Positions 1 to 64,000 are shown, numbered from the stretch's first letter. The stretch: 64,000 bases of DNA from Bispira polyomma (GCA_965649765.1 OZ287755.1:59644001-59708000), one strand, 5' to 3'. The notes: a model not told the origin generated them from the letters alone. Numbers and translations: made by a program.

Positions 1-280
1 ATTATATTCTGCAAACAAAGGGTACTGATTTAATTGTCACATTAAAGAATTAACTTCAAATTTGTATTTATAAACCACTAAAAATCAAATTTTCTACTCA
101 ATAACATAAAATAGTTCTTATTTTAACATGTTTTAACAGTTTATTGATTAATTTATTTATTATAACGCTATTAAAACAAATCAAAGCATCTAAACATTCT
201 TGTTTACGTTAAAAACCTTCCATTATGACGTCACAATGCAAATCTGAAAAGCCAAGAAGTATTGGAGTTGGTACCTTAAA
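1..280. mobile_element. Interspersed repeat remnant ending ...GTACCTTAA (possible TTAA-target DNA transposon derivative)
   Basis: Homologous, inverted, to 20690-21010; superfamily not determined. Confidence 0.45.
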
Positions 281-557
281 TAATGAATTTAAAAACGTAT
301 TTAGAAAGCATTAAAGATCGAGTTTACTGTACTATCATGTTGTTTAGGGTCCATATTTTATGCTAACCACACTTGTAATACCTTTCTGCCTGAAATACTA
401 CATAAAATTGAGACTAAAACATTGCGATTAAAAACCTTGTCATATAGATAATAGCTAGCATATAGTTTGTCTTTAAAATATTATGACCTCTTTGGCCACA
501 GCATACACCATGATGTACACGTAATGCCCCTCCATGGTGTTACAACCTAGACCTACC

Positions 558-815
558 CTAGGGAAATACTGCTATTAATGTCAGCAGTAAGAATAGAGGT
601 TGTGACCACTGTCCTCTCTGAGCAGCAGAGCTAGTATCCTCTGTACCCTCTGTAGACTCAGTAACCTTTGTAGCCTTAGTGGACTCTGTAGCCTTATTAG
701 ACTGTAGCCTCAGTAGACTCTGTAGCCTCAGTAGCCTCAGTAACCTCTGTAGCCTCAGTAGCTTCAGTAACCTCGGCGTCACTGCATGGAGCCTCTGTTA
801 CACCATCTGATACAC
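558..815 (-). CDS. Terminal exon: TEA-repeat stalk and GPI-type signal, with a frameshift near 702
   Basis: Acceptor ttacacag at 816-823. The phase-1 frame reads VSDGVTEAPCSDAEVTEATEATEVTEATEATESTEATV and stops at TAA 697-699. The hydrophobic tail is in the frame of ORF 558..782. Confidence 0.8.
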
Positions 816-3800
816 CTGTGTAATCAAAGGGATTTAGTATTATGGTCTAATGTGGAATAACTTGTCTTACATTAATCGATAGATTATTTCTCTTTAACTC
901 TACAACCATCATAACTAGCTTTAGTGGGGCCCCCGTCTTGTAGTGGTAATGCGCTAGTCTCCTACCTCTAACATCGTGGGTTTGAATCACCACCCTAAAG
1001 GTTGGCAGTATAGACATGCTAAAGGTTGGCAGTATAGACATGCTAAAGGTTGGCAGTATAAACATATTAAAGGTTGACAGTATATACATGTTAAAGGTTG
1101 GCAGTAGAGACATGCTAAAGGTTGACAGTATAGACATGTTAAAGGTTGGCAGTATATACATGTTAAAGGTTGACAGTATATACATGCTAAAGGTTGGCAG
1201 TATAGACATGTCAAAGGTTGACAGTATATACATGCTAAAGGTTGGCAGTATAGACATGTTAAAGGTTGACAGTATAGACATGTTAAAGGTTGACAGTATA
1301 TACATGTTAAAGGTTGTCAGTAGAGACATGTTAAAGGTTGGCAGTATAGACATGTTAAAGGTTGGCAGTATAGACATGTTAAAGGTTGGCAGTATAGACA
1401 TGCTAAAGGTTGGCAGTATAGACATGCTAAACGTTGGCAGTATAGACATGTTAAAGGTTGACAGTATTAACATGCTAAAGGCTGGCAGTATATACATGCT
1501 AAAGGTTGACAGCATAGACATGCTAAAGATTGAAAGTATAGACATGCTAAAGGTTAGCAGTATAGACATGCTAAAGGTTAGAGGTATATACATGCTAAAG
1601 GTTGGCACTATAGACATGCTAAAGGTTGGCAGTAGAGACATGTTAAAGGTTGGCAGTATAAACATGCTAAAGGTTGACAGTATAGAAATGCTTTTACCCA
1701 GCCCTACATGGGCTTATACGTCACTTGAAACACATCTACATTATCCACAGGTCATATTTCGAATTCATAAATATTTTGTTATACATGTATGTAACCAATT
1801 GTAAACAATGAAACAACTATCTAAGTAAAATTTCCTTATGCTTCTCCCATGCTCGTATAAGATACTTTGATAAATCTTTTTGACAATTTTTGATAATATA
1901 TATATAAATTTATCTTTGTTGTCCATGGATGAAAAACCTTCAAAGTGTGATGCTATATTACAATACATTTGTTCTCGTAAAGAATTATAAATTGTACAAA
2001 TACATAAAAAGTGAAATTCATCTTCGACTAATTCGCTTGAACAAACTAGACACAGGCGTTCATCTGGATGCAATTTTCTTGGATTATCTGAAGTTAGATA
2101 TTAAACCGGCCAGTTTCGATTCAAAGTATTCCAGACCAAAATTGAGATAATAGTGAACTTTGGTATGTTGGTAAACAACTTTTTATATAGGGTTCAGTAG
2201 AAAGATTTGTTTTAAATAATTTTAGTGTTCGAAGTTTTGGCTTAGCAATAACCTCCTGTTGCCACTGTCTGTCAGAAATTTGATGTAACCTTGTTGTTGC
2301 TTCAGCTATATTGCATTTGTTTTGATGTAAAAATAGTTGCTCCATTTTTAACAATTTCAGGATATTTTTGACATCGGAACACCAGTTGTTTTAATCGGAC
2401 CAGGCATGATCCCATTCAAAGGTTATCCTAGTTAACCTAGAATTGTTCATATTTAGAATTCTGTTCCAAAACCGTAAAATACTAATAAAACGTCTAAATC
2501 TCCCTGGAAGCTAACCCATGTCTCCTAGGATAGCAGCAGTCGGAACAAAGCTATGTACACCTAGAAAGTACCTCATTGCCTTATTTTGTACTACATTTGG
2601 CGAATTTCTTTTGGTATAACCCCAAATATTGTATTTGTTTCTCTTTAGTATGAGCCATACAATTACCCAGACATTAGAACATTTTGCATAGTCCTAACGG
2701 GGGATATAAATGTATTTTAAGATATTACTTTTCATTTTAGAGCCCTAATTGATAGTAATAATGTGTCAGTTCAACTTACACCAAGTTCCTGCATCATTGG
2801 CCACCTCTCCATCTGGACAATCTGCAAGTATAGATACATCTTTTTTCAAAGTAATTGTACAGTACAAATTACATTCTAAATGCAATCATACATAAGTTTA
2901 ACATGTTTGTAGACATCTACCCAAATTGACATATTAACCGCTTAAAAATCAAGTTACAGCTTTATTTACTCTACTTCCATGTCAAATATACACATAGTAT
3001 ATTGCAGCCATCCTAACTCCACTGTGTAACCGTCCTACTTTGCTGCTCGCCTTTCCTTCAATAACCTTAAAATGGGAAAGAGACTGGACCTAGAGCTTAC
3101 TGTATTGCTGGCCCTATGTCTTGGAACAGTCTCCCTGTTGGACTTAGATCACTTTCCGGTTTTAGCAAAAAGCCTAAAATACACATCTTCAAATTTGCTG
3201 ACCCCCCCCCCCCCCCCCTAGTTCCCTTCATGTACATCCCCACATCCTTCCTTTCGACCCAGTTATGATTTTGGATGGTTAACCGATTCTGTTGTTGCAC
3301 TTTGGAAGATGCCTGGCATCATCAATAAGGCGCATTGTTAATCCAAAACAATACAATTGTGTATCATCTGTTTGGATACACTAAATATGAAGTCACAGTT
3401 GACTTAGTTCATCCAGTTTATCCACAAAATGCCCAACAATAACAATATTGATTGGATTACATCACAAAGAGGAGAAGTAAGATTCTTCTCTGGGACATTC
3501 TCAACCCACCTTCGCAGGCAGTCCCTGCACCATTTGGCACCTGACCGGCCTCACAGGCATCACAGGAGGATGTTGATGAGCATTGGCTACAGTTTGCCAT
3601 TGTAGTTGAGCATTCTGGAAAGCAAGATCAGGGCTTGTCTTGACAAAAATTCTTAAACTTGCACTCATGCTTAATAGTTTATAGTTACACTCTTTAAAAG
3701 TTGATATTATCAAGACCTTTAGTCTGAATTTATGCTTAAACTAGTGTGAGAATGTGGGTTCACCAAGGAGGTGGCTTAGGAAGTAAGATTATAATAATCA

Positions 3801-6800
3801 ACTCTGGCAGTGTAAGCTGATTAACTTTTGCTTTGGAGAGCTTTCTAAATGAAATTTTTATTCTAGCATCTACAAATATTTTTGTATTGATTATTTGAGT
3901 GAATGCAATGTGAGTTTGCACTTAAACTACCCGTTTGATTGTACACTCACATGGGATCAATACAAATTACCACAATCTCATGTGTGATAAAACTGAGATC
4001 ACATGTTTTATAAATGAGTTGAAATGTTTTGTTTAATACAGCCTCAAAATACAAACATTACCTTACAGAAAGAGTGCATAAAAGTTTGCAGTTGTGTAAA
4101 CTGGTTGCAATTTGATGAGTGACAGTCTCATTTGAAACTATATAACTTTCACAGTTCTCTCAAATAATAAATTATGTTTTCTATAAGAAAATTCAATTCA
4201 CACTGTCTCTGAGTTTAAAAAAAATAAAATAGGAAGTTCTGTTGAATGAATGAATTGTACTATTTGTTTCGTTGTGACATGCAATACAGTGAAGTGTTCA
4301 AACCTTGACAGGCAGTCTCGTCATCGGTCTGGGTTTTCCCATCACTGCAGGCTGTGCAGGCAATGTCATAGGTGTAGGCATCGTAGTTAGTTGTGATTGT
4401 GTAGCATGCAACACAGTTCTCTATTTCACTACATGCTGTATACCATATATACAAAGCACCAAGTTTTAACAGGCATCAAATACAGTTAGATCATCACCAT
4501 GACATATTCAAGTATTTAATTTACTGTTGATACACTGTGGACAAAGCTTTTATCATAGAGAAACATTTAAAAGAAGTGAAAACTATGCCACCTGGATTTA
4601 GTAAACACTGAAAGGACATAGACTATATCACTACACGTTTCCTATGTAAAGACAAACTAATGTTTGTAGATATTGGCATGTCTATTAAAGTTTTACTGTG
4701 GTGAATATGTTGTTATTTCAGGCGATCTCCATCATGGTATGCCACCTTAATACATGTTGAAGCAAGTTCTATGCCAGGGCTACGTGTGTGTTTTATCCTG
4801 AATAAAGTATGTACTACTTTGGGGGCCCAATTCAGAATTTTGCTAATCTTTAGGTGGGATATAGTCCAACTAAAGCTCCCACGTTTGGCAGTCAGTCTTA
4901 ATATAGGTTAGCAGATCTTAAGGTAGACTATACCATCTTGAGATTGACTAGCAAAGTTAGCCCATTATGTGAATGACTAACACAGCATAAGATTTTAAAT
5001 GTTTAAAATTTAAAAAAACACACATATAATTTGGGATCACATAATTTATATTTCATTCATTATTTATGAATAGTATTATATGCACTTTAGTCACTAGGAA
5101 TTGCCAGGCATAATGACATCCATATAAGGCTAAAATCTATTTCACATGAATCAAGTGTGTAGTATTAGATTGCAAAAGAGGTCAATGAACTTGTATCACC
5201 AAAGAAACATAAAATACTGAATTAATACTGGACAAAACTAGATAGGCCACACCACTTGGGATCTATAGCAAACATGATATATTTAAAATTGCCTAAGTTG
5301 AGTTTTAATATGATTATATAACAACAGATCTTACAATGCACAAGGGTGTATCTATCAGTGCTCCTGTCACAGCCACTCTCTACGTAAGTTCCTTCATCAT
5401 CCAAACAGGCATTAGGGCGATTTCCAGACACAGACGCCAGGATAAGGAAAAACAGGGAACGTGTCAGTGTGTGAGTGGGATTGATACAATTGATACTCAC
5501 TGCAGAGTTACCATCGGAAAACCTCAGCGCACTGCCTGCAACAGTATTCAGGGTGTTACCCATGGTACTCAGGACCAGTTGAGTAGTGGATCCTGTCAGT
5601 TGAATTTTAAATTGGTCTGCAAAATAAATGAAAGGTCCACATCAAATGTTGTAAATAGAAAAAAAAAATATAAATATCAAGTTACAGACATGTGATTTAT
5701 ATGAATGAATTGAAAAGGAAACATGAAAAATGTATCCAATATATAAGACTACAGTCTATCATCACATAATTGTCAAATTCTTTATCAGTACAGTATTTAT
5801 GAACAAAATTGAAAAACTGCTACTGTACCATAAAAACTGTACCATAAACTCCATAGCTTGTGATTAAAAGTGATTCCTTACCTTATGTTGAAATAATGAA
5901 TCTAACGTTGATTTACAGAATCTGGCATCGAAAATCGTAATAACTTATTAGAATTGTAGCCCTGAGGTTGTATTCTAGAAAATCTTAGTCTCAAACTCAA
6001 TTCTGAAGTACCCATATTCCTGGGTAGGATGAAGTTAAGTAATTCTGACTGCATATTTGAATTCAGCACTAAAAGCCCTGTTACCAAGACTGATCACATG
6101 TATAGGTTATTTTCCCAAAACAAGGGCTTTCAGAATAGTCTTCATTTGAGTTGAGTATGAATTTGAGCTTGAGTTTTTTTCGGAGAATATGGACCCTGAT
6201 ATCTTACTGTATTGGCCTTGTACAGTCATCACAGTCAACTCTGCACAGGCACTGCCATCCCCTGCTACTACTAGATTTGCGCCGTCATCCATGCATTTGG
6301 TGAAATCGTGGAGATAAAGGTAACCTTTCAACACTGAGAGAAGAAAACATTGGTCAATAACACAAATGGATACGAGATAGGTGACAGTAATCACTAAATA
6401 ACAACTAGTGAATTCGACAACGTGACAGTAATTACCTTATAACCAGTGGGTCCAGCAATGTAAAATTATTTCATAACTAACACCTGATGTCAAACATAAA
6501 ATCAATCCAGTTATTAGGTAATTAATATGAGATAAATACCAATATGATGATAAATAACAATTTAATATCTGGATAGTGATATTAAATACCAAATTCAACA
6601 GGATAATATTGTCTTAAATAGTAGTTTAAATATATTTTTAAAAAATATTTATAAAAAGGAAAGCAATTCCATAGCGTCACTCTATGTATTGAAATACATG
6701 CAGATTTTAAGTTTGCTCTGGCATACAACATTTAAAATTTCTTTGCTTGTCTAGTGAACTATTTCTTACCACAATTTATACATAAAAAGATTGAATATTA

Positions 6801-7464
6801 TTAACAGACAAATTTGTTTTTGCTTTATACAATAAAATAATGATAAGATAATAAATAATATCTTTTAGTTTGCTTTATACAATAACATAATGATAATATA
6901 TAGTTAACAATATTTGTTTTCAAACAATTATACTGGCCTTGTTTTGCAAGATGGCAATTTGTGAAGTGCAACCTTTTATTGGTTATACACATATTTTAGA
7001 ACAACAGAATAAATAAGGCTCAATTATTGGATAATGTAAAACACCTGGTTTGTGGGCTCATGCTTCACTTGTTTTTATGACATACTTTTCTATTAGAATT
7101 CTTTTGCACATAAATATTGAATTTTTCTTAAGAAATGAGATTTGGAGTGCAACACTGAGCGGGATATAAAATTATCCCCTTAAAATTTAAAAAAAACAAA
7201 CTGTTGAAGTGTTTAAATGGATAAGTTGAATTTACTCATTTCTGAAAATGGAAAATTCAGCTAAATCTAAGACATAATATAAATAGTACTATTAAGCGAT
7301 ACTACTATACAACATTTACAATTTTTACAACAATGTCAGAATGCAGAAATATTTGCAATTTTTATGTACTTGGAGATTATTTACACCAATGTTAAATATA
7401 AAATTACTGTCATACCTATTAATGTTCCGGGGCCTCCTGCAAATACAACCACACCCCAAGTAAT
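558..7464 (-). CDS. Multi-exon gene for a putative GPI-anchored surface protein (beta-trefoil-like domain + CxxC Cys-rich modules + Thr/Glu/Ala stalk + GPI-type signal); frameshifted in the last exon in this sequence
   Basis: GT-AG exons on the minus strand: 7416-7464, 6208-6333, 5335-5616, 4304-4435, 3510-3614, 2780-2821, 558-815. The five internal exons are 126, 282, 132, 105 and 42 nt, all phase 1-1, and join without stops: ITWGVVVFAGGPGTLI-VLKGYLYLHDFTKCMDDG...ACLDDEG...-SCSEIENCVAC...CTACSDG...-ECSTTMANCSQC...CDACEAG...-DCPDGEVANDAGTW-CVSDGVTEAP(TEA)n. The C-terminal frame ends SSAAQRGQWSQPLFLLLTLIAVFP*. Confidence 0.8.
926..995 (+). mobile_element. tRNA-derived SINE head
   Basis: A-box-like TGTAGTGGTAAT and B-box-like GGGTTTGAATCACC; similar to the SINE heads at 51369 and 54860. 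Confidence 0.55.
996..1690. repeat. 24-bp minisatellite, ~29 copies (TAAAGGTTGGCAGTATAGACATGC)
   Basis: Tandem units read directly; accounts for the 8-aa-periodic ORFs 847..1665, 987..1214 and 1016..1804. Confidence 0.97.
1695..2630 (-). mobile_element. 5'-truncated, decayed non-LTR retrotransposon (RTE-X/L1-type ORF2 C-terminus)
   Basis: Fragments IWGY...VQNKAMRYFLGVH...AAILGDMG and KPKLRTLKLFK, plus the CCHC zinc knuckle RLCLVC...VEDEFHFLCIC..YNSLR; stops and frameshifts present. Confidence 0.85.
2780..2821 (-). CDS. Internal exon (CPDGEVANDAGTW), truncated Cys-rich module
   Basis: ttgcag acceptor, gtaagt donor, 42 nt, phase 1-1; resembles the end of the preceding module (GQVPNGAGTAC). 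Confidence 0.75.
3005..3360 (+). mobile_element. L2/CR1-group LINE 3' end (family A)
   Basis: Matches 40170-40547, including the WNSLP..LRS coding remnant and the GAAGATGCCTGGCATC 3' stem-loop. Confidence 0.85.
3510..3614 (-). CDS. Internal exon, CxxC Cys-rich module (CSTTMANCSQCSSTSSCDACEAGQVPNGAGTACE)
   Basis: tttccag acceptor, gtgggt donor, 105 nt, phase 1-1. The correct frame is not the one in the ORF track. Confidence 0.85.
4304..4435 (-). CDS. Internal exon, CxxC Cys-rich module (CSEIENCVAC...CTACSDGKTQTDDETACQ)
   Basis: tacag acceptor, gtttga donor, 132 nt, phase 1-1; lies within ORF 4260..4454. Confidence 0.85.
4822..4975. mobile_element. Degraded MITE related to the GGGCC(G/A)TATTCAC family
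   Basis: Starts GGGGCCCAATTCA and ends ...ATGTGAAT, resembling the termini at 20144 and 59263; heavily diverged. Confidence 0.35.
5335..5616 (-). CDS. Internal exon, C-terminal two-thirds of the beta-trefoil-like domain
   Basis: ttattttgcag acceptor, gtaaga donor, 282 nt open in phase 1; same frame as ORF 5222..5563. Confidence 0.75.
6208..6333 (-). CDS. Internal exon, first repeat of the beta-trefoil-like domain (LKGYLYLHDFTKCMDDGANLVVAGDGSACAELTVMTVQGQY)
   Basis: ttttcttctctcag acceptor, gtaaga donor, 126 nt, phase 1-1; within ORF 6107..6394. Confidence 0.8.
7416..7464 (-). CDS. Short exon, probably part of the signal peptide (ITWGVVVFAGGPGTLI)
   Basis: Strong polypyrimidine acceptor tttttgtttgcag and gtatga donor. 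A second ttgcag acceptor inside the exon (7437-7442) would give a 21-nt phase 1-1 exon. Confidence 0.6.
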
Positions 7465-8129
7465 CTGCAAACAAAAATATGCAAAAACAAATTAGCTTCT
7501 TCTGTCTATAACCATTTTTTATGTACAATGTATAGAAATCTTTGAATACACAATTTTAAGGAGTAATGATTGCAGTTTTTTGGGAGGCTTTGTTATTCAA
7601 GTTAACAACATATTACCCACCACATTACAAAATAGATTCAAATAACCAGGTCCATGTTTGGAATTAGACCACTATGAAATTTTGTTATTTGTTATCCTAT
7701 AGCCTTTTGCTTCACACTGAAGTCCGGCGAAATGCAATCATCAATCATAGCCTGACATATTTCAGTATAAATGAAAACAGGTCTGAACTATTGTTTTTTG
7801 GAGATATCTTGAAAAATATAGAACTATATGATTTCCTGTTGAATCCAAGATGGCCGAACATTACAGATAGGCCCTTAAACAAATAGCTTCCGAGAAGATT
7901 CATCTTGGTAACTTAGCTCTCGGAATGCATTTGAAATTATTAAGTAGTCATTCCCCTTTGATATCTGTGAATATTCACCAAAGTTATAATTGTTTACTAC
8001 TTTTATGAATTTTAGTTGCAACCCTATCAATTGTTTATTGATGCTAGGCATCTTCTAAAGATACAGCACCCTTCACCATGTGAAGCGTGAAAGGGAGTTG
8101 CGCCCCTTGCCGCCGGATGCTATGGGGTG

Positions 8130-8302
8130 GGTTAATACTCAATCTGGTTGCTTGCTGATTAACCAGCTGTTAACCCCCCTACCCTTACGACATTGCTATG
8201 CCCATGGACTTTACGATTGGATCACTGATTCTGCTGTTGTGCTTTAGAAGATGCCTGGCATCAATAAAGTGCGTTAAAAATGCATAATAATAAATAATAA
8301 TA
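8130..8302 (+). mobile_element. L2 LINE 3' UTR remnant (family A) with (AAT)n tail
   Basis: CCATGGACTT...GATTCTGCTGTTGTGCTTTAGAAGATGCCTGGCATCAATAAAGTGCGTTAAAAA followed by (TAA)n. Confidence 0.85.
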
Positions 8303-8446
8303 AAGCACAACAGCAAAATTCACTGGTAGATTGATGTACATGGATGAATTGAAACACTACTGACATACAACAGGTTGAGCAGGACGATCTATGATGGACC
8401 GATAGATTGATGTACATGGTGAGACCACCTAAGTGGATATGAATAA

Positions 8447-9050
8447 TGACCCAGAAACATGTTTACAACTGTTGGTGTCAGTTACAGTAATCCTTGTGTA
8501 CCGTTTTCACCATGCTGTTGCTAAAACAGCCAACAAACACATATTGACATAGGCTAATGGCATACATTGAGTTGTTACTTAACTATCAGATATACACAAA
8601 TGTACAGAAATCAGTTTCATGCATGGGAAATTACTGAAGCAATATCTATAGAATGGAATCATCATGGATAAAAAGTTGCAGTTGTAGGGTAGCTGTCCTT
8701 GATGTAGTTAACTATGTTGGTTTTACATAAGAGAATGGGATTTAGATGATTCCTTCTCATAGTGACATATGTTCAGATGCAGGATAAGTTCAATTGAGGC
8801 AGGGTAGTCATTCCTCGATGTAGTGGACTATGTTGATTTTACTTAAGAGAATGAATATGTTTAAGTGCAGGGGAACTTCAACTTAAATTTACCACACTGC
8901 AAAACAACAAGAGTTGTACATTTTGGTCAGAATTTAAAGTACAGTTCCTGGTATTTAAAAAAAAACCTTTATCTGTGTTCAGCTGGATTACAACCTTGAA
9001 TCCGCGCATGTTCGATTGCTTTAATTTTATCTTTCAAAATTTTTATTTTG
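8447..9050 (+). repeat. Duplicated block P (copy 1); copy 2 at ~15290-15875
   Basis: Shared collinear segments such as TGTTTACAACTGTTGGTG, TGTTGCTAAAACAGCCAACAAAC, AATTACTGAAGCAATATCTATAGAATG and ATTACAACCTTGAATCC. Confidence 0.9.
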
Positions 9051-9559
9051 CTATAACCAAAAAAGGTCCTTTTCAGGGCCACCCAAATATTTCAAGAACA
9101 ATGTCTAAGCTATTTGTTACACCCCTCATTTCCTTAACCAATTACAGCTCACACAAATCACTTCCTAGGGCTCAAACCCACCACCCATACATGCAATATT
9201 TGTGGTCCCACCAGAGAAAAATAGCACATCCCCAACATACTTGAATTTTTTTTTACCCCAACACACAATGATAAAAGAAACTTACAAAACCCCTTATTGT
9301 AACAGATTCGAACCCAAGGCCTTACACAGACATTATAAATTAATGCTGGGGACCACCATATTATATGACATATAGATTTCCCAGCAATAGATAGTTCATG
9401 GCCTATTTACTGTTACAGATCACTTTTTCAAACTTTGTCATTTGTGTGACCATTTGTTTAGAGACAAAATTGGGTTCAAACCCTAAAAGTGGAGTGACCA
9501 CTTGTTTAGAAGAGGAATATCTCAGGAATTTATTTATTTTGTCTGAATTCTACTCAAGG

Positions 9560-10838
9560 TGGAAAAAGTGTCGTTCCTAAAAGTCTGTAAGTCCCCCTCA
9601 TCCAGCTTCTTAGCTTCTGCTGCCAGGTACTGAAAGAAAGTGGCGCGGTTCAACTGCGGGGGTTCTGGTTTCTGGTTAAAGCTTGACATGATGGTCCTAA
9701 GGTGTCTGAAATGGTTAACTTCTCTGGGCGCTTCTCATGCTGTTCTCAGCTTCGCTATCCAAACCAATACTGGAGCATCTTGAGATGTCTTGTGCTACCT
9801 CTCTAGGATAGGGTGGGGAAGCTCCCTTGGTGAATGACGTCTACGGCTTGAATGAAGACGACCTCACATGGCGAACGATGTGAGATCCCAGGAAAGAGAA
9901 CCTACTGATCAACCAATTGTCCCTCTCAACAAAGTCTGGGGCGGCTTGCCCTGTTTTCTTCGTGTCTTCTGGAACTCAAACTAAGTCTTTACTTCCATCA
10001 TTTTGAGGCCTCTGCTGGTGGCGAAATCTTCCCACAATCTCCCCTTAAGGGATCGATCCTTGAATTGTTCATGTCACTTGTGGTACAGTACTTTGTTGTC
10101 TCTCACCAAGTCAACCACGGCCTCCTCATCCTCCTCTGTCAGAATGACATGGACCATCTTCTTGCCTTCTTGACTCCACCTCTGTACTGGGAAGACTCCT
10201 TCAATCCCTAGGACGAATCCTTTAATCCATCGGATGACTCCTTCAATTCCTCTATCTCACTTCTCTCACTAGGGGTGGGGCTGTCTCTCTGGTCTCTCCT
10301 CTTTCTCTTAGCTTTCAACTTTTGAGCTTTTGTTTTTGACCCAAACACCCCGACAAACAAAAGTTCGATCCTATTGGTTGGGAGTGAATACATCAGATCC
10401 TATTGGTGTTAAGTTCGATTGTATCCTCCCCCATTCAATCCTTTACCTCTCCTGGCAGATCTTATAGTCAATATGTTCGGGGCGCAATACGTCAGATCGG
10501 GACATGAATAACTTCAATCTTACTACTGGCCCGTTTGGTCTGATCCAAAAAAGGGTGGATCCAAGTAGGACAGAATGAGCCAGTGATAGAACAGCCCTGG
10601 AGTGCGATAAGACCTACCAGACAGGACGTATTGACAATACGATCGACTTAGCCATCAATACGATTTGGAGGTCCGGGACACAAGCCAGGACACTTTTTGA
10701 AAATATTCAACATGTTGAATATTTTTGCCGACCTTCCCGACCGCCCCGTTTTCACTCCCTAACCTTCCTGTACACACCCCGGACCTCAAATTTGGAAAGG
10801 CTGGGGACCAAATCGGCAATGTGAAACCACCATTTAAG
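9560..10838 (-). mobile_element. Decayed PIF/Harbinger derivative carrying a MADF/Myb-like accessory-gene remnant
   Basis: Minus-strand translation of ~10165-9860 gives LTEEDEEAVVDLVRDNKVLYHK*HEQFKDRSLKGRLWEDFA...RDNWLISRFSFLGSHIVRH, which parallels the MADF protein at 48219-47380. A Harbinger-like terminus TTAA|ATGGTGGTTTCACA lies near 10838; the other end was not found. Confidence 0.7.
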
Positions 10839-10865
10839 GAAAAAAATGGTCTTAATATAGGGATA

Positions 10866-11230
10866 AGACCAGGCATGACTGGAAACCATTTGTAAATTTG
10901 TAGGTGATACTTTTAAATGATAGTGAAGCAATTTGTCTCTACATAAATGTCCTTGTAATTACAAGACACACACTATCAAAACCAAGCTGATCATATGGTA
11001 GAATTTATTCCCAGGTCTCAATAACCTTGGATTATGAGACAGTGTTACATTCCTAAGCTACAGTTTGTAAGCACAAAATTTGGACTACATTAGGATATTT
11101 TTCATGGAAAAACCAACCATATGATCCTGATTATCGAATATAGGTAGAAAAACATTATAATCCAAAGTGTGTCATGGTAGTTTAATTGTGTGGATCTCCC
11201 TCGTATTACAGGCATATTTGTGGTGACTGT
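10866..11230 (+). repeat. Duplicated block Q (copy 1); other copies at ~15905-16245 and ~19320-19540
   Basis: GACCAGG.ATGACTGGAAACCATTTGTAAAT.TGTAGGTGATACTT...ACATAAATGTCCTTGTAATTACAAG is nearly identical at 19321; the 15905 copy is more diverged. Confidence 0.9.
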
Positions 11231-11929
11231 AAATACACTTAATACACAACGGTTTGTGTACCATTCCATCTTTTGTGCTCTTTAGTGCTCTTTCATTCAG
11301 TGTAATTCTTTGGTTTAATGCATTGAAGGTTATTCATTCCCTTGTTCTTTAGTGTTCTGGTACATCTCAAGGTTTTAACATGGTTCGATTGAACTAAGTC
11401 AAGTGATTAAATTAAAATTAAATAGGATTTGGCAGTTTACAGACAAATGTGATTGTTTATAATGAATTCCATCAGAGAACTAACTTTGTTGTTAGTGCTG
11501 TATAGGTCGTGTGTGGAGTATTTGTGTGACAAGGAATAATGTCCTTCTGGCACTGTGTATTATTGTACCATGTAAGTCCACCATTTGTTGGTGGTATGTT
11601 AATTTATGCAGTGTATTGGAATATTGAGAAGATTAATTAAGCAGAGTCCAAATTGTCTATGTTAATAAAGTAAAAAAATAACTGATATTACTACTTTAAA
11701 AATAGAGACAAAAAGAGACAAAACGAAATACATACAGCTACACTTATCTAAGAAGCAGGCTTAGAATTTACTCAAATCGTTAATATTTGTAACAAAAACA
11801 TGACAACAATTGTGACAGACAAAATATATTAACTAACATTATCAAGTTGTTTGTTGCAACATTAAGGAAATAGACAATGGATTATCACAAAGAGTGTCTT
11901 AAATTTGTGTGGAATATGTGGTAACTTAT

Positions 11930-12707
11930 TCCAATTCCACATACTTTCTGATAAGGATGTTCTTAAACTCATGAAATTCTTTCCTATTAAATTTTGTGAA
12001 CTAGATCCGTCCCAGCCATTATTCTTAATCAATCCCTAGACATTCTAATCACACCCATAACCAAGATATAATTTTTTTTTAAACTTTGGGATGATATTTT
12101 CAACACTTGTTTTAAAACAGCCAATGCTACACCTTCGCTAAGACAAAAACTAGACAAAACCAGCTTAAAAACTACAGACCAACTACAGTGTCAAGTCTCA
12201 ACTTTATCTCTCAACTCATCAAGAACAACACTTAAGTGCCAACGACACTGAAGTCTATATCTCTATCAACCCTCAAAATATACATAAAATATTGATCTAC
12301 TTATTCACTGTCTTTCCTCTGTCCAGGCTTGGATGAACTACTCCAAATTGAAATAAAATCCCGACAAAATTGAATTTTTTTCTCATTGGAAATCAGAAAC
12401 ACAGTGACCTCTTAAAATCACTACTCCCCATTTCCATTCTGGGTAAAGACATACTACCTTTCGAAAGAGGCAAAAACCAAGGTGTCACTTTCAAACCTGC
12501 CTTTTTGTTTGAAACTCTTATTGTCAACATCTGTTGCTCCTGTTATTACCACGTACTTGACATTAAAATATATTAAAATATATAGCTATAGCTGTGGCAA
12601 ATGCCCTTGTCGCCTTGACTATTGTAACTCCATATTGCTTGGAGTAAACAAGTCATAGATTGAAAAGCTCCAGTCCAGTCGAAACTATCTATGAGTTATT
12701 TTACTAC
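11930..12707 (+). mobile_element. Decayed L2 LINE (family A), 5' part, interrupted by a Helentron-type element
   Basis: Collinear, with deletions, with 38860-40060 (TGTGAACTAGATCC, CTAGACATTCTA.TCACACCCATAAC, TGGATGAACTACTCCAAA, GCAAATGCCCTTG). Confidence 0.85.
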
Positions 12708-14263
12708 AAGAGGGTAGTGGTCGCTGAAGCGGCCACAAATCTCGGAGACGTGTGTGTTTGTGGCACCCTGTCTACCTAAAAGTAAAATAAACCATTATTA
12801 TCTGTCTGTTACCCTATAAGTTACAAAAAATATATATATCTGTCGACCTGTCTACCTATAACCTAAAAACCAATTCTCTTTCTGTTGACCCGTTTACCAA
12901 TAACTTACCAAAAATATTATCTGTCAATCTATTGACCTGTCTGTCTAAAAGTAAAATTTAAAAAAATTATCTGTCAACTTATAAATTACAAAAAAAGATT
13001 GTCTGTCGACCTGACAACTAATAACTTGAAAAGAATTATTATCTGTCTATCTGTCTGTTGATTTGTCAACCTGTCTATCTAAAAGTCAAATTGAAAAAAA
13101 TTGCCCAACTTGTTTATACAAAACGTTTCATATTTTTCTCACAGTTTTTACTTCATAAAATATTACATTACACTAATTAAACAGTACTTTTACAAACGCC
13201 ATTTTATTTCGTATTTTGACAATTTTATATATGTAATATGTGTATAAGTGCAATATTTTGGTCACATTATTTCACAGATCTTTCGAGCTGCCAGTTTTAC
13301 AAAAGTTCAATGGAAATGTCATTCTTAACAACAAATTAAATATAATTACAAAGAATAAATACTTTTGCATCTTCTGTCAAAATGTGAGGCCATTATTTAG
13401 ATTGTTAAAAGCAAGTACATATCCATCATGACAGTATTTTCACTATAAACCGTTTATTATCGCCCACTTCCTGGTCACGTTTTAGACGAAACTTCGCCTC
13501 ATGTGTTAACTAAAACATATTCCAGCGAGGGAGGTAGTTTTGAAAGCCGAGTACCCAAAGAAAACTCTCCAAATATGATGAGAACGTAGGCGAAAATGGA
13601 AGGAGTTCGGAGACTTTGCCTCGCCTCGTGTGTTAATAAAATATATTCTAGCGAGATAGGAAGTTTTAAAAGCTGAGTACTCAACCAAAATGCCCCAAAA
13701 GTGATAAGAACGTAAGCGATTTGCAAGCCGCTTGTGTCAAATAAAATGTGAGATGTATATGAAAAGTGATGACGTCAACACAGAAATGCTAGTACCGAGT
13801 ATCTGAAATACTTAAAAATAAAAAAAAAGACTGTAGTGTTGCACCGTCTAGCGGTCATAACCAAAGCTAAGAGGCGTGCGTTCTCACAAGCTAGAAGCAG
13901 AACTTAAAGAAATAGCAGTTCCCGTCAGTTGGTGTATATATTATCGTATATATATCCCACACCCTAGTCTTTGTCACATATATATATACCTATTGAAACC
14001 TACGAATCTAACTGGCCCCACTAAATATGGACACAACAAATTATGCGGTAATTGTGAGGTCAAAAGTTAAATCTTATTTTACAAACAAAATAAAAAAATA
14101 AATATATATATTAATGCCTCTGACACGTCCTTAGTACCAACCACATGTAATGCCGAAAACTGAATTAAAATAATGGACGAACCTGGTAGAAAGTGCTGTC
14201 TACAGACCAAAAACATCTATCTCCTACATGATCTCGGAGGGCTCCGCCCCTCCGAGATAAAAA
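12708..14263 (-). mobile_element. Non-autonomous Helentron-type element (HINE/DINE-1-like), copy A
   Basis: On the minus strand: 5' T-run, then the palindrome ATCTCGGAGG..CCTCCGAGAT (14231-14258); 3' sub-terminal repeat CTCCGAGAT (12739-12747) followed by a short stem-loop. Contains CTGT/CTAT-rich repeats (12770-13090) and a ~120-bp tandem dimer (13493-13745). No TSD. Confidence 0.8.
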
Positions 14264-14670
14264 CTACACTGGCTTCCCATTCACTACAGAATTTGATTTA
14301 AAATTCATGTAACCCCACTTAATGATGTAGTCACTGAACAACCCTCCTACCTCACTTCTCTTCTCGCTTTTAGCAATGTGAAGAGAGGCAATAGACTTTC
14401 CGTTTCCTCTATGTTAAATTCACCCGGAAGGCTGGATCCAGAGCTTTCTCCACTGCAGCTCTCTCCTTGTGCAAAACAGTCTCCCAGTCGACCTCAAGTC
14501 ATTTTTCATTTATCGGTTTTAAGAAAAAACTTAAAACGTATCTTTCTAACCTTGCTTACCCACCCTAGTTCCCTCCTGTACACCCTACATATTTCCTTAC
14601 AACCTTGCTATGTCCATGGACTACACGATTGACTGACTGATTCTGTTGTAGCACTTTAGAAGATGCCTAT
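14264..14670 (+). mobile_element. Decayed L2 LINE (family A), 3' part, continuing from 11930-12707
   Basis: Resumes at the KLHWLPI coding remnant and ends with GCACTTTAGAAGATGCC. Confidence 0.85.
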
Positions 14671-15083
14671 TCACTTTGTTATGCAGTAAAATAAAGAACT
14701 CTACTTCCTTCGAAGTATGGTTACCATCTATCTACAGCCAAATGAAAAGCCTATCAAAACGAGCATTTTTTTTATTAAAATATAAAAATTACATAAAGAC
14801 AGTCAAATAATTCAATTTGATAACAATGATTTTGTTTGGAGGAAACATTTATTAGATATTATCAAGTTTACCATTTTAGGTACCATTGTGTAAAACTCGC
14901 ACTTTTGGCAGATATATGTATATCTTAAACATTGCATTCATAATGTTGAAATCTAGATTTCAACACAGAAGTTTGATAGAAATCAATTACAAAACTACAT
15001 TGATCAAATTTAAATATGAACTTTAACTATACTGAAACATTTTACATTTGATATCACAAAGCCAGAAAACAAAAAATTCTTAC

Positions 15084-15123
15084 TTATAAGACATGAACAT
15101 GGAGCAAATCTCAGTAGTTCCAT
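15084..15123 (-). CDS. Candidate first coding exon (MELLRFAPCSCLI) of the surface-protein gene
   Basis: aaaATGG context, gtaaga donor, TATATA ~115 bp upstream. Its phase-1 end joins in frame only with the internal acceptor at 7437. Confidence 0.4.
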
Positions 15124-15235
15124 TTTGTCTGTTATATTTCCACAGAGTTACAATCATGTATGGGAAGAAGCACCAGTGATGTATACACTTTAGTGACCAG
15201 AAAGATTCTCCTGAAATCCACTGAACTTCTTTAAG

Positions 15236-15243
15236 CTATATAA
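15236..15243 (-). promoter_or_regulatory. Candidate TATA box
   Basis: TTATATAG on the minus strand, followed by a TCAGT Inr-like motif, upstream of the candidate first exon. Confidence 0.3.
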
Positions 15244-15289
15244 GAATTTAAGTTATGCCCTTTGGGACCACATTAGTGAATTTGAATTA

Positions 15290-16245
15290 TGACCAAGAAA
15301 CGTGTTTACAACTGTTGGTGTTAGTTACCAATACTGCTTTGTAATCCTTTTGTACTGTTGTCACCATGTTGTTGCTAAAACAGCCAACAAACAAATATTA
15401 GCATAAACTAATGATATACATTGAGTTGTTACTTGATCTTTGAATTGGGATATTTAACGTGCACTCTAGTACCTGTTTAGGTTATATTGGGACGGATAGT
15501 TGGAAATGCTGGAGGAAGCACTGCATACAGTTGATCAAGGCTCTGGATTGAAACCAGTGGCCCACAATAAGAAAAGTTACAGAAATCTGTTTCATGAATG
15601 AAGAATTACTGAAGCAATATCTATAGAATGAAATCATCATGGATAATAAGTTTCTATGTAGGGTAGCTATCCTTGATGTAGCTTGAGATTTAGATGATCC
15701 CTTCTCATAGTATCATATGTTTAGTTGCAGGAGACCTTCAAATTCAATTTAGGCAGGGTAGTCAATCCTTGATGTAGTGTAGCCTTGTAATTACAAAAAC
15801 CTCTGTCAGCACAATTACAACCTTGAATCCATGCATGTTGGATTGCTTTAATTTTATCCTTCAAAATGTTTATTTATGCCTCAACAATATATATTTAATT
15901 GCTCTGTATATAAATGTCCTTGCTAATGAAAGGCACTATCAAAACAGAGATGACAAATCAGTTAGCATACTAATTATTATGTCTTTCCAAGAAGTATAAA
16001 ATTCAGATAACCATGGATTATGAGACATTATTCAGCCCCAGTTTGTAAACACACACATACAATATATAACTGATAATGATTTGTCCTTCAAAGCAGTTTA
16101 TCCAATATCCAATCTTGAGATCTTGAATATTCAATATTGGCAGAAAACCAAATAATTATATATCATGGCCTTTTTATTGTAAGCATGTCTCTGAATAAAA
16201 TCTGTTGCAATACAGGATACAAATACATTTGTGGAGACTGTGAGT
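15290..16245 (+). repeat. Duplicated blocks P+Q (copy 2), with a SINE insertion
   Basis: Collinear with 8447-9050 and 10940-11230. Confidence 0.85.
15441..15568 (-). mobile_element. SINE 3' half (same family as 54860-55084)
   Basis: The reverse complement matches 54950-55078 (CCTTGATCAACTGTATGCAGTG...CCGTCCCAATATAACCTAAACAGGTACTAGAGTG.ACGTTAAATATCCCAATTCAA). Confidence 0.85.
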
Positions 16246-16319
16246 GCTTATTATTGTAAATGCTGATAGCAAAAATTAACCAATTTTCAGATTATCAACT
16301 TATAAACAGTTCTGATAGT

Positions 16320-17920
16320 CCAATATTCATTTAGGATCTATCAATATCATTGTCAATTACTCACTCAGGGAGGGCAGTTTTCCAAAGTGCTTTAAGACTG
16401 CTCATGTCATCCCTTTACTCAAGAAACCCAGCCTGGACAGAAACATTCTAAAAAACTACAGACTGGTGTCAAACCTCAGTTTTATTTTAAAACATATTGA
16501 GAAAGTCGTGGCTAAACAGCTAAATGAATTGATCTCCCAAGAAGGTATTGCAAATGCTAACCAATCTGCATACAGGAGCACCCACTCCACAGAGACGGCT
16601 CTACTTAACATTCAAAATGACAAAGCTACGTCAGTGGACACGGGAAATGCAGTGGCCCTTACATTACTGGACCTCTCTGCAGCTTTTGACACCATCGATC
16701 ACTCCATTTTATATGACTGTTTGACAGACTAGTTTGGAATTGATGGCACTGTATTACTGTGGATCAAATCCTATCTCTTAGACAGAAAACAAAAAATCAA
16801 AATTGGTAGCAGTTTTTCTGGGGTCTTTTTTCTCCCCTTCGGTGTTCCTCAAGGTTCTGTCTTAGGTCCTCTGCTTTTTACCCTCTACACTACCCCTCTC
16901 AGTCAAGTTATTTCAAAGTTTAATGTTACCCATCACCTGTATGCTGATGACACACAGATATACTAAGCACTGGACTCCAGGAACTTTGACTCAAGTATTG
17001 CTGAGCTCACTGACTGTTTAAATCAGTCCAGGAGTGAATGGATTGTGCAAAATTAAAACTCAACCCAGATAAAGAGAGTTCATTATTATGAACCCAGAGT
17101 TCATTATTATAGGTAACAAACTCACCACAGAGTCACTTACACCAAAATTTCCTATTTCATTCGTCCAAAACAATATCACTCCCTCAGCAGGAGTAAAAAA
17201 CATGGGTGTCATCTTCGACTCGGACAACTCCTTTAACAACCATATTGCCAAGGTTTGCCGTGCCTGTTAACTATCATCTACGTGACATGCGACGAATTTG
17301 TAGATTCCTCAGTGTTGATACTGAAGTTCTGGTGCCAAATGCAATGCTCAGTAGTCGCTTGGACTACTGCAACTCTTTACTATATGGGGTCAGTAAGGCT
17401 AATATTGCCAAACTTCAGAGAGTCCAAAAAGCTCTCGGTCGCATTGTTTACAGGCTTGACAGATTCAGTCATATCCCCCCCTACCTTCAAAAACTCCACT
17501 GGCTTCCCATTGAACATCGCATCCTTTTCAAGTACACCCTGCTGGTTTTCAAGGCTATTAACTATTCCCAACCTCCCAGTCTATCCTCTTTAATTAAGTC
17601 CAGCAGCCTCACTCGTGGAAATAGACTTTTGGTTCACTTCGCCCTAAACGACAAATAGGAAGGCGCAGCTTTGCTTTTGCTGCACCGGCAGAATGGAACA
17701 GGTTGCCACAAAATGTCAGATCACAGCAGATAATATCAGGTTTTCGAAGCCAGCTCAAGACTCACTTGTGGCATATCCCCCACCTTAGTTACTCCCTGGT
17801 TGGCGCTCACTTGGTAATGACCTTTGCTTGATAATTCACAATCCCTTTTTGGACTTCAGCGCATTAGAGTATTTTTTATCAATTTTGCGCTATATAAATG
17901 TTTCTATTATTATTATTAAT
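16320..17920 (+). mobile_element. 5'-truncated L2/CR1-group LINE (family B), RT region to 3' tail
   Basis: NYRLVSNLSFI, QSAYRSTHSTETALL, LLDLSAAFDTIDH, GVPQGSVLGP, YADDTQ, SRLDYCNSLL, LHWLPI; stops and frameshifts; (TAT)n tail at 17906-17920. Confidence 0.95.
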
Positions 17921-17943
17921 ATGAATATAATATATTAACACTA

Positions 17944-19258
17944 ACCTCTCACACACTGACAGTCCCTGTACCACACAGACATGTCACACACTGACCACAG
18001 TCCCTGTACCACACACACCTCTCACACACTGACCCAAGTCTCTGTACCACACACACCCGTCACACACTGACCACAGTCCCTGTACCACACTGACCTCTCA
18101 CACAAAAAACCCCAGTCCCTGTACCACACTGACCTCTCACACACTGACCCCAGTCCCTGTACCACACAGACATGTCACACACAAACCACAGTCCCTGTAC
18201 CACACACACCTATGACACACTGACCCTAGTCCCTGTACCACACAGACCTCTCACACACTGACCCCAGTCCTTGTACTACACTGACCTCTCACATACTGAC
18301 CCCAGTCCCTGTACCACACACACCCGTCACACACTGACCACAGTCCCTGTACCACACTGACCTCTCACACAAAAAAACCCAGTCCCTGTACCACACTGAC
18401 CTCTCACACACTGACCCCAGTCCCTGTACCACACAGACATGTCACGCACAAACCACAGTCCCTGTACCACACACACCTATGACACACTGACCCTAGTCCC
18501 TGTACCACACAGACCTCTCACACACTGACCCCAGTCCCTGTACCACAGAGACCTGTCACACACTGACCCAAGTCCCTGTACCACACACACCCGTCACACA
18601 CTGACCACAGTCCCTGTACCACACTGACCTCTCACACAAAAAACCCCAGTCCCTGTACCACACTGACCTCTCACACACTGACCCCAGTCCCTGTACCACA
18701 CAGACATGTCACACACAAACCACAGTCCCTGTACCACACACACCTATGACACACTGACCCTAGTCCCTGTACCACACAGACCTCTCACACACTGACCCCA
18801 GTCCTTGTACTACACTGACCTCTCACATACTGACCCCAGTCCCTGTACCACACAGAGATGTCACACACTGACCCCAGTCCCTGTACCACAGAGACCTGTC
18901 ACACACTGACCCAAGTCCCTGTACCACACACACCCGTCACACACTGACCCCAGTCCCTGTACCACACACACACCCGTCACACACTGACCACAGTCCCTGT
19001 ACCACACTGACCTCTCACACAAAAACCCCAGACCCTGTACCACACACACCTATGACACACTGACCCCAGTCCCTGTACCACACAGACCTCTCACACACTG
19101 ACCCCAGTCCTTGTACCACACTGACCTCTCACATACTGACCCCAGTCCCTGTACCACACTCACCTGTCACACACTGACCCCAGTCCCTGTACCACACTGA
19201 CCTCTCACACACTGACCCCAGTCCCTGTACCGCACTGACCTCTAACATACTGACCCCA
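17944..19258. repeat. ~38-bp minisatellite (~34 copies; CACACACTGACCCCAGTCCCTGTACCACACAGACCTCT) with a 7-monomer higher-order repeat
   Basis: Tandem units read directly; the AAAAA-containing variant recurs at ~18104, 18371, 18638 and 19021. Confidence 0.95.
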
Positions 19259-19319
19259 GAATTTAATGCGAATTAAGAAACCTGACGACAAGGAAGAAAA
19301 TGGTGTCAATAGATGGACG

Positions 19320-19540
19320 AGACCAGGAATGACTGGAAACCATTTGTAAATGTGTAGGTGATACTTGTAAATGATAGTGAAGCAATTTGTCTTCACATAA
19401 ATGTCCTTGTAATTACAAGGCACACGCTGTCAAAACAAAGCTGATCATATGGTAACATTTATTCTCATACCAATCTTAATTTCTTTTCTCAGGTTTCAAT
19501 CACCTTGGATTATGATACACTGTTAAATTCCTGAACTACT
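19320..19540 (+). repeat. Duplicated block Q (copy 3)
   Basis: Close match to 10866-11060. Confidence 0.9.
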
Positions 19541-20143
19541 ATATTATAGTGATTATGATTGCAATTTAAATTGCACTGTCATCTTCCTATCGCAAATTCA
19601 ATGTGTTTATTTTCTGACTGCCTTACTTGCTAACATATTACATGTCCTTAAATCTACTAGTCACATTAATGAATATGCAAATTACAAGGATTCTTACTGA
19701 ATACAGATCTATTATGCTCACATAGAAGACATATATATAGAGAGACATTATCGTTTAAGACACCACAGCCTGTAATAATTGTCTCAGTATAAAGCCTGGC
19801 AGGGTGATTATTCAATTCAGCAGGTGATGCAATCTTTAATGATGGACAGTCTTAAAAAAGGATAGTTTTTTTTAATTGTATACAGAACGAAATGCAATTT
19901 CTGAAGCAAAGGCTTTTGTGTAAACGCAGACCAGCATGGCATACAACTCTATGTAGATTGTTTTGAATTTGTGCAGGTTGTTTATTTGCCCCTGGTACCA
20001 TACAGTAATGAGTTGCATTAATCGAGTTGACTTGCCAGCAGGCCATTTGCAATTTTAACAACATTTTCCGAATTGACTGTATCGAAAGTGCCGGTGAAGT
20101 CATGAAGGGTTAGGGCAACTACACCATTTCTAACGAAGACCAG

Positions 20144-20250
20144 GGGCCGTATTCACGAAAGGTCTTAGCCAGGGCTTAGGCTTAAATCTAGCACAAAAGT
20201 ATACTGATTTAAGCCTAAGCCCTGGCTAAGACCTTTCGTGAATACAGCCC
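20144..20250. mobile_element. 107-bp palindromic MITE with CAG target-site duplication (PIF/Harbinger-type)
   Basis: ~45-bp arms GGGCCGTATTCACGAAAGGTCTTAGCCAGGGCTTAGGCTTAAATC and its reverse complement (1 mismatch); CAG at 20141-20143 and 20251-20253. Confidence 0.9.
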
Positions 20251-20254
20251 CAGG

Positions 20255-20630
20255 TGTAATATCATTGGTAATTTTAAGTTGTGCTGTTTCAGTTGAATGA
20301 AATTTTCTGAGGGGCTGATTGGTGTGATTTTTCCATATGGTTGGTAAACAAGTGTTCATCTATTAGAAGTACAACAGCTTTTACAATCAACTTTTGATTT
20401 GATACTGACCTGTAATTTTCAAGATAATTTTATCATATTGTGGCTTTTTGAGCAGAGAGGTAACACAGGTTTGAAAAAATGACTTTTTAAAGCAGCCCTC
20501 TTGAAGTGACTAGTTTGTTATGTTTGTGATTGGAGTCAGTAGAACACCAATACAATCCTTAAGTAAGGAAGTAGGGATTGGGTGCAGTTCACATTGTTTG
20601 GGTGGGGATAAAGTTATGATATTGAGGACT
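20255..20630 (-). mobile_element. L2 LINE RT fragment
   Basis: RKFHSTETAQLKITNDI in ORF 20165..20359; upstream remnants of CELHPIP and LENYRSVS. Confidence 0.75.
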
Positions 20631-20689
20631 TCAACTTTGGAATTATATATACAATGAAACGTATCACTGTGAATGTGTATATAAAATAT

Positions 20690-21010
20690 AAAATTTCCAC
20701 TGTTTTAGTGTCATTTCTAAACAAATATTCCAAACAGAAAATTCATTAAAAAAATGTGGGTAATATAAAATATCAACCTGAAACAATGTTTTGGTACATA
20801 AAACTCGATTTTTAGTACTTTCTAAACATGTGTTTAAAGTTGTGACGTAATAATGGAAGGTTTCGAAACGTAAACAAAGACTACGTGTGGTTGGGGTTGT
20901 TTTAATATTGTCATAGTAAACAAATTAATCCATTAATTGTTTAAAACTTTCGATATATATGGAATATAAGCAATATGCAATGCTATTTTGTACAAAACTT
21001 GATTTTTAGA
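20690..21010. mobile_element. Interspersed repeat (probable non-autonomous DNA transposon), inverted relative to the copy at 1-280
   Basis: 20841-20879 is the reverse complement of ~199-237 (TTGTTTACGTT...AAACCTTCCATTAT.ACGTCACAA), and the flanks are also similar. Confidence 0.6.
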
Positions 21011-21089
21011 GTGGTAGAAGTAAGTAAGCAGAAAAGAAAATTTCTACGTATGTAGTGTTTGGTGAATTTAGAAAACAGATAGGCTTTCT

Positions 21090-21230
21090 ACAAGTTAGGT
21101 CATATCATGCCACCCAGTTTTAATGGTGAAAGAAACCAGTGCTGAAGCGACAAAAAGCACTCCCCGACCTACTACAGGTGCCTCACAAACTCTTCTACAT
21201 GTAGAAACGAAAGGGATTCAGACCCCTTTG
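21090..21230 (-). mobile_element. SINE remnant (Meta-SINE-like)
   Basis: GGTCATATCATG...GAAACCAGT...ACAGGTGCCTCACAAACT...AAAGGGATTCAGACCC; similar to 41800-41950 and 62630-62815. Confidence 0.55.
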
Positions 21231-21234
21231 TATA

Positions 21235-21930
21235 ATTAGGTTTCTTCATACCCCCAAAATTACATTGGCTTTACATTCAATCTGGAATTTTGCTTAAAAT
21301 CCTTGTCATCGCTTTCAAAAAAACTGTCTTACCTTGCTATTTGTCTTTCCTTCAGTAACCTTAAGAGGACAAAAGAGTCATTCTGTTTCTTTTGTAAAAC
21401 CCACCAATAGGCGTGGGTACAAATCTTTTTCAATCAATGCCTCTATGTAAAGGAACAGTCTTCCAATTGGTTGAGCTTAGATCATTAGAAACACTTTGTA
21501 GGTTTAGGAGAAAACTTAAAACCTGTCTCTTAAAACTCATTTACCACCATTAATTCCCTCACTGTACATCTCCACAAAATTCCTTACGACCTAGCTATAG
21601 TTTTTGACTTCCTAATTGGTTAATTGATTATTTTGTTGCACTTTTTAAAATCTCTTACCTCTGACGTACATACAAGACTGGCATACAACAACCTGATATG
21701 TATTTCCCCACTCAAAGGAACCAATCAATCAATTGATCTAAAAACCAAGTTGTAATTCTCCATTGTTCAAAGCTTAAAACCAATCTCTTCAAACTTGTTA
21801 ATTGCCTTTAGTTCCCTCCTTGTATACCGCCACATCCTTGTTTTTGGAACTTCTCAGTTGGGTAAGTTGGTTCTGTTGTTGCGTTACAGAATATGACCCA
21901 CCAATAAGGCACTTCGAAAATGCAAGACAC
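21235..21930 (+). mobile_element. Two decayed L2 3'-end remnants
   Basis: KLHWL and NSLP..LRS remnants; two TAGTTCCCTC...TTCTGTTGTTGC-type 3' UTRs. Confidence 0.7.
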
Positions 21931-22818
21931 AATTCTAGCGGATTTTAAGGTGCACCATCTAAATTGGAAACCATATTTGAACATCCTAAATCAGAAAAAC
22001 GGGTTAACAGAAACAAGACTGTCAATGATTGATAGCAAAAATATTATAGTTGCAAGGTTTTGCCAAATCAAAAGGTTTTAGGTCTGCATTTAAAGCTGGT
22101 GATGGTACAAGGTGTATGTATATCGTAGGGAAGGTCAATTTACAGTTTGATGCATCTACGTGTGAGTCTTTATAATCACTGTCCTCAAGTAGTGAGTCAA
22201 GCAATTCTTATGCAAATGGTTCATGTCACTCTGAGGTACTGGAGAGTAATTAAAGCAAAGTCTAAATGAGCCCTGGACATTGTCAAACATTCATGGGAAA
22301 AAGTTATATGCTGTAATCCAGTAAATATCTTATCTACATTGGGTATAAATCAGATTCAATATGACTAATTGGTATTTTTCTTGAAAGGTAATTTATCCAA
22401 TGCTGATATAAAAACGGGTAGAATAAAATATAAAAATCATGATAATCCAGATCAGCAGTTGATGTTTATTGTCATCAGCATACAATGCTGGTCCACATTG
22501 TGTTTATTAATACTGACAGGGTATTACTTGTAGTGCAATATAAGTCTAACTGACTGATATACAGATCCTTGAAATTATGTTGCACAAAAATGTCTCAATA
22601 AACAAATCATCTGCAAATACAATCATGTATTAATATCAGTAACAAAGGTGTTACTAGTAGATTATCATGCCAATACAAGGTCCATAGATTGACATAAAAT
22701 ATTTCCTATCAGACCCCAGGGATACCAATAACATAAACGGCCCTCAACCTTGCAATCTTTGTTATTCTTGTCATAGAAGTTGATGTTTATCTTATGACAA
22801 GTGTGTTTATGTGTATAT

Positions 22819-22883
22819 AATTTAGTGGAATTTGGTAAGTAACATTGTGTATTTAATTTAGTGGAATTTGGTAAGTAACATTG
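22819..22883. repeat. Short direct duplication (AATTTAGTGGAATTTGGTAAGTAACATTG x2)
   Basis: Two exact ~29-bp copies about 36 bp apart. Confidence 0.85.
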
Positions 22884-24208
22884 GTCTGATTCTGATTCAT
22901 GTTGGGGCTCCTGATAAGCTGCTGGGGTCTTATGACTTATTATATCCTAATTACGACTTATGGTATCTCATATTATATTACATCTGAACATAAAAATACA
23001 TTACATATACACTACAATGGTTTACACGAAATGAATATGGTTACAATTATGGGTGCTTTTAATAATATATATAGTGACATTTTTTTTAATTCTTAATAAC
23101 ATAAATCTTCCTTTGATGTGAATTCTTGTGGTGTGTACATTGTATCGTAGAGATTATCAGGTTTTTTTAATAATTACACACATCAATAATTGTTTACAGT
23201 TACAATAACGAGGGAAGTGACATATGTTGTTGAGTATCTAATAAGGTTTAGCTCAACATAAAATAGGATAAGGATTAGTTATGTTTGAATGTGACATCCA
23301 AAAAGTACAACCGTACAAAATCATATCAATTGCAATATATCGCATCACCATATCAAACTGTGTGTGTGAATATTTACAATAAATAATTTATATAAAAGCT
23401 GGGGGGTATGAAAAGCTATACATATGTGTAACAAGCATGGGAGTACAGGAAACATTATCAAATATGATGTTAATAAATGAGATATTTAAGAGAAATTTAA
23501 TCAGTTGTAATTTTTATAATATAATTACATCTGCCAAGGTTATTTCCCCCCATGTTCATTTGTTGGTTGGTTTCTTTGTTTGCTAGCCAAAGTAGAAGAA
23601 AACCTGAGTTGACCAAACGGTATGGATGGCTACTTTAGCTACAAAACCCAAACTTTAACAGAAAAATAACTTTACAGCGAACTAAAAGTACAGCAAAACC
23701 TTTGGACACCATAGGTTCTTGTTCATTAGATGAAGTCTAATCTTCACACAATCAAATACTCTTTAATTCAAATTCATACACAAATCATAACCTACTTTAT
23801 CTGGTACTGAAAGCATTTTCTTGCAGCCAGCCAACTGTCAGTCAGTAACTGTCATTCACCTAACTGAATGTTCCAAGGCATAAGACCCAATAACAGAAGA
23901 CCACCGCTTTAAATGGCCATCCGAGTGCCAAGGTATCTAACTAAACTTGACTGGAATCAAATTTAGGTCCTCGTTCCTATTAGGGAGTTTGTTATGCACT
24001 AGGCCACAGTGTCAGTACAATGTTAGCATCAGTTCATCCAATTGTTAAAGGCCAAGCAGTAAAGGTCATGTTTAATATGTGAAGTGTGAAAGATGTAGTA
24101 AAACTATAGTTTTGACAGTTTATTTTTACAGATTAGGACATAGTATACAGTGTAAATAGGGTTAAAAGTAGTAAATTTTAAACATAATTTTAAAACACCT
24201 AAGCCAAA

Positions 24209-24422
24209 CTAGAAAGAATGGGGAATGGCAGAAGCAAAGGTGAGAGGGACTGTCAAAGCTGCCTGTGAAGTTTTCTGAAGGTAAGTCCAGACAGCTGATG
24301 ATCTCCAGAGATCATGTGCTATGATATTCTGGAGAGATACATTGTTATTAAAGGCAAAAGTTGCTCCAGCTCTTCTAAACGTATGAAATCTGAGTGATTT
24401 TTGTGGAATTCCAGAGTGTGCT
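24209..24422 (-). mobile_element. Isolated C-terminal fragment of a DIRS/Ngaro-type tyrosine recombinase (second family)
   Basis: HSGIPQKSLRFHTFRRAGATFAFNNNVSLQNIIAHDLWRSSAVWTYLQKTSQAALTVPLTF...*; aligns with FHTFRHSGATFSFNSNVSFQDIRIHSNWRSDAIYSYLQ in ORF 29144..29497. Not in the ORF track. Confidence 0.85.
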
Positions 24423-24793
24423 AAGCATTTGTCATTATTTTAGAGAGTTTGGGTAAAGGGTAAAGCGTTCTTGCATATATTAATTTTTGAAAGACCATGT
24501 CCATGATGATGTCATAGTTTAAAATGTCATATGTGACATAATTGGAGGTGGTTGGGGGATTGATTTAACATATATTAAAATGGGTAGGTTCCTAACATAT
24601 AGTTGTGGCATCACACCTGGTTCAAAGTATCAGTACTGGGGAAATATTTCTACTGCTTATTGTCACTTCATTCAAACGGCAGAAATGACATGTATTCTTA
24701 AGTCAAGTCAAAAGAAGAAAACAATGCATCAAATCATATTGTGATTTATCAATCTTAAAGATGGAATATCACATCAACAACATATTTGAAATA

Positions 24794-27700
24794 TTAAACA
24801 CCAATTTCAGAAAGAAACACTCCAGTGAATGAGTTCCTGTCTGGTCCATACATGTGGCTGTCATCAAATACACATCTCACCCAGACAATGTCACCTTCAG
24901 CACACTCAATGACAGCCACACCGGCAATGCCTTGTTCATAATCTCCATCATTAGTAGCACCTACAATAATAATATTACCAATAAGGTGAACAACAAGGCA
25001 ATACATGTTAGCAAATTATAAGATGTATCTGTGCAAGTGTGATGTCACACAAATGTTTGTATATTTAGTTATTTGTTGATTTTCTTCAGATACCTCACAT
25101 TGATATTTATTTAAATGTTGCCCAACTGCACCTAAAGTATTTTTCAGATATACACGGCTGCTTTCACCACAACACTGGTCTCTCCCCAATGTGGGTTTGA
25201 ATTGACTTTGTTCATTTATGTAGGAATGTTTGGCAGGTACTTGTGGTGGTTCACGGCGCTTCAATACTGATTTATTTGCCTATTAAATCTGGCTATTGTG
25301 ATATTACCTGTGCTGTTAAAAGTACCAAAGACCAAACTAAATATATATTCATACAACTTCAGCATATCAGTATGGATTACCAGTAAATCAAGTATAAACT
25401 ACATCTTGCTTACGGCTTACTTTTACCTTTAAGCCATACATTTTTTTTTATAAAAAGACACAATATTTTTTATTATTTGTATTATTATAACATCATAATC
25501 ATTACATTTGATACAATTTCCATCATATTTTTCTGTGTTGCAAAAATACCAGATACAAGATACAAGGTTATACTTAAATTTGACATCATACATAGCAAAT
25601 GCAGAAACACTGTACAAATTATACTTAAAAGTAATAATAGACCAATACATTGTAACATTATACTTTCACATTATATTAATACTGTATGCATGTTTACACT
25701 CCAAATAAACCTGTATATGTACATGTAGTTATACATATATACTGATATTCTGCAGTGGTATTCTGCATCTGTCTACAAATGCAGAGTACCTCCAGGTTTC
25801 AAAGTGGGCATACAAAAGTATTTCCTACTCACTTACAATGAGGCAAACAAAACACAAAAGAGTGTTTTAATGAAAGGTTTAGCAGTTATTTTTAGCAAAA
25901 CACAACCCTGCAAACTACAAAATATTCCTGCTATATGCTATATGAAGTGATTAACCTCTCTGCATGATACTAGTGTACTGAGTGGAGTATTGGTGGTGTA
26001 GTGGGTTCGGCCCTATCATGTATGTTGGTCAGTTGTCAGAAAACCTTGACCAACTACCCTGCTCTGAATACCTCCACCAAGCAATGTCAAATACCAAACT
26101 ATTACCCGAACTCACCTCTTAGCAGATACTCATCATTTTTCACTAAGTCGATGACCATCCTGTCTAGTTCCTGGGAATACACTGTACTACTGAAGAGATA
26201 TACTCCACTGATTGGGCATGTGAACAAACCTGTGTGTATGCGACCATTGCATATAAGCATCAGTTGTATTTAATTACTGTTTATGTTTCTTCTGATAAAC
26301 CCACTAAGAGGGATGGATCTAGAGTTAATCACTAAAAACACTTTCTAAGTTTAGGAAAAAACCTCAAACCTATCTCTTCAAAATCGATTGCCCTCTTATT
26401 TCCCGCTCTGTACACCCTAACCACCTTTTCTTACCACCTGAGTCTTATTTTCACATTGGTTCATTGATTATGTCGCTTTAGAAGATATCTCACATCAATA
26501 ATGCACATTACAAATGCAAACTACAATACAAAAAGTGTGTATCTGCAGTCAATAATTCTGGTCCCATATTCTGTAGCTCAGACTCAACTCAAGTGAAGGC
26601 TATGTGAAAATATTTGCCTTTTGTGGAAATAACCCAAAATTCAGCGCAACATAGAATTTAATGCTCAATTCCAAGAGCAGTCAGATTTTGTTTTGCATTG
26701 TATTTTGGAAATTTTTAAATGTGTCATTGTTGATGCTAAGCATAAATAAGGAAATAAGTCAACATCAAAATGAATGGCGTAGGGTGGATGGACAAGTGTT
26801 AAAATATGGGGTATTGGTTGTGATCTAAGCTGAAGGTGCCTTAGTAGATTCTTTGATTATTAAGGATTTACATTATTATGTAATATTCCTTATTACATTA
26901 AGGATTATTTTCAATTCATTGCTACTGATAAATAATTGTTCGTGTAAGCTGTGTAAGAATATATGTTTCCTCTTATTTAAAGTGTTACAAATGTATCTAG
27001 CCTTATCTATATATTTACAGCCTTATGTGTAGTGGTTCACATGCCACCTTAATTTGTGGTGTTCTGGTGGAAGCCTGATGAAATGTGGTATACCCAAGCC
27101 TCTATCTTAAATCAGGTGAGTGGCAGTTTCAAGTGCTGGCCGGCTGTATTTGAGCTTGCAGACAAACGCGGTGAATATATAAATTTCAGTAACTACAAGA
27201 ACACCAATGCATATACATGTACTTTGTTTTTAACCTTTCTTGTCTTTTAACCAATTTATCTGACAGAGAAAATACTTTACCTTCACTGGGATTATAAGCA
27301 TTGCCCACATTGGCCAATACTACAGGATATTGTACTCGATCCCCCTCATCGTAAATTCTGTCTACAAAGGCTCTAGCTGTAAAGGCTATCTCCCCAGCTT
27401 TAGACACATTGTCTAGTTTTCACGAAAGAAAAAAAAAATATTCAGAGACATCACAATTTTTGCCATCTGGCCACAAATATTGTTTTATTTGTTATTTGTT
27501 GTTACATAATGTCTCATGACAAAGCAAAGACATAGAGGCAATTATACCATGATATATGAGGCATATGAAGACCAATACCAAGTTTTTATACTCTTCTACA
27601 AAAATGTGATTCTTGTAGACGTAGATTTACCTTGCATTTGAACCTATCATAAGCGGTGACACAAACAATTTGTATAGCATGTATGCATGTTTGGCATGCA

Positions 27701-28156
27701 AAAGCCTTAATTTCATTTATCCAACCTGTTTTTATACACAGGTGATCAAATGTTTACATTATCCCTCTGTGTCAAATGTTTTCAATTAATTTTATTGGAC
27801 GGTGACAAACCCACAAAGCATTCTGACCCAATGAAGTTTTGTTAGATAACCAGTACCTATTTCTTGGAAATACTCCCTCAACTCAACCATGTCCTGCCTA
27901 AGTTCATCAACCATGTCTTCCACAGTTAATACCATCTGATGTACATCTCTGTATATGGATGTCACTTGGCTGTCAAACTCTTCTTTTGTCACATGCTGCA
28001 ACATCACTAACAATATTTAGTTTTGACTTTTGTAATGGTTTCAAGGCTTGCACATTTTGCAACAACGACCAGGGAAAAAGTAGTACAAATTATCACAATT
28101 TGTACACTGTACACAAATCTAATGTTGTATGTCAGGACCACACAGTTGGGAGGCAT
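24794..28156 (-). CDS. C1q-domain-containing gene 1 (coiled-coil + globular C1q); 5' end apparently frameshifted
   Basis: Exons: 27857-(28156) (..HVTKEEFDSQV...MVDELRQDMVELREYFQEI); 27281-27412 (NVSKAGEIAFTARAF...VVLANVGNAYNPSE); 26116-26229 (LFTCPISGVYLFSSTVYS...LVKNDEYLLR); 24794-24960 (GATNDGDYEQGIAGVAVIECAEGDIVWVRC...NSFTGVFLSEIGV*). All introns are GT-AG, phase 1. C1q motifs AF, N.G.AY, G.F.CP..G.Y.F, GD.VWV and SFTG are present. Confidence 0.9.
26335..26530 (+). mobile_element. L2 3'-end remnant in a C1q intron
   Basis: TTTAGGAAAAAACCTCAAACCTATCTCTT...GCTTTAGAAGAT. Confidence 0.65.
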
Positions 28157-29143
28157 GTGTAGAGACTAGTTGATTCAGATTTCTACACTGTAAACCAACA
28201 CGCTTCATCAAATATACTGCTCCTTTTTACAACTTGAATGCGAGAAGAAATAGAGTGGAAGGTGAGTGTGTTGCACCTGCATCACCCATAAAAAACACTA
28301 CTTTCAAATGTAATTACAGAGTAATGCAGATAGTCAAATGATAACATACATTTTCACAGGCATATAGACATCATATTGTTTTCATTTAAAGTAACACTTT
28401 CAAGTTATGCTGTCATTTATTTGAACTTTTAGTTGTAAAATAGTTACTATAGTCGTCTATAAGGCTTTGGAAATTGTGATTTGTATTTTTTTCATTTTAA
28501 TAGTTTTTACAATACTATGTAGACCTGTTACACCCATGTTGAAATATAAATTATTATAATGTTCAATTATGTCATGATCTTGTTTGTGGAACTAATATGA
28601 ATTATATTAAAAAATGTAATTTGGATGACACTTTGGATGGCAGTAGATGACATATACTGGTCATATTTAATGCAACTGAGAACACCCAAGTAGATATCTA
28701 ATCTGACATAATATAATTTGGGGGAATACATTTTGAAACACAAATAAACCTGCATTCCATCCCAGTCTGGGCCTCCCAAGCAGATACAAATTTCTTTCAG
28801 ATAACAATTTCACATGGCAGGCCTCTGTCATCAGTCGCCCTACTTTGATGTAAAGCCAGTGAGAGGTAAAGCCAATTGGAGGTAATTGATGAAACAATAG
28901 TGAAAACAATACTTAGTTTGGGACATTTATTCTCTGTAAACATCAATATTTATTAGTACAATTAGTATTGTTAAAACAAGGACTAAATTTTACTATGAGA
29001 GAATAAAGGGACTAACCCCAGACCCAACTAGTAGTGTATAGATTTATTTGAGTATGAAAATTGTGGGTAAGGTGAAACAGGAGGGTTTCTTACAGAATAA
29101 TTGAATGTGGGCCTCATAAGTTAGAACCCAGAGCTTAAGGCAC

Positions 29144-30215
29144 CTATTCGCCTAGCAGTAGGTGGGCCCTCCCCACAGAGCCTCTATTCAACCCTCCCAG
29201 GGGAAGGTTGAAGAGAGGGATCACATACCACACAGCCCAGGGTTCGAACCCCAGAGTTACTACTATGAAGTTCATGGCCACCTTATGGGCAACATTAGTG
29301 GACTGTAAATAAGAGTAGATGGCGTCACTTCGCCAATTACTGTGAATCCTAATATCTTGGAAGGACACATTAGAGTTAAATGAAAAAGTGGCACCACTAT
29401 GCCTAAACGTGTGAAAAGTATAATGTGCAGGGTTCAAGCCTATGGTATTAAGGATAGAAGCCAAAACTTGGCGTACCTTAGTGGCAAGGAGTGGCACAGG
29501 GTGGTGGAAGTAGGCAATAAGAACAAAGGGGAATTATCCAAAGCAGGAACCTGAAGCATCATATACTTGAGGGAAGTAATTGGGCATAAGGTAGAACCCG
29601 AAATAGCAGGAATTTGAACCACCTGATACTGATCATATTTTTGCATGGTTTTAGACCACTTTATTGTAATTAAAGCCCCATGCCACAACCAAGTAATGTC
29701 ACCTATTTGTAACTGACGAATGTTAGCTGCATTAGCATAACTATAAGGCACCATATTAGAAACACGAAAGAAACCAAAATATGAAAGCAGAAAGACTGCT
29801 TTATGTACAAAACCAATTTTAATGCTGTCACATTGCAACACAATTTGTTTCAACATGTCAATAGTAAATACTCCTTTAAATCTAGGTGAATATGGTGAAC
29901 TATTAGCAATAGCTTTTAGCAACAGCCTAACTTTGAAGTGGTTAATACCTTGTAATGGGAGTTCATTAACATAAAAGTAGTGTCTGACAACTGAGACATA
30001 ATTCAGAATGGTAGGATGTTTTAACCCATTTTGGTGGAGAAATTCAATAAATATCAACACAAATAAAAGGGAAGTATAATTTGTAAGACCCAAAAAGTAA
30101 AACAATGCCAAAAATAATTTGAATTGAGAGGCATAAGAAGCTTGTGTCTTCTTGGCATGTGATATAGGAAGTCTTGTCAAAGCAGAATCAACTAATGCCC
30201 CAGCCGAAAGAGAAT
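29144..30215 (-). pseudogene. Tyrosine recombinase (phage-integrase family) of the retrotransposon
   Basis: GFFRVSNM, KWSKT, LCPI, HTFRHSGAT, HSNWRSDAIYSY catalytic boxes; frameshift at ~29470-29500 between ORFs 29440..30180 and 29144..29497. Confidence 0.92.
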
Positions 30216-30309
30216 CTGAAATTATATACCAAAATTTGGTGGAAAATGAAGGTCAGAAATTTCCCACCAAGTAGAATCAGAAAATTGTTCATATTTAGAA
30301 CTGGATATT

Positions 30310-31951
30310 TTACAACATAAGAATATCGTCCCGTGTACGGTCAGTATTAAGCACAGAAACAACGGCCTCATTATCACAACAGACCCTAATCAGTTTACTT
30401 TTAAACTTGTCTTTCCACACATTCAACATGACCCAGATGTTAACCATTTCTAAATGGACAATAGTATAATACTCCAAGCCCATAACGGGATATGTGGCAG
30501 CATATATATCCTGTCCACTGACAGCCCCCACACCTGACAACGAAGCGTCAACATAAACTACAAACTGAGGGAAACTCTGCTTGTGGATAATCACAGTACC
30601 ATTGAACAAATCTAAAAATTTGTTAAAGCAATTAAGGTCTTCTTTGAAACCTTGATCTAATAGAATGGGTTCTGAACGAGCATTTCTCAGACAACGCAGT
30701 ATACGATTAACAAACTGCCTTGCTGGCCGAACGCACTTATGTACAACAACCGGCCCAATAATGATTGCAAGCCTCTGTGAGGTTTTAACCTTAACAGGTT
30801 TTAATATCTTGCATTTTATCATCAGATATTTTAATAATACCATTCTACGCATCTACTAGAATGCCCATACAGACCGCACTAGATTGTGGTTTTTTAAACT
30901 TTTTCTGGTTGATTGGAAAGCCTAAGTCAGTCATAAGTTGATATAACATGTCAAAGACTTTATCAGCAGCGTCTTTATGCTGGACACCAATGACGTTATC
31001 GATGTATCCAAATATGGAATATCCACATTGACACATTACATGACGCAGGAAATCAACCAAACGTTGCATTAAAGCTGAACCGTGCTTGTATTCAAACGCG
31101 ATGGAAGCTTCCACATATGTGACGTCATTCCACTTTAAGCCCATAAGGTTATAGTCATGAGGATCAATTCGGAGGTTCCTAAACACGCGACTGACGTCAA
31201 TTTTATATATATGAGCGTCAGGGCCAATATTAGCAATCTGATCCACAATATTATCAATAGACGGATATGTAAGGATAAAGCTATCACCATCATAGACGTT
31301 ATTCAGAACACAACTATTGACAGAAGTCTTTTCAGGAAATGACAAATTTACAATAATAGGACGAGTGTCGTTAGACTTGGGTCTAGAAAGAAGAGGGGAA
31401 AAATGCATAACGTCAAATGGATTAACTGGGAATGGCCCAGCCATAGACTTATGAGCTATTTCCGTTTGAAAGTACACGTCCACATCCCTGGGATACCGGG
31501 TGGCCGACATATGATTTTGAACATTTGAATAAAACTGAAAACTTGATTGATCCACACAAAGGGGAAAGCCAAAAGCAAGGTAATCATACCGGACACTATC
31601 AGTGTAGTCCTACAGTAACTGAAACCATAATGGAAGGTTAAATTCAGATGGAACTTTAATATGTGCACCTCTATAATTAGAAGTACCGGTTTTTTTCACT
31701 ATAGCATGTGCTTTACACACCAATTCATTAAAAGATTCAGCAGATATCTGAGAATAGGTTTTTGAAATATAATACTCAGTGGGGGCCACTCGCATAAACC
31801 CAAAAGGCTGTCGTGTTTGCACTTTGTTATTTGAATAAATAGGGACCACGTGTTGGGAACCTTGATTATTTACAACAGGAACAGTACACTTGCTAGGAGT
31901 TATACTGTTGATATCAACAGGCACGTTATGCACTGGATGTGTCTTAAGCAA
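30310..31951 (-). pseudogene. Reverse transcriptase + RNase H of the retrotransposon
   Basis: SPLLSRPK, RPIIVNLSFP, YPSIDNIV, KIDVSRVFRNL, GYIDN (decayed YxDD), then YVDASLSGVG, IVHLEMVN, CDNEAVVSVLN; split over four ORFs. Confidence 0.92.
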
Positions 31952-32459
31952 GCCATTATCTGACTGAGAGTCATCATCCGAGTCAAAATCAGATTACAGA
32001 CTATTACACATAGAACTATTATGTACAATATTCATAACACTATTTTGAACCACATCACGACTGGTATAACTAGCACTGACGCCTTTGGCTATGTTATTAC
32101 AATCTACTTGTAGAGCAATATTAGTATTATCACATTTATTATCGCCAAAGTTCGGCCTACTACTACCAGACAACTAATCTAGTGGTTTGTTACTATTTAC
32201 AGGTAGCTCAGTATAATCATTTTGCACACCATTAGAAGGGAAATGCTCAGGGCCAGTATTCTGTTTAATATTAGTCTTACAACATAAAATTTGATCAGCT
32301 ACAAATTTAGTGCTCCAAAAAACCCTTGTGGGAATAAAATCTATATTTTTGCCAACTTTAGTATTAGCCGAGACAAATTTAGAACCAGAAGAAGTGAATA
32401 TTCTACTTTTAACTTTGCCCCAGCATTGCTTCCAATTAGTTTTTTGCCTGTTTGTCTTT

Positions 32460-33800
32460 GATTTTCCTGTTACATGTGATCTCAGTGTGATTAAAAAATC
32501 TTTTGATCAACCCAAAACAGTAAGCACAACTATGTTTTTGGAGTATGTTATTAGTCACATGGTCTGCCTTGTAACTACATTGACCAGTATTGTAACTCGG
32601 ACAAGGAATTTCAGAAAGATTGTTTTTTGCAGATTTAGCCTTTGCATTGTAAATGGGATATACAGCCCTTTGAGTATACCTGCTTCAAATAGAAGCCACC
32701 TCTAATTCATTTAACCAGGTAATTTTGCCTTTCTTCATCTCCTGTAAAATAACCTTATGAGCTGTTTTAGCTGTAAACCAATTGGTCTCCTGGGCGTCTT
32801 GGAGCAATTGGTGGCCATACTTAGTCATATTTTGTTTTGCTATGGGATTTTGCTCTTCTAAAATGCAACCCAGGAGACCTTGACAGAATTGGATAGGAGT
32901 GAGATCTTCATAGGAGGGCATAGCTCTATCTGGACCAAGGCAGAACTCATGTGGCCAATTTACATTAACTTTCACAACAGTATCACCCCCCCCCCCCCCC
33001 CCCCCAAATAACCCTGATTTAAGTTTATTACCTTTACTAAACTCGCAATGTTCGTGTCTGTCTACGGAATCGAGCTGCTGTAGGTGCCTGTCCGCCTGGT
33101 GCTGTAGTGGTAGGTTGTCCCTCAGGTACGACATGCTGGGGACCACTCCCCTATCAATGCCATCAGACTCAAATGTTTGATTGTTCATGGGTCTAGCTCC
33201 CATTCTACCATCAGCTGGTGGAGATGGCACATACCCCCTACGTTGCTGGCTCACAGGTGTAGGTGGAACTGGTGTAGGCAAGGCAGCAGGGTCAGGGGTC
33301 ATCTGGTTGGTTAACAAATGTTCAGGTCCCTCTGATGGTCAGCCTTCACCTGGTTCACCTGGCCCTTCAGTCTCTGCAGATGACTCATGATGGCTTCGAG
33401 CTTCGCCTCACTGGTACACTGCACACTTGGCCCGGGCTGCACACTGCTGGCTGGCTGGTCTGGTCTGATCCCTGGGGTTCCCTCGTGGAGGAGAGGTCAC
33501 ACTGGTGGTCTGTTGCTGGTGGTGGGCTGTCTCGGCCTGGGGAGCTTCATCAGACTGCTGGGTCTCAATCAAAAGTTGGCTTTGTGTCAATGAATATATG
33601 TCATGCGACACACCCTGTGGTTGGGCACTAGGGATTTGAGCGTCACCACCAAGTTCAACACCTTGTGTTGTCATTTCGTACAGAGAGCCCAGATCTCCCA
33701 CCACAAATGGACACGCCACCCCAATGGGTTTAACGTGATTAAGATCACACTTGGAATAATAAGCAAGGTTTTTTGCTTCCCTAGGGAGTGTTTTCTTCCT
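32460..33800 (-). pseudogene. gag-like ORF1 of the retrotransposon
   Basis: N-terminal KCDLNHVKPIGVAC, Pro/Gln-rich middle, VNWPHEF..PSYEDLTPIQFCQG...W..AK.AH, and a C-terminal Cys/His finger PCPSYNTGQCSYKADHV....HSCAYC......H.E..C at ~32605-32470 (shifted frame). Confidence 0.8.
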
Positions 33801-34295
33801 GCCGTCCAGTGTACCAGACTCACATCTTGTACTAATCTTCACCAGAGACCAATTATGGACCATGACCGATATAATACACCAACAGTGCCCAGTCACTGTT
33901 TAATAACCTGCCATTAGCACAGAATATTTATGTCTGAACCATACACCCACGTGCATTCATAAGGTACCCCTGTATGTTTGTCCGACCGAATCACCTAATG
34001 ATTCTCACAACACCCAAGGTGTATCAGTTTATGTACTGGTAACAAGTGACATAGGAAATAAACCCACCAGGTAACAAGGTAACAACGTAAAGGTAACAAG
34101 GTAACCAGGTAACAAGGTAACAATGGCACACGGTTCTCAAAGCACAACACCCACGGTTGCCTTTCCCAACACACCTTGTGTGTATTAAAATGGCTTGGTA
34201 CAAGAGGCAATTTGTTGTTGCAGTATCAGACTCTCATTCGCACATTCCAGCATACCAACAACCAACAAATGCCCAGAGTTACTGTTACTGAGGGT

Positions 34296-34303
34296 TTATA
34301 TAG
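34296..34303 (-). promoter_or_regulatory. Candidate TATA box of the retrotransposon (CTATATAA)
   Basis: CTATATAAA upstream of the 5' UTR and gag ORF, on the same strand. Confidence 0.45.
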
Positions 34304-35411
34304 ACCCCTTATCACATGTACACCAGACAGTAACCTCTGACCCTTACAATGCTATACCAATATAAATCACATGAACAGACATGATGCAATACAGGCCCTT
34401 ATAACACTATACCATCATAAATCACATGAACAGGCTTGATGCAATACAGACATCAGCCCACTGAGCTGAGATGCCCCCATTAATACAGAAGTACTGAACA
34501 AAATTAAAAGACATCAAACCTCTGAGCTAATTGCCCCCACCAACACAGAAGCAATGTACAGAGCTCAGTTACAAATGTATGTCTGGTTAATATGATGACC
34601 ACCAGTACTGCACCCAGAAAGCCACCTGGCCACACAAATCATTTAATACACATGTTTAAGTACACATGGGTGAACAGATGATAGTTAGGTTACACACTAC
34701 ATGGTCGATTGAACCTGAGTGAAATTTCCCTCATCACATAGGTCAAGTATCAAGTATTAAGCTAAAATCCATTGGGATGGTGATACAGTCATTTTAAAGT
34801 CTCTTTTTACCATTTAGGGTAATGACTGTTACCACTACTGCTTGGTTATTAGGTTGCCTAAGCACTATATCATCATATGGAAATAAGCTTCGCTGGTTGC
34901 TAATACAGAAACTTACCGTTTTTAGTATAACAATTTGGTGTGTAATGCAACCAACCCTAATCTATTGCTGCACTTGTCTTCCCTGATCATAGCTAGTAGA
35001 CTAACACTTGGCAATCAGTTGTCAGTCTTTACTTAAAAAGTGGATAGATGAGAAGACGAGACGTTCAATTATGTTATAAAGTGCCCTAACTAGTTTTACT
35101 TTAATTTCTGTTGGTTTTACATTGCGTTTTACAGCAGAGTTCATAATGCTAAGGTCAGATTTAAATTAAGAAACCAGTGCCAAAGCACTCTAAACCACTG
35201 ACTTATGGTAAATAACTGACAAACTTTCCAACATGAAGGAATAAATAGGATTGGGACCTACATTGGAGAGGCAGATTTGCAAAGCAGGCTCTTCTAACCA
35301 TTGGGTTACCAGAGACCCTCTATCTAGTTTAAGTTTGAAAGTCTACATTTCAGGCTCGTTTAGCCTCCACCGTTAGCACATTACCTGGTCATAAGATTTT
35401 CTAGTAACGCC

Positions 35412-35683
35412 TTTTTATCTCGGAGGGCGGAGCTTGCCAAGATCATAAAGGAGATGCATGTTTTTTTTTTCTGTAGATAGCACCTTCTACCAGTTTTGCC
35501 CATTGTTTTAAGTCAGTTTTTCGCAGTTACATGTGGTTGGTACTAAGGACAAGTCAAAAGCATTAGTATATCTATTTATTTTTTATTTAGTTTGTAAAAT
35601 AAGATTTAACCTTTGACCTCGCAATTACCGCATGTTTTGTTTTGTCATTTTTTGTGGGACCAGTCAGACTCACAGGTTTCAAT

Positions 35684-35761
<78 letters not shown>

Positions 35762-38245
35762 CACAAAGACTAGGATTGTGGCTGTATATACGTTATATAT
35801 ACACCCATACTGACGGGATATATCTATTTCTTCTAAATTGCTTAAACACACGCCTTCTAATTTTGGTTTCGACCACTAGACGGCGCCACACTACAGTGTG
35901 TTTTTTTTTGTAAACAAGAAGACATATTAAACAGAAGATAGCTACAATTTTTCAAAACGATCGGTAAGAAATGGTGAATAGAAACTAAATTATCTTTATT
36001 CAATAAAAATATTAACGTTGTATAAAAGTTTGACAAAATAATCACCTTATAAGAACATATAGCGAGTCTTCGATAGCTTTCGAAACCAACATATTTGTTG
36101 TAAATAACAGATGATAAAAAAATGAAAATCTAGGCCGTTTCCAATGCGCTTGCGCATATCGGGTCAAGGTGAGACCTCTTAACAATATTAATTGGTTTTT
36201 TAATCGGCCAATCAGGAACTCGCCCCATCTGAGACCTTATTATTACTTCAAAGCGATGCCGAGTATTATACAGCAAGTTAATTACAAGATTCATCAACAC
36301 ATGTTTATCTATCTGTGTACTTACTATACAACTCCATTGTCGCTCATATACACGTGCTTCACGTTCCAAGGATGGAAAATTGGGTTGCGTATATACCCAA
36401 ATATGAGTATTAATGAAGAAATACTTTATTATTATTTCATCATATAGAAACAATTAATGAAACTTCCTTAAAATGGCTTTGATCTTTGACTCGGGAACAT
36501 GGATAGTTTTCGTGTTTACAAAAATCAACAAAGTTACCATTAAAGCTAACGTTTTCTGTGCCAATAATATAAAATATTTTTATTATGATCAATTATTAAA
36601 CATATAAAAGGGTACTAGCTCCTCATTCATTTTTAACCCAGATGGGAAAACACAGCCCTTCAAAGGCAGACAATGAAATGATGTTTCTGCACATAATGAA
36701 ACCGATAAATTGGTGTCACGAATATATCCTGGTATATGGTGGTAGTTTTCTTGATTTTCACTGCATTGAATGGCTCTATCATCAATCAATATTTAACCTA
36801 AATTTTTCGTTTTTGTATCATCAGAAAGCTATTAATCTGTGCTATTCGACAGTTCCAGCTGTTTTTAACCCTAATTAATATTATCTGAGATAATTGCCTA
36901 AAGCGTTGTAAAAATCTTAAAAGTTTGGAGATAAATAGGCATTGATCAAATTATGATTTCTTTGTAATTAGGTAAGCCAAAATTTTATGATTTCTATGTC
37001 AAAAAAGAGAAAGTAATATACTTTTTGACCCTTTTTACAGAATAAAATTCCATTTAATATTGATTGAGATATTATAGTCTTTATTTTATACATATGTCTT
37101 CTATTGTGAATATGGTGCATGCAGAAACGTCTTTTTATTTATGCTATAAGGGTCTGGTATTTGGAACAGTTCAAAACTGCCAATAGCGAAAATAAACTTC
37201 TAATTAGTAAAACATTTACCTTAAATTTTCAATGAAGGGTGATTATGTGATGAAATAGCAACTTAATAGTTGTAAAACTAATTGGGCCTGTATATGCAAA
37301 TTAATTGTGTTTGTTATATATGATATAAGCGGCTCATTTTCGTACACAGTACAAACTATAATAATGTTGAAAAGTAACTTCTGAATAGTAAAGCATTTGC
37401 CATACATTTATTATGAAAAGTTATTGTGTGATGAAATATTCACTCAATAGTTGTAATACAAGTGTAGTGTAAGTTTAGTAGTAAAACTTCATGCTAAAAT
37501 CGGAAAATTTTCAATTTTCGCCCATGCTTTTTGGACCAATTTTTAAAAGCCCAAATACTAGGACATCGGTTATATAGTTTGTGTCTGCCTTTGCTACTAA
37601 TCACAAAACTGAAAGAATTTTTTAATCAATTATTAAGGAAGACATGAGCATTGAAAATTTTTACACACGGTAAGTATGGTACCAAAATGCAGTTCATTCC
37701 ATTTTTTCGGCCTTCAAACAAAAATATTCATTGAAAAAGTTTTACAACAATTTTCTTAATCAATGAAATCGCTTCATACTGACAGACCTTGAGCTAATTA
37801 AGGGGTGCTGTTATTAAAAACTTTTCTCCGAAGATATGATAAATTCTACCAAAATCCAAATCATAGTCTCTGATGGATCTCAATAAAATTGTCAAAATAT
37901 GACAATCTTGTTTGAAGCTTCTTAAAGGAATACCAGACATTTCGACCTACTTGACGATAGACTAGTTTTTAATCAAACTTTTCGACCCGAAAGCTATAAC
38001 AGCTGACAAGAAAAGGAAAATATTAAAATTAGATTTGGAAATCATTGCTTACTGCTTGTGGGTAAAATTTGGTACCTTTGGCAGCCAGACGTTTCAATTG
38101 TCACGATTCGATCCATTATGGCGTTTGATATAGTATAAGTTATACATTGACAAAAAGACAGATAATATTTGTTTACTTTTAGGTAGACAGCTTGAAAAAT
38201 AGATACATGTCTCCGAAATTTGTGACCGCAAGGTCGCTAAGTCAT
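35412..38245 (+). mobile_element. Non-autonomous Helentron-type element, copy B
   Basis: 5' TTTTT-ATCTCGGAGGGCGGAGC (degenerate palindrome). The first ~500 bp are the reverse complement of 13830-14258. The 3' end has CTCCGAAAT plus the hairpin GTGACC-GCAA-GGTCGC. Confidence 0.8.
35687..35757. repeat. (TA)n microsatellite inside element B
   Basis: Read directly. Confidence 0.98.
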
Positions 38246-38349
38246 GTTTTATTTTGTTTGTAAAATAAGAGTTAACCTTTGACCTCGCAATTACCGCATA
38301 TTATTTTGTTTTGTCCATTTTTTGTGGGGTCAGATTTGTAGGTTTCAAT

Positions 38350-38352
<3 letters not shown>

Positions 38353-38405
<53 letters not shown>
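38353..38405. repeat. (TA)n microsatellite inside element C
   Basis: Read directly; same position within the element as 35687-35757. Confidence 0.98.
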
Positions 38406-38408
<3 letters not shown>

Positions 38409-38706
38409 ACAAAGACTAGGGTTAGGAATATATATATATACGATATGTATACACCCATACTGACGGGAAAATCTATTTCTTCTAATTTTGCTTCTAACTT
38501 GCAAGAGCGCATGCCTTCTAAATTTGGTCTCGACCGCTAGACAGCACCACACTATAGTCTTTTATTTGTGTACAAGAAAGACCTTAAACAGAAGATGAAT
38601 TCTATTTTTTAAAACGATGGGCGAGAAGTGGCAAAAAGCCAAGAAATTGCCGTAATTCAATAAAAACATTATTATTATATGACAGTTTGACAAAATCTCA
38701 CCTTAT

Positions 38707-40547
38707 CCGCTCTCCCCATAAACCACTGCCTTACTTTTTTGACCAAAAAATTTTTTATAGAAAAAATTAGCAACATTCGTGGCGCCTTCTTAACGATACA
38801 TCACTTCAGTCCTCCAGCCCCAGGATATAAGGTTTGTAACCTGTTTCATTTCAGTACACTGTCAGAGTTTGAAGTTCTGAAACTCATCTAATCCTCTACT
38901 ATTAAATCTTGTGAATTAGATCCCATCCCAGCAGTTATTCTAAGTCAATGTCTTGACATTCTAGTCACACCCATAACAAACATATTAAATTTTTCTCTTA
39001 GGGATGGTGTTCTTCCTACCTGTTTCAAGACAGCAAATGTAACTCCCTTGATTAAAAAACAAGGGCTTGACAAAAACCAGCTCAAAAACTACAGACCGGT
39101 GTCAAACCTCAGCTTCGTCTCAAAAGTTATCGAGAAAGCTGTAGCTCAACAAATTTCTGACCACCTTAACAGACAAAACATTGAAAATTGACACCAGTCT
39201 ACCTATAGAAAATTTCACTCTACAGAAAGTGCTCTTTTTTCCATCAGTAATGATATCAATCTTGCACTAGACCGCAACGACACAGTGGCCCTCACCCTTC
39301 TGGATCTCTTAGCTGCATTCGACACTATTGATCATGTCCTGCTTTGCGACACTCTCAAGCAGTGGTTCGGTATAAATGGCAGTGTCCTTGAATGGATCAG
39401 ATCCTACCTTACTCTTAGGACACAAAGAATTACATTAGATGATCACCTACCATCCTCCATAAAGCTACCATATGGAGTACCCCAGGGATCCGTCCTTGGC
39501 CCTCTACTTTTCACCCTTTATACCCATCCTCTCAGCACTGTCATCAATAAACACAGTATAAAACACTACATGTATGCAGATGACACTCAAGTCTATCTCT
39601 CTCTCAATCCACAAAATGCAAATACAAACATAGACCTACTTGCAGACTGTCTGTCTGATTTCCAGGCGTGGATGAACTACTCCAAACCAAAACTTAACCC
39701 TGACAAAACAGAATTCATCCTCATAGGAAACAAGAAAAACAGTAGACTCCTAATATCTTTGTTTCCCATCTCCATGCTGGGAAAAGACATATTACCTTCC
39801 GAAAATGCTAAAAACCTGGGTGTTACTTTCGATTCAGCTTTTTCGTTCGATACTCATATTGCCAACATCTGTTGCTCCTGCTATTACTACATATGCAACA
39901 TCAAAAGAATCAGAAACCACTTGTCCATGGACACAGCGAAAACTGTGGCAAATGCCCTTGTGAGTAGCCGCATCGACTACTGCAATTCTTTCTTGTACTG
40001 AGCAAACAAGTCACACATTAAAAAGCTCCAGTCTATCCAAAACTACCTATGTAGGGTCATTTTTCGCATGGGTTGTCGCACAGACGTCACTCCTTACCTC
40101 AAAAAATTTTATTGGCTGCCTATTGGCCTTTTGTTTAAGATTCACGTTACTACTTTTAAGGCTGTAGTCACTCAACAGCCCCCCTACCTTGCCTCTCTTC
40201 TTTCTTTCAGTAACCGCAAGAGAGGCAACAAACTCTCGGTCACTTCGGTCAGACCAATTAGAAAGGCGGGATTGAAAGCGTTCTCCAGTGCAGCTCCACA
40301 GTTATGGAACAGTCTCCCAGTCGACCTCAGATCAGTTGACACACTTATCGGTTTTAGGAAAAAGCTGAAAACCTATCTTTTTAATCTTGCCTACCCACCT
40401 TAGCTTCCCTCGTGCACGCTCCCACTTCCTTCCTTACGACTTTGCAATGTCCATGGACTTAATGATGGGACCAATGATTCTGCTGTTGCGCTTTAGAAGA
40501 TGCCTAGCATCAAAAAAGCGCGTTAAAAATCTATAATAATAATAATA
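38707..40547 (+). mobile_element. 5'-truncated L2/CR1-group LINE (family A), best-preserved copy
   Basis: [23 protein letters not shown] 39285..40001 (AAFDTIDH, GVPQGSVLGP, YADDTQ), ORF 40068..40403 (WNSLP..LR..FRKKLKTYLF), 3' stem-loop GCGCTTT..GATGC-CTA-GCATC..AAAGCGC and (AAT)n tail. Confidence 0.96.
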
Positions 40548-41789
40548 TAGTGGCTTTAATCCATCAAAATTTCTTTAGTTTGCGAGACTTCGGTAGCTTC
40601 CGAAACTACCATCTTTGTTGTATATGAATACCTTGTAAACAGATAATCACAATATGGTGACTGACCTAATTAAATGACGTGAGATGGTGATTGGCTGAAA
40701 ATCTGGGCCGTTTCCAATGCGTGTGCGCATTAAGGTCAAAGGTGAGACCTCTTAAATAATATTAATTGATTTTTTAATCCGCCAATCAGGAACTCGCCCC
40801 ATCTGAGACCCTATTTTTACTTCAAAGCGATACAAGATTCATCAACCCGTGAATATCTATCTGTGTACTTACTACACAACTTCAGTTACTGCCAATATAA
40901 ACAGATTTGAAAGAATATATTATTATACGTTTTTTTTTAACATAATTAACCAAATCATTTATCCTAGGCGAGACGGGATTGGTTGAAAATTAAGGCCACC
41001 TATAAAAGCATGGGTATTTTCCAGCGATAACCACACTTTTATGGCGGCTCACGTTTTGTAAGGAAAGTTGGGACAGCCTTTCAGTTGTTTTACTTCAGTG
41101 ACAACATAAACCCTAACAGTGCTTTGATATGGTTTATAAAAGGATATGATGGCTTTTCATTTGTGTAGCATCAATGGCAGATTATAACTTTGATTTTTGG
41201 TGAGTCGTTTGTTTGGTCTGTGAGCGTGAGCGAAAATAGAAGATACTAGACACTGTACCTTTGGTAGCCAGACGATTCGGTCCGTTATGGCATTTGCCAA
41301 GATGTTGTGTCTATTTATATACCGCTGACATGTAAACAAAACATCAAAATATCTCACTGTACGCAGCTTCTAACATATTTTACTACAGTCACAGTTTGTC
41401 TTCTACATTTTCATTGGTTCAAAATCAAAGAGTTGTCCGATGACAACCAATCAACGGTTAGCTTTCTTCTAGTAAATCACAAGCGCCACCTGGCGAGTGT
41501 GATATTTGTTACTACATAGAACCAACATGGCATAATAATACAGTGTATAATACATTCAATTCTTAGGCAAACAGCTTGAAAAATAGATACATGTCTCCGA
41601 GATTTGTGACCGCAAGGTCACTTCCTCTTTTTTCATTAACAAACTTTGCTTACTTAGGGAATCAGTGCCGAGCATGATATTTCATCAATTTGGCACTCCG
41701 CAAATCATTATGGTATATTTCTACAGTCATGAACAGAAAAATTACAACTTAGAACACCAGATAAATGTAATTTAATTTAATACTTGTTT

Positions 41790-41955
41790 TTTTGTTAATT
41801 TTAACAGGTTAACTGATAGCATGATGGCCATAAGCAAAAGTACTGTACAAACCACTGACCTACAACAAGTACCTGACACCAAGACAAGAATTAGTGAAAA
41901 GGATTCAAACTAACCTTGGTGAGAGGCCAGAGGAATGCATATACTGCACTTGGTG
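41790..41955 (-). mobile_element. SINE remnant
   Basis: AAACCACTGACCTACAACAAGTACCTGACA...AAAGGATTCAAAC...TTGGTGAGAGGCCAG; same family as 62630-62815. Confidence 0.65.
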
Positions 41956-43779
41956 GAATGAATATAAATACATATGACTATCAATACATGCTTTTTCACT
42001 CAGCAATAAACTTCCTATATGATAAAAAATTGTCCCAAATAGTTAAAAATTTTAACAAAATATTTCTAGTACAATCTATAGGTTTACCTGGGTGGCTGAA
42101 GTCAGTCCTATTACAAGGATTACACAAACTGTCCCAAGGAACATTGCAACGTTGTCACACTGGAATAGTTACCAAAACGTCTGTCAACAGTTCTTAATCT
42201 GCATGGCTAGTTAGGCTACTATAAATGTTTAATACATGTAAGAAACTATAACATGTGCACATGTACACGTCAACTCTTGTTTCTGCTGATAAGTAGAAAT
42301 TTTTTTTAACAATCATGACTGATATATATTGTTGCCCTTATGAGAGTATAATATATATAATCATGAATACCCATTGTATCCCAGAAATTTAAACTGTGTT
42401 TTTTTTGTGTTTCCCAGGAGTTAATTTAGATTTTTCTCAACAGCTGCCCCTATTTTATGGAATAGCCTCCCTGTTGAGTTTAGATCACTAGAAACGCTTG
42501 AAATTGTCATATATACATATAACAATAGCAATCAATAGAGTGCGAACCTTCGGCAGTGGGTACAGATCAAAAGGCTCTGGGCCACTGAAGTATTAAGGTA
42601 ACTTATATTTTCGAGTACACAGCAAGTACTCGGCTATACAATAACTGTAATCTTAACAACAAATAAAACCAACAACCAGTGAGGAAACTTTCTTCGTTGA
42701 GGTAATCACAGTAGTTATTATATTGATGAGAACTGTCAGCAGGCCTAAATTTAGTACTTTTCGATATGGTAGTTTAAGTCAGATTTTAAGTACATTGTGC
42801 AATGACATAATCATATGTTCTATGAATGCAAATGCAAACCTTATCCAATATTATGTAAACCCTTTTTTTTTTTACAGATGTACAGTTGTAAATGTGAAAC
42901 AGCATATTTTGACACACAGTCTGTAGTAATCTTTCCTTTACTTACATTGGCAGAATTATTTCAAATTCTGATAAAACTTAGCTCTTATAATTTAAAATAT
43001 ATTATTAGAGACTGTTTGTACTAAATACAAAATTTACGGATCTTATTTAGTTAAATTATTCCTATCCAAAAAAAACACATTAAACCACGTCGTAAGAGGT
43101 GGTATGCATATACCAACAGGTTCTTGTCTAGAAACCTTAATTACACTTGGAAATTTTTCCATTGACAAAAAGAAAAGAACATTTAGTTATGTAATTAAAA
43201 TACCTATAAAATGATATCATATATATATCCGATTGTATGAGCATCAAGTAAATCAATCTGCTTAATATAAATGTGTATCGTGACATTTTAAAAAAATTAC
43301 ACAGCTTGTCTAAATTTGTATATCACATTTCACGCAATCTGTAATGATAGACCATAAATTTGAGTCACATTTTTAGTATGCTCCGAGTTAAAGATTTGTG
43401 CAATACGAAATATTTATTCTAAGCCACTGAATAGTTACAATAACATATATAAATATTTTTTTGTTGTGAATTATCATCAAATAGTAAATGAGGTATAATT
43501 AACTAAATAGTAAATTCCTAAATACAATTGCTATTAGTTAGTAATAATAAATTTTGAATAGGTGAGCATAGGGAAGACTAGACGTGGAAAGGTAAGAACC
43601 AAGATATAAATATGGATAGAAGTTTAGAGTTGGCATGCCCAATGCATCGAATTGCATTGAATTACAAATTCTCACATGAGGACATTCTTATATTTAGAAA
43701 TTGTATTAACACATTGTAAAAGTCCATAATAATACAAAACATTAAGCCATAACTTTTGAGTTAAGGTTACATATATATA

Positions 43780-44135
43780 TAGGATGGCACCATACAGTGG
43801 TTTCTGAAGCCTAACAGTTAGTGTCTGACTTTTGATCTATAAGATCTCAGAGTCCCGGTTTGATCCTCACTGCTGGCCTGGCGATTGTACCCTTGGATAG
43901 GGTGCTTTACACAAGTTGTCCCCCTCCACGCAGGTGTATAAATATGTATCTGTCGTTAATGGCTGTTAGTCTTTGATATGCTGAATGCAGTAGCTTCCCG
44001 GGGGAGCTGAGACTAAACAATTTGGTGACAAGTTGAAGAACACAGACTGGAGTAACAATGTCAAAGCGATTAATTAACTGGGATGTTCATAACTGTGCAT
44101 ATATCAAAAGATAATTATTATTATTTATTATTATA
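43780..44135 (+). mobile_element. tRNA-derived SINE with a CORE/Deu-like central domain and (TTA)n tail
   Basis: B-box-like CCCGGTTTGATCC, then CCCTTGGATAGGGTGCTTTAC...TCCACGCAGGTGTATAAAT...CTTCCCGGGG and an ATT-repeat tail. Confidence 0.6.
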
Positions 44136-44679
44136 GGTGAATCGATATTCACAAAAAGCTATCCACAAGAGAGTTAAGACCAAGTTTAGTCTCAAATTTT
44201 GTCTCAAAGTTAAGATTCGATGGAAAGTATTTGAAGTATTTAGCAAGAAATCTAAAGCATTAATCTCTGTAAATGGAGGTCAATATCAGTTTTATATTTT
44301 CAAATGAACTAGAAATATTTCATAAATTGGTTCCTGCTCATATTATTAAAGTATTTTATAAATAACAACTAAAACATACTTAAGATACTTCCACATAACT
44401 CAGTTTTGTTGTGCGATGATCGGCGACTTCCCAATACCTCTGTGCGATTGTCGGCGTCTAGTCTGAGATCGCTGTGTGACAATTTAAAGACTAGTCGATG
44501 TTTGCCGCACGGTGGTGGCAGGTCCGTTGCAGATCCCTCGGGGAACATATTGTTAGGGGGTATAAATACTGGTAGCAATGCTACAGCTGTTAGTATGAAA
44601 TAGGTTATTGAGCAGTTAACATAGTAGTTATAGATACTAGATAGACAGTAGTAGGATAGTAGTTGCATAGAATATAATA

Positions 44680-45927
44680 ATGGCATTTTTCGGTCCATCT
44701 GCAGTAGGTCAAATGCTGGCGGCGAGAAGGCATCGGCAGCAGGCACCAGGCCTAGTGTTGCTGGCCTACCTCAGGAGGAGGAGGCGTAGGAGTAACAGGC
44801 AGTACTGGGTAAGGCCCTGGGTCAGCAGGCGCTTGCAGCTTGGTGACCATGACAATCTTATGGTGGAGCTGGAGATAGAATCACATGGTGATTTTCTGAA
44901 CTACCTGAGGATGGAACTAGCAATATTCCGAGAGTTGCTGGACAGGATCACCCCCCGCCTGATGAAGAAGGACACCAACTGGAGGCCTGCCCTACAGCCT
45001 GGTATGAAGTTGACCATCACGTTGAGATATCTGGCATTGAGTAACAACTACCACAGCCTGAGCTATGCCTTCAGAATGCCCCACAACAGGATTTCTTTGT
45101 TTGTGAAAGAGACATGCGAGGCCATAGGGGAAGCCTACCGTCCCCAGTAGGTGAATCTCCCCACAACTCCAGATGCCTGGCATGCAGTGAGAGACAGATG
45201 TACAACCAAATGGAACTTTCCTCATATTGTGGGTGCAATCAACGGGACACACATTGCAATCAAGGCTCCTAAGAACTCTGGCTCAGTGTACCACAACTAC
45301 AAGGGCTTCTTCTCCATCATCCTCCTTGGTGTAGTCGATGCAGATTACCGCTTCATCTTTGTAGACGTCGGCAGAAACGGTTCAACATCGGATTGTTCCA
45401 TCTACAACAACTTGGACCTGAAAACAAAACTGGACAATGACACCCTGGGTCTACCACCGGCTGAGCCACTTCCAAATAATATTCCGGGCATCCCTTATTT
45501 CTTCATCGGTGATGATGCCTTTCCCAACGCAACATGACAGATGAAGAGAGAATATTTAACTACAGGTTATCTCATGCTCGAAGGATTGTTGAGAATGCCT
45601 TTGGTATACTTGACAATACGTTTCGCGCCCTGCTGAATACTCTTGAACAATAGCCAGAAACTGTTAACTCAATAGTGTTTGCATGCATTTGCTCACACAA
45701 TCTAATGCACAACCGGTATCCAGCTTTGCAGAATGCGGCAATGGTTCGTGAGGGAAACTATCATTTAAGTTATTCCTGTAGACTGGAGAGATGAAGCTGT
45801 CTTTGCATAGATCCAGAATGTCAGGGATCCCACACAGTTTTCACATAGGGCCAAGAGACAGAGGATATACTTAAAACACTATTTCAATAAGGTTGGTGTT
45901 GTATCATGGCAGAGAGACATGATTTAA
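44680..45927 (+). pseudogene. Harbinger (HARBI1-like) DDE transposase, disrupted
   Basis: RR..WVRPW, F.NYLRM, KL.ITLRYLA, WNFPHIVGAINGTHI (first D mutated to N), YKGFFSIIL, FIGDDAF, FNYRLSHARRIVENAFGIL; TAG at 45148-45150 and a deletion/frameshift near 45540. Confidence 0.92.
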
Positions 45928-46269
45928 GTGACTTTGATTGTGACTGTGTTATCCTATGTGATTTTTACATTATTTTTTTTAAATCAATCAATCAATCATT
46001 CCAGGTTAATTGTTTAGAAAATAAAAGTGTCTGTGCACAGAAGTTTATTTCAGTGTTGTCATTGTGTTTTTTTAAACTAGTAGGGAATAATCTTGAGCTA
46101 GCAAGTGAACCACAGGAAATCACAGTAGGCCACAGGAGACTCTGAGCTTGACCTTATGTGAATTTCATATAATAAATGTTGTGGTAAACCTTAAGCATGA
46201 CACCATACAACATTTATTATTTGAAGTTGGGATTTGTGATGACCTTAAGAGTATAAGCTTGATCTTGTC

Positions 46270-46394
46270 GGATTTTGTGGCTGTGCTAAGCTTATAGTTA
46301 GCCCTGGTCTCACTGATTTTTAAACAATAAATTTAATGAGAACCTAGTCTGTGAGACCAGGGCTAACTATAAGCTTGGCACAGCCACAAAATCC
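46270..46394. repeat. 44-bp inverted repeat (43/44 match, 37-bp spacer)
   Basis: 46270-46313 against the reverse complement of 46351-46394. Confidence 0.95.
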
Positions 46395-46403
46395 ATCTCC
46401 AAA

Positions 46404-46570
46404 AGGTCAAGATTAAATCTAAGTTATACAACAAAGGTCAAGTTCAATTTTGAAATGTTCAATTTGATTAAATCTCAAGTCAAGTTCAATTTTGAAATGT
46501 TCAATTTGATTAAATCTAAGTTATACAACAAAGATCAAGTTCAATTTTGAAATGTTCAATTTGATTTAAT
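46404..46570. repeat. Tandem repeat TCAAGTTCAATTTTGAAATGTTCAATTTGATT x3
   Basis: Read directly. Confidence 0.85.
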
Positions 46571-46641
46571 AAAGATAAATTTTGAATTCATTAATTTATT
46601 TCAATTAAAAAAAGCCTGTAAATAACATAAAATTAATTTAT

Positions 46642-48590
46642 TTACTCTCCCAACCCTATAACAGTCACACTGCCACCACCGATGTCCCCCCTATACTGTG
46701 CGTGGCCACCACTACTTTCATCAGTCGAGAGGATATATGCCATCACATCTGCACAGCCAGTGTCAGTTATTTGAGTAGAGTTCAAGGTGTCCTTTGGCCT
46801 TGGTAACTGTCTAGCATGTTCAATAGGCCAGACGTGTTCAGTGTCCCAAAACTGCTCTGTGATAGGTTGTGCTGTTGGTTCTGTGGTGTTGGTGGGGACC
46901 AGATATTTGGTGGTGTAAATGTACTCAATCCCGCTCTTTGGCCAGGCGGTGGAGAGGCAGGCCGCACCATGGGCTGCAAGAAGACATGTTGGGGTGATGG
47001 CCGCTGTATAGGTAATACCTTCTGACTTCAGCCCAATCCAGTGGCAGGACACCCTGGGGTTGTTGGCCGCAGACACCTGCACCTGATCGTTGCTTTCAGA
47101 GGTGGCAAAATGGTCTGCCAGCTGTATTATGGCATCGTCCACCCTCCGGCCAGTAGCCTTTCCTGGCCTTGGTCTTGAACCCCAGGTGGCGCTGTGCTAG
47201 CTGGGGCCGGCCTGATCAGCATGGCAGGAATCGGAAAATTTGGGGTGCGTGGGACTTGACTCCGCCTGACTTCAATATTGGTAGCTGTGGGCAGATTGGA
47301 AATCTTGTCATCGTCCTCTAAGTCATCAATGTTTGGAAGTGGAGGCGCAATCCCCAGCCTTTGACTCTTAGAAAGGGCCACCAGATGCGCCGTTAGGAAT
47401 TGGAATGATGCTCGTGTCCATCTCTGCTGAGCAGTTAGAGCTTTAGTTGCCTGGCTGGACATTGTTTTCTTTTTCAGTTTGCCATAGATGGTCCTCATGG
47501 ACTTGAACCAGGTGTTAATGCAGTCACCTAATGAAAAGATACAAGTACAGCTGTTAAGTACAATGGTAAGTATTGTGTAAGTATTTGGGCAAGTACATAA
47601 TAATCCCAGTCACAGCAATAGCTCTGGCCTGTAAACAAAATGTTATAATACACAACTACTGGTTACTTGTCAATCCAATAATACTATTAAGCTAAAACAC
47701 ATGCAGTTACACTTGTAATTAGGTTTTTATTATACATTAATGTAAGTTATTACTACCAAGAGCCCGGAGAATACCATTTGACAACTTTCTTATAATTAAA
47801 TACAATCTAAACCCAATGTAAAGCAGAAATACATGCAGCCACAATTTTAATTATACATTAATCTAAGTTATTACTAGCAACAAACCGGATAACAAAATTA
47901 TATGAAAAAATTTACTGACAGTAATTTGATATTTTAAAGCTGAACTGAATTACATAATTACACAACATTTGACTTTTGACAACTTTCTTAAAACTACACA
48001 CATTATAATCTAATAAGCCTAATATAAACCTGAAATATATGCAGTCACAATTTTAATTAGATATAAATGCAACTTACCAGTGAGTCCCATTTTATCTCCT
48101 AGTTTGGCCAGCAGCCGGGACTTCTTGGCCCTGTTCTTGAAGTCTCGCTGTGACTGGTCATAGAACAAAGGCTGTGCCGCAAAGAATTCCACCAATTGCA
48201 GCTCTTGCTCTTCTGACATTTGGTCAGTGACCTTTTGCTTCTTGCTGGCCCCCTAATATTTGTCCTCCTCTGGAGGGGACTGGGGAGGTTCAGGGTCCAC
48301 AGTCCCTGAGGCAAATGTCTCCTTCAACCATAGTTGTTTTAGTATCTGTAGTGAAAGTGGTGGCTCTTCTCTCAGTTGTGACTGTCCCTGTCCCTGGTGC
48401 AACTTCTGGTTCAGTGGTGCCACTAGCCTCAGTTGTGATAATGGCTTTTGGAATCTTTATCACAGCCCCAGCTGACTCAGTTTCTTCCAAAAACATGGGT
48501 TCTTGGGACAGAAGTTCTTCAGTCTCTCCCTTCTTCTTCTCCTTCTCCTTCCCCTTCCCCTCTTTAGTAATCACTTTAGGAGGTATTATT
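46642..48590 (-). pseudogene. MADF/Myb-like DNA-binding accessory protein of the Harbinger element (2 exons, frameshifted)
   Basis: MSEEQELQLVEFFAAQPLFYDQSQRDFKNRAKKSRLL...GLT, intron 47528-48077 (gtaag..ttag, phase 1), then GDCINTWFKSMRTIYGKL...QRWTRASFQFL. Confidence 0.85.
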
Positions 48591-50934
48591 ATATCCAAAT
48601 AAAAGTTTTTAAACACTTAAACAACTCAAAATCTAAAATATCCAGTAGTAGAAAACGTCCGCTTACACCTAAAGACTTCATGAAACTGATCACCGAAAAG
48701 CAAAGACCCCTATTTATACCCTGTGAGACCTATCGCTGACCAGATTCTTTATGCTCTTTAGTCGCTCTGTGAAAGGTTTCTGATTGGTCGCCGACCGGTG
48801 GGAGGGATTTTTCAAATAATCCGATAATTTGATTGGTCGGCGATAGGTGGTGGGTGGTGGCAAATCTACTGGGGGACTTGTTGCTGATTGGTTTCAGACT
48901 GAATAGAGATCAGTGAAGCCCTCGAGGATTTTCTTTTGATGCTAGACATGTCGGCAACAGGGGGTGAGATTGCTCGGGGATTGTTTGCACAACCAATTAT
49001 GGATTAGTCGCCGTCTTGCTGAGATCATCAAATATTGGCTTTTTGATTGTCAACTAATTTTCAGAATGGTTGGCGACATAATTAAGTTGGGTTACCGATT
49101 AACAATATCAAAGACCAGTTAAAGACATAGAAAAACCTGTAAAGACTTGTGGCATGGAAGTGGCACCTTCTAAAGAACCTATTGCAGACCAGTGGGAGAT
49201 TAAACAAAGACCTCCAGCAACCATCTGGATCGTAGAGAGGAATCACTTGTAAACGAAGTAACCTCTCCACAAGCGGAACCTCTTCAGGATCAACAAGGAT
49301 CTTGCTCAATCTCCAGCAACCTCCACGGATCAAACGCAAGAGAGTTTAAAGACAACAAAAGACCTCCAGCAACCTGTCTCATCTTTTACCACTTGTGAGG
49401 GCTGTGTGACTGGCCCTTAAGAAAACCACTTTCTCAAAGACTCCGGCAATGGTCAACATTGAGACTAGAGGTCGCTCACCAGACAGGTATCTTGTTTAAT
49501 GTGCAAGACATAGTTTCATGCAAGCTGCAAATAATATTAATGAAATAAAACCAGTGAACCAGCGTTCTCAAAAAAGAAGATCAGTCAGACAAAACATATA
49601 TGAAGCATAACCTTTGATGAGATCATCAATAGTATTTGGGACGAAATGCAATTGCATATCTTATCATTTTAATTGTATATTGCAGTCATGAACAACCCAT
49701 ACTGTGCATGAAAACACTTAGATGGTTGATTTATTCAGAATATCTAGCTCATAATCACAGTTTGATTTCTTCAAAAGGCAAAAGTGCAAAAGGCAATAGT
49801 GACATACAATATTATGCTAACCATTTCAACCCATATATTGTAGAAAAGCAGCCAACAGCATATGCTGCACTCAGAATTTTAGTGACACCCCCAAATGATT
49901 GTAGTTTTTTTCCTTCAGTTCCTCACACTAGGAAATTGATGGTTCAGCAGAAACCACGCTTAAAAATTACAGGTAATGTGAGGTGTGATTTGTGTTAGTG
50001 ACTCCAGGTATCTGCAACCTATTACCAGAAATATTCCCTCGGTTCCTGGTGATAGTTTTATGTTGGGGCCTCAAGGGTTAAACACTAAAAGCTGACAGTT
50101 TGGTACAGGCTGTTTACCATATCAAAATTTAATGAAGTGAAGCTGGCTGTTATCCATTGTGTGTATTAACATCTGCGGTTTTTGTGTTTGGTCTTTTCAT
50201 TCAACGATCAACGTCATTGATTAGCTGCTATCGCAAAACTGTTGATGCATCTGTTAACTTCTTTTCTTGGGCTTGCATATACTCAGTATGTAGTCATTTG
50301 ACAATCTTGTGCAAACAAAGACGTACATAAGCAAAACAATTGCTCTGTTGATTTATCAGCAATATGTTTAGCAATTTAATTATTTTCACATTAATTGTGG
50401 CTGCAGTGACTGGCACTTTGTCGGGTAATGTGATGAATATTATTTAAATTTCATTGCATTTACCAGGTATCTATAAGTTCATGTTCACGATTAGTTTGAT
50501 TTAAATGTGTGATAAAAAATAATTATACAATTTTATTCAATCATTTGAGTTTATTTGTGTTATTAAATTCCAAATTAATAATTGTGTTTCATATTCTCTC
50601 TACGACATAATGAATCAAAGTAATGAACCACACATAAACCTAAATACAAAGAAGATCAGTTATTTAAACCAAATATACTTGTCATGTGGTGTGTATATCT
50701 GTAATTTAAGGATTTACACAGGATGAACTCTATCACATGATGCAGGAACAGGCTGAGGTAATTGCTGGTTTGAGCAAGGCCATATCTCTGCTTCAAGATC
50801 AATACACTGCCTTAGGTATGAATTTATTACAGACAAATCCCTAGACAGACAAATTTGGTATTCCAAGGAATTTTTTTAAATGATTCTGAATCTTGCGGAA
50901 GCCTATAAGGGTAACATAAGTAAAGTTTAAAAAA

Positions 50935-51190
50935 ATCGTAAGTTGTAATTACGACTTATTCTATGTTGTAATTACGACTTACTATGTCGTAATTACAACA
51001 TACTATGTCGTAATTATGGCTTATGCTATGTCATAACGACGACTTTCTATGTCATAATTACGACTTGCGCTATGTAGTAATTACGACTTACTTTGTTGTA
51101 ATTACGACTTACACTGTGTCGTAATTACAACTTATGGTATATCATTATTACGACTTACTATGTTATATAAATGACAAGACTACTATGTTT
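50935..51190. repeat. 21-23-bp subterminal tandem array with a palindromic core (AGTCGTAATTACGACT)
   Basis: About 11 units next to the left TIR. Confidence 0.9.
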
Positions 51191-51368
51191 TGGTCACTGG
51201 ATTAAAGTTTAAAGACAGTGGATAGTTAATTTTGCGAACACAGTTAATTGTTCTTTACCTATTATTTAACATCAATTGATTTTGTAAGAATTTGTAACCT
51301 TGTTCTAAGTTATGGCACAGCTACACATACACACACTAGGGGTGTACACCTGGGCATACATGGGGTCT

Positions 51369-51575
51369 CAGTGATGTAGGGGTAACACCCTTGCATCCCA
51401 CCTATAGGGTCGCAGGATCAAAACTAAGCTGTGACTTTTTGTGGGAAAGTTGGTAGTATACTTGCGAAAGTCATACAGTTTTACAGAGCTTGACCAACAG
51501 ACCGGCTGGTTTCCTCCACCACTAAGCCACCTGTCGTGATATGACTTATACAATGTATTATACACAACGTAAAAA
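51369..51575 (+). mobile_element. tRNA-derived SINE (Meta-SINE-like), nested in the TIR element
   Basis: A/B-box-like head, then TGTGGGAAAGTTGGTAGT...TTGACCAAC...GGTTTCCTCCACC...GTCGTGATATGAC...ACGTAAAA. Confidence 0.7.
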
Positions 51576-53402
51576 GGCACAAATGAAATCAACTTTGGCA
51601 TACTGTTTAGTTTTCATGTTATATACAATAAATAAATGATTTTTGGGGTGGATCAGTCGATGTACATATTTGCGTTAGTAAACCAAAACTGAGTTTAAAA
51701 ACATTATTAAGGCTTTAGTAATGTAAACACAAAACACGATCGCCGATAACCATGTTATGTGTGTTCGTGCTTCTCAGAAACTGCACAATTTTTTCTTTGT
51801 GGCCTTAAACTCGATTTATGGATAACATATTTACATTTTCATGAGTAGAAATGATAAAGAGTGACATATATTTTAATTATATACTAATTCATATTTTTTA
51901 CGTATCATTTTAATAGGGATCTTGGGACATACAATACATATAGCCATGTGTAAAATTCTAACTAAAATAAGTAATAATGTTAAAGTACATGCTTCACAAA
52001 TGTGACACAATTCATATACCAAGAAGGGATCAATACTGAAGTATTGTACATGACTAGAAAAAGGAAACATCTGCAATATTTTGAATGAATTATTTTTTTT
52101 ATAAAAATACAAAAACAGGGATAATTTTACAAAAACTTTAAAGTTTCACTCTTCTTAATAGAAAGTTACTTTGTATTCTTCGTTTTTATAACATAAGGAG
52201 ACATATTTAAAAATGTAACTTATTCAAAACAATATACACGTTTTTAAAATTGTGTAGCCTGTATAATATGTTTATATATGCTGGATCAATACTCATATTG
52301 TGTCACAATAGAAGGTGCTGTCTGCGAGAATTGTTTACAAATATGACCTTCCACCATAGATTTCAAATTGTGTGACGTCACACTATAAGGATCGTTACAT
52401 GGCTGTTTTTATCACTTTGCAAAGAAATATTATAGTTTAAATGGTATTTGCACATAAAAATGGTTAAAATGATCACTAAAGACATATTTTAAGGCTGGCA
52501 TAGTGGAAACTTATGGTTAAAACATTTTCGTAGCTGAGGTATGATTTACAGGCTACGCATTTGTGTGTTTACGTCACTAAAGCCTTATAGAAGTTTTACA
52601 ATCCAAACAAAGAACATTGTGGGGACTGAAACTGTATCACCTGCCAATAAAAACCTGTTAATTAAATGTTTCAATAAAACAACTATGGACAATAAATAAA
52701 TTTGCAGGAATTGCTGCGAATTAAAAAAAGTAAATGACATTCTTTGCAACTGAATGGCTATAAAACATGTTATTTGTAAAAAAATAATATTACACAGGAT
52801 AATCTTCGCCAAAATAGTAAATAGTATTCTTATGTGTAGGAGTCTACTTATCTGGTGTGACAGGGTTTACATCCACCCCCCCCCACCCCCCCCCTCCCAC
52901 CCCCCCCCTCCCCCCCCCCCAAAAAAAAATACCACTTAAAAATTCCTGGTTACCCCTATGTTCACACAAACGTACATACGTACATACATACAATTCACAG
53001 CTGTTCATAATTTACAGTAAATATATTAGTAAAGTTGTAATTACCACATAATAAGTCGTAATTACGACTTATGATTTTTTTTTTTTTACTTTACTTGTGT
53101 GACCCTTATAGGCTTCCGTAGAATCTTGCAGGTAACTTCTAGTTATCTCAATAACTTTTTAAAAATATTTTGTACGAACTTTTTTAATAGATTATTTGTA
53201 CTACAGGTTTATTGACGGCTGAGTGAACGTTTAACTGGTTAGTACTATTATTTAAAATTGGTAGATATACATACTGCTGTTTATATGTTACTTTCCTAGT
53301 CAAGGTTTTACTAGTCACTATCACTGTAATTAATCTGTCTATATACATACTGATGTTTACAGTTGGCATAAGCTAAAAGGACATTGCTATTCACAATCGG
53401 TC

Positions 53403-53406
<4 letters not shown>

Positions 53407-53437
<31 letters not shown>
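53407..53437. repeat. (TA)n microsatellite
   Basis: Read directly. Confidence 0.95.
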
Positions 53438-53439
<2 letters not shown>

Positions 53440-54414
53440 GTTTAAATTGGTAATAGGTATTAAAATACACGGTTGGATGGTCAATATATATGCTGCTGTT
53501 TAAATTGGTATTAATATACAAAGGAAATTACTGGAAAGAAGTTATTGTGGTTCTATTCCTTTTCGTCGGCGAGTGTGCATGTTGCATTCTATACATCTGG
53601 TTGTTTATTGTCGGCCTAGAGGACTTTTACGAGTTTAAATTTTAATTTGTTCAAACTTTTAGGTCAAATGAAATTTAAATGGATCATTTTACCACATACA
53701 CTTATTATAGCGTCAACTGGTTGTACTTACAAATTTTATCAGGTCAAAGCAATTTGATACATTGTTTCTGTGTTACTTGTACCAACACAATACACCTATT
53801 TTTGGCTTGTGTTCATCACCCTCATGGATAAACCAAAGCCATTACCAAGTCATGATTATTTTTTTTAAATATCCATTAAAAATAGACTCCAGTGACCACC
53901 CCAGTGCAAACAAGCTGAATACAGCCTTCCTTGCTTTTCAAAGCCACTACTACAGGGCAACTCACACTTATCGAAACGTCAACCCCCGTATCTCCATGCT
54001 TCTAAAACTCTCTGTCTGCGTCAACCCTGAGTCTAATACATCTAATCTTTATTCCCCAGAAATAAGGGAACTCCTTTTCCGATGGTATCACCTTTACTAA
54101 AACATGGCTTAGATTTTCTGACAGTTTCATTAGTGAAATAACCCCCCTGGCTTCAATTTCAACCACCTTCCATGCAATGTAACGGAGTCTGTTAGAGTGG
54201 ACAAGGTATTGGTTACAAAATAACCTCAATCAGAAAATTCAACCCATTTAAACATGTCCTTTGACTTTCATGTCTTCTATAGACCCCATAGTGCTTCAAA
54301 GAGTTAATTGATAGAGGGCTTTAGTGTATTCATGATTGTTGCTGCTCTATCTACTCATGAAAATGTTATTTTTTGAGATTTTTCCCAAAGAGTCCAAAAT
54401 GCCACAAAATTTAG

Positions 54415-54555
54415 GCACTATCTCACCCTACCTAAGGAAACTTCAGTGGCTACCTGTCAAACAGCGCATTATTTTTAAATACAACCTTCTTGTGTTTAAA
54501 GCGATCAAACTCAACCAACCTCATTATCTCTTCTCACTTATCAAATCTTAGCAGA
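54415..54555 (+). mobile_element. L2 (family B) fragment
   Basis: ISPYLRKLQWLPVKQRIIFKYNLLVFKAI, matching 17470-17600. Confidence 0.8.
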
Positions 54556-54859
54556 TCTCAATACAATGGAATACATGTAGCATATCACCATAAGAAGTTA
54601 CTAAAGCATAACTAGGCAATATATTGTTGGGTTAATTTAGAACATCTGACCACAGAAACCATGCTGCTGCAGTACTAACCACCAGGTTATTTCAATACAT
54701 CAAATCATCAAACAGACCTAGTGTACATCAAACTTGTAACACACACATTAGAATATATATTTCCCTTTGTCACTTGTAGTGACACCTACATCACATAGGT
54801 TACAAAAGTAGGTACACTAAGCAATATGTTACAGCAAGACTTTAGACATCCTGGATTAG

Positions 54860-55084
54860 GTGCGCTTCACAATCACTGGTCTCTCACCTCTGGGTGGCGT
54901 GAGTTCAACTCCCGTCGATACCTGTGTGGGAAAGGTGGTAGCTCCTTAGTGTGGGCCGCTGGTTTCAGTGCAGAACCTTGATCAACTGTATGCAGTGTTT
55001 CCTCCAGCGATTCCAACTACCCGTCCCAATATAACCTAAACAGGTACTAGAGTGGACGTTAAATATCCCAATTCAAATTCAAAT
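54860..55084 (+). mobile_element. tRNA-derived SINE (Meta-SINE-like)
   Basis: B-box GAGTTCAACTCCC, central TGTGTGGGAAAGGTGGTAG...TTTCCTCC, and an (AATTCA)n-like tail. Confidence 0.75.
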
Positions 55085-56019
55085 ACTTCCTGGATTAGGA
55101 GTTTTATACCAGACCATTGTTTAACAAAAACAACTCTTACCTTAAATTGATAGATGCCTAATTATATTCCTCTTCTCTATAAATGGTTTCTATATTATAT
55201 TCTATCTATTACAGATTTTTGAAAAAACAGCATTTCCACACAAAGAGAAGATTGAGGTTGTGAGCACTGACATATATATTTTGGGGGTATACAATATAAT
55301 ATATTAAAGAAGTGATTAGTTTAGTTTGAGTTTATTATTAATAAATAGCTTTGAACACAGTCAACCATTAGGTAGGGAATAGTTTTTTGGGCTTTTTTTA
55401 TGCTTCAAATGCCGATGTAACATACACAGGTTTGCCTTTTTATTGAAGTTAAAAATACTAGATATATTACAATTGTTTTTAAACGACCTTTCAACAGAGA
55501 TCACAAAATATGTAGTCAAATTTTAGTTACATTTTTGTACACAAAGGTACAACAGAAGTTGTTTTTTTTTTAATTTTAGTTCATTTACTATAACACTTAT
55601 ACAAAATGTATGTACAAAAGATTCCCAAAATAGTTTAGGGTTACAGTAATGCGTCACATGAGCAAAACTAACATATTCTACTCAGAACTAATAAGATAGA
55701 ACAGTATGAAATGCAAGAGCCACATAATTAGCAGGCCATGTATATTACATAGATTAATACATAATACAAGAGCACATTATTAAATTACATCACTACATTA
55801 GTTCACACGTTAATCTGATGACAAGCCAACTCCATAATTCAGATCAATGTATAATACCGGCACAGATTATCGATTTACAAGCTAACTACATAGCTTGGAT
55901 TACTATGAAAAAAAGAGTACATTATCATATAACTGGCTTAGGAAACAACTCAGATCAATATGTAATGCACATTTTCATAACTCGGATCAATCAACCCAAA
56001 TGAAAATATTTATCAAATT

Positions 56020-57310
56020 TAGTAGCCTTATCCAGGCTGACCGCCACTCAACCTTCTCAACCCGACCAAACAGAAAAAGTAGTAGGCTCTGTTTTGCCGT
56101 TGCTATTCCTGTTGAATGAAACAAACTCCCACGCTCTGTCAGATCACAGAATAAAATCTCATAAATTTTCTCACTGTATAAATGTTTCAATTATTATTAT
56201 TATTATTATTATTATACATTTATTATTATTGAAAACTGTGATAACCTAAAGGATTTGTTGAACTTAATCAAAAATACTCCACAAATATTTTACATTTATA
56301 CTATCTAACATATTCTTGGTATTTTTTTCTGAGAGAAAATTACCAAACTTAGTTCCAGCTTATATCACCTTTCAGATTATGTCCGAGGAAGAAGTCATCA
56401 GAATTTTTCAATCCTCCCTAATAACTCCTGTCATTTGGATCTACTTCCAACATCTTTGGTAAACCCAGCATTGACAGAAATATTCTTAAGAATTATAGAC
56501 CTGTATCCAATTTAAGCTACATTTAAACGCCTTCATGGCCCACGAAGGCACTGTAAAATGTTAGTTGATTGGCATACAGCTGATGTCAATTGGCATACAG
56601 CTGCTGTCATTCAACCTGTTTGGCTATTCAAAATAATATATCTGCTTCTGTTGATAGTGGTAGCACTCACATTGTTAAACCTGTCTGCTGCATTTTACAG
56701 TTTCGACCATACTAGTCTCTTTAATCCAGTTCCATTACATTGCAGAAAGCAAAACAAAAAGTTGATGATCAATTCTAAGGAGTTTTCTCACTACCACATG
56801 ATGTCCCACAAGGTTCTGTATTGGGCCCACTCCTCTGCACAATGTACACCACTCCCTCAGTGGTATAATCTTTCAGTTTAACATCACTCATCACATGTAT
56901 ACTGACAAAACAGAAAGATACTTAACACTAGATGCAACAAATGTTGACTTAAGCATATCAGAATTGGCATAGTGCCTTGAGGCTATGCAAAAATGGACGG
57001 GAAGCTTCAAATTTAAACTCAATCCAGACAAAACTCAATTTATTACTATTGGTGACAATGCAACTCGAGGCAGTCTCCTTGACTACAATATGTCACCATC
57101 AGTAAAATAAACGGTCCTGGTGTTATCTTCCACAAAGACAACTTATACAGTGATCATGTAGCCAGTGTTGGCCAAGCCTGTTATGACCATCTACGCAATC
57201 TGTGTCCGATATGCTTTTTGTCCAAGACCTTTTGCTTGCCCCTGGACCTTCCCTTCTGGATATCAGTGGCTTAGAGGATGTTCTTATCAATTTGGTGATC
57301 TATAAATACA
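56020..57310 (+). mobile_element. Two decayed L2 (family B) fragments in tandem
   Basis: 3' end with (TTA)n tail at 56020-56230; RT remnants [22 protein letters not shown] and KLNPDKT at 56370-57220; family-B 3' UTR at 57225-57310. Confidence 0.8.
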
Positions 57311-59262
57311 TCAATTACGTTAAAGAGTTACTCAAAGTAAAATTCATGTCCTCTGGAAATTTACACAGACAGTGTAGATTCAATAAACTGAAGCTGCCAA
57401 AATGTACCACTAAATCAGGCTTAATGTATTGTTGTCTCCCACTGATTGCTGTGGGCAATTATTTGATTACACTAAAACTTTAAATATAATGAATTTCACT
57501 AGTTGTGTTTTTTGTAAGATGTGTCAAACATCTGAAGATAATTATATGTGAGACACCTAAATTATGTAAATACTGTTGAAGAATGTATATATTAGTCATA
57601 AGTGTTACCAATGGGTATATTGCGTGCATATTTGAAATATATTTTAATTGTATAGACAACCAGTGTTAATATTGTCAGCTTAGAAAACGGGCCATTTCAA
57701 TCCATCACAGCTATTTACTTTGTATTTATATAATCAGAGCACTGGGCAGCTATAAATATATATTGGTGTGCTTGACGTTGTGGCTCTGCTCTCGCAGCCC
57801 AGTTGTGATTAGCTATTAAATATGTTTCAGGAGATTGGTTTAAAATATCTCTTGGGTGAATGGTGGATTTTAGTAAAATATAAAGTCCCATGCAGCACTG
57901 GTTTACACTATAGATAGTCTTAGTTATCCTAATAAAGATGTTGAAATTTAACTCAATTAAGTAAAACTCTTGTAGATAAGCTAATGTACAAACAATGTAC
58001 CTATAACCTTCTGTAAAAATATTTTCGAAATTATTTCTAAAATCCACAGTTTTTGTAGTATTTTGCAAACACTGTCATTTCAGCTCATAAAAAAGTCAAT
58101 GAAAGAATAGCATTTACAGCTACACCTTCAGAAGACAGAACTTACACTGTTGGAGAAAAGATACAGTTCTTAAATGTATTAACAAATATGGGAGAGGCCT
58201 ACAACCCTGAAACAGGTACTGAATCCCAGTATTTTCTGCAATGGAAAACTGCTTATTCAAAATACCTTTCATAGTTATTTTTACTAAACCGAGGCCATTA
58301 ATACTAACAATGAACTATTCTGAGTACAATTTTTAACATATTGCTACCTTATTGCTGCAAAAAACATAACCTCTTACAGCACAGATATGCTTGCATAATG
58401 CACAGAAGCTTATAAAAATAAATGTTTAGTTAATATGTTTCTTTTATATATATATTTTTCCTGATGTTTAAACTGCATACAAGGGGGTCGTATTCAAACT
58501 CTTAACAAACTCGGTAATTTTGGGAATTGCAAGACATGCAATACCTCCTTCACTTAAACTAATTCACCAGCCATTTCTTCAACCCAAGTGTTATTTCCGA
58601 ATAGATTTAAATCTTTGGCAGGTTTATCTTTCAGCAATTCTATTTTGATGGGCATAATAAGGGATACATTTTAATTTGGTTTTATTCATAGCTATATATC
58701 TCCTTCTTTATATATTTCATCTATACTACAATATATAAATAGTAATTGAACTAACATACCACTTACTACTTACAGGTATATTTAAATGTCCTGTCCAAGG
58801 TATGTACTTGTTTAGTAGTACAGTCTTTACTGACCTTGAAAATGCAATGAGGTTTGCAATAAAATAGAGCCAGGGAGAATTTCTGAGGGGTGAGAATATA
58901 TTCTTTGTTTTATTTTGAGCCATTGTCATTGTACGGAATCTTGTTCAAAAATAGATACAAACATTGATAAAAATGTTAACATCAACTGTTTAAAACAATT
59001 AATAATTTGGAATAATATATATGTCACATTTTTGAAAGTGGGGCAGTGTACTGTCTCCTCTCAAACACGTGTTAACAAAAATAATGTTTCTAAATCAATT
59101 CGAATTTGGGTAACCTCGCAAAACAAAGTTAATTATATAGCTGTTTTATTAATTTTACTGATGATGACATATATTCTATTATATTATATAGTTGTCACTG
59201 TGGAAAACATTGTTAAAAAAAATCTAACACATATAGAACTGTCACAAATGGCTAAAGTTCTG

Positions 59263-59475
59263 GGGCCATATTCACAAAAGTTCTTAGTCTTAAGAATTGG
59301 GTCTTTGATTTTGGTGGATTTTCGTTTTAGTCCCTGGGGTATTAAAAAGAAATTTGGTTTGTTTTAATCGTCTAACATCAACATTAAGTCTAACAGTATG
59401 TAGTCTTAAATATTGTTAACCTAGATGCTAAGCTTACAACTAACTTAACATCATGACATTTTGTGAATAGGGTCT
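59263..59475. mobile_element. MITE with CTG TSD, related to 20144-20250
   Basis: CTG|GGGCCATATTCACAAAA...TTTTGTGAATAGGGTCT|CTG. Confidence 0.7.
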
Positions 59476-60199
59476 CTGATTTCTAAGGCACTTTTGTGTT
59501 TTGCCTAATAATTAATCATGTGTTATTTTAATAAAGGTGACAGCCCCGAAGGGTTTCATCAAAGCACTGCCGGGATAGCAGTGGTGGAGTGTGCCTTGGA
59601 TGAAGAAGTCTGGGTTGAAGCATTACTTAGTGGTGACCGCTTGGTTGGGAGTGTATATACCAGCTTCACAGGAATTATGTTATAATTCTAGCAACCTCGT
59701 AATTAGCTTAAGCTTTCTTCACATGATTCAGTTTGAAACCTTGATTATTCTTTAGTTTGTAATATGCTACAGAAGCAGTCTAAAGATGTTCTACCAATAA
59801 ACAATTTATCTGCAATAATAAGTTTGTTTACCATCAAGAAATGTATTAAAATGTGTCACATACCATTTTACTGATCCTAATTCATTTATTGATTTATTCA
59901 TTCCACAGTACATGCAAACTAATTAAAATACAACTAAATTACATAGAAAATGTAATACATACAGGTTATAATACAGATAAATATAAAACATTTATTCTGT
60001 ATGTACAGTCAAACCAGTACTAGTGACCAATGCTACTTAAAGACCACTTTGACTTCTGCTGTAAATTTTACTATGCAAGTAGGCTCTATAGAAAGAGCAT
60101 TAGGAGAAACAATAGAGTCCTTCTAGAATGGTTGACCTCATCAAATCAAATTTGTAAATCTGGCTATTTTCAGATATATTTTATCTATACAAAAAGTCC

Positions 60200-60600
60200 C
60201 ATCTTTACAGAGAAAGCTATGCAGGCTTTAGCACAAGCACTTAAAATATCTAAACTAGACTATGGAAATGCACTATACTATTGACTACCACTTGGTTTGC
60301 CATGTCAGGACCAATTCACATGATCATGTGAAACATGTCCTCAAGTCTGTACAATGGCTTTTAATTTAAAAATGTATAAAATATAATATATGTTTACTAT
60401 ATTTCAAGGCCATGCATGCAGGTCATCTTATTCCTACAATGCCCTAGTCGTTCCTGGTGCTCAGATTGACATAAACTTTCCAAGAACTAATGTGCCCAGA
60501 AGCATTACGATTGTGGAACAGTCTTCTAATCAAGTTGAGATGCGGCGACACAGTTTTGTACTTAAAAAATAATCAAAAACCTACTTATTTAAAATAGTAA
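60200..60600 (+). mobile_element. Old L2-like fragment
   Basis: QALAQALKISKLDYGNALYY, H..HVLKSVQWL, LWNSL remnants. Confidence 0.6.
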
Positions 60601-62629
60601 TGTACAACTGTGAATATGTCTTAATTCCAATTAGCAATAGGCACTATGTAGAATGATATGCAATGATGCAAAATTGCAGGAAACAAATTTGATAAAGTGC
60701 CTCATTAAACTGCTTTCATTTTTGTACATGTTTCCTAATTACTGTGCCAACATCGCCCTTGCTTAGACATGGTCATTAGTTAACAGTGTCTAGACAACAG
60801 TTTTATATATCTGTCACAATGAAACTTAGCTTGATCCAGATGTTCCTTACCCATCAGTGGCAAGAACCATTGGTACTTTTATCCCCTGTAAGTACCACAA
60901 AATTCTACGCTGGCAAACCCATAGTACCATAAATGGTACCATAAATGAATATGAGAGACTGTGGTTGCACCCTAAGTGACAGAGCGTTTTCCTGATTAGT
61001 CTGAAATATGTGGTAGATTCACACCTTACCGTTGTCAACCAATTTTAACCAGGGTGCCTTCCATCCATGCTTCCCTATCTATCAAGGATAAACAGGGTGC
61101 CTGTGGCCTACTGTCAGAAAATGACAATTTTGGTGCTACTTTGGAATTGTATCTATTGATTTGAAAAAAAAATCAAAAATGCCAGATACCAGTCAACAAT
61201 TGGTGACAAAAACCGAAAATACATGAATCGTGGAAACTTAACAAGAAAAAAGTAATAGGTATTTTCCCATCTCAAAAGAGAGGGGTGATGTTAATTTGGA
61301 ACATAGAATTAGCTGGCAGTATGTAGCTGGTATGAGTCATGTCATTTTTGAGGAGAAAGATTCATTGTTTTATTAGATTGTGTATCTCAGCGAGGATGCC
61401 CAGTAAATTTTGTAGAGAGCAGCTGTGCATAAAGTAGAGCAAAGACAGTCAAAAGTATAGTAGTGACACAAACGAGGATAAGGTCAGCATGGCAAACAAT
61501 TCCTGATTCCTGTGTATTTATATACTTCTGTAATTTGGGTTTCATACCTATTTAATTTATCCATAGAGTTAGATTATTTGGTTTGATCATTTAATTAGAA
61601 GCTGCCTTGTGTTTTTTCACATACAATAGCTTTGAAAGAGTGTAGCTACTGTAGAAGCCAGTACGCCCAAGAGTACCAATTTAATAACAAAAAAAAATTT
61701 TAAAATAAAAACTATTTAATGAGAGATTGATACTCCCCTATTCCTCCCCCACGAATCTTTGTTAGCACTAAAGTAAACGGAATAAAAAAAAATAATGATA
61801 GAACATGAGTGCATGAAACAGATCTGTGTTCAATAATGGATGCATTTTGGACATAAAATCAATGTTTTATTAATACGTTGTTTTACACACCATTGCTACT
61901 TCATATTGGTACTACAAAAATTCATGATTTAGGGAGTTGTTAATATTGAATACTGGGAGCAGGTATAGCCTCTGTTTTAAATGAAGTACAAAAGCTTTGG
62001 ACCAGCCAAGTATCTTCAGAGGTAAAGGAATTTAAAACAATTGTGACACATTCGTTACTACTGGTTTCTGGAACATTTATTATTACTTCAGTTCATACAT
62101 GTACCATTAGGATCATTCTAGAGTATATAGAAAAGGGAAATTATATCATTATTGGTCACAGTCATGGCATTGTATATATATTATTAATGCTATTAATACT
62201 GCAAAAAAATAAAAAATGTGTACTCTTTACTTGCCTCACTGGGAATCCCACAACCTATGAGATCATCTAGGTAATTTATGATTTTATGGTTGTTCTTACC
62301 ACTAGTCTTTCAAAGTTGCATTTTGTGTAGACATTAAATTTAAAAATCTGTTATAGTTACAGCATAAGTGATGTATTATTTTTTAATTATTGATACACAT
62401 AACAGGTAACAACAATTTTAAATTAATTTCTTCACTTCTAAAAATCAAAGATGATATAGGCTGTTACAGCGCCTTCCACTCTCAACAAATAATTTGTGAT
62501 TTAAACAACAGACTGTTAGACAAAACAACTCTTTAATTCCTAATATTAACAGCTGATAAATATTTCTTCCTTTCAAATGCACTGTGATCATTATTCATAG
62601 CCTTTCAGTTAACCATAAATTTTTATTTA

Positions 62630-62815
62630 GTTGGCATTTGGGCTTTCAACAGCTTGTGTTATATTGCAAGAAAAGAGTACTGAAGCACTGTAAACCACCA
62701 TCCTACAGCAAGTAGCTGACAGACTTTCTCACCTAAATGAACGAAAGGGATTCAAACCCATATTGGTGAGAGGCCAGTGAAGCAGGTGTTTCTAACAACT
62801 AACCCACCGTGGTCC
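62630..62815 (-). mobile_element. tRNA-derived SINE remnant
   Basis: AAGGGATTCAAACCC (reverse B-box), GGTGAGAGGCCAGTG, AACCCACCGTGGTCCC (reverse A-box region). Confidence 0.65.
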
Positions 62816-63321
62816 CGGGTTAACCATGATTGGCTTATTATATGTCATGGACATGTCAAAATTTTGTTTATTCTTGTCAACATGATTTGAATGCTGTGCA
62901 AAAAAACACAACAATGATGTATTTTTCCTATAGACAAACGTGTACGATTTAAAAAGGTCTGTGTGTAGCAACTAAGGAGGTGTTCACAGGCTTAATGACA
63001 AGTGGTGTATGTTCATCAAATATTATATTAAAACATAAATTTTCTACCCTTTAGACGTTAAATATATAGGAATATTCCACCACTAAATTATCAATGGGCT
63101 CTATGGTAACCCAATAGGATTAAAGTTAATATTTGAACCAGTAAAATATAAGAATAGTAGGCGAGTGAGAGAAATAGCCTTTTAGAGGCTATGAATTTTT
63201 AAAGGTTAATGTACTGAGCTGATTAGAAATGCTGGCTACTGTCAATTTCCAAAACCAAGCGATTGAAGCAGTGCTAGTGCTACCAAACTTTGGTCATATC
63301 TTATTTTAAAGTGTTTTTATA

Positions 63322-63464
63322 GAGAGACCACCTCTGCAAGAAGACCACAGTTTCATTTTCCAAGACAAATGTTTAATAATATTCAACCTCGATATAAAGA
63401 CCACCTGTCAATAAAAACACTTTTGGGGTTCTGTTGGCGGTCTTTATATACAAGTTTCAATGTA
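63322..63464. mobile_element. Probable pogo/Tc1-mariner-type MITE end
   Basis: Repeated AAGACCAC subterminal motifs and terminus GGTCTTTATATACAAGTTTCAATG|TA; a similar left-end motif TA|CAGTCAAACC...AAAGACCAC at ~60003-60047. Confidence 0.45.
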
Positions 63465-64000
63465 TTTTGATAATAAATAAGTATTATATATACTTTTGCA
63501 TTGCAAAGATGGTATCATTGGACAGTGAGTTGAGGTATGTAGCTTCCTGTTGTTGCAGTGTGTATAATAAGTTTAAAAAGAAATACTTCAGCTTCATTTA
63601 TTTAACATAGTTAAACCATATACAACAAAAGTTGTTTTTAGTTTGCATTATTCCTGATCTTTTGGTTTCTTCAAAGGATGGATAACAATATCATGTATCT
63701 GTAAATAGAAATAAATAGTTGTCTGTCATTATATTTATAATACCAGTTCACATAAGCTATATTTCAACATAATAAGAACAGTTTTCAACCAAATTGTGAC
63801 TCTTATGAAGTCAGTCATTCGAGACACAATATATATATATATCTAACGATTATATCAAATATATAATCACATTTATATCGCAGAAGGCTAACCCTGTACA
63901 TGAGGCTTAGTCCATCACTAATATTTACCAGCTCGGGTTGGATTGTTGAAAAACCTGTGTGTGTAGCCAGTGGAAGATTTGCTCTTCACTGACACAGATA

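Follow-up and report, generated by a model that had tools for sequence, protein, structure and literature searches.

Does the minus strand of a 64,000-nt stretch of the Bispira polyomma genome (hereafter the window; G000:C8:59644001-59708000) encode a lectin-like receptor that is held at the cell surface? A first-pass annotation had proposed such a gene between positions 558 and 7464, with seven phase-compatible exons encoding a head, a stalk of CxxC modules and a GPI-type anchor. We examined the gene in the window and searched the 1.035-Gb assembly for relatives. The reading we favour, and hold with moderate confidence, is that it belongs to a family of at least 33 heads, predicted to be GPI-anchored, with a likely beta-trefoil head on a furin-like CxxC stalk, and that a frameshift has left the window copy either secreted or newly dead.

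A multi-exon gene in the window

Seven exons bounded by AG and GT run on the minus strand from 7464 down to 558, and all six introns between them are in phase 1 (Table 1). The spliced frame holds 284 open codons before a TAA at codon 285. Its head spans 136 aa and contains, as proposed, two C(M/L)DD motifs, one in each head exon; of the cysteine modules that follow, two have six Cys and the third is a two-Cys exon. The seven exons and their phases thus agreed with the annotation, but the frame is not kept through the GPI-type tail. Nor is the gene complete between 558 and 7464, since exon 1 begins in phase 0 without an ATG and a start exon, expected upstream, was searched for in the window and not found. 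Plausible ATG exons were seen in paralogues A and Q6a/b, and an N-terminal signal peptide is predicted for the family and the window gene.

Table 1. Features of the minus-strand gene, in window coordinates
Feature	Position	Strand	Description
Exon 1	7464-7416	-	49 nt, phase 0-1; probably encodes the latter half of a signal peptide
Head exon a	6333-6208	-	126 nt, phase 1-1; carries KCMDDG and two invariant Cys; by prediction, subdomain 1 of the trefoil
Head exon b	5616-5335	-	282 nt, phase 1-1; carries ACLDDEG and a conserved Cys pair; by prediction, trefoil subdomains 2 and 3
First six-Cys CxxC module, long form	4435-4304	-	132 nt, phase 1-1
Second six-Cys CxxC module	3614-3510	-	105 nt, phase 1-1; standard form of the repeated stalk exon in the family
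Short Cys exon (two Cys)	2821-2780	-	42 nt, phase 1-1
Last exon, in-frame part	815-697	-	Thr/Glu/Ala-rich 9-nt repeat stalk; premature TAA at 699-697
Frameshift	698..704	-	one 9-nt repeat unit two bases short
Last exon, out-of-frame rest	696-558	-	remaining stalk and GPI-type signal (small residues, spacer, hydrophobic end, stop)

Paralogue A (G000:C1:6310304-6320033, plus strand) has exons of 49, 126, 282, 132, 105 and 42 nt, exactly the lengths of the window's first six, followed by an open last exon that runs into nearly the same tail. Exon 1 also agrees with it in phase, and other paralogues have similar short hydrophobic phase 0-1 exons. Over 245 codons, the two genes are 62% identical with a dN/dS of 0.50 (bootstrap 0.34-0.70), the values for the head and for exon a being 0.46 and 0.27, respectively. 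Chance open reading frames would not yield such an identity and dN/dS, and by these signs the window gene is a true multi-exon gene. With paralogue B as the outgroup, 16 synonymous and 26 non-synonymous changes are specific to the window copy; at ∼3.4 non-synonymous sites per synonymous site, this indicates that selection on the copy has been purifying over most of its past.

The last intron contains a 24-bp minisatellite (990-1690), which produces long spurious ORFs on both strands, and a broken high-copy repeat of very high contig depth (1700-2700), whose frames resemble the end of a LINE reverse transcriptase. A GC-skewed tandem repeat with units of roughly 35-40 bp lies at 17950-19250. The interrupted frames at 29144-33338 (minus strand) resemble those of a DIRS/Ngaro-type retrotransposon (tyrosine recombinase, RNase H, reverse transcriptase), and those at 38892-40403 and 44671-45537 (both plus strand) look like LINE-type reverse transcriptase and Harbinger-like transposase frames.

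The gene had also been described as lying next to C1q-domain genes. What the window holds are two short fragments ∼19 and ∼51 kb away, each in a short stop-bounded frame (26105-26269, minus strand, Pfam E 1.9e-6; 58739-58864, plus strand, Pfam E 8.8e-4, under the cut-off). The two are similar to each other and probably decayed. A comparison with 101 10-kb stretches, which is a weak test, gave no match at E ≤ 0.1. With two fragments only and no match in these stretches, we rejected a link to C1q genes, and the neighbourhood looks incidental.

A divergent family with variable stalks

Iterated genome searches put the number of heads at 33 or more, spread over 10 contigs. The count draws on 25 exon-b and 23 exon-a peptides, four uninspected places, two found by profile and two by eye, and it is a lower bound given that further queries kept yielding new members. 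Exon-b peptides have a median pairwise identity of 24% (range 11-99%, 300 pairs), and only their Cys pairs and hydrophobic core columns are conserved while the loops differ; both Cys of exon a are present in 23 of 23 peptides. Three loci (C6 73.3 Mb, C7 16.1 Mb and C13 32.3 Mb) each hold two copies of the exon a+b pair with 6-8 Cys exons between them, which fixes the domain boundaries. We infer that each of these two-head loci is one gene. Two near-identical members lie in inverted orientation at C5:2.22 Mb (plus strand) and 2.34 Mb (minus strand), with 98% identity in exon b. Paralogue B (C1:23.67 Mb) has a frameshift in exon a and has lost one Cys in its second module, its later exons were not found, and it is likely a pseudogene.

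The stalk modules follow a periodic C-x(5-6)-CxxC-x(n)-CxxC-x(12)-C pattern, whose six Cys are invariant in all 22 aligned modules, and the standard stalk exon of the family is 105 nt long, in phase 1-1. Among solved structures, the module profile matched the furin-like region of R-spondin-1 best (E 0.0046), and the eight database proteins that it retrieved at E ≤ 0.001 include two annotated as VSP and two as Furin-like_2. Single modules fall below the Pfam cut-offs, with one of 22 matching PF15913 (E 0.042) and none matching PF03302. The earlier likening to furin-like or VSP-like modules, one per exon, was thus supported, each exon being in phase 1, and judging by pattern and profile the modules would work like such repeats. 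The top database match of the profile was a metagenome protein, P0007 (E 1.7e-14), with 200 aa, three CxxC modules, a hydrophobic C-terminal tail and no trefoil-like head.

Paralogues with differing module counts, which the annotation had anticipated, were found: genes in the assembly range from two to ∼40 modules and have one or two heads. The window gene is at the lower end, and two other loci have 37 and 40 six-Cys exons after a head, in long near-identical arrays of 105-nt CxxC exons (C7:24.34-25.01 Mb and C12:23.36-23.41 Mb, respectively). Module matches fall at six separate positions in the former region, which hints that several such genes are clustered there in tandem. Since every module is bounded by phase-1 introns, exon duplication leaves the frame unbroken, and tandem exon duplication could have changed both stalk length and head number. 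A disulfide-bonded stalk would then set the distance of the head from the membrane, and the family as a whole may turn over by birth and death.

The head is a probable trefoil without the classical lectin signature

Fold predictions make the head a probable beta-trefoil, a fold of three four-stranded subdomains related by pseudo three-fold symmetry. A first prediction from three sequences was poor (pLDDT 47), and a fold search with it returned mixed beta proteins. The trefoil matches include many lectins, among them 6lf1 (SeviL), as well as FGF, MIR, fascin and protease-inhibitor trefoils at tied Z. The three-fold repetition noted earlier proved weak at the sequence level: shuffled sequences equalled or exceeded the observed score in 4 of 100 cases for the alpha-gamma pair, in 50 of 100 for alpha-beta and in 1 of 100 for beta-gamma, the last over only 6 columns. 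Conserved strands with variable turns are described for trefoils in the accessible part of PMC9062101, in keeping with the constant core and differing loops of these heads.

R-type lectins carry a QxW motif in each subdomain (PMC7317968, in part), and their sugar pocket is formed by an Asp, an Asn and a stacking Trp (PMC12948311, in part). As annotated, QxW is absent, in our case from all 48 exon peptides, although an aromatic residue occupies the matching third-subdomain column in 20 of 25. The window has the Asp after C-x, but few other members do (4 of 23 at one position and 5 of 25 at the other); the window clade keeps C-x-D at both. At the positions expected from the ricin register, which was set by hand, there is no Trp or Asn. 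Pfam models PF00652 and PF14200 gave no match at E ≤ 1 in the 25 and 23 single-exon peptides, fragments that lower sensitivity, and the exon-b peptides gave scattered weak matches to other families (best, IgGFc_binding in 3 of 25 at E 0.0011). Of the proposed R-type beta-trefoil, the fold therefore stands as probable, but a lectin function does not follow from the CLD-type motif.

These data bear on a reading that we regard as possible but doubtful, in which the heads bind sugars as genuine R-type lectins and the family members serve as anchored pattern-recognition receptors of microbial glycans. The number of lectins among the fold matches would fit it, as would the C-x-D retained twice in the window clade. 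The Cys pairs in the first and third subdomains of our heads are also reminiscent of ricin-B type domains. Non-canonical trefoil lectins such as the mytilectins also exist in lophotrochozoans (PMC8878817, in part). The missing QxW, the sparse Asp and the silent ricin-lectin models speak against it, however, and trefoils of the FGF, MIR, fascin and protease-inhibitor kinds match equally well. We prefer a broader view: with a conserved core and Cys pairs and differing loops, the members likely bind different partners, which may be extracellular glycans or proteins bound without a classical ricin-type galactose site.

Alternatively, the proteins could be acidic, disulfide-rich, cation-binding rods of a structural coat (glycocalyx, cuticle, mucus or mineral matrix), with head diversity reflecting relaxed constraint and not recognition. 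This would account for the pI of 4.1-4.4 in 23 of 25 exon-b peptides, for the window stalk with 16 acidic and one basic among 93 residues, and for the likeness of the 37-40 module arrays to protist coat proteins. Yet even members that have diverged strongly share the head core and the Cys pairs, and the window head is less acidic (pI 5.1), making this unlikely in our estimation. Heads that were inert coat components would be of moderate interest; the preferred reading remains that of heads with different binding partners.

No head relatives outside this genome were found in large collections at E ≤ 0.01 or E ≤ 1, using one sequence or a three-sequence exon-b profile, and solved (PDB) chains gave no useful sequence match at E ≤ 10. 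Six matches to the head in representative searches were rejected as long repetitive proteins that matched in stretches. The ESM Atlas provided leads only, with low recognition scores of 0.89 and 0.93 to unnamed clusters. The suggestion of an undescribed family agrees with these searches, as Pfam, PDB and the large collections placed the head in no described family; the queries put to the large collections were shallow, so calling the heads orphans is a weak claim.

The family has GPI-type tails, and the window copy has lost its own

A GPI-type terminal exon, with in-frame small residues, a spacer and a hydrophobic end, was identified in 21 of 27 stretches by a hydropathy filter and by eye. Two of the 21 tails have a short polar extension after the hydrophobic end. 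The six exceptions are the window (frameshift), Q6b (deletion) and paralogue B, G11a, P4 and H12, for which terminal exons were sought and not found. In Q6b (C6 ∼15398950), a 238-nt deletion removes the whole tail and a stop follows right after the small-residue site; its neighbour Q6c, 99.8% identical, retains the tail. These features, and the lack of a cytoplasmic tail, are those of GPI-anchored proteins, and attachment is predicted for the family. The proposed anchor is thereby supported by the family's tails and not for the window copy.

In the window, the hydrophobic tail ending at 558 is in a different frame from the spliced exons and follows the stop, such that an in-frame omega site, spacer and hydrophobic C-terminus are all missing from the predicted product. 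Parsing of the 9-nt Glu-Ala-Thr repeat located the shift to one unit lacking two bases. Among the splice sites listed no more than 8 nt from a boundary, none evidently brings the tail back into frame.

The same picture could arise from an error in the assembly, or if the gene were an ordinary anchored member in a heterozygous animal with the short unit on one allele; a short tandem repeat is where the frameshift sits. In all three DNA runs, however, 480-960 is spanned by one contig per run without any difference or gap relative to the assembly, which argues against a consensus error. The runs stem from one study with at most two samples and are possibly the source of the assembly, and contigs drop minor alleles, so that a second, intact allele could have escaped notice. 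On balance, we consider this explanation improbable.

The out-of-frame tail is 75% identical to the in-frame tail of paralogue A over 24 codons (dN/dS 0.27, 0.06-0.87). As it is still so well conserved, the frameshift is likely recent. A stop in the last coding exon would likely let an mRNA escape exon-junction decay. With this position of the stop and an AATAAA ∼400 nt past it, a soluble head with a short stalk is a plausible product of the window copy, and a young null allele is about as likely.

We see an even chance that the family is as described and the window copy a young pseudogene or null allele without a useful secreted protein. The lesion is in the assembly and the contigs and appears recent, the start exon was not found, and lesions elsewhere in other members, such as the exon-a frameshift of paralogue B, show that decay is common in the family. 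On the other hand, window exons 1-6 show no lesion, their splice sites are good and purifying selection acted on the window branch, the stop falls in the last exon, and a second member, Q6b, lost exactly the tail, although two cases do not show enrichment. Our favoured reading, secreted or newly dead, covers both outcomes.

Comparison with known systems

The at least 33 heads were missed by single-sequence Pfam and PDB searches. As lectin and immune-gene inventories rest on such matches (PMC8878817, in part), the family would be absent from them. Its members are natural trefoils lacking QxW that could be tested as a panel, and its stalks clearly exemplify receptor length tuned by exon duplication. 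A bolder idea, quite unlikely at present, is a protist-style variable surface repertoire in an animal: dozens of GPI-anchored, divergent trefoil heads forming a new family of recognition domains, on CxxC stalks with exon-counted heights, with soluble decoys arising by repeated loss of the last-exon anchor, for self/non-self, gamete or microbe recognition.

In the literature searched, which lay outside subscription journals, we found no single chain combining a trefoil head, furin-like repeats and a GPI signal. Our heads resemble R-type lectins such as mussel SeviL (PMC7317968, in part) in their ∼130-140 aa, their three ∼40-aa parts and the trefoil predicted here; they differ in lacking QxW, a family-wide Asp and any sequence match in Pfam or PDB. 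In the same account, SeviL is 129 aa long and stands alone, whereas a CxxC stalk and a GPI-type tail accompany our head. Likewise, mytilectins (PMC10744619, PMC8878817) are marine invertebrate beta-trefoils that do not show the canonical R-type signature. A signal peptide is absent from most of them, and many carry a fused pore-forming domain; the accessible parts of these two sources describe no CxxC stalk, the term GPI does not occur in the paper examined for it, and our head matched none of the solved chains at E ≤ 10. The Entamoeba HgL-LgL lectin also joins a trefoil to a long cysteine-rich chain at the cell surface, but does so in two chains, and LgL has QxF and a demonstrated sugar site and is not GPI-anchored (PMC12948311, in part); the likeness is one of description, with no sequence relationship seen.

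Long CxxC runs on surface proteins are shared with Giardia VSPs (PF03302), proteins of which our module profile retrieves, and with Entamoeba Igl, the lectin intermediate subunit. The C-terminus of Giardia VSPs is a transmembrane segment followed by a CRGKA tail, a combination found in none of the 21 terminal exons read in the family. Igl is described as GPI-anchored (PMC11537071, in part). VSP and Igl come from protists, and the accessible part of that source describes no trefoil head joined to their chains. Each of our modules has its own phase-1 exon. The closest structural parallel to the modules is the R-spondin match above (PF15913), made by the family profile while single modules stay under the Pfam cut-off. 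R-spondins combine two furin-like repeats with a thrombospondin domain. Beta-trefoil, furin-like repeats and GPI signal are each known as parts; their arrangement, expanded into a sizeable family, appears to be new.
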